DNA of 63,077 nt, filler included, from Platydemus manokwari (lineage: Eukaryota): NCBI GenBank assembly GCA_037951405.1. It is 5 parts of 5 records of this genome, joined end to end, with 100 filler letters (N's around TTAATTAATTAA, not from the genome) between each part and the next. Parts side by side here need not be neighbours in the genome. Positions count along the whole stretch, not along the records: positions 39,857 to 54,018 come from JBBMOY011514745.1; 4 more parts are not named here. One strand, 5' to 3'. The notes under the pieces were generated by a model. That model was given only the letters and a program-made list of their open reading frames with translations. It did not search any database and had not been told where the DNA came from. A program made the position numbers and the translations under genes. Positions within the stretch are counted from its first letter, which is position 1; the number at the start of each line of letters is the position of its first letter. Below are positions 1-63,077 of the stretch, in pieces.

Positions 1-14921: not shown

Positions 14922-15539
14922 CAACTAAACCTTATCTTATAATCTTCTTTCTTCACCTCGCTATCAATACTATGTGGAGATACTATGATAGGCAGCAACG
15001 ATCCAATCGTTATATTTTATAACTATCAGTCTCAAATGTAATTTACACAATTTAATCAAAATGAGTCTCAATTTGTTTATTAGTCCTATCCCATATCCTA
15101 TCTAATCAACAACTCAACAAATTCCGTTTACAGTAACGTTTATTCACTACGAGATATACAACAAAATAGAATTATACAACAAATGTTTTGGTTAAAACTA
15201 CACTATACAAAAAATATAAAAATGACCTAGACGATGACACCTACAACTTCTGGAAAGAAAACGGTTGCAAACTTCAACTCTAGAAGCCGAACCTTTAACT
15301 TTAAGATGTTTTGTGACACAGCTCGATAATGTGACACTAACGCGAAATACGGAATTTAATATTAGTAAAAAGACAACTCGTTTTCATAAATATTTTATTC
15401 TATTTCAAAATTACAAAGTTTGTTTTTCTAATATTTAAACAAATCTCATTTTTTTATCTAACTTCCCTCTCCCGTTGTTTTTGAGATCCTTTTTAGCCAT
15501 TCAATTCTTTGAGGTTTTGGCTATCCCTGGAAATCAAGA

Positions 15540-15960
15540 AGAACTTGATGTGGACTTAAAAATATCAAAATTCTGTGAGAACCTTCATAACGATCTCCCC
15601 GTTCTTCTTTATACTATGTGGTTCTTTCTTCACTAAAGCTTCTTCTCCAACTGTGAAAATTCTACAACCTCTTTTCTCAGCATCGAATTTTTCTTTAAGT
15701 TTGTGGCTACTGTTGAATGTTGAATTGAACTTTGATATGTCGCATTGATGATAAATTCTATCAGCGGTATTAATTTATCCTAAGTCTTTCTCTGAAGCCA
15801 TCGTGGTTACCACCAAGTCGCACATCGTCCTACTCATCCTTTCGGCTAAGTCATTTGCCTGATGTTGGTATGGGGAGATAAATTCTTGTTTTATTCCCAA
15901 ACATATTGCTAATTCTTTCATTTCCCTTCCAATGAAGACTCTACGTTATGACCGTTAATA
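15540..15960 (-). mobile_element. Ty3/Gypsy integrase remnant (degraded)
   Basis: Minus strand reads VFIGREMKELAICLGIKQEFISPYQHQANDLAERMSRT, then KLIPLIEFIINATYQSS, then YEGSHRI (integrase core plus GPY/F-like motif), with stops. A purine tract GGGAGAGGGAAG lies at ~15462-15473. Confidence 0.75.
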
Positions 15961-16662
15961 ATTTGATTCAAAGATCACATTGAGAATCAACGGAAAATCA
16001 TTAATTATTCAACATGAGATTTTATAAAATATGACAGGAAAAAGTTATTGCAATTAAAAATGTAGTAAAGTATGTTTAAAAATTGTTTCCTGATAGGACC
16101 CGTGAAATAGTGCTTATGTTATAATATTCAATAATATCAAGTGATAATAATCGAGATGTAAAAGCTGTGTGTTTGAATTCACCAATGAGCAAATATTTAA
16201 ATGATAAAGTAGAAGTCCTATTTTATGCTAATGACCATAAATGACTAATTTGGAGAATCGGAAAATGTTCAATTAGGAAACCCCATAAATCTTACAATAT
16301 CATTTTGGTGGGTTATGGTTGTTGTTAATTTGATGTTAGACAACTCAACAGCTTGAGTTATTTCATTTAGATTTATAAACTTTATCACTTAATTAAATGA
16401 CAAAGAAAACAAATTATTTATAAAATTTATCTAGGAATTAATATTATTATACACGTAGATTGGTTCACATTTAAAGATTTTGTTAATTAATTGGTATGTC
16501 GTGAAGAACGCTACTACGTTTCCTAAAATTTTAATTTTATGTATTTTAAAAGTCTGATCCTTTTGGAGTTTTACTTTTGATTTATAGTTTAACAAATATT
16601 AAATTTATCGATTGGTTATTTTTCTTTTATTAATCTATATAATTTTCTACTAGGTATCAAAC

Positions 16663-17879
16663 TGTTACATTTGGGCCTTATTGAATTATTTGTTTTAATA
16701 AGCTTAATCTTATTTGATATTACTACCATCTTAATCAGTCCCTATGAGTTCTTGATTAAGGCCACGGGCGTAATTTACCTTATATTGTTGTTCTTTCACC
16801 TTGCACAGCCTTATTGTATGATGACAATAGGTGTGGCAGTAGTGATATATTTTATTTAACCTAATAATCATTGTCAAAAATAATTAAACCCTTTTAAAAT
16901 TATTAACTATATTTCTTTACAATAATTACAAACTATGATTTTATGATCCCTATATTATTAAGAAAACTTAAGTTTTAACGCTACAAATATTTATTAAATA
17001 TGACATCAATACTATTAACAAACATAAAATGAATAAACTAAAAACATTGATGCTAAAACTACACTATACAACAATATGTTTTCAAGATGGCTTACAATTT
17101 CAAGATGATAGCGGTTAATACGTTCTTCTCTTGGAGTAAAACCGAATACCAAAGATGTTTGAGCAACAAGTTCTATAATATGAGATACAAGATACTGTAT
17201 ATAATATAGATAAGTATTTTATAGGTACGGCCTTACTTTGGGTCTTCTAGCAAATGACGGGCATATAAAGGAAAATTGATCTTCAGCACCTGATGATCTT
17301 CTTTAGTGCGTTGAATGAATATTTGAATGATGGTTCTTCTCTACTTGATGTAACAGCGAAAATAATAGCAGCGTAGTGGTGTCGAAAACTATGTCCGTGA
17401 AAATGATGGCAGTGTTGATTGAAATCATTGCCTTATATAGGCAGTGAATTACTTGCAGATATTATCTGCTACTAAATTTAATGCCAGTGAATATTTATTA
17501 TTTTATCGATAGAATTTATTCACTGGAGAGAGAAATTCTCTCCGAATAAATTTATTAGACAGAGAAAATATCTCTCGATTAAATTCAATCGAGCGATATA
17601 TTTTATTCTGCTATAGAATTTTCATGCGCGGAAACAGTTGACAATTTATTTGTCACTGTTAGTGACAAATAATTATTAATAAATAATTATTATTATAAAT
17701 ATCAATATTTCCGAATAGTTGTTGCTCAAAAATCCAAGAGAAGTAAAATCATAAAAATACATGCAAAATTAAATAAAAATTAATACATATTTTATACGTG
17801 CTGACATGCAAATGTTATACAAATATTTTTCAATGTAAATTAATTGTTTTAAGTAACTAGTTGGGCCAGAACCCCAACA
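16663..17879 (-). mobile_element. Putative long LTR (~1.2 kb)
   Basis: TGTT...AACA termini, TATA box CCTATATAAGG at ~17431-17442, and a degenerate PBS-like TTTGATACC just beyond the end. Segment 16990-17190 resembles 15130-15340. Same orientation as the integrase remnant. Confidence 0.4.
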
Positions 17880-18860
17880 TTTATTTAAATATTCTTTATA
17901 CAAAAAAGCAAAAAGATGTGACACACCATAATTATTTTAAAATTAAAATTTTCTTTAAAATTTTTTCAAATATTTATTAATATTTTCAGTATTTATCCAT
18001 TAATATTTTTATTTTGTGGTACATTTTCAATAAATCAACACAAATTCTAATGATACATCTTATTGCACAATATGTTATGAATTCATATTGGGTGAAAATT
18101 TGATAATATTCGCCGACTGTAATGGCAATTTCTATGATTCTTATATAAAAAAAACTTTCATTTCAGAAAAAAACAAAATTTTCAATAGACAGGAAGGGGT
18201 TCATTTAAATGTCTATTAATCAATACAGAAATAATAGTTTACAAATCTTGCAGAACCAAATTGAAAACCATTGGTCGATAATACTTTTAGAGAAAATTAT
18301 ACCTGTAAAATATATGATTGAAATATTGGAATTGATGCTTTCTGAATTAAATGATTTGATAATATGCAAAGATAAAATTAATGATTTAGAAATAACCAAT
18401 TTAATAAAATCTTTCGAAGGAAAACTTTGTTCTCATTAGAAAGAGAAAATACTCGATAATTTTTTAACAAAGTTCCTTTTAAATATTCATTATTAGGAAT
18501 GAATATTTCACAATCACAGATTTTGAATTATTTATCTGATATAATCGTTCAGGTATTTAATTCAGATGGTAAAGGTAAACAATTTTGTTTACAAATCATA
18601 AACAATAAATCAAGAAGAAAGAAAACAGTTTTCAATTTTCTTGCGAAATCTTATGTGAATCTCTGTTGTGATATTTTCAACAAAAATAACAGTTAGATTC
18701 ATCAGCAAATATATTAAATACTCATTTTCGATAAAGTTTTGCTATATTTGATTTAAACAGTAAGACTATTGGATTCTAACCAGGCTCAACAATGTTATCT
18801 GTGGGTTAGTGGATGATATTCGATTAATTTTCTCAAAAATTATGATTTTCACTTTATGAT

Positions 18861-19306
18861 TGACTTGCACGAAGCGACTTAACGATGGTGAAGAATCGAT
18901 TTTTAATGAATTTATTGGGGTCATGATTTTGAATAACCAAGTAATTGCTGACTCCAAAAGTCGAAGGTTTAAGCTTTATTTCTAAATATCACAAATTTAC
19001 AACTAAAACTTCACTTACGACTAGACGCGCACTACTCAGTACAGCTTACAAAATTTAATGCAATGTCTCAACACGTAATCAAAACTTTGCTTCCAACTTG
19101 CAGTTGGTTATCTTTATATCGGTATTTATACTCCAGATCTGTGTGTAAATTTTTGGTGCGTCTGTATCACATTTTGATTGGTTCTTTACTTTTTCAGTTT
19201 CTATTGGACTTATTGGTTTTTGTATGTGTGGGATTGGTTAATTCCTGTGTGTGTTGTTGTGTGGCTATGTCTCTTTTCCCATTGTCGTTTACCATATACG
19301 TCAACA
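18861..19306 (-). mobile_element. Solo LTR with 5-bp TSD
   Basis: TG...CA ends flanked by ATGAT at 18856-18860 and 19307-19311. The minus strand shows four CCAAT boxes, GTATAAATA and AATAAA in U3-R-U5 order. Confidence 0.6.
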
Positions 19307-20480
19307 ATGATTAGTTCATTGTCTTACCTGTATGGCTGCGTAAGCATAGAAATGTTAAAAGTGCTAAAACAAGGGTTCCTATGTGCAAATTCATTATTTT
19401 TAGCTTATAAAAATATTTCTTCTGTTGATGGAACAATGGAATTGGCAAACAGTTTATTTAATGTTTATACCAGTTTAGAAACGTTATTCAACGAAGTTAT
19501 GGAGATTTAAGTTGTCTCTCTAAATTCCTGTAATTTACAAAATATATTTACACTTGAACAAGAAGATAACACCAGTTATAAAATCCATATCAAAGCTTTT
19601 GAATTGTTAGGGTAATTTATGCTCAAAATGAAAATTAACTGAAGGTGAATATTGTGTTTAAAATGAAGCCTAAATATTATTGAAAACGATTTTCGAAATG
19701 GGTTGATATTGAAATGTTATTGAATACATTTTTTTTAATTTTAAAGCCACCTTTAAATTGTGATTTTATTTCGAGTTTTATATTAATAATTATTACAATT
19801 GACCTGAATAAAAACTGTATGTTGCAGTAAAAAAAATCCTCTAATATATTTGACAAACATTATTATCTTTTTCTTGAAATGGTGGGTTCAAGCTTTTAAT
19901 TAGGAAATGAATTTTGAAAACAATCTTGAAATGAATGACCATTTCTAAAATAACTTTGTAGTTATTGATATATTATTGATGTAATATATAAATAATTATA
20001 TTGATGCAAAATCCGTCATACTTACGGAAACGGAATTTGATTTAGTTAGTGATAATATAAATGATTCCACATCATTATTTTTTAAAGAAATAATGATCCC
20101 AACAAGTGGGTTGTAATTGATAATAATTGCAAATATTTGTGATGATTATTTGTAATACAGAGTTCAGATTTCAAATAAACCAGCAAGTCAGTTTTGATTA
20201 AGATTGATGTTGTTATATTTCCCCGTTCACATTTCATTGACAGTTTGCATTGATGAATCTACTAGATCGTAATTAACAGAATAAATGTAAACAAACCTGA
20301 ATCCGTGCAATAATTATCTATTATTTTTTTTCATCCAAAGAAAACTGAACTGGTTTACATTCGACATCGAATTCTGAATCATTCATTAATAATAAAACCA
20401 CATGATCACTGGTTGTGATTCTGGTGAATCAAAATTGATACCATCTGTTGATGCCATCAGATTTTTCGATTCCAACAATC

Positions 20481-23400
20481 ATGAAATCACTAATAATGCA
20501 ACAGGAGATATTTCTATTGGGATTTTTGATCGTTCTTTGTGATTATTGCCAAACGAATTACGGTTTGAATTTGAATGATTTTTTCAAATATTCTCAAAAT
20601 CAACAAGTGATTTCACAGAATAATCGATTTTTGAAATTCGATTTAGTGCCAAAACTTAACGAACAGGACCGTTTTACCAGAGAACCGTGGGAAAGTATAA
20701 TTCGTACAAAACGCCGTGTGCAACCCAAATGGAAACTACGACAACAACGCCAAGCTAATTATCAATATGTATGGAATGAAAATGGGAAATTTTGGACTTA
20801 CAGAAACCGATTCGATGAAGAATCGGATTATTTCAATAGCGATTTGCAAAATTTCGGCAATGTTCCATGCCAGCCACCGTTTTGTTTGCCGAGACGCTGC
20901 AGAGAAATCAGATGCGGTCAACCGAATTGCGTAAATACTCATCGTATATGTCCTAAACAAAATGTCGAATGTGATGTAGATCAAAAACAAGTGATGTTTG
21001 GTTCTGAAATCGTTTGTGTTAAAAAGGCTACGGATGAAAGTTGTACTCCGGATTGTGGAGATTTTGGAATATGTGTTAAAGGTAAATGCTACTGCCAGAC
21101 CGGATATCATGGAGAACGATGTTCAATTATGGATGCTGAATTGTGCAAATTGAAAAAGCGGATAGTTTGTACTTATGGCTGCAGCGTTGATAAGAGAATC
21201 AATGATTTTAACTGTGTATGTGGAGAAAAAGAACCAAAAATTGATTGCATTGATCTGAGAATCTGTGCGAAAAGATGTCTTAATGGAGGAAAATGTATTT
21301 TGGGAAAATGTCAATGTCCTGATGGTTTTGATGGAGATGAATGTCAATTCGAAATCGGATCCTGTTCTCCAGGGCAAATGGGTAATAGAACTTGTCAACA
21401 AATATGTATTGGTGAAGGAAGAGATAAATTTCAATGTACATGCCGACCAGGATATAATTTAAATGATGACGGAAAATCATGCAATAAAAAAGAGTGCTCT
21501 TCAAATGGTACTTTGGAATTGATAGGAGATAAATGCAATTGTAAGTCAGGTTGGAAAGGGGACCTTTGTAATGAAGACATAGATGAATGTTCCCAGAGGC
21601 AAATTTGTCATCATATATGCATTAATACTCCTGGTTCCTACCAATGTAGATGTATGGAAGGATTTCATTTACAGACCAATGGAATTTGTGAAAGAATTTG
21701 TATAAATAATTGTAGCAGTAAAGGACATTGCATTAATGGGTTGTGTTTTTGCTTTCAAGGTTGGTATGGTAAAGATTGCTCAACTGATATTGATGAATGT
21801 AAATACAATCACGGCTGTGAACAATTATGCGTTAATACGCCAGGGTCTTTTCATTGTGCATGTTCTGAGGGGAACACATTACAGTCAAACAAAAGATCTT
21901 GTTTTCCCAATGTTTGTCAACCGAAATGCGAAAATAATGGAATGTGTAATGTTAACAATAGTTGTATTTGTCAACCAGGATTTACTGGTTCACGTTGCAA
22001 TGAAGATATAAACGAATGTTCATGGGAAATTCATAATTGTCAACAAAAATGCATCAATACAATTGGATCGTTTTCATGTGCATGCAATAAAAATTATCGA
22101 TTGCTATCAGATAAAAAATCTTGTGAAATTATTCCATGTCCTGTTGGTTTCAGTGGTGAAGATTGTAAAACTGATATTAATGAATGTGAAAATGCAACTA
22201 TCTGTCAGTTTCAATGTACGAATACCTATGGAAAATTCTACTGTAGTTGCCCAATCGGATATCAATTAAATGATGATCAAAGATCCTGTGTTCTATTTGC
22301 CAATCATTCCTGTCGACCAGGGTTCACTGGTGATCGTTGCGATCAAGACATTGATGAATGCACTTCTGATCAGCATCGATGCGAACATTTGTGTATCAAT
22401 GAGATTGGTAGTTATAGATGTGGCTGTTTTGACAATTATATACTTTCAAATGATGGACGTTCTTGTAGAGTTGATCTTTGTAGTCGATGTAAGAATGGTA
22501 AATGTCAAAGGGATGGATTTTGTAGATGTAACAAAGGATTCAAAGGAAAGTACTGCGAAGAAGATTTTGATGAATGTAAATTACCTTTTTGTCAACATGA
22601 ATGCACCAATACAGTTGGCTCGTACAGGTAAGTGAAATGAAAAACGTGTTTTCATTTTATAGGAGTTTATATGCGATTATAGTGTAGCTCAAAACAACTG
22701 TAAAAATACTTTCCAAAATTAGAGTGGCGTTCCTACATGTATTTCTTTGTTTAAGCAACCATTATACAACGAGGTTATAAATTTTCTTTCCTTACAAAAT
22801 GATTTGAGTGATAATGAGTCAATGTCGATATGTTCAGATTTTAGTGGAGAATTAAAAAACCAACAATTGTGGTTTTTGTTTTCTAATATAAATTTTCAGT
22901 AATCTTATTTTTGTAATTTAATTTCTCTACATAAATAGCTTTTTTGCTGATCGGTTTATTTAGGAACACAGCACATTTTTTACTTGATTGATTCAAATCA
23001 AATAATTATCTCTTCAGATGCTCATGCCGACCAGGATTTGTGTTAAGTAATGATCAACATTCTTGTATATCAGTTTGTTCTCTTTGCGTTAATGGGATAT
23101 GTGATGGTAATGGAAAATGTATTTGCAAAGCTGGCTGGAGTGGCACTTATTGTGACAAAGATTTGGATGAATGTTTGCTTCCTACACATAATTGCCAACA
23201 AATCTGCATCAATACCAACGTGAGTTACTAATTAATGTCAAGATAGAAATCACATATTATTAATCAATAATAATTTATACCTTTTTGTAGGGTTCGTATG
23301 CTTGCTCTTGTCATCCACCGTTTCAGCTCTCAACACTTGATAGGAGATCATGCATACAAGTTGAGGAAAAGTGCTCGAAGCTCTGCCTAAATGGTGGGAA

Positions 23401-23964
23401 ATGTGTCAACAATAAATGTGTTTGTAAAGTAGGTTTCAAAGGCGATGTATGTGATGAAGATATCAATGAATGTCAACTTCCATTCAAATATCATCGCTGT
23501 ATCATGGATTGTCGAAATACGTTTGGTAGTTATGAATGTTTATGTCCTCCTGGATATGTGGTTTTAGATGACCAGAAAACGTGCAAGGTTATATTTTGAA
23601 CTCACTAATTAAAACATAATTCTATCAAAATATCGTTCAGATTGCACCGAAAGATACAATGTGTAAGCCACATTGTCTTAATGGTGGAATATGTAGAGAC
23701 ATGTCAAGGTGTTATTGTCCAAGCACATTTGAAGGAAAAGATTGTAGTCAAGACGTCAATGAGTGCGAAAGATATGCACCATGTGACAGGCAACATGGTA
23801 TTTGCATGAACACATATGGTTCTTATTATTGCAAATGCGCCAATGATTATGTTCTGAAATTTGATGGAGTTTCATGTATTACGAAAACCGAAGCTATTTT
23901 GAATCCAAATTTACGATATCGAGGTCGGGGAACTAAGGGTCTGACCGTCGTTAATGACAAGTGA
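20481..23964 (+). CDS. Secreted multi-EGF / calcium-binding EGF repeat protein (~985-990 aa; fibrillin/MEGF6-like modules). Exons 20481-22627, 23018-23219, 23291-23587, 23641-23964
   Basis: Hydrophobic N-terminus (EIFLLGFLIVLC), RTKRR basic site and many D(I)xEC...C.NT.GSY/F.C repeats. GT-AG introns with compatible phases, stop TGA at 23962-23964, AATAAA at 24019-24024. The start could be ATG 20451, 20481 or 20496. No transmembrane segment seen. Confidence 0.88.
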
Positions 23965-25391
23965 AATTGCCTCTGAATTTTCTACTCACTTTAAAGTTTT
24001 TCAATTTAAATTATTTTTAATAAATTTTTCTCATCTTAAATGTTTGATTTAAAGTGTGTATAACTAAAAATCAGGATGTTTATTTTTGAATTATCATTTA
24101 ATGCTTTCATCTCGAACTCATCGGTTTCTATAATTTCCCAATAATATAATAATTTAATTTATGGCACATAAACAATGACTTGTCGATTCTTTCGGAAGAA
24201 AGGTATATTGTTGTGATTATATAAAAACATGTGAATAATTATGTTATTTGGTTCATGATCAATTCAAAGATAAGAAGGTTACTAAATATAAAACAACTGA
24301 AATTCTATTAAAGCTAAAGGTTGCAATTTACAATATATCCAATAGTTGTTTCTGCGACTTGTGAACAATTTAAATGATATAGATTTAGCTGAGGTTTTAA
24401 TACAAATGGATTTTTTTTCGTTGTTCTTTGATAAACCGAAAAAACTCTTACTTTGAAACAAAAATTTTTGTTTTGTTGGATACAACCTTATAATAATAAT
24501 GATAATCATTGATATATAATTTTTTACATACAGCATCTTCTCGTAATAAAAATTGTTTTGGAATAAAACTTCTGAATTTCGTGATTCAAAATTGTGCGAA
24601 AAGTGACTGATTGCACTTGGTTGTAAATTGTTTTGTGAACTTTGTTCTTTTTCCTGTTGTGTTTTGTAAGAGTTGTCTCTATTTTTAGTAACAAACAAAA
24701 ATTTTAGATTTTCTGGAGCATATCCCCTCTTGTGTGATTTACCATTGTGAGTTGTGAAAAGATTTACTTATACTCATTGGGATTTTAGTTGTGATATTTT
24801 GAATAATATGGTTTTCAGATCGAAATTGTGGATTAATAAATCAACACATACAATCATTATCTGATTATTGCAGCTTCAAAAATTGTCAAAAGCCCCAAGA
24901 TCCAACACCAAAACCAAAAAGAACTTTCAAAATCATAATCATTATGTACACAGTAAAATAAATAATAAAAAATTGTGAGAGTGATGAAAAAATCCTAGGT
25001 ACAAAATACCGAACTTCAACAACTATATAAGATGATGGGTTTTTATCACAAATCACTTTCACAAAAATCGGTACGAGTTAATTAAACCAAATAATTAGCT
25101 CTTGTACGACTATTGGGAAAAAATATTTTACATCACAAAAAATATTTAATCTGTAAAAATTTGATATCTAGCAGAAAAACTATAAATTACTAAAAATAAA
25201 AATAACCTATCGATAAATTTAATATTGTCAAATGATCAAATGTAAAACACCAAAAAGATCGAACCTTTTGGCTTTATATTTTAAAAATTTTTTAAATAAA
25301 ATTATAGGAATATGTATTAGGTTGTTGGGAAAATAATGGCCGTTTTTGCATTGCATATTTAAACTGTTAATATTTAACTAAAATCATTAGC

Positions 25392-25491
25392 NNNNNNNNN
25401 NNNNNNNNNNNNNNNNNNNNNNNNNNNNNNNNNNNTTAATTAATTAANNNNNNNNNNNNNNNNNNNNNNNNNNNNNNNNNNNNNNNNNNNN
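25392..25491. other. Artificial contig linker
   Basis: N44-TTAATTAATTAA-N44. Confidence 0.97.
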
Positions 25492-25745
25492 ATATTTATA
25501 ATTATTAATCTGTTGATAGTTATAATGATTACATCAATAATAATAATTATTAACATAATAATTATAATATTGATTTTTTGGTAGTTATTATTGTCGTGAT
25601 TTCGTGATTATTATAATGATAATAATATTAATGATAATAATTATTTATATTTTGTTAATATCATTATAATTATAATGCCAATAATAATAATAATAATAAT
25701 AATCCCGAGGTGTGTAGCGGGTCGAATATATAAAATATCTTCAAG

Positions 25746-28700
25746 GTCATTCCAATGCTACCTCCGATATTATCAGAGCATTTGTGCAGCCTCAATCCAA
25801 ATGAAAGAAAACTCACATTTTCCGTCCTGTTCGTCCTGGATTCAGAGGGCCATGTAAAACATTTATCATTATCGATATTGATTAATCTTCAAACCTAACA
25901 CAGATCTTGTCCCAGCGATTCATCAAGAGCGTCATTGAGCCCAAGATGCGTTTAGATTATGATCAGGCTAATGCCATTATTGACGGTCATGACAAATCAC
26001 CGGTGCTTGCCAAGAGCCCACATTATGACCGAGTTGTGAAGAGCTTACAGCTGCTGAATGAGGTTATCCCATTGATGGCAAACAGCCCGCTATGATGTAA
26101 TTAATCAATATTTCTTATCAGCTGGCAACCAAGATGAGGAAACGTCGAATCGAATCTGGAGCCACGGTTCTCAATAAAATAGAAATCGGTTTCTCATTCG
26201 AACCAATCGATTTGAAGTATGTCTATCAAGTTGTCTGATTGGTTGATATTTTGTTGAGTGCTTGTGTGTATATGTGTGTCTCCAACTGATGTCTCGCAAT
26301 TGATGACAACGATTTCTGTTCAGGGCCGATTCGAATAAAGTGGATGGAAGCGAATATCGATTTTCGGAACCGACCGGATTTAAGCTGAAGATCAGAGGCA
26401 AGAGCAGTTATTTGATTGAAGAATTCATGTTACTGGCTAATCAAGCTAGTGCCCATCTGTTGTTTGAAAATCTGAAAATCAATAAGAATTCCAATTCGTC
26501 TATTGGGGCCGTTCTGAGGAAACACCCTCCGCCATCGAAAGAGAAATGGAGCCAATTGGTTAGCTTTCTTATTAGCTATTCGATATTGAATTGATAAAAT
26601 ATTGAACATTTGATATGATTTCACGTGATTATGGGGCACACCAATTGTTTCTGATACAGAATCACTGGACCGTCACGTGATTATGGGGCACACCAATTGT
26701 TTCTGATACAGAATCACTGGACCGTCACGTGATTATGGGGCAATTCAATTGTTTCTGATACAGAATCACTGGACCGTCACGTGATTATGGGGCACACCAA
26801 TTGTTTCTGATACAGAATCACCAGACCGTCACGTGATTATGGGGCAATTCAATTGTTTCTGATACAGAATCACCAGACCGTCACGTGATTATGGCGCAAT
26901 TCAATTGTTTCTGATACAGAATCACGGGACTGTCATGTGATTATGGGGCAATTCAATTGTTTCTGATATAGAATCACGGGACCGTCACGTGATTATGGCG
27001 CAATTCAATTGTTTCTGATACAGAATCACCAGACCGTCACGTGATTATGGGGCAATTCAATTGTTTCTGATACAGAATCACTGGACCGTCACATAATATC
27101 ACGTGATAATAGCGCACTTCAATTGTTTCTGATGCAGAATCACGGGACTGTCATGTGATTATGGTGCACTTCAATTGTTTCTGATACAGAATCACTAGAC
27201 CACCCCGTGATATCACGTGATTATCACTTAACGTGCTGATATTATGAAACAATATTTGATTATTATATCATTCTATGTTATTATTATAATTGCTGTCACC
27301 TAATAACGGAACTCCATCATATGTGATAATGATACAATACCACGTGACTTCTATATTATACTATATGATTTTTACACAATATAGTGTTCTATAATATGAT
27401 GATTTATAATAATATCTATACCAAAAGAAAATACGGGACATATTGTCAAAATCCACACGTTATCAAATATTAATATTGCTATCACACACTCTATCTCTTT
27501 ATCCTCATTTTCTAATTTCAGATAAAAAATTGCAAAGATGCTGGTATCAAATTATCGAAAATTGACTATTTAAATGTCGGAGAGATCACCAAGATCAAGT
27601 TTTCCGATCCGTCGAAAGCTGTGGCACTAGATTATCTGACCTATTTTTCTATGGAGGTTAGTTTTATTGATTTATTTCTTATATTTTCTTTAATGATCAA
27701 GTTAAATATTTGTAAATCACCAGCAGAACATTTAAAGATGTACATCCAATATCAAGTGCCCTTGGTACAGTTTGAGAACAAATTAGGGGTCATAGTTACA
27801 TTAAAACAATAAAACAACCAAATCAATATTTTTATCTTTATAAAAATTCCTTTATAAAAAGGCCCTTTTGTTCTCTTCGAGCAAACCTTTAAATTTAAGG
27901 AACAGATTATGTTTATACATTCTTAATAATTGCTAACTGTATAATATTTAATTTCGTAATTGTAAAACCCAGGTCTGTGAAGTACAATAGTAGTGGTAAG
28001 AGTTTTTCTGAAGGTTATAAATGGTTCCGGAACATAATGGCTTTCTTAAACCTTCAGCTTTGATCTATTTTTAATATTATTTAATTCCTAGATTATATTT
28101 TATATAGATCGGAGCTGAAGCTTTAAGAAAGACATTATGTTCCGAAACCATTTATAACCTTCAGAAAAACTCTTTATATACAAATCTTATTGGCTGGTGA
28201 TTAATAATCTTAGTGGTCACTGATTATGAAAACAAACCTCTATTTATTTCCATCCTTAAAAAAATATTTACTTAAATAATTTCAGATTAATATTGGGAAC
28301 ACATTGATTACAAATAATTATTGATTTTTAACCAATAGAATCTCTATATTTGAAAAATATTTGTATTTCTGGAATTTGTGCACTACAAATAAATATCTAA
28401 CTCCAAATCTTCAATTTATCCACCGATATTTTTAGTTCTTTTGATATTAATTGAACTGATCAGCAAATATCGCTAACATGCAATATTCAAATCTTATGAG
28501 CTCGGATTTCTTACATTGTAACACATCCTAGATTCAGCGCAAATAGATAACAGTTAATGTAAAAATGTATATCTCTGATATTCTTTGCTCATTTTTTATT
28601 TATAATTCGAGTTTTTAATGAATATTTTTCTGTAGTTTATTTTCAAAATATAATGGTGATGACAAGCGAATTTTAATTATTTATCAAGTGAATTTTATAA

Positions 28701-31392
28701 GTCCACTGGTGCTCTTTTTAATTTTCTATTCCCAAATGATGCTTTTCTAGAATATAAATATTTTAAAANNNNNNNNNNTAAAAATGAATGTGAATCTATG
28801 ACCTTTCTCTATTAAAACAATAAATTAATTGTGAGTTACATTAAAAAATTTTAAAAATGATATTGCAAGAAGAGTACAACTGGTCTTCAAATCAAACCCA
28901 AAGAATTATTCAAGTATTTTAAATCATTGAAATATTATATAATAGTTATAGTACCTGATTAGATGATATTCATTTCTAATGACTAAATAATAATATCCAG
29001 TTCCAGTCTCCGCTGAAAAACTCAATTTAGAATACTAGTTGTTTGTCGTTTTTCTCTCGTTCTTCTTATATAAAGAGATAAATACAAGATAGTTAAAAAG
29101 TAAAAAATATAATATCGATATGAATTATTTTATGTAATGAAGACAGGAACTTGCTATATTTAATTGATCTAAAAATTAATAAAATATTTTTATTTTTTGT
29201 TGAATATATTTTTGCATTGATTAAGAGATTTTGGAACTCGTTTATAGAATATTTTTAAGCATTGAATAAAACTGATATTTTCAATATTTGACATTGTCGA
29301 ACAGGTTTAAAGCGTTAGTTTTGATATTTTATCGAAATATTTATCAAGATTTTTACTGAGAAATTGTGTAATTCTGTAGATGGTCTGAAGAAGTGGAAGC
29401 ATTTAATAATCTTATACGAATGTCCACAAAATACAAATTCGGGAACTCTAGTATATTAGTTGTCTGTATAATATCGATCTATTGTTTCAAAACCTATGTT
29501 TAAGCTTACTATTTATTTTTGTAGATGGCACTCTATTGCTGCGCTGAAAACGATAGTGGTTTTCACAAGGATATTAGAATTGATAACGACCTCGATTTCC
29601 CATTTCATCATTTTGGACTCAATGTTCCGCTCTATACTCACTTCACGTCCCCGATTCGACGGTATGCTGACATTTTGGTACATCGACAAATTGAAGCTAT
29701 TATCACTAACAAACGCGAATGCGGTACCACATTAACCCGTAGGTTGGAAGCTGTTCACAAAAGCAATCTTGTCAGGCTTGCAAGTCGGCGCATTTGGGAT
29801 CAGTTGACATCTGTTTACTTGGCATGTTATCTGAATGTATGTTTTGTTTCATTAATCCAATATTTCGCTCTAATAATATTGATTATTTATATATTTTTTT
29901 ACTTTAGCATTTCGAAATTATCTTAATAATCTTTATTATTATTAATTATTATAATCATTTCATGACTTAATGTTCTGGAATTGTAAATATGTTCCCATAT
30001 CGATCTCTAACACAATAATGGGTATTAAATGATTTATCCAATAAATTATTGATCTATATTATGTCAAATGTTGAAGGTTTCGATTTAGATTTGTAAAAAT
30101 CTTGTTAAAAATATTAGATAAATAATATATAACTATCCAATAAAACTTGGTTAATGTTCAACTAATCGAGAATAATCCAATTCATTATCGATTATGAGAA
30201 ATCCCCAGACTAATATCACTCGAAATTATAAAGTTTTGTCTTGTGGATTGGTGGAAAGGTGTAATATAATTGACAATTCTGGTTCTACTTACTGATCAAT
30301 CTGAGATTTCTCATTGGTTGTATTTAGTTTCTAATAAATACCACGTTTTTAATTCCCTTTCATTAGCTTTTTAGTGCTTTATTATTATGGATTGGGCAAT
30401 GTTAACCGGATTCGAGTCAATTTCAATAACATAATTAATAAACTAATCACGCAAATGTTTTAGTTAGACCTCAGTGATATTGTAGAGAGTAACTTGCTGG
30501 CTTTCATTGGAAATTCGGTTTTATTTACAATTAAAACTTCTCTTAACTATTTTTGATCGATTGATAAGAGAATTTGTAGCAACGTTCTTGATTATCTCAT
30601 AAATGTCTAATCAATATCGTAAAACAGGATTATTACAGCACATTTTATATTTTTCTTTATATGTGATTATATATAATCTGGATTTTTGGCAACCAATCCA
30701 GATGAATTTCAATGTTTAGCGTGCTCGCTTTTTATTATTTTTGAAAGTTGTTTAATCTATTTTTAGCTGGGAACATCTTAAGGCTCATTCTCAAATTGTA
30801 TTTTTTCTATTCGTTTCTTATTATGTTCTTCTATTTCCAGAAGAAGGGGTGGCGTTTAACGAAGGCCATTATTTTAACAAAGTCTGACAAAATAATCAGA
30901 GCTCTTTTACCAAGTCTCGGAGTAATCGTTTTGACAAACATTAATGAATTTATTCCTTGGGCTTTGGAATGTAAAGATGTAGGTGGTGGGAAAATATCCA
31001 AAAAAATCATCATCGAGTATATGGCTGATGATGAGCATTATTCGATCAATTTTGATAATGGGTTCCAGCAGTATGTGTACCAATGGTGGGACAGCGAGTG
31101 GAATATTAAATCAGCCGATAGTTGTGCGGAAATTGAAGAGGTGGATAAAGCAGAAATTCCCTTGGAAGACCTTGATGACAGAATCGATCGCATTCGATTA
31201 AAATCAGAAATAACCGATGAAGACGTTATTCGAAAGCTCGAAGAATCAGATAAAGCTGTTCAGACAATTAATATTCTTGACGAAATTGACTGCCTTGTTT
31301 ATTGTTCCAGAAATGAATTGAGATTATGTCTCGAGCTTCCTTTTCCCACGAGCCTACCCAGCATTAAAGAAGATTCATCGTTATTGATATAA
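25746..31392 (+). CDS. DIS3L2: DIS3-like exoribonuclease 2 (RNB domain), 5'-partial. Exons 25746-25853, 25904-26062, 26122-26216, 26324-26558, 27522-27656, 29525-29836, 30841-31392
   Basis: Motifs [29 protein letters not shown] and [24 protein letters not shown] (LNVPLY is DIS3L2-like). All introns are GT-AG and in phase; AATAAA sits at the stop. Confidence 0.88.
26621..27225. repeat. 52-bp minisatellite, ~11 copies, in a DIS3L2 intron
   Basis: Unit TCACGTGATTATGGGGCA(CAC/ATT)CAATTGTTTCTGATACAGAATCAC(TGG/CAG/GGG)ACCG starts at 26621, 26673, 26725 ... 27037, 27099, 27151. Confidence 0.95.
27998..28174. mobile_element. Foldback/MITE-like long inverted repeat in a DIS3L2 intron
   Basis: ~70-bp arms: AAGAGTTTTTCTGAAGGTTATAAATGGTTCCGGAACATAATG... 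versus ...CATTATGTTCCGAAACCATTTATAACCTTCAGAAAAACTCTT, with an AT-rich spacer. No clear TSD. Confidence 0.7.
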
Positions 31393-31844
31393 ATAAAATA
31401 TTTTTGCATTAACTGGTCTGATTTTCATTTTCCACCTTAAATTATTCCTATTTCCTCCAAATTTCGTTAGCTAAAGTTACCTTTAATCTTTACTTTATTA
31501 GATCCCGTATTCGCAGTGTTTCCTCGATATTGAAAATATCGCATATAATGGATTGCTCTGAAGGGTTTTCTATCAATAATTTGTACTTGACGATAAAATC
31601 AATTTATAACACTTAAATCGATTTATTCTAACAGTTGTGTTGGTTTAATTTACACGATTCCAAGACGTAAAATTCAAGTAACACTAATACAAATCACTCT
31701 TTCAAGCCCACAGTCCATCAAAACTGAGTCTTTTATTCGTAATGCGAAAAGATTTATGAGTGCGTTTTTTATCACAAATTAATATTTTTCAAAATTACCT
31801 TTTCCTTTAATAATTCTGTCTCAGTTAATATGTACATTTATATG

Positions 31845-32260
31845 ATTGGTACAAGTGAGGTGATTATTTCTTCCGAATCTTTGGCATTATATGCATTTGG
31901 TTTCGTTGATCGGACCGAACATGTTTTATGGTTTCCCCACATCTTACGCATTTTAAACATCATTTTTATTGCTACTTGGGGCTTTCTTCGATACTGAAAG
32001 TTTTCTCTTGATTGCTGAGTCATGTCTCGAAAAGTCTGGTTTTCCTTAACAATTTATCGAATCCGTCTATCCTTTTGATTGGTGGTAGAAATAGTTCCCA
32101 TAATGCGTCCTTGTTGCTTGGCCATTATGCTCCTGGATTACAAGGTCCTTTAGCCGGAATTGCTCATTGATCAGCAAATTCGTCCACGTGTTCCCCTTCG
32201 TCTTGTTTCAGTTCTCTATATTTCTTTCTACTGGTAATATCTCTCTTCCAAAAGTGCGTT
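31845..32260 (-). mobile_element. LTR-retrotransposon gag remnant
   Basis: Minus strand gives RELKQDEGEHVDEFADQ (gag Q..gE.v.ef motif) and broken zinc-knuckle-like peptides CVRCGE and KCI*CQRFGRNNHLTC. Confidence 0.5.
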
Positions 32261-35066
32261 GGGTTGTAAAGACGTCAAATGGTGTTTGACAGCTCAACTG
32301 TATGTATTAACAATTTATTATATTTAAATTCGTCATAATATATACACAACACAAGTAATAATTATTTATTTAATCGATTAATAAATTTACTAATTGAGTT
32401 CTACACAAGTTAGCTCACAGAGTGTCAGTTTAAAACAAATTGGTACGGTTATCTTTCATGAACACAAGAACATACTATTCACCTTAATGATTTTGTAAAT
32501 ATAAAGTTTAAGATATGGTAATTTGATGTGAAAAAAGGTACGATCGTTTGGTTTATTTTTAATAGGTAATTTATTTATTAAATATCAAGTTTACCAAATT
32601 ATTCAAGTTCGGAAAGAATTATTAGTTTTAACAATATTATGCAATGTGTTATTTTTTATATCAATTATCGATTTCGCTCCAATGGTAAAATACTTATCAT
32701 AATTTTTTGTTTTTATTACCATGTTATCGATCACGATTTTTATGAGAGTAATTTGGAATGAAAATTCATCCCCTTATATTCAACAGCTAATGCCAGGCAC
32801 TTTGTAACTAAAATTTTTTAACATTTTTACTACATTGAACATTAATTTAAACTTTACCATTAAGAGTCCTTTGACATTGCAAATTATTAAAAGTTAAATT
32901 TTATTCAAATCGTTAGACGTTAAAATTTTTATTCTAAAATTTATTTTTGTTTTAAATTCTATATTATCTTTAAAATAATTAAATTTATATAAATAATAAT
33001 ATTTTTTTTATTATTTCTATTTTATGCATTTTATTTTAACGATTTTCTGAACAAAAGATAGATTATACAATTATTCTGTAAAGAAATAAAGTCAAAATCA
33101 TCAATTATAAATCAAAAGATCACTAATGTTTTTAAAAATCAATTCAATGTAAAAATCAAATCAATGTTTATCGTAAAAGATCAAATTATAAATGCCATTA
33201 GAGATTGGATTGACTTTCATCGCACGAAGGGATTCAAAAAATTATTCTCTAGGATTGATTTTATCTTGACCTCAGCAATATAAATTCACTCTCCAGTTCT
33301 TCTCATACTTTGCCTTTTCTTCTTCTTTCACCCTTTTTTAGACTATGCAACTGCTACCAGATATCATTGGCTTGTATTTTCTTTTTGAATTCTTTATTTA
33401 TCAGACCATACCTCTTTGTTGTAGTTCGATATCTTGTCATCTTCGAGTCGGTATTTTTCTTTTAAATGCATCATATGGAATATCTGTGATGAATATTTTT
33501 TTGTCCTATGGTGCACTCTGAATTTCTTCACCATTTGATTAGAGCACAAATCTGCCTATATTTTACTAACATCTGGTTCTAAAAGAATATTTATTTTACC
33601 CCGTTATTGCTAAGTCTGTGTTATGCGTTTCTCTGATAATGCCAGTGAGATAAATATGTAACATTTGAAATTTCCAAGCCAAGTTGAAAAGATGGACGAT
33701 GGCACATACAAAAAAATTGAAGAAAAATGTTGATAACTGATTATTTACGGAAACGTGCCGAACTATTATTTGAAAGCTTGTCTAATGATATGTCGGATCT
33801 AATTAAAATACTTGCTGTCGAAAGCGGATAATGTTACAGATAAAGATTTGGGAAAATAGTAAATTTTTCTATTTGATACACACAAGTTCTAATTAAATTT
33901 ATCTCTACTGATAAATTTTTTTCAGAAGAAACATTGTGCTTCTTGCTACCAAATGGCTACAATTTTGTAGCCTTCTGTTTTGCTCTGTTAATTAATTATT
34001 TGAATTGTGCGAATTTTGATGTAGAAATTATATTTTTAGAAATCATGGTAATTCCATTTTTAGTAATTTGAAATGATTTATTTTATGTATGAGCTAAATT
34101 TAGTAATTTTTGTAACTATTTTATTTTTAAATTATTTTTTGAGGGATTTGTTGTATTAATTGTTTTAAATTAATTTCCAAAGTTTTTCATTTGTTTATTT
34201 ATTAACATTATAGTAGTCGTGTTAGTGCTGTTGTAACCGTTAACATTCAATTTTAATGATCTGAAAATCAACAGAAATTAACACAAACAAAAAACAACAC
34301 AAAACCCAGTATAACAAAACAAATGATTTTTAACATTATTTGGATTCCATTAATGCATAAAACAACACAGGCCTTTTAATAAATTTATTCATCTTTTAAT
34401 TTTAATACATCTGATTATTTTGTAATATTAATTGCTTTAGCTTCTTATTACAGATAACTTTCTTTGTGAATATTATTGATTAAGTAATGTTCCTTACATA
34501 TTGCACCATGATAAATGCCACTCAATAATGTCAAGGATTAATTGAATATTTCCCACTCTAAGAATTTACTTTTACATGTCAGGAGGCTTAGAATTAAAAG
34601 AAAATTTCCAAGAATTAAACTAAGATAAAAAATTTAAACTAAATAGTGTTTGGGAGTTATTCGCTAGTATAGAAAAGGAGATTATCGCGTATAGGATCTT
34701 TAATCAATCGAAAACAAATTCATTTCACGCGATAATACATTCCGTTTTACGAACGTTTGGTCATGAGTTTCCATTATAAACATGGCCTATCTCGAATAAA
34801 ATAATTGATATTCAATATCAAAGCTTTGTCATGGGACAGCATTAATATACACATTTAAATAAATAAATTGTCATTTTCGACAATTATTCTGTCTGAACAA
34901 AAAATTAATCATGAAAACATGTGAATTACGGGGTGACCAGATAGAAATATTCAATAGCAGATTTTAAATCGATCAAAATTTTACAAACCAATCATCAGTG
35001 ATAAAAAATATTCAAAGATAAATGAGAGAAAATCAAAAATTTAATGTACATGTATTTAACAAATAA

Positions 35067-35655
35067 TTAAGGAATGTCTTCAGTGAGTTCAAGTTTCTGT
35101 TGGACAATTTTTCCATATCCTCCTCGACCAGAATCGTAATCACGTCTAAATTCATCTCTTACCTAAAAATGTTTTTCGTAATTATTTTTAATTGCACATA
35201 GGCACACTTTACCTGGCCACCAGTTCTGCCTCTACCAAACTGTCTACCTTCCTTGAATCCAGCATCCCAATCTGTTCGGATGATTCTGTCATCCAATCTT
35301 GTTCCATTAATATAACAAACGGCATTCTCAGCTTGTTCGCGATTAAAGTATTCAACAAAACAAAATCCACAAGGTGTTCTTTTGTGTCTATCTAAACCCA
35401 TTATAACTTTCTTAACTTTTCCGGCTCTTGAAAACAATTCCCAAATTTGTTCTTCACGGGTAAAAAATGATAAGTTACCAATATACAATGTAGAACTATT
35501 AAGCAAATCTTTCTCTTGCTCAACTCTTGAACCCTTATAAAAATTAAAATTGCACATCTTAAATTATTTTTATAATATACTTTATATTGTTGATCTCTGT
35601 AAGAACTGAGACCACTGGTAGTAATCTTTTTTATTAATCTAGGATCTCTGGGCAT
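35067..35655 (-). CDS. NCBP2: Nuclear cap-binding protein subunit 2 (CBP20), 163 aa. Exons 35655-35581, 35533-35213, 35162-35067
   Basis: Peptides [46 protein letters not shown] and [29 protein letters not shown]. Introns of 47 and 50 nt, both GT-AG. Confidence 0.96.
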
Positions 35656-38600
35656 ATTAAAAAAAGATAAAAAATTAAACAAATGATGATTATTTAAACA
35701 AATTAGCAATTACATTAAACTTTAAAAACCTATGAAAGAAAATATGATTTATTAGTAATTCAAATAATTTGTCAAATTTAGGCAATATTTACTCTACTTT
35801 AGTTTAGTTTGCATTAAATGACAAATAAAGAATAAAATAAGTTATAACGTGAAACTTCTTTTACTTTTAATATGTGTGCAATTAATTGTTACAAAATTAA
35901 ATAAAAGAATACATTTAATTTATATTATTTTTAAATTCACAATATCTACTAGCTTGAGTTTTAATTAATTTTATTATGCAATTTTACGAATCGATTAATT
36001 TCAAATAAGTGATGAAAATAAAGTAGTGATTCTTGATTTTAGAAAGTTTAAAAAGTAATACAAAAAAGGTATTTGGAATTAATAAATATCCAAAAATCAT
36101 TTTAATTTTAATGTGGCAAGCGCAATATTAAAAAAAAATTAAATGTGCTTAACTCACTAAGTTCTACAGAATTCACATTTGTGTAAATGATTTATGATTT
36201 TGAAGCATTTACTTATGTTTAAGGTTTTATCAACGGTTTCCATACAACATCTGATAAAACCCAGACAAGTAAAACCTGCATGACACTTTTACTCAAACTC
36301 GTTTCCAGTTAAGCATAAGAACAACATTTGTAAGAGTATATATAAAGTATAAATTTATTTTACTAAATGGATGTTTATAATTGGTTCAATATTTACAAAA
36401 AATTTGAAAACACTGGTTTATATCAATGCTATATAGAAATTTTAAACTATTCTTTCGATTGTAATCTGCTAAAATAGAGTGTTAATTCAATAGATCAATT
36501 AAATGGCAAATTGGAAGAAAAATCAACGATTAGTAACTAAGCAATGATAACAATAATAGTTTATGAATAATTAATAGTTAGTACATTTGTTGGCATTAGG
36601 ACAGAGTCACTTTGCTTAATCTAAGAACACTACGATACTTTAATTAGACATTTTTTATAATATTTCTTAACGGAATCAGTAGATATACATGAAGATATGG
36701 TAAGGGAATCACTTAAAATAGAATGATGTTAATCTGGGGATGTGACAGTAAAATAAATGAGTAAAATACTGAGAATAATAAAAATGTGGGTAACCATTCG
36801 ATTCATATCCCAGATAATCATTTGACAAATAGTTGTAATGAATAAGGATAAAAATTGTTAAAATAAAAAATAAACATGATTATGCTTTTCTATAAAAATA
36901 TTCATAAAACTTGTAATGTTTGTTTCATTACATAAAAATTAAAGTTGATTAATCGACCTCAAGGTCATAAAGGAAATTCAATCAAAAGCTAAAATTAGAA
37001 GTCGCATCATACCTAAAAATAACTTTTTGAACTAAAAATTGTAACTTATAACATATGCTATTAATAGTAATGCATGCTACTAAGTATATAATGTTACTAA
37101 AATAGTGACACGAGGCATGAAACACACCAAGATGCAAAAAATATATAAACAAACGACAATAGTCAGTGAGGGCACAATTTTTACAAGCTTATTACTGATC
37201 AATTACTTTGAATTTTTGAGAATTATTATTGCTTTGGAAATTTTTTAAAATTTCTGCCAATTTATTTTATTAATTTTATTTTTAATTTTCGAAGCAATGA
37301 GTAAATTTTTTATTAATGTAATAATTAACTTCAGACCTTCGGCTGGTACTAGTCTTGTGGTCTATAAAATCTAATAAGAGACTTATACTTGATTTCCCGC
37401 TTTCTTTTTTTAGAGGAGAGATTTCTGTACTTAAACAAGAGAATTAGATTTCTTCTTCTAGATTTGTAAATTTTATTTTAATTTATCAAATATATTTTAT
37501 TGTTCTCTATGCATTATTTTTAATTTTATATTTATTTTTTAAATATTATCTTTGATTATTTTCACCCGATGATTTATTTGTGGCAATAACTTTATCTGTT
37601 GGAGTCAAGATAAGTCAAAGATCTTTAATAAAACCTTCTGATATAAATATACGAGTTAATCAATATACTTTTACAAATTATAGATTCAAACTTCAAACTT
37701 AAAATGATCGACTATCTTATATAAATAATAAAAACCTTTAACAGTAACATTAAAGTGACGTAGGAGAAAAATGACACATGGTTCATTATGAATTCTAGGT
37801 AACATAATTATTAAAAACGCCACTAAATATAAAAATTTAATATAAATATAGTAATATTAAATTTTACAGAAAATACTGATAAATAAATAATAAACATAAA
37901 ATGAAGAATTATCATTCTCATTTCGCAGCAAATATTAGTTAGTTAAGTGTACAGAAAAATTTAGTGGCTCAACTCTGCTAAATGGTATTTTAACAGAACA
38001 CTGTCCCAGCAAGAAATTATGTTCGAGCATATAGTAATTTTGTTTGTAACTAGTGTGGTTTTTAGCTGTTAAAGTAAATGAAATTAGCTTATTGTAATAT
38101 CAGCATTGTTATTGTAGATCTAACGAAAGTGTCTGTATCTGTTGTAGATAATTAATTAGACAGTCAGGAGTTTCTGAGTTGTTAGTAATAGAATAACTTT
38201 TGGGATTTATTTCTTGTTTCAACAGTTATTTCGAAGATTATTAAACAGTTATATTTTATTGAATTTTTTATGGTCTTATAATAAATATATTCTAGGGCAC
38301 CAGACCCCATCCAAATTAAAAAGAATAATTAATAGAATTTTTTTAGAAATTACCTAAAAAAACAAATGATGAAAATTGTGTTTAAAAAGTTTAAAAACAG
38401 AATACCAAAATAATAATTTCTAAAAATAGAAAAGAGAAAAAAAAATAAATTTTATCCAATGGGAAACTTTAATGGAAAATCTGCAGGAAAAGCTGACTGA
38501 TTTATTTTTAACAGCTATTTTTGAAAATGTGTTTCAAGACACTGATAATGTCTATGAATCTCGAAATATGATTGCTATTCATTCTTTCAGTTAATATTTA

Positions 38601-39450
38601 ATATATTTTATTATTTTATTAGTTTTATTTATTATTTCATCCTGTCTGACTAATCGAAAATAGGACTATTTCAATGTCAAAACGATCTATACTTATCTTC
38701 AGTCAGGAAAAATATCTACATTTGAGATTTGTTGGACGGGCAGCAGCTCGACTAATTTAGCCAAAGACCAATAAATAATTGGCTCAAAATGAAACACAAA
38801 AGGAAATGAGTTACAAGAATTGAGCTATGAAAATGAATTATAAAATCTCGAAGCTAGAACCGAAAGAGAAACAGAAACTTCCAGCTATAACGTGACGAAA
38901 TAATCTAAGAATGAGACAAGGTGACCAAAATTTATCTGGCCAACAAATAGAGGGATTTTTTGAAGAAATAAGGCAAAACTCCTGGAATATATTGCCGACT
39001 ACTATGAAATCATTAATAAATACCTAGCAAAAAAGGAAAAGAAAGCAAAGGTAAACAATGGCATATATTTAAGGATCGATTGAATTTGAAATAGTATTTC
39101 TGTGCCCTTCAGTAAGATTTGGAATCGAGATAGATAATTTTCTAAATTCAATCTTAATTAACTCAAATCAAATGACGGTGTGACAATTAAATGTTGAGAT
39201 CACTTTATACATGTACAATTTTCAGGAAAATTATTTACGAAAAATTTCCATGACATATATTAGGTTATATTTATAAAAGTATTAATGATGGATAATTGAA
39301 ATATTTTGTTTATAACATTTAAGGAATTATTTTAGCATTTCCGGAAATGAAGTCTAATAAATTAAAATGCAAATATATCTAAGATAAAATACAGTATTAA
39401 AATAAAACGAACATGTACAATTAAATCTCAATAAAATTACTGCAATAGAA

Positions 39451-39570
39451 AAGTTAGATAAAAATGAGATTTGTTTTAATATTAAAAAAACAAGCGGTGT
39501 AATTTTGAAATAGAATAAAATATTGATGCAAACGAGGGCTTAAGTTAAGAAAAAGGGTCCTTTGACCCAA
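39451..39570. repeat. Dispersed repeat shared with contig 2
   Basis: 39451-39535 matches the reverse complement of ~15377-15463; 39537-39570 matches ~12845-12878 directly. Confidence 0.75.
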
Positions 39571-39756
39571 TTTTAATGTAATGACATTTCGTGAGTTTTT
39601 TCATTTTAAAATTTATTTGTAATCATATTTTAATGAAATTTTTACATAAAATTCAATTTTAGATTTATAACCAAAATTAAACTCTAACAATCAAAAACCA
39701 TGTATTCGATGCCCGCTACTATTTTTGATACTTTCAAAACATTCCTCGACAATTTC

Positions 39757-39856
39757 NNNNNNNNNNNNNNNNNNNNNNNNNNNNNNNNNNNNNNNNNNNN
39801 TTAATTAATTAANNNNNNNNNNNNNNNNNNNNNNNNNNNNNNNNNNNNNNNNNNNN
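39757..39856. other. Artificial contig linker
   Basis: N44-TTAATTAATTAA-N44. Confidence 0.97.
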
Positions 39857-40122
39857 GGAACTATTGCTGTCATAGGGGTAAAAGGATTTATTAAGTATAT
39901 AATCTTTTGCGGTGGTTATTTTCGACTAATTTGGACCCTCTCTAAGAGAGGGTCCAAATATATGGGAACTATTGCTGTCATAGGGGTAAAAGGATTTATT
40001 AAGTATATAATCTTTTGCGGTGGTTATTTTCGACTAATTTGGACCCTCTCTTAGAGAGGGTCCAAATATATGGGAACTATTGCTGTCATAGGGGTAAAAG
40101 GATTTATTAAGCATATAATCTT

Positions 40123-40146
<24 letters not shown>
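39857..40146. repeat. 108-bp mitochondrial tandem repeat with hairpin (left contig end)
   Basis: Period 108 (GGAACT at 39857, 39965, 40073). Hairpins at 39929-39959 and 40037-40067. Confidence 0.95.
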
Positions 40147-41647
<1,501 letters not shown>

Positions 41648-41705
41648 TTAAGTTTAGTATTATTACGTTTCATTTACAATGAAAAAAGTCCGAAGGAAAC
41701 TTAAT
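41648..41705 (+). tRNA. trnV: tRNA-Val(TAC)
   Basis: Acceptor TTAAGTT/AACTTAA; loop TTTACAA. Confidence 0.85.
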
Positions 41706-42654
41706 TCTGAGAAGAGATAAGTAACAAAATGTAAATACCTTTTGCATAATGGTTTAACTAATAAATAAGATTTATTTCCTCGAAATTAAAAGATCTATTT
41801 TTTTTTTTTTTTGTAATATAATAGTATTGTTTTAAAAATAATTTAAAAATTTAAGATAGGTGTGAAAGGCTTTTCAATTTTAGTAATATCTAGATAAACT
41901 TTAAATGTATTTAGTACAGAATTATTTTCATTAAAAAAATGTTAAGATTTTTTTATAAAAGAAAGTTATAAGTTAACTAATAAATTTTGAATTATTTTTA
42001 TAATATTTTAAATTATTTAATAAATTTTTTTCTTAAAATTAAAGTTAGAAGTATTTAAATTATTTAAAACTTAAATAATGTTAAAATAAGTATACTACTA
42101 TAATTTATTAATAGGAATTCGGCAAAAATTTTATTCAACTGTTTATCAAAAACATAGTTTTATGGAGTATATAAAATGAATTCTGCCCAGTGAATTTTTA
42201 ACGGCCGCAGTACTTTGACTGTGCTAAGGTAGCATAATAAATTGACTTTTAATTGAGGTCTGGAATCAATGGAATAATGAATAAATTCTGTCTTTTAATA
42301 ATTTTATATAAATTGCTAATAAGGTGAAAAATCCTTTATAATAAAATTAGACGAGAAGACCCTAGGAATTTAAATTATTTTGTTGGGGCGACATTACAGC
42401 AATTAACCTGTAATTTTAAAATTTAAAACAAATTTTATTAATTTTAATTAAATTACCCTAGGGATAACAGCATAATTTAATAATAAGTTTGTGACCTCGA
42501 TGTTGGACTAGGAATAAATAAATATTAATGATATTTGTTTGTGTTCTGTTCGAACAAATTTTCCTACATGATCTGAGTTCAGACCGGCGTAAGCCAGGTC
42601 AGTTTCTATCTTTTAATAATTTATTATTAGTACGAAAGGACCATAATAAATTTT
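41706..42654 (+). rRNA. rrnL: Mitochondrial large subunit rRNA (16S)
   Basis: Conserved blocks CTGTTTATCAAAAACAT, GACGAGAAGACCCTA, ACCTCGATGTTGG and GATCTGAGTTCAGACCGG. Ends set by the flanking tRNAs. Confidence 0.95.
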
Positions 42655-42716
42655 TTTAACTTGGCAGAATATGCAGTTGATTTAGGGTCAAATTATAATA
42701 TTTATATTAGTTTCTT
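42655..42716 (+). tRNA. trnL1: tRNA-Leu(TAG)
   Basis: TGGCAGA D-arm; loop TTTAGGG. Confidence 0.8.
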
Positions 42717-42777
42717 AAATAGTTTATTTAAAACGTTAACTTTGGAAGTTATTAATCGGGAATTCTCGCTTTTGGGT
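42713..42777 (+). tRNA. trnP: tRNA-Pro(TGG)
   Basis: Anticodon arm TAAC-TTTGGAA-GTTA. Confidence 0.8.
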
Positions 42778-42836
42778 TATATACTTTATTTAGAAGAATT
42801 AGTTTGCATCTAATTGGAAGAGTTTTCTTGTGACCA
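42775..42836 (+). tRNA. trnA: tRNA-Ala(TGC)
   Basis: Acceptor GGTTATA/TGTGACC; arm ATTAG-TTTGCAT-CTAAT. Confidence 0.85.
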
Positions 42837-43276
42837 TGATAACTATAGTGATAATACTTTGCAATATGTTTTTATTTATTACTAATCCAATAGGTTTAGG
42901 GATGTTATTATTTTTATTGAGATTTTTTATAGTGTTAACTATAAGAATAATTATTAATACTTGATATGCTTATATATTATTTTTAGTATATATTGGAGGG
43001 TTACTTGTGATATTTATTTATATTTGTATAATTAGTAGAAATTTTAAATTAAATAAAATTGGACTATGGGAAATTATAAGAATATTGTTTTTGGGAATTA
43101 TATCATCACAATATTTAAGTAATCAAAAAATTATAATATATGTTGGAGTAAATATTAATGGGTTAGGGTTACCTATATTTTTATTTTTAAGATTAGTAAT
43201 TTATTTATTAATTTGTTTCTTTGTTATTATTAATATTATTTTAGGAGGTGGGATTAGATTTAAAATTGTATATTAA
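42836..43276 (+). CDS. nad6: NADH dehydrogenase subunit 6
   Basis: ATG start; WYAYMLFLVYIGGLLVMFIY; TAA stop. Confidence 0.9.
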
Positions 43277-43280
43277 TAAT

Positions 43281-44933
43281 ATAATTAATCGATTTACTTT
43301 ATTATTGAGTGTTTTTTGTGTTTCTTATATAGTACTTATATATAATATAATAATAATAAATTGTACAATTTTAATTGAATTAAATATTTTAAATATCTCG
43401 TCAATTAATTTTTTAATTTTGTTGGTTTTTGATAAAATTAGAATAAGTTTTAGATTTGTTGTAACTTTAATTTCATCTTGTGTATTTTCTTTTGCAAGAA
43501 ATTATATAAAAGAGGATATTTATTATAATCGTTTTATTATTATCTTATTAAGATTTGTAATTTCAATAAATATACTTATTTTTTCAGGTTCTATTTTTAT
43601 AATTTTAATTGGGTGGGATGGATTAGGAATTACGTCATTTGCTTTAATTATTTATTATCAAAATAAAGATTCTTTAGGGGCTGGGATATTAACATTGGTA
43701 ATTAATCGGTTAGGGGATGTTGTTATCGTATCTAGAATATTTTTATTGTTAATATTAAGTCAAATAAGTATTTTTCCTCTAAATGTAAATATATATTATT
43801 TAGTTTTAGTATTGTGTGTTGCTAGATTAACTAAAAGTGCTCAATACCCTTTTAGAAGTTGATTACCAGCTGCTATAGCAGCTCCTACGCCTGTGAGGGC
43901 TTTGGTTCATTCTTCAACCTTAGTTACAGCTGGAATTTATTTAATTATTCGATTAAGATTTAATATTCCACTTGATATTAATATTATAAGATTATTATGT
44001 TTTTGTGGTAGAATTACTTGTTTGTTAGGCGGTATAGCAGCAATTTGTGAAATAGATCTTAAAAAAATAATTGCACTATCAACTTTAAGACAATTAGGAG
44101 TAATAATATTTAGATTAGGAATAAACTACCCTTTAATGGCTTTATTTCACTTATATACCCATGCTATATTTAAAGCCTTATTGTTTTTAGTTGCGGGGAT
44201 AGTATTAATAATGACTTTTGGGACTCAGGATTTACGTTTATTAGGCGGAGTTTTATTAAAGTCTCCTATTTTAATTATTTTTCAAAATGTAAGTAGTTTA
44301 TGTTTAATTGGTGCGCCTTTTATAAGTGCTTTTTATTCTAAACATGGAATTTTAGAGTTAATATTAATATCAAATTTAAATATAATTTCTGTTCTAATCA
44401 TGTTTGTAGCTACATTTTGTACTGCTGTGTATGTGTTTCGTAGGCTTAAAGTTTTATGTTGAGGATATATTAAAATTAATTTAAATATAAGGTATATTAA
44501 TTTAGGTAATTATATACCTTTATTTATATTAATAATATTAGGAATTATAAGTGGTAAAATGTTCTTAATAATTAATGATTCAGTTATTATAAGATTTTAC
44601 ATCCCATCTATTATAAGAAGAATTATTAACTTAGTAAGTATTATTGGATTAAGGTTAGGAATAATTATAGCAAAAACGTTAAAAACTGAAAAGTTAAGAA
44701 CTTTGTTTTATTTAACTCCAATATGGAATGGATTAGTAAAGCCGTATTCAAATGTTTCTAAGTATATAAATTCTTTAGATTATGGGTGATTAGAACCAAA
44801 CTCTTTATTATATCCTAATTTTTATAAATTAATTATTAATATCTATAATTTAACATTATGGCCAAGTTTTAATATATATATATATATTCGTGGGACCTTA
44901 TTAATCTTAATTTTATGTTTTTTATTTTATTAA
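43281..44933 (+). CDS. nad5: NADH dehydrogenase subunit 5 (start 43281 or 43266)
   Basis: GWDGLG and [35 protein letters not shown]; TAA at 44931-44933. Confidence 0.95.
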
Positions 44934-45817
44934 ATATTATTACTTGCTTATGTGTATTATTATCAGTTGCATACTATACTTTATTAGAGCGGAAAATTTT
45001 AGGATATATTCAAATTCGTAAAGGACCAAATAAGGTTGGATTATTTGGATTATTCCAGCCATTAGCCGATGCATTAAAATTATTTGTTAAAGAAAAAATT
45101 TTGTTAATTGAAAGTAATATATTAATATTTTATTTGATTCCAATGTTTGGTTTTTTCTTAAGGTTAATAATTTGATATATTTATCCTAGATTTAATGCTG
45201 TTAAATTTATTATTTATAGATTACTTTTATTTTTTTGCATTTCTTCTTTAAATGTTTATATCACTATAATGGCTGGATGAGCATCAAATTCTAAATATGC
45301 ATTTTTAGGGGCTATTCGTGCTGCAGCTCAAACGATTTCTTATGAAGTAATAATAATTTTAATTATAATTTTTCCTGCTGTTATTATTTTAAGTTTGTGC
45401 TGACAAGATGCTTTAAATTTATTTTGTTATTTTATATTAATAATTCCTTTATTTTTAGTATGATTTACTAGAATTTTAGCTGAAACTAATCGTGCTCCAT
45501 TTGATTTTGCTGAGGGGGAATCAGAATTAGTTTCTGGGTTTAATATTGAATATCAAGGAGGTTTATTTGCTTTATTATTTTTAGGTGAGTACATAAGAAT
45601 TTTATTTATATCTATAACAAGGATTGTTTGATTTATAGGTGTATATAATTCTTTGTTTTATATTACATTTATTTTGATTATAAGATTAGTATTTTTATTT
45701 TGTCGTGCAGCTTTTCCTCGTTATCGTTATGACTTGTTAATAATATTGTGTTGAAAAAGATTTTTACCATTTTCTTTAGGGGTATTAATAATTTCAAGAG
45801 TTAGTATAATATGATAA
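44915..45817 (+). CDS. nad1: NADH dehydrogenase subunit 1
   Basis: [18 protein letters not shown] and [22 protein letters not shown]. Confidence 0.95.
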
Positions 45818-46113
45818 TTAATATATTAGTTTTATTATTATTGATTTTAATTTTATCTTTTATTTTTAATGCAAATCATATTATTAGATTATTATTAATT
45901 TTAGAGTCAATAATATTATTATTATTGGTTTATCTATTATTAATTTTAATTGAGGTTAATAGTAATCCTTATATATTTATTATAACATTAACATTAAGTG
46001 CATGTGAAGCTGCTCTAGGATTATCTATTTTAATTACAATAATGCGATATTATGGAAATGATTTTATTAGTTCAATTAGAAGATTAAGATGATTTGCAAA
46101 AATTACCTATTAA
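45811..46113 (+). CDS. nad4L: NADH dehydrogenase subunit 4L
   Basis: LSACEAALGLSIL...RYYGND; reads through TGA (Trp) to TAA. Confidence 0.92.
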
Positions 46114-47198
46114 AGAGTTAAGTGATTTACCTACACCTGTTAATATTTCAATTATTTGAAATAGAGGATCCATTTTAGGATTTATATTGGTTGTTCAATT
46201 AATTACTGGAATTTTTTTATCAATACACTATACTGCTGATTTAGTATTAACATTTAACTCTGTGGTTCATATTATACGGGACGTACCTGGAGGTTGATTA
46301 TTTCGTTTGATTCATGCTAATGGAGCTTCTTTCTTTTTTATTTTTTTATATATACATATAGGTCGTGGCATTTATTATCAAAGTTTTAATACTCAATCAC
46401 GTACTTGAATAGTAGGGTCAACTATTTTTTTATTATGTATAGCAACAGCATTTATAGGGTATGTTCTTCCTTGAGGCCAAATGTCGTTTTGAGGTGCAAC
46501 TGTTATTACTAATTTACTATCTGCAATTCCTTATTTTGGAAGTATGTTAGTGGAGTGAGTTTGAGGGGGATTTTCTGTTGGACAATCAACTTTAAACCGG
46601 TTTTTCTCAATTCATTTTATTCTTCCATTTTTAATTAGGGTAATAGCATTATTACATTTAGTGTTTTTACATGATAAAGGTTCAACAAATCCTTTAGGAG
46701 ATGTTAATCATATTAACAAAGTTCATTTTCATCCTTACTTTACTTGAAAAGATATTGTTGGGGTTTTAGTTGTATTATTTATACTATCAATTGTAGTATT
46801 TTTTTTTCCTACATTATTAAGTGACCCAGAAAATTATTTAATAGCAAACCCTATAGTAACTCCTGTGCATATTCAACCAGAATGATATTTTTTATTTGCT
46901 TATGCTATTTTACGTTCTATTCCTTCTAAGTTGGGGGGGGTAGTAGCTTTAGCCTTATCAGTATTTATTTTATATATTTTACCCTTAGGAAATTTTAAAT
47001 GAAATATTCCTTCAAGATTTAACATTTTTTTTCAAATTTTATTTTGAGTGTTAATTATTAACTTTATTTTATTAACATGATTAGGTGCTTGCCCAATTGA
47101 AGAACCTTATTTTTCTTTATCCCAACCATTAACATTACTATATTTTGTGGTTTTTTTAATATTAATTATTCAACCTTGAGTTATTAATAAATTTATAT
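46094..47198 (+). CDS. cob: Cytochrome b
   Basis: [33 protein letters not shown] and HIQPEWYFLFAY; incomplete stop T; TTG start inferred. Confidence 0.96.
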
Positions 47199-47259
47199 TT
47201 TTATTTAATTTATTAAAATATTTATTTGTCAAGTAAAAAATACCGTCAGGTAATTTTTA
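47199..47259 (+). tRNA. trnD: tRNA-Asp(GTC)
   Basis: Arm TTTAT-TTGTCAA-GTAAA. Confidence 0.78.
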
Positions 47260-47314
47260 GGTAATTTATTTAAAATAGTAAATTGCAAATTTAAAAAAGA
47301 TTCATCCCTTGATT
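47255..47314 (+). tRNA. trnC: tRNA-Cys(GCA)
   Basis: Arm TAAA-TTGCAAA-TTTA. Confidence 0.75.
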
Positions 47315-47374
47315 TATAGCTTAATTTAAAGCAAAGTCCTGAAGAGACTTATATAGGATTAATCCTTTTATCAG
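47310..47374 (+). tRNA. trnF: tRNA-Phe(GAA)
   Basis: TAGCTTAA D-arm; AAGTC-CTGAAGA-GACTT. Confidence 0.85.
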
Positions 47375-47375
47375 T

Positions 47376-48036
47376 ATGAGCTTATGAGGACAATTAAATT
47401 TATTAGACCCTTCATCTCCTATTCAATCAGAAATAATGTTATTTCATGATCATGCAATAATTCTATTAATTGGTATTTTTACAGTTGTTGGATTAATTGG
47501 AATAAAGTTTTCAATTAATAAATATTCTACTCGATTGGTACATGAAGCACAAACTTTAGAAATTATTTGAACTATCATTCCTGCTATTTTGTTATTATGA
47601 CTAGCACTACCTAGTTTACGACTTTTATATCTTTTAGACGAACAAAGAAATAACGGAATTATTTTAAAAGCAACAGGTCACCAATGATATTGAAGTTATG
47701 AATCGCCTACAAATAATATTAATAGTTTTGATTCATATATAATTCAAACTCCTGATTTAAAATTGGGGGATTTTCGTTTATTGGAAGTTGATAATCGACC
47801 TATAGTACCATTAGGGCTAGCTACTTCTGTAATTACAACATCTTCAGATGTTATTCATGCGTGAACTTTACCATCAATGGGAGTAAAAATGGATGCGGTT
47901 CCTGGGCGTTTAAATTCAATGGGTATATTTCCTCAGGTACCAGGTGTATATTATGGACAATGTTCTGAAATTTGTGGGGCTAATCATTCATTTATACCTA
48001 TTGCATTAGATGTAGTTAATTTAACGGATTTCATTT
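47376..48036 (+). CDS. cox2: Cytochrome c oxidase subunit II
   Basis: MSLWGQ start, GHQWYWSYE and [15 protein letters not shown]; incomplete stop T. Confidence 0.97.
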
Positions 48037-48097
48037 TTTTTGATGGCTGATGATAGGCGAAAAATTGTAAATTTTTTAATAGATTTTCTTCAAATTT
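48037..48097 (+). tRNA. trnY: tRNA-Tyr(GTA)
   Basis: TGGCTGA D-arm; loop TTGTAAA. Confidence 0.8.
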
Positions 48098-48153
48098 ATA
48101 AGTTAAGTAAACTAAAGGTCTTCAAAACCTTAAATAAAATTTTTTTAAATTTG
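48092..48153 (+). tRNA. trnW: tRNA-Trp(TCA)
   Basis: Acceptor AAATTTA/TAAATTT; AAGGT-CTTCAAA-ACCTT. Confidence 0.85.
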
Positions 48154-48214
48154 ATAAGTTAAGTTAAAAAAACTAAAAGTTTGTGGAACTTTAAATAATA
48201 TAGATTACTTATCT
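48153..48214 (+). tRNA. trnH: tRNA-His(GTG)
   Basis: Acceptor GATAAGT/ACTTATC; AAAGT-TTGTGGA-ACTTT. Confidence 0.87.
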
Positions 48215-48217
48215 TTT

Positions 48218-48279
48218 ATTTATTTAGTATAATTATTATAGTTACCTTCCAAGTAAAAGATTTCATTTGAAAATAAATA
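48218..48279 (+). tRNA. trnG: tRNA-Gly(TCC)
   Basis: Acceptor ATTTATT/AATAAAT; TTAC-CTTCCAA-GTAA. Confidence 0.85.
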
Positions 48280-48338
48280 TTTAGAAAAAATATTTTTCTT
48301 AGAAACTCAAATTTTCTCGTGCTTAACACCATCTAAAT
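48278..48338 (-). tRNA. trnQ: tRNA-Gln(TTG)
   Basis: Minus strand AGAAA-ATTTGAG-TTTCT; TGGTGT D-arm. Confidence 0.8.
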
Positions 48339-48395
48339 CAAAAGATTATCTTATTTAAAGCTCTTAAAACTTATGCATTTATCTGCCATTGAAAA
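48334..48395 (-). tRNA. trnL2: tRNA-Leu(TAA)
   Basis: Minus strand TGGCAGA D-arm; loop TTTAAGA. Confidence 0.8.
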
Positions 48396-48543
48396 AAAAA
48401 ATAAGTTTATGTTTACGACCTTTTATTAATTGGTTATATTTAATTGGATTATTAGGTGTATAAAAAATTAGAAAAATTACAAATAGTAATGATAAAGCAG
48501 TTAATAAAATTAAAAATCCTGATGAGGGGCTTAATTGAGGCAC
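48396..48543 (-). CDS. atp8: ATP synthase F0 subunit 8
   Basis: GTG start, MPQLSPSSG; 49 codons plus incomplete stop T. Confidence 0.88.
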
Positions 48544-48603
48544 CTTAAAAATATGAATATTTTTTAATTAACAGTTAAATGTTTTATTTTAAACTATTTT
48601 AAG
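48544..48603 (-). tRNA. trnN: tRNA-Asn(GTT)
   Basis: Minus strand TTAA-CTGTTAA-TTAA. Confidence 0.82.
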
Positions 48604-49246
48604 ACGGATGTTCAGTGGCATATAACCTAATTAATAATGTAAAAATATAAGCTTGAATAAATCTTACAAAAAATTCAAATAAAACATAACCTACAACTAA
48701 AAATAATACTATAATTTGAGGTAAAAAATTTATTGTTGTTAATAAGTTTGCTATTAAAGCTAATACAATGTGGCCTGCACTAATATTTGCTACAAGTCGT
48801 ACTGTTAAAGTTAAAGGACGAATAATAATTCTAATAGATTCAATTAAAATTAAAAAAGGTATTAATATTATAGGTGCTCCTGTAGGAGCAAGATGAGCAA
48901 TAGATTTTTTTGTTGATTTAATTCATCCTGAGGATAGTAATGTTAATCATATAATTATTGCTAAGGATCTATTAAATCAAAGGCTGGAAGTTACCCCAAA
49001 TGAATAAGGTGATAATCCGATTAAATTATTTAAAATTATAAAATATATAAGTGAAGATAATGCAAAGATTTTTAAAGGTCCATAAGGTGTCTTACCTCAC
49101 AATGAATTGATATTATTATTAATATAAATTATAAAATAATTTATTCAAGTTGAGTTTACTAATAATAAAAATAATAAAATAATTGAAATTCCTCATGATC
49201 ATAAAGATTGTATTCCATCTATTGAGCTAAATAAATCAGTTATCAT
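48604..49246 (-). CDS. atp6: ATP synthase F0 subunit 6
   Basis: MMTDLFSSMDG start; RPLTLTVRLVANISAGH; incomplete stop T. Confidence 0.95.
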
Positions 49247-49307
49247 AAAAGGAAAAAGTAAAATTTAAAGATTAAGGCCGAAACTTAATTGGATAATCCA
49301 TCCTTTT
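49247..49307 (-). tRNA. trnR: tRNA-Arg(TCG)
   Basis: Minus strand TTAAG-TTTCGGC-CTTAA. Confidence 0.78.
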
Positions 49308-49308
49308 T

Positions 49309-49370
49309 ATTTTAAAAGAATTTCTTAATTTTATCTTGAAAAGATAATGTAATACATTTACTATTAAAAC
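49309..49370 (-). tRNA. trnE: tRNA-Glu(TTC)
   Basis: Minus strand TTATC-TTTTCAA-GATAA. Confidence 0.78.
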
Positions 49371-50032
49371 AAAAGAAACAGCTTCAGCTACTTCTACTAT
49401 GTTACGACTTATCTCCTTTAAAAGGAGAGTGACGGGCGATTTGTGCACTAAATTTTTATTATTCATAATAAATTATTAATTAAAATTACTTTTAAGTCCA
49501 GCTTAAATAGTTTTTAATAAGTAAAAAAGAAAATTTTTAATATTGTAACTCGCTGAGTTCTAATTTATTAACTGCACCATGATCTGTTTTTAAAACTTTT
49601 TTAATAAAAGTTTTAAACGATGGTATACAAGTTTTAAAAATTAGATTAATTTGTTTGGTGGCTATCAAATTAAAAAGTAAGTTCCCCTAAAGGTAAATTT
49701 AGCCGCCACATTTTTTAAGTTTTGATTTTTTAATTATAGTACTTTTTAATTTGATTTATATTTATAATAGTAGGGTATCTAATCCTAGTTTTAAAATAAA
49801 TTTCTTTTAATAATAAGTTTATTTAAAATTTTTCTATTTTACTTGAAAAAATTTTTGAAAAATTATTTAATTAAAATATTTAATATTTGGTAGTAGTATG
49901 ACCGCGGCTGCTGGCACTAAATTTGCCACCATTATAGCTTTAGTAATATTTCTACTATATAAAAAATTATTAGCTGACTAACCATTGAGGTCATTTCTCG
50001 CAGAGTATCATAATTCCATTAAAATGAAGTGG
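49371..50032 (-). rRNA. rrnS: Mitochondrial small subunit rRNA (12S)
   Basis: Minus strand GTGCCAGCAGCCGCGGT, AGGATTAGATACCCT, CAAATCGCCCGTCAC and AAGTCGTAACATAGTA. Confidence 0.95.
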
Positions 50033-50093
50033 TCTTTTGAGGTAATACCATGTTTGGGTTATGAGCCCAATAGCTTAAATAGCTTATCAAAAG
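50033..50093 (-). tRNA. trnM: tRNA-Met(CAT)
   Basis: Minus strand TTGGG-CTCATAA-CCCAA. Confidence 0.9.
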
Positions 50094-50439
50094 ATATTGA
50101 CATTCAATCTAAAGCACCTTGATACCATTCATAAAATAAGCCTAGTATTAGGATTAATATAAAAAATAAAAAAAATGTTATAGTTTTAATATTAATAAAG
50201 TTGAAAATTATTCTTAGGAGTGGAAATAGTAAAGAAACCTCAATATCAAAAATTAAAAATAATACTACTAATACAAAAAAACGAGTAGAAAATGGGGAAC
50301 GCATATTTCTTAAAGGATCAAATCCACATTCAAAGGGAGAATTTTTTTCAGAGCAGTATGTGGTAGGTCAAGAAGTATAATTATATATAATTAATAAAAT
50401 TATAGAAATTAATATTACTATTATAGAATTATATAGCAT
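50094..50439 (-). CDS. nad3: NADH dehydrogenase subunit 3
   Basis: ATG start; SPFECGFDP, FLIFDIE and EWYQGALDW; incomplete stop T. Confidence 0.95.
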
Positions 50440-50494
50440 TTTAAACGTACTATATAGTACATTAAGGATTTTCAAAATCCCTTTAAGTTTAAAA
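50440..50494 (-). tRNA. trnS2: tRNA-Ser(TGA), D-arm reduced
   Basis: Minus strand GGAT-TTTGAAA-ATCC. Confidence 0.72.
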
Positions 50495-50539
50495 TTGAAG
50501 CTGCTAACTTTGATTTGGGGAATACTCCACTTAAATTTG
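50485..50539 (+). tRNA. trnS1: tRNA-Ser(GCT), D-armless
   Basis: GAAG-CTGCTAA-CTTT. Confidence 0.75.
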
Positions 50540-50545
50540 AGATTA

Positions 50546-51847
50546 TTGTTTATATTAATATGTTCTTGTATTAATAACAATTGAAGAATTTCAATTATTA
50601 CATTATTATTGAGATTAATAATTAGGTTAATGAATTTAAATCAAAGGTTTTTTTATGGAGATATAATATTTATATTAAGAGAAAATTTATCAAGATTAAT
50701 AGTTTTTTTAAGCATTTTTTTATGTTTGATTTCACTAATTTCTACTTCAAGTAATAAAATATATACATATATTTTTATAATTATAGTATTAAGACTAATT
50801 TTAACTATAGCATTTTTAATAAATAATATTATACTATTTTATATTTTTTTTGAAATTTCTTTAATTCCTACATTAGCATTAATTATTGGTTGAGGCTATC
50901 AACCAGAACGTTTACAAGCAGGATCATATATAATATTATATACTGTAGGAGCATCCTTACCTTTATTAATATTTTTATTAAATATTAGATATATTACTGG
51001 TAGTTTTAATTTGTATTTAATTCAAACTATTAACTTAAATATTAATATGTTTTGATGGTTATTGGCAATAATTACTGCATTTTTAGTAAAGTTACCTATA
51101 TATATATATCATTTGTGGTTGCCTAAAGCTCATGTCGAAGCTCCATTAGCAGGTTCAATGATTTTAGCTGGTATTTTATTAAAATTGGGAGGTTATGGAT
51201 TATATATTATATTTAATTCATTTGATGTTATTAATATAAAATATGAGTTTTTATTTATTAGAATGTTGAGTTTATGAGGAGGATTATTAGCATCTTTTAT
51301 ATGTTTACGTCAAACTGATTTGAAAGCATTTGTAGCATATTCATCAGTTGCTCATATAAGCTTAATTGTTGTAGGGGTAATTATAAATACTATTTGAGGG
51401 TTAATTAGAGTTAAAATTATTTTATTTGCACATGGATTTACTTCGCCTTGTTTATTTTTATTGGCTTATATTAGATATATAAAATCGGGGAGACGAAGAT
51501 TATTATATAGTAGAGGCTTATTAAATACCTATCCTTTAATTACTTTATTTTGATTTATTTTATTGAGAGTAAATATAGCAGCTCCTCCTAGACTTAATTT
51601 AATAGGTGAATTATTTATTATACCTATATTATGAATAATTAGGGGTATAAGAGTATTTGTAATAATATTATTAATATTATTTAGGGCTATTTATAATATA
51701 TATTTATATACAAGCATTAATCATGGAGGATTTAATAAGTATAATTTGTCAAAAGTTCAAATAAAATCTTCAGAGCTAGTAAGTATTATTATCCACTTAA
51801 TTCCATTACTATTAATTTTAAAAGCACAAATTTTTATAATTTCATAA
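50546..51847 (+). CDS. nad4: NADH dehydrogenase subunit 4 (start approximate)
   Basis: [11 protein letters not shown] and [30 protein letters not shown]; TAA at 51845-51847. Confidence 0.95.
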
Positions 51848-51858
51848 GAATTCTTATG

Positions 51859-51919
51859 ATTCTAAAAGAAAAATCTTATTTTGGTTTACAAAACCAATGT
51901 TTTAATAAACTAGTTAGAA
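51859..51919 (-). tRNA. trnT: tRNA-Thr(TGT)
   Basis: Minus strand TTGGT-TTTGTAA-ACCAA. Confidence 0.85.
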
Positions 51920-52697
51920 ATGAACCTCATCAATAAATTCTAATATATAAAAATAATCAAACCACATCAACAAAATGTCAATATCATGCAGCTGCTAAAA
52001 ATCCAACATGATGAGTACTTCTAAAATGAAATTTATATAATCGTAATAAACAAATAGTTAAAAATGTTGCTCCTACAGCTACGTGAAGCCCATGAAATCC
52101 TGTTGCTATAAAGAAAGTGCTTCCATATACACAATCTGCAATCGAAAATGCGGTTTCTGTGTACTCTCCATATTGTAAAAATAAAAAATAAAATCCTAAT
52201 AAAACAGTAATTAACAATCCTTGAATAGCTGAATTATATTTTTTTTCTTCAATACTGTGATGAGCTCAAGTTACTGTTACTCCAGATAGTAATAACACAG
52301 CCGTATTTAATAAGGGTACTTGAAAAGCTTTTAAAGTAAAGATACCAATTGGAGGTCAAACGGCCCCTAACTCAATTGTAGGGGATAATCTTCTATGAAA
52401 ATAGGCTCAAAAGAAAGCAAAAAAAAAACAAATTTCAGAAACAATAAATAGTATTACACCAATTTTTAAACCTTTAATAACATAAGAATTATGAAAGCCT
52501 TGATATGTTGATTCTCGAGTAATGTCACGTCATCATGTGTAAGCAATAATTATTGTAGTTAATAAACCAAAAACTAAAAGAATAGATGAGTTTTGACGAA
52601 TAAATAAAATTAAACCAATAGGTATGCATATAATTCCAATTGAGCCTAGAATAGGTCAAGGACTAAATTCAACTAAATGAAATGGTGATTTTGTCAT
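51920..52697 (-). CDS. cox3: Cytochrome c oxidase subunit III
   Basis: [24 protein letters not shown] and WYWHFVDVVW; incomplete stop T. Confidence 0.97.
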
Positions 52698-52738
52698 TTT
52701 TAGAAAAATTTTTTAATTTAAATTTTATATAAAATATT
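52698..52738. promoter_or_regulatory. Short AT-rich non-coding region between divergent cox3 and trnI (putative origin/promoter)
   Basis: ~41 bp with one G and an ATTTTATATAAAAT palindrome. This is the position usually proposed as the control region in pulmonates. Confidence 0.5.
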
Positions 52739-52802
52739 AAAGCAGCCGCCGGAGGTACGGGTATCATTGATGTTGATAAATTCAAAATTTTTTTGCTGCT
52801 TT
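52739..52802 (+). tRNA. trnI: tRNA-Ile(GAT)
   Basis: Acceptor AAAGCAG/CTGCTTT; TATCA-TTGATGT-TGATA. Confidence 0.87.
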
Positions 52803-53711
52803 TGAGGTTAATAACTTTATTTTTTATAATTATAATTATTATTAGTTCTATTGTATCATTATCTTCTTCTAGGTGACTAATTTATTGAGTCGGTATAGAG
52901 TTTGGGTTTCTTAATATATTTCCTATTATATATAACTATAGATCATTAATAATCAGTGAGGCAGCAATTAAGTATTTTTTGATTCAATCATTAGCAAGTA
53001 TTATAATTTTTTTTGCTGGATCATATATTTTTATATTATATATTGGTAATATATTTTCCATAATTTTTTTATTAATTGGATTAATTATAAAACTTGGTAT
53101 ATTTCCATTTCATTTTTGAGTAATCCCTGTAATAAGCGGACTCTGATATATGCAATTGGGATTTCTTTTGATCCCTTTAAAAATTCCTCCTTTAGGATTA
53201 ATTAATTTAAGTATTTTTGATAACATTTTTATAATTATTTTGATTATTTCATTGCTTACTATGATTATAGGGTCATTTCTAGGTAATAACTGTTCTAATG
53301 TTCGTAGCTTATTAGCATCTTCTTCAATTAATCATTCTGGTTGAACTGTAGTAGCTTCATTAATTGGTTGTATATGAATATATTTTTTGGTATACTGTTT
53401 AATATTAATAATTACTCTGTCGTTTATATTATTTAATAATAGAATTATAAGGGCATTTATAGTACTAAGATTAAGAGGATTGCCCCCTTTTATATTATTT
53501 TTTGTAAAATTATTAGTACTCTTTATTATAATAGAATTTTATTCAATTTATATTATTTTGGTTCCGCTTTTAAGTGCTGTTTTTAGTTTAAATTTCTATT
53601 TAAAATTAAGTTATTCTTTTTATTTAAATATAAAAAAAAATAAATTGTATATAATATTTAATTTATTAATTTTAAATTTAGTAGGAGGTTTATTTATTAT
53701 ATTATTATTAT
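52802..53711 (+). CDS. nad2: NADH dehydrogenase subunit 2
   Basis: EAAIKYFLIQS, KLGMFPFHFW and SLSGLPPF; TTG start; incomplete stop T. Confidence 0.93.
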
Positions 53712-53772
53712 TTTTTTATGGCTGAGTTAAGCGATGGATTTTTAATCCATTTAGAGATTTATCTTTTGCGGT
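53712..53772 (+). tRNA. trnK: tRNA-Lys(TTT); 3' acceptor strand largely unpaired
   Basis: TGGCTGAG D-arm; ATGGA-TTTTTAA-TCCAT. Confidence 0.82.
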
Positions 53773-54018
53773 GGTTATTTTCGACTAATTTGGACCCTCT
53801 CTTAGAGAGGGTCCAAATATATGGGAACTATTGCTGTCATAGGGGTAAAAGGATTTATTAAGTATATAATCTTTTGCGGTGGTTATTTTCGACTAATTTG
53901 GACCCTCTCTAAGAGAGGGTCCAAATATATGGGAACTATTGCTGTCATAGGGGTAAAAGGATTTATTAAGTATATAATCTTTTGCGGTGGTTATTTTCGA
54001 CTAATTTGGACCCTCTCT
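53761..54018. repeat. 108-bp mitochondrial tandem repeat with hairpin (right contig end)
   Basis: Hairpins at 53788-53818 and 53896-53926; the third copy is cut at the contig end. Confidence 0.95.
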
Positions 54019-54118
54019 NNNNNNNNNNNNNNNNNNNNNNNNNNNNNNNNNNNNNNNNNNNNTTAATTAATTAANNNNNNNNNNNNNNNNNNNNNNNNNN
54101 NNNNNNNNNNNNNNNNNN
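54019..54118. other. Artificial contig linker
   Basis: N44-TTAATTAATTAA-N44. Confidence 0.97.
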
Positions 54119-55422
54119 TTATATTAAATTTCCCATAAATTTCTAGCTACAATTTTAACCAAAAAACAAATCCATTTTCCCTACAGCAAAATCAACTATA
54201 TGTTGTTCTTGTGGCACAGTATAATGTCAAAGGTTTATATCGGCAATTATCAAATGTAGATGGTCATTAAAAATACACGTATTTTCCCAATTAGATCTAA
54301 AATAGGCAGCCCATGGAAATTTTAAAATTACCTCCTGCATTGCATGGTATATCATCATATATGGAAATTATTTTTCAAATACTGAAAAACTATCATGTTA
54401 GGCGAATGAATATGGTTTTGGAAAATTGCCAACATGACAAAGTGAAAACACCGAACCGAACCACGTGAAACCAATGAATAAAATTATTATTTTTTCATAT
54501 ATATATTCTAATAGTTTTAGTTTCAGAGCTAACAGAATTCTGGTGTTTTAGAATTGATAATTTCATTTGTAGAAGGATCAATCACACAGCATCCTCCTCT
54601 AAGATCATTTTAATTATAGATGTCAATCGATTTTCCTGAGACAAATATTTGGTAAATAATGAGATGTCAGTGCCCCTTAAATCTATAAAATGTTTCAAAA
54701 AAGTAAAAACAAATCATTTGATTCTCAATGATGGAAATGGTTTGAAATCAAACTGTAGCTCAATATATTTAATTTTCAGGAGATTTTCAAGCAATTCAAC
54801 AAAGCGAAAGATTCTGTTATACATACGACATTATGTAAATGAACTCCATTAAATTTTTTATATCACATCACACATGTAGATCCTTTTATATAGGGGAATT
54901 GTGCCAACTCCACATATGGCGAGATATTGTTTTTACAGATTCTCTTATAGTTTAATTTTGATTTATCTCACTCCATTCAATTAAATATGTGGTTTTAATC
55001 CTGTCAATTTGTGTCATAAAAATCAATAAAATAATTTGTTTTCGATTCCCCTCCAAAAAATCATTAAAAAATCGATAATTTTTGGAATAAAAAATTCGAT
55101 TAAATAAATAGTTGCCAAAATATTGCAATCAATGGAATTAATTGCTTCAATCATTGATTATAAAGATTTCAATTGATATATGATAGTGAATGATAGATAT
55201 AACTAGGTGTATCAATGCAGCAATGCCAGGTGATTATGTAATAATTATAATTGCCATTGGGAGTTCGATAATCGACAGAGATAAACCATCATTAATAGCG
55301 AAGCAGTTAATATTGATTTCAGTTGTCGTAATGAATCAGTTTATTTGAGATCAGCTGATCAGAAATATCAATGGAATTGATTACAGCTGATTTTTTTTAA
55401 AAAAATTAGAACACAATCTCAC

Positions 55423-58400
55423 CTTGTCTCGGACAGTGGGATAGAAATTGTGGACATTCATGATTGCATCCGATAATTTGACGTGAAGATTCTTATTGAT
55501 TTCTGGAAAATTAAATGGACGCTTTAATTTGTCCGACAGCTTTTTAATGGCCACTAAACATGAAAAATAATTCACTCAAATATACGCGCGACCAGTGCGG
55601 GACATATTTCAACTTACACAACAGTTTTTTCCACGATTTATTTAATTGTGTCATTTCCTTTACGTTCATTGAACCGAAACATTTCCCCATTATCGATTTA
55701 CAGAGACCTTCACATGGCATAGTGTCAGCTGTGGAACACAGTGAACAATGGAATGCTTTGGCATGCGCTTCTGCACATTCAGAAGGCGGTATCATCTGAA
55801 AGAATGTTGGGATTTTATTAACATTAGCAAATATTATGCAAATTTTTGGAAAAAATCTATGAAATAATTCAATAATTGCATTTTACTTCATTTAACACGA
55901 GAATTCAATTTTGAGTATCGATTTCCATTATCTCGGAAAAATTGACGTTGCGCGATTTTATCATTTGATTCATAGAGAGAATTATATTTCGTTATTATCG
56001 AATGGTAATAAATATTTATAATTTATATTTAATAATATAGGATGTCATAACATAAAGTTCGATCGATTATCATTTCATAAAACAGACACAAATCATTATT
56101 TGTTTAAATTGACTATAATGAGCTACAAAAAAATTGAAAATAGTTTGGAGTGGCTTTAATTATCGAGTTGCGATCAAGTTAAGTTTTATCACGCAATTTT
56201 CGGAATGTCTCAGAAAGCTAGACACTGAAACACCGATTATAGTTGTAAACATCATGTTGAGAGCTGTCATTTGATATAGTTTGAAAATTATTTTTCTCGT
56301 TATAATAATATGAACATTATTATTATTATTATCATTATTCAATTTAATTCCCTAAGAACATTATAATTACTCATCACATGACCTACGAATGTTCGAATTG
56401 AAATAATAAATAAAGCCTTTGTTTAATTGCATGATTATTGTTTTGAGGGTTGCAAAGTTGTACTATTAATGATATTAGTAATTGTATAAAATAAGTATTA
56501 TTCATTTTATATATTTAATAATATTGCCTGACCTTTATAAATTTATTTTATAATAAAAAATCGAAATCTAAAGTGACACGTGATAAATCGAAAGCGGGCT
56601 TAGATTTATAATAATTTATTAATGTATTTATGTAGTGACCGATTATGTAACTGCCAATCATAGACATGGCAGTTCAATTGATTCTAATCTATTGCCCGTT
56701 CATTTGAGTTTGACAGATCGACAAGGAATTTTGACTGAACGAAAGTATGGATTGATTTATTTATTTATAAGTGAGGAAGTTATCCAATGATATTGTGGGA
56801 TTAAGTTATTGTATAATACAGAAAATACGCAACCGACTCAATGACAAATTGTTGATATAATTATATAATCGATGAAAATGATTGGAATTACATAACAAAG
56901 ATTATTTTTCGTCGATATTGACCCAAAGGCGTGTTCAAAGACTTAACTAATTAACCAATATTAACACGCCAGATTAGAGAGATAAAATCATTTGAAACGT
57001 AATTCGAGTGTTAATAGCGACATTGACACAATTTTATATCTACACTTAAGGTTGTCAGTCAATTGCTTTTTGGTTAATTCCAGACTGATCCGTATGACTT
57101 GAAATGATACATGTATCGATGTATGTAATATGCTGGTATGTATATGGCAAAGAGTATGACGGGCAAAACACACGATATGAGATTACAATCAATTGATTGT
57201 TATGAGATAAACATGTTTTGTCGTCAAAAGATTTTAAACAAATCCGATAAGATCTACTCCAGTATTTTTTGTCAAATCATTTTTATTTAGTTATCTAGTT
57301 ACAACATCATATAAATAGGTGTGAGAAATTTTAGAATATCGACAATGTTTTGATTGGATTTGTATTAAAGCTTTTCAAATAATCTATATTGATTGATCAA
57401 ACCCATAAATAATTTCATTTCAAAGCTTGATCTTGTTGGATAAATGAGTTATAGCTGTTAATAGAATTTCCTCATAGGAAAATAATTGCTGCTGATATGA
57501 AATTACGTATAAATATCGACATTATTCGATAATCAATTAAAAATTAAAATAAGCTCTCAAGTCGAATGTGTACATCAGAATTGAGCAATGAATTGATAAA
57601 ATGAACTGATAATCCTCCCTTTCTGAAACAAAACTAGCCCAATCGTTCAGATTATAATAATCCAATATTTATTAACAATCAATTTTATGTCTGAAAAGAA
57701 ATAACGCATTTGTTTTCAATGCTTCTGCAAGATAATAAATCAATATCTTGATTTGCATTGGTCAAAGCATGTATTTTTCAATTTTGAGCTCAGATGTATG
57801 TTTTACATCTGATAGTTGTGGATCAAATCTATTTAAATCAATAATGATGACAAGAAAGTTTCTGTCAAGAATAAATAATGAAAATTGTTGAATATCATAT
57901 CAGAATATATTGGGAATATTTTTTCATTGTTATAATAATCCTCGAATAAGTTCTCAAACATCAAAAATGTATTCAATTCATAATTAATCAATACGAGCTG
58001 AATATTAAATTATTTTCCCAAATAATGTTAAAAGGTCGGCAGTTGATTAACCAAATTCGACTGGCCAGTTTAAAGATCTTTTTATTTTTATGAAATTTAA
58101 GTCTTTGATTTCTACTGAAAGAGCTTGATTATCAGCATTTATACACCAAAAATCACTTTTGAATATTTTATGGAACGATTGAAATTGGCATATTATTGTT
58201 ATTAATAATAAATATTTAATTAATATATAAATCGAATCAATATTAATTCCATTATGAAATTCATATCTATCAATCACCATTAATTAATAATTCATTAAAA
58301 ATGATTATTTTCAAATCAATATCATATCATCAAAGGATTTAAAATAAATCATTAATTCCACATAATTAATCAATAAATATTTAAATTAATTTAATCCAAA

Positions 58401-59980
58401 TGATTATCGCGATTAACTAATCAATAATATGGCAAAAATATTAGTTCAGATGAGTTTATATATTATTAATAATAATTAATATTTGGCCAATAAATTAATC
58501 CAATCAATATTAATAAAATTAATTCATTTAATTAAAATTTATTAAAATCAATAAAGTTTTCAACCAAAGTTAATTAAAAATTGAAAATCAATAAATATAT
58601 TTAAATTAAATCAATTCATTAAATCAATAATCAATCACTATTAAAAATCAATATCAAATGATTGTTAAAATTAATTAAAATATAAATGGCTATTTAAAAA
58701 AAATCGATAAATATATTTGAATAAAATCGATAATTTCACATAATTAATTAATCAATATTAAAAAAACCAATATCAAATAATTATTAAAATTAATTTAAAT
58801 ATAAATTGCGATTTTAAAAAATCAATATATTTAAATTAAATCAATGCATTAAATCGATAATTTCACAAAATTAATCAATCAATATTAAAAAATCAATATC
58901 AAATGATTATTAAAATGAATTTAAATATAAATTGCGATTAAAAAAATCGATGAATTAAAAACTAATAAATCGATAATTTCACATAATTAATTAATCAATG
59001 TTAAAAAATCAATATATTTAAATCAAATCAATGCATAAATCAATAATTAATCAATATTAAAAAATCAATAAAACAATTATTAAAATTAATTAAAATATAA
59101 ATTTCGATTTATTAGACAAAAAATCAATAAAAATTCCAAAAAATCCAACCTTTTTATCAACAAGACCTTGAAACACCTCCTGAGCAGCCTTCAACGAATT
59201 GACAACCATTCTGGCAATCGGATAAGCCCCTTTGAAGCTGTTGATGATCGCCTTATCAATACTCTGAAATGGATCCAATTTCATGAAATTGTTCGTCAAA
59301 CAACGAATCGTTTCTGCATCCTTTTTTCCCAACACCATCATATTCAAGATTTTCTCAGCCATTTCATGGAAAAAATTCTCCAATATCTTTTCCACGTTCT
59401 GTTCTTTTCCGATCATATATTGTTTCAATTTCTCATAGAATTCAAAGAAAAACGGCTGGTTCGATTTGTAACTCGTACTGTAAGTACTGAGAAACATTTG
59501 ATTCAATTGATTTCTGGATTGGTCGAGATTGTTTTGGAAATAATCTACAAGTTAACGAAAAACAGACAGCGTGTGTTGAATTCGTTACACAACGTACCGT
59601 TGAAACTTTCACTGGAGTTGAGTAGATAATTTACGATTTGCTTCAATTGGCCTTCGGCTATGGCTTTCAATTTGTATTGACTAACGGCAATCATCTCGTT
59701 CTGCATATTCGTATCACAGCACGTATTCTTCTGACACAACTTGTCCGCAGATTCTGTTCGATGATGCAAAACATGATCATGACGAAGCTCATTGAACATA
59801 ACAATCGAGCTTACTTGACAATGGAAATCGGTTCAATTCATCACTATATGGATACTTTTTTGAGAACCACAAGCCCTTTTGTGATGAACATTCGATTTGG
59901 TTGTTTTGAGCTTTCGACTCCGTTATGATAAATGCCAAACACAACACAACGAGTCGAATATCGATTAATAATTTTATCAT
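55423..59980 (-). CDS. Glypican family proteoglycan, 3'-partial. Exons 59980-59815, 59753-59598, 59544-59150, 55795-55618, 55553-55423
   Basis: Signal peptide and the glypican cysteine pattern (LCQKNTCCDTNMQ, MFLSTY, ECAEA...HCSLC...PCEGLCKSIMGKC, KLSDAIM). In-phase GT-AG introns. Confidence 0.85.
58560..59110. repeat. Degenerate AT-rich tandem repeat (~115-130 bp period) in a glypican intron
   Basis: AAATCGATAATTTCAC recurs at ~58724, ~58852 and ~58967, each followed by AATCAATATTAAAAAATCAATA-like blocks. Confidence 0.7.
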
Positions 59981-61586
59981 GGTTATCAAATTTATTGCAA
60001 TTGTAATCGATGTGAAAAGATTATCTAAAATAGGTAAGAAAAAATCAATACCACAATTATGAAGTTGAAATTAATTCAGAGTGAAGAAAATATAAAAAAA
60101 GTTTCTGAAAACGTGGATGGAAAAAATTTGGGTGAAATAAATTAATTTTTATTGAACCAGTAAAACTATTTTAAAAATCATCTTAGAAAAATTTAAAACA
60201 TTAAGCTATTAAAACAATCTCCAGGTTGGAAGAATTTTTAATGTTTATTTATTGAATTTTTATTGATATTTTGAATATTGACTAAAAAAATTAATGATTG
60301 AAATTTCAAAATTAATTTTTAAAACAAATTTTGAAATAAATCAATTTTATTAATTTTTATTTTAATTAAATTAATTTTTAATCGATTTATCAATGATATT
60401 GTCTAAGATAGACCTTATGAATATTTTATTTGTCTAGCTATTAATTATCGGAAATGATCAAAATTTATTATTGCAGTTTAATGTAAAAATTGTTCTTCCA
60501 AAGATTTAATCATACTGACTGGGAGGTACGAGCACTTATTGATCAAGATTCTGCTAAGAGCTTATTTATGAATCTATCGTTAAATAATTGTTAAATTTAA
60601 ATACCCAATAACCGACCGTTCATTAATCTTGACCATTTGATTTAATCGTATTTCTCTAAATATTGGATATGCTATAGAAAAATGTAAAAAAACTGAACTT
60701 CAAAATACCGGCATCAAATATAACCCACAATAACAAGTTGTTGTGCTAAAATATTGGCAAAAAAATGAATTAAAAACACTCTCAATGAACTCCACGATAA
60801 AAACCTTCGAATTTAAAAACTAGAGAAACTGATCCAGGAAGCTTAACTAGATTTTTATGAACAAACGAAAAACCTTTTCAGTCTTTGCTTTTAAATTATT
60901 AAAATGTTTGGTAAATAGAAAATCCACTCATGAAATAGGTCCAAGGACAAATTTGAGAAAGCATAAAATAAAATAAGAAATTTTATCACAATTTAAAGGT
61001 CGACAATATAAATTAGCATCTGAAGAACTACTAGAGTGGACTAAATGGAAAGAAAGTCACAGGTTACAATAACTCTATCTACTCTTTATACTATCTATAT
61101 GACTATTACATTTATCAATCTTCTTGTTAACGACTTACGCAATCCCAATCCAACCCATACATTTCGCATATCAACTGACATTATATTTTTTATTAATTCG
61201 ATTTTAACGATTATTTTTATAAAATCAATACTTCTGAATTTGCTATTCTGATAAAGATAAAATAAAAGAGCAAATTCACGTGAATATTTATTAATTGGTT
61301 TATAATTATAATTATATTTATATTATTGTATCGAATCTGTCAATACCGATATCAGATATTTATTTCTTGTCTATTTCTTTCTTCTCTTTCTTCTTCATCC
61401 ATTATATTTCATTGTTTGGCCGGTCTAAAATAGCTAATCATATTATTCATAAAAAACAATTAAAAAAATAATCCGTTTGTTTTCTGTTCCATTTTGGATT
61501 CTCAGATTCTTCTTAACTCTTTTGGAAAGGCTAAAAAATTCAAGGCAGTAGGGTTTTTTCTTTCGAAAATCAATAAAGACTTTCAA

Positions 61587-63077
61587 TTATGATTGAAATT
61601 CTTCGCATTCTTTAAACCAACGTAAACAGGATGGATGGAATTTATAACTCAAACGAGATGTATGCTTATTCAAAATATTTTGCTTGTAGTAATATCTAAT
61701 CGAATTTATTGATTAACTAGGGATAGCCCATATAAATATTCACCTCATATTCCTAGACATTGACTCATATGTCATGTTCTCATTTCCTTGGAATATACCC
61801 CACAGAGCCGCAACCTTTTTTGTATTCTTTATTATAAAGGCACCATCGTCTTTATTGATCCATGACACTCCCATGTCAAATTTCCTAGCTTCACGATCTG
61901 CGAGTAAAAATAAGAAAAACTGCCACATTTCTATCCTCGATCTGTAGACATCGTCACGCAGATCCTTTATGACATCTATTTGTTGACTGCTCAGCTGGAA
62001 ATAAAATTTAGAATCTTTCTTAATAATTTTCGAACTGAGATCTTTCACTCGTCTTATTCGCTTTTTACCACCATTATTTATATCTAATCCGTTATCAGAT
62101 TTTTGCGTTTTACTTTCTTTGCAAAAGATTTTCCAGTTATGGTTTCCAATATCTTGTGAATTAATCTCTTCAATTTCACCGGAATTAGATATGTCCGAAT
62201 TACCTTTTTGTGAAGAAATTGAACTAGTTCTTAAGGCTGTATGATCACCGTCGGATGAAATGAGATCAATTGAATAATCACTCTTTATTTCAGAATTATC
62301 AGGAGAAAAAACTTTTCGTTTTTTCAATTCTCTTCCGATATCTTCTTCATTATTATCCTCTGATATCATTTCTAAACTATCATTTCTTGATCTTTTCCTT
62401 GGTTTAGTATCACTGTTCAAATTCGAACCGACATCATCAATGTCCGTTGGTAAATTTCTCTCCTGATATTGGATTCCCTTTATTGAAAAACTTTTCCTAC
62501 TTTCATTCGACTGAAAACCAGAAGAATACATCCCATTAGATTCCTGGTTGTAATTCTTTAGATTAATATCATTCGGGATTTTTCCAATATTATTTTCAAG
62601 TGGTATTCTTGAATACTGGTTTTTTTCTTTGATCAAAGAATTATCGTTGATTTTCTTTGAAATTGAATGAGGAGAATGAATAATTTTTCTATCCCGGGAG
62701 ATTTCGGTTGGTATCATATTGGTGGTATATTGAGGAAAATGTGTAGCAGATATATTTTCGTACATTGTTTGATATCCTGTATAATCACCGGTTAAATATC
62801 CAGACGATTGACATCCACTTGAGAAAGGATTCGAAGCAAATGATGATTGGATGTTCGAATAATTATCAATTACGGCGTTATTCATACCATTATTAGTACT
62901 GAAAAATCCCATGTGCGGGAAACTTTCGTACCCAGATAAATGAGCAATATTATTATAGTTATTATAATTATAATTGGGTTGATTGTTCCCATAGATACCG
63001 TTATATGGAACACTATAATATCCTGGTTGAAATTGTTGTGGATAATTCGAATTATAAATATTATTATTGGCTGGTGG
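61587..63077 (-). CDS. ETS-domain transcription factor (ESE/ELF5/EHF-like), 5'-partial. Exons 63077-61744 and 61695-61587
   Basis: Frame is open from the window edge. ETS domain MWQFFLFLL...WINKDDGAF...VAALWG...MTYESMSRNMR|YYYKQNIL...RLSYKF spans a 48-nt intron. Confidence 0.88.

What the first reader, a model, noticed from the sequence alone, without database searches (positions are those of the whole stretch)
39857..40146. 108-bp hairpin array between trnK and cox1 that repeats the cox1 start (decoy starts)
Seen: on the circle, trnK is followed by at least 3 units and only then by the real cox1 (53761-54018 plus 39857-40146). Each unit is 29 bp (ATCTTTTGCGGTGGTTATTTTCGACTAAT = end of the trnK T-arm plus cox1 codons 1-8) and 79 bp of new sequence. 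It contains a 31-bp palindrome, ATTTGGACCCTCTCT-N-AGAGAGGGTCCAAAT. Every copy of the TTG start is in frame with cox1 (108 = 36 codons) but meets TAA within the unit. Established: in pulmonates trnK normally abuts or overlaps cox1, and tRNA excision yields a nearly leaderless mRNA. Inference: this molecule either needs a new processing signal for the cox1 5' end, possibly the hairpin, or translates past at least 324 nt of structured leader. The array may be a newly arisen control region/origin, or a palindromic insertion amplified through its 29-bp direct repeat.
Basis: partly seen in the sequence, partly recalled or inferred. Interest (0 to 1): 0.72.

Follow-up and report, generated by a model that had tools for sequence, protein, structure and literature searches.

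The report
Hairpin tandem repeat before snail cox1
A land-snail-type mitochondrial genome has three or four copies of a 108-base repeat between tRNA-Lys and cox1, each with a perfect hairpin and a copy of the first eight cox1 codons; it looks like a young, slippage-made length variant rather than a new kind of control element.

Summary
The piece is one compact stylommatophoran-type mitogenome contig, 14,162 bp, that breaks inside a 108-bp tandem array. Each unit is a 29-nt copy of the trnK 3' end plus cox1 codons 1-8, followed by 79 nt that include a 31-nt perfect palindrome. Each decoy TTG is in frame with cox1 and stops at a TAA inside its unit.

The first 195 nt of the contig equal its last 195 nt. 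The circle therefore has 3 units, or 4 with the alternative 87-nt overlap. Copy number is not fixed by the contig.

The closest relative I could fetch (L001, 74% nt identity) has trnK running straight into cox1 with no array, so the array is a lineage-specific insertion. The 79-nt insert matches nothing else in this genome, in L001 or in the public collections scanned.

I found no support for a tRNA, a dispersed mobile element, an origin-type skew break, or masking of the decoy starts by structure.

Best reading: a hairpin-bearing insertion amplified by replication slippage through its direct repeats. It is akin to the tandem tRNA arrays known in helicid snails. The decoy starts are a by-product. 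Reads could not be examined, so an assembly artefact or heteroplasmy remains open. Interest is modest.

The parts
53712..53774 (+). tRNA-Lys (anticodon TTT). Its T-arm 3' strand and poorly paired 3' acceptor strand lie in the first 29-mer. The 5' acceptor strand is TTTTTTA.
   Evidence: ARAGORN -mt; aligned to the L001 trnK
53761..53868 (+). Unit 1 (108 nt): 29-mer 53761-53789, decoy TTG 53766-53768, palindrome 53788-53818 with centre T at 53803, in-frame TAA 53859-53861
53869..53976 (+). Unit 2 (108 nt): palindrome 53896-53926 with centre A at 53911; the decoy ORF stops at that centre (12 codons)
53977..54018 (+). Start of the next unit; the contig ends one base before the variable palindrome centre. 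53824-54018 is an exact duplicate of 39857-40051 (redundant contig ends).
   Evidence: 195-nt exact end overlap
39857..40009 (+). Redundant copy of the end of unit 1 (39857-39901) and of unit 2 (39902-40009; palindrome 39929-39959, centre A at 39944; TAA 39943-39945)
40010..40117 (+). Last unit: decoy TTG 40015-40017, palindrome 40037-40067 with centre T at 40052, private C at 40112, in-frame TAA 40108-40110 (12 nt before the real start)
40118..40146 (+). Final 29-mer, carrying the real cox1 start (TTG 40123-40125) and codons 1-8
   Evidence: alignment with cox1 starts of relatives
40123..41647 (+). cox1, running to trnV at 41648; an incomplete stop codon is inferred
   Evidence: PF00115 hits, 94% aa identity to the L001 piece
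52698..52738 (.). cox3-trnI spacer (41 nt, AT-rich). This is the conventional candidate origin in stylommatophorans and the only other sizeable non-coding stretch in this genome.
   Evidence: literature

Best explanation
The array is a lineage-specific non-coding tandem repeat, that is, a mitochondrial length variant.

Origin (inferred). In the ancestor, trnK overlapped the cox1 start. A 79-nt segment of unknown origin, carrying a perfect 15-bp-arm palindrome, came to lie there, flanked by a 29-nt direct duplication of the junction. Replication slippage then multiplied it to 3-4 copies. The slippage would be favoured by the direct repeats, first 29 nt and then 108 nt long, and by a hairpin stable enough to form on single-stranded DNA.

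Consequences (shown). trnK and cox1 no longer overlap. Each has its own copy of the shared 29 nt. Every internal copy leaves a short dead-end ORF of 12 or 31 codons that begins like cox1.

Expression (inferred). trnK is cut out and repaired by A addition, as in other land-snail tRNAs. cox1 is then reached either by a further tRNA-independent cut or by internal initiation. The same genome must already do one of these for nad5, nad1, nad4L and cob.

Function. I take the array to have none of its own: neutral or mildly costly, probably variable in copy number, and young or homogenised.
For: - Real, non-chance structure: TRF scores 566 and 509. The palindrome exceeds every random control. The hairpin folds at -22.6 kcal/mol as RNA (z = -6.0). 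The whole 108-nt unit folds at -15.3 kcal/mol as ssDNA (z = -4.3).
- Derived state: L001 has trnK running into cox1 with no insert, collinear with the window minus the array.
- Young or homogenised: only two variable sites among the units, and all 29-mers are identical.
- Three distinguishable unit types (T/T, A/T and T/C at unit positions 43/103) argue against a simple assembler loop of identical copies.
- No sign of gene function. ARAGORN finds no tRNA at its default threshold. There is no long ORF and no Rfam match. The insert resembles nothing else in the genome, trnL2, the nad2 tail/trnK or L001.
- The genome is otherwise gap-free and keeps the usual cox3-trnI spacer.
- Precedent: tandem arrays of tRNA-sized units with flanking direct repeats and length heteroplasmy in Cepaea, Candidula and C. 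hortensis, attributed to slipped-strand mispairing (PMC11177401).
- tRNA-less starts already exist in this genome.
- The trnK 5' acceptor strand TTTTTTA fits the A-addition editing described for land snails (PMC4284800).
Against: - No reads could be examined, so copy number, heteroplasmy and even the presence of the array in most molecules are unverified.
- The origin of the 79 nt is unknown.
- An essential gene sitting behind at least 324 nt of structured leader with three decoy starts should be costly. Its persistence, with some divergence between copies, could mean it is tolerated because it does something.
- Only one relative with the junction was available, and it is distant (74% nt identity).
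- Slippage itself is inferred, not observed.
Confidence: 0.6

Rival explanations
1. Assembly artefact or unrepresentative molecule. The array, or its copy number, comes from mis-resolution of a repeat or palindrome by the assembler, from a minor heteroplasmic length variant, or from a nuclear copy of mitochondrial DNA mixed into the assembly.
For: - The contig breaks inside the array and its ends are redundant by 195 nt, with an alternative 87-nt overlap, so copy number is ambiguous.
- The 3' end stops exactly one base before the variable palindrome centre, as expected at a graph branch.
- No independent copy of this species' sequence was found.
Against: - Both unique junctions are present: trnK into unit, and unit into cox1.
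- The units carry three distinct variant combinations rather than identical looped copies.
- All 29-mers match the functional mitochondrial sequence exactly, and all 13 protein genes are intact, which does not look like a decayed nuclear copy.
- The insert is unlike the sequencing adapters I know (from memory, not tested).
Confidence: 0.15
2. New or additional replication origin or control element. The hairpin array has been recruited as an origin (like the vertebrate light-strand origin) or as a promoter region.
For: - It is by far the largest non-coding stretch in a gap-free genome.
- It contains a very stable stem-loop.
- At 4-fold sites the three genes upstream (nad4, cox3, nad2) show almost no GC skew (29 G/25 C) against 109 G/30 C elsewhere (p = 0.0012).
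- The control region of stylommatophorans is still unidentified.
Against: - It is absent from relative L001, so it is not the ancestral origin.
- The conventional cox3-trnI spacer is retained.
- The skew signal rests on a grouping chosen after seeing the data, and it vanishes with all third positions (p = 0.63).
- + strand GC skew does not change sign anywhere.
- The unit is richer in G+C than the genome, not AT-rich.
- The hairpin loop is about 3 nt with no T-run, unlike the vertebrate light-strand origin (established knowledge).
Confidence: 0.12
3. RNA punctuation substitute. The hairpin, or a tRNA-like fold of the unit, is recognised by mitochondrial RNases and defines the cox1 mRNA 5' end, or it hides the decoy starts.
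For: - At a relaxed threshold (80%) ARAGORN draws a cloverleaf in each unit, using the palindrome core as an anticodon stem with loop TAA.
- The whole unit folds into a long rod that pairs the decoy UUG.
Against: - No tRNA is called at the default threshold, and the unit has no similarity to the real trnL2.
- The 14-15-bp hairpin would out-compete the 5-bp anticodon stem.
- The outer stem of the rod is no better than shuffles (p about 0.13). The real start is not predicted to be more open than the decoys: mean unpaired probability 0.30 against 0.23.
- The hairpin ends 55 nt before the real TTG.
- The other tRNA-less junctions in this genome have no special hairpins.
Confidence: 0.08
4. Mobile palindromic element, like the G+C-rich hairpin elements of fungal mitochondria, that inserted at the trnK/cox1 junction.
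For: - The palindrome is G+C-rich relative to the genome (45% against 24.7%).
- The insert has no detectable source in the genome.
- Relative L001 carries many short G+C-rich palindromes in a large repeat region elsewhere.
Against: - The element occurs only in this array, with no dispersed copies.
- It has no match in L001.
- Exact-pattern scans found nothing: palindrome core; a second piece of the insert.
- A 29-nt flanking duplication is far longer than typical target-site duplications (established knowledge).
Confidence: 0.05

Closest known systems
Tandem tRNA-gene arrays with length heteroplasmy in helicid land snails (tRNA-Val up to 12 copies in Cepaea nemoralis, 24 in Candidula rugosiuscula; tRNA-Thr in C. 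hortensis; PMC11177401)
   Same: Stylommatophoran mitogenome; head-to-tail copies of a roughly tRNA-sized unit next to cox1; flanking direct repeats; slipped-strand mispairing proposed as the cause.
   Different: The unit here is not a tRNA gene. It sits at the trnK (5') side of cox1 rather than the trnV side. It duplicates the cox1 start codon and contains a perfect palindrome, whereas those authors stress that their repeats are direct and form no stem-loop. Heteroplasmy was not testable here.
Variable-number tandem repeats in animal mitochondrial control regions (general knowledge; examples cited within PMC11177401)
   Same: High-identity tandem units with predicted secondary structure; expansion and contraction by slippage.
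   Different: The array is not in a recognised control region. It lies between two overlapping genes and copies parts of both.
Vertebrate light-strand origin stem-loop (established knowledge)
   Same: A stable stem-loop between a tRNA gene and cox1.
   Different: No T-rich loop (about 3 nt); present in several tandem copies; absent from the relative; no robust skew break.
Large degenerate repeat region in relative L001 (L001:12450-14768)
   Same: A related snail mitogenome with lineage-specific non-coding repeats carrying short G+C-rich palindromes.
   Different: Different place (after trnH), different sequence, much larger (at least 2.3 kb) and degenerate (60-90% between copies).
G+C-rich palindromic mobile elements of fungal mitochondria (established knowledge)
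   Same: A G+C-rich hairpin inside an AT-rich mitochondrial genome.
   Different: Not dispersed; no family found.

Membership tests
Slippage-type mitochondrial tandem repeat (length-variant array) | Head-to-tail direct copies of high identity | tested here: met
   Period 108, 98-99% matches; copies in register
Slippage-type mitochondrial tandem repeat (length-variant array) | Derived insertion relative to related genomes | tested here: met
   L001 has trnK running into cox1 with no insert
Slippage-type mitochondrial tandem repeat (length-variant array) | Copy number varies within or between individuals | not testable with these tools
The contig itself allows 3 or 4 units.
Land-snail tandem tRNA-gene arrays (Cepaea type) | The unit is an intact tRNA gene | tested here: not met
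   No tRNA in the unit at the ARAGORN default. A weak cloverleaf appears only at the 80% threshold. No similarity to trnL2 or trnK.
Land-snail tandem tRNA-gene arrays (Cepaea type) | Direct repeats flank the unit | tested here: met
   Identical 29-mers bound every 79-nt insert
Mitochondrial control region / replication origin | Conserved position in related genomes | tested here: not met
   Absent from L001. The cox3-trnI spacer is the one conserved in length: 41 nt in both.
Mitochondrial control region / replication origin | Break or gradient in strand compositional skew at the site | tested here: inconclusive
   4-fold sites suggest a break (p = 0.0012, grouping chosen after seeing the data). 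All third positions do not (p = 0.63). There is no sign change.
Mitochondrial control region / replication origin | AT-rich, with a stem-loop whose loop can prime synthesis (T-run) | tested here: not met
   Unit 36% G+C against 24.7% for the genome; loop of about 3 nt
Mitochondrial control region / replication origin | Initiation of DNA or RNA synthesis mapped there | not testable with these tools
   Needs experiments
Mobile palindromic mitochondrial element | Several dispersed copies in one genome or copies in other genomes | tested here: not met
   Found only in the array. Absent from L001 and from exact-pattern scans of three collections.

The most novel reading that the evidence does not exclude
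The hairpin array is not junk. It would be a newly recruited functional element, either an extra replication origin or a tRNA-independent RNA-processing or translation-control signal. Such an element would let an animal mitochondrion express cox1 from behind a leader of at least 324 nt that is structured and carries decoy starts. It would also have resolved the ancestral trnK/cox1 overlap.
Probability: 0.12. Interest if true: 0.6.

Novelty: new member of a known kind. Interest (0 to 1): 0.3.

Why it matters
If real, the molecule is a small natural experiment. An essential, normally almost leaderless mitochondrial mRNA would sit behind three copies of its own start codon and three very stable hairpins. 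Mapping the cox1 5' end in this snail would show how a molluscan mitochondrion finds a start codon that has no tRNA in front of it. That question is also open for the nad6-nad5-nad1-nad4L-cob block.

In practical terms, the array is a likely site of length heteroplasmy and of assembly breaks, and it could serve as a population marker. It does not by itself locate the long-sought stylommatophoran control region.

Tried and rejected
- tRNA or pseudo-tRNA origin of the unit. ARAGORN at default finds nothing. A relaxed run gives a weak 'Leu(taa)' cloverleaf. Alignment to the real trnL2 (48333-48396, minus strand) is no better than shuffles (329 of 500 shuffles score at least as high).
- Decayed duplicate of the nad2 tail plus trnK. 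The local alignment score of 19 is reached by 129 of 1000 shuffles.
- Source elsewhere in the genome or in L001. Best scores of 29 and 26 are within shuffle ranges.
- 'Decoys masked, real start open'. The outer stem is not significant and the predicted accessibilities are similar.
- Hairpin punctuation as a genome-wide system. The four tRNA-less junctions have only background-level local folds.
- Skew evidence for an origin is not robust.
- Rfam: no match at gathering thresholds.
- Looking for the species or close kin.
  - Exact-product look-ups were blank.
  - The NAD2 C-terminal search was blank.
  - DNA patterns were absent from metagenome, viral and prokaryote-genome collections.
  - Other long COX1-bearing contigs turned out not to be snails.
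- Literature: no description of a trnK-cox1 array was found.

Full report
WHAT THE PIECE IS

Places 39857-54018 form one 14,162-bp contig with no N. ARAGORN in metazoan-mitochondrial mode, with relaxed runs on three gaps, finds all 22 tRNAs. Translation with the invertebrate mitochondrial code gives 13 intact protein genes.

The gene order is: cox1, V, rrnL, L1, P, A, nad6, nad5, nad1, nad4L, cob, D, C, F, cox2, Y, W, H, G, then Q, L2, atp8, N, atp6, R, E, rrnS, M, nad3 and S2 on the minus strand, then S1, nad4, T(-), cox3(-), I, nad2, K. This is the compact arrangement of stylommatophoran land snails.

Genes and tRNAs fill the molecule. The only spacer of note outside the array is 41 nt between cox3 and trnI. 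G+C content is 24.7%. I could not name the species.

THE OBSERVATION

Tandem Repeats Finder reports a 108-nt period at both contig ends, with 98-99% matches. Each unit is a 29-nt block followed by 79 nt.

The 29-mer is the 3' strand of the trnK T-stem, the poorly paired 3' acceptor strand, and cox1 codons 1-8. trnK lies at 53712-53774 and the real cox1 TTG at 40123.

The 79 nt hold a perfect palindrome with 15-bp arms and one central base.
- As RNA the hairpin folds at -22.6 kcal/mol, z = -6.0.
- As single-stranded DNA the whole 108-nt unit folds at -15.3 kcal/mol, z = -4.3.
- Random genomes of the same first-order composition never gave arms longer than 13.

The decoy TTGs are in the cox1 frame. 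They end at a TAA after 31 codons in units with centre T, and after 12 codons in the unit with centre A, where the stop is the palindrome centre itself.

CORRECTIONS

First, the contig ends are redundant. The first 195 nt equal the last 195 nt, and the first and last 87 nt also match. Simply abutting the ends would be 21 nt out of register. The circle implied is 13,967 bp with three units whose centres read T, A, T, or 14,075 bp with four units (T, A, A, T).

Second, the copies differ at two sites: the palindrome centre, and position 103 of the unit, which is C only in the last unit, at 40112.

Because the centre is the only unpaired base, the A and T forms are exact reverse complements. Neighbouring palindromes are therefore 31-nt perfect inverted repeats (I6-I9), and the predicted RNA fold uses this inter-unit pairing. 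A point mutation and a hairpin-mediated flip cannot be told apart from this.

IS THE ARRAY ANCESTRAL?

A COX1 fragment search led to a 14,768-bp metagenome contig, L001. Its COX1 piece is 94% identical in protein, and the contig is 74% identical in DNA over about 12.6 kb.

There, trnK runs directly into cox1. The alignment shows that the window equals L001 once n x 108 bp are removed. The array is therefore an insertion in the window's lineage.

Two shorter contigs of relatives (L002, L003) begin within 0-7 nt of the cox1 start. That says nothing about arrays.

WHERE DO THE 79 NT COME FROM?

Nothing in the rest of the genome, on either strand, matches better than shuffled controls. The same holds for L001, for the true trnL2, and for the nad2 tail plus trnK, which a duplication-and-decay origin would predict. 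Exact patterns were absent from the metagenome, viral and prokaryote-genome collections. The origin is unknown.

IS IT A GENE OR A KNOWN RNA?

There is no Rfam match and no tRNA at the ARAGORN default. At a relaxed threshold ARAGORN draws a 'Leu(taa)' cloverleaf that uses five of the fifteen palindrome pairs as anticodon stem. The full hairpin is far more stable, and the sequence is unrelated to trnL2. One frame is open through the A-type unit but closed by TAG in the T-type units.

IS IT AN ORIGIN?

For:
- It is the largest non-coding stretch.
- It has a strong stem-loop.

Against:
- It is missing in L001.
- The conventional candidate, the cox3-trnI spacer, is retained at 41 nt in both genomes (literature).
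- The unit is richer in G+C than the genome.
- The hairpin loop is about 3 nt.
- The + strand GC skew stays positive all round.

At 4-fold sites, nad4, cox3 and nad2 show almost no GC skew (29 G/25 C) against 109 G/30 C elsewhere (p = 0.0012). That would put a break at the array. However, I chose the grouping after seeing the data. With all third positions the difference disappears (p = 0.63), and L001 shows no such pattern. I treat this as inconclusive.

DOES COX1 NEED A NEW SIGNAL?

Land-snail tRNAs that overlap the next gene are cut short and completed by A addition, and their 5' acceptor strands are U-rich (PMC4284800). The trnK here starts TTTTTTA, which fits.

But nad6, nad5, nad1, nad4L and cob follow one another with no tRNA. 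Their junctions have only background-level folds. This mitochondrion therefore already forms or uses tRNA-less starts.

I tested whether the decoys are hidden and the real start exposed.
- The unit folds into a long rod that pairs the decoy UUG.
- The outer stem is not better than shuffles (p about 0.13).
- The predicted unpaired probability around the real start (0.30) is close to that of the decoys (0.23).

The idea is not supported.

BEST READING

The array is a hairpin-bearing insertion flanked by a 29-nt duplication of the trnK/cox1 overlap. It was multiplied by replication slippage, and is young or homogenised.

The nearest described cases are the tandem arrays of tRNA-Val and tRNA-Thr in Cepaea, Candidula and C. 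hortensis. These show length heteroplasmy, have flanking direct repeats, and are attributed to slipped-strand mispairing (PMC11177401). The present array differs in place and in content: it is not a tRNA gene, it includes the start of cox1, and it contains a palindrome.

I found no paper describing a trnK-cox1 array. Because the species is unknown to me, I cannot exclude that its own publication mentions it.

LIMITS

Earlier findings were not open. Only one relative with the junction was available.

Confidence:
- 0.6 for the slippage-made, functionless array.
- 0.15 for an artefact or minor variant.
- 0.12 for an origin or control role.
- 0.08 for RNA punctuation.
- 0.05 for a mobile element.

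Noticed in passing
L001:12450-14768: After trnH, the related mitogenome contig carries at least 2.3 kb of degenerate repeats: families of about 75, 230-250 and 600 nt, with copies 60-99% alike. They are studded with short G+C-rich palindromes such as CTCCCCGGGGAG. The contig ends inside a repeat (14671-14768 is 99% identical to 13511-13608). atp6 was not found in it by tblastn, so that genome is larger than the contig and has its own lineage-specific non-coding region at another place.
   Followed up: partly
window 48153-48280 versus L001:12281-12450: The tRNA order is W-H-G-Q in the window but W-(53-nt spacer)-G-H in L001. The L001 spacer aligns with the window's trnH and looks like its decayed remnant (GTG anticodon region reads ATA). 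This fits a duplication of H/G followed by alternative losses.
   Followed up: partly
window 53712-53774: trnK has a 5' acceptor strand TTTTTTA, while the encoded 3' strand (TGCGGTG) gives only G-T pairs and mismatches. This is the pattern expected for 3' editing by A addition as described in land-snail mitochondria.
   Followed up: partly
L002:1-45 and L003:1-50: Two independent short contigs of related snails (a JGI sample and a Logan assembly) begin within 0-7 nt of the cox1 start codon. This could reflect an mRNA 5' end if the libraries are RNA, or a break at the trnK junction.
   Followed up: no
window 50537-53711 (nad4, cox3, nad2): GC skew at 4-fold degenerate sites is near zero in these three genes (29 G/25 C) and strongly positive elsewhere (109 G/30 C). 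The effect is not seen with all third codon positions, nor in L001.
   Followed up: yes
window about 49589-49617 (inside rrnS): This is the second-longest perfect hairpin of the genome (12-bp arms, 5-nt loop), presumably a ribosomal RNA helix.
   Followed up: no
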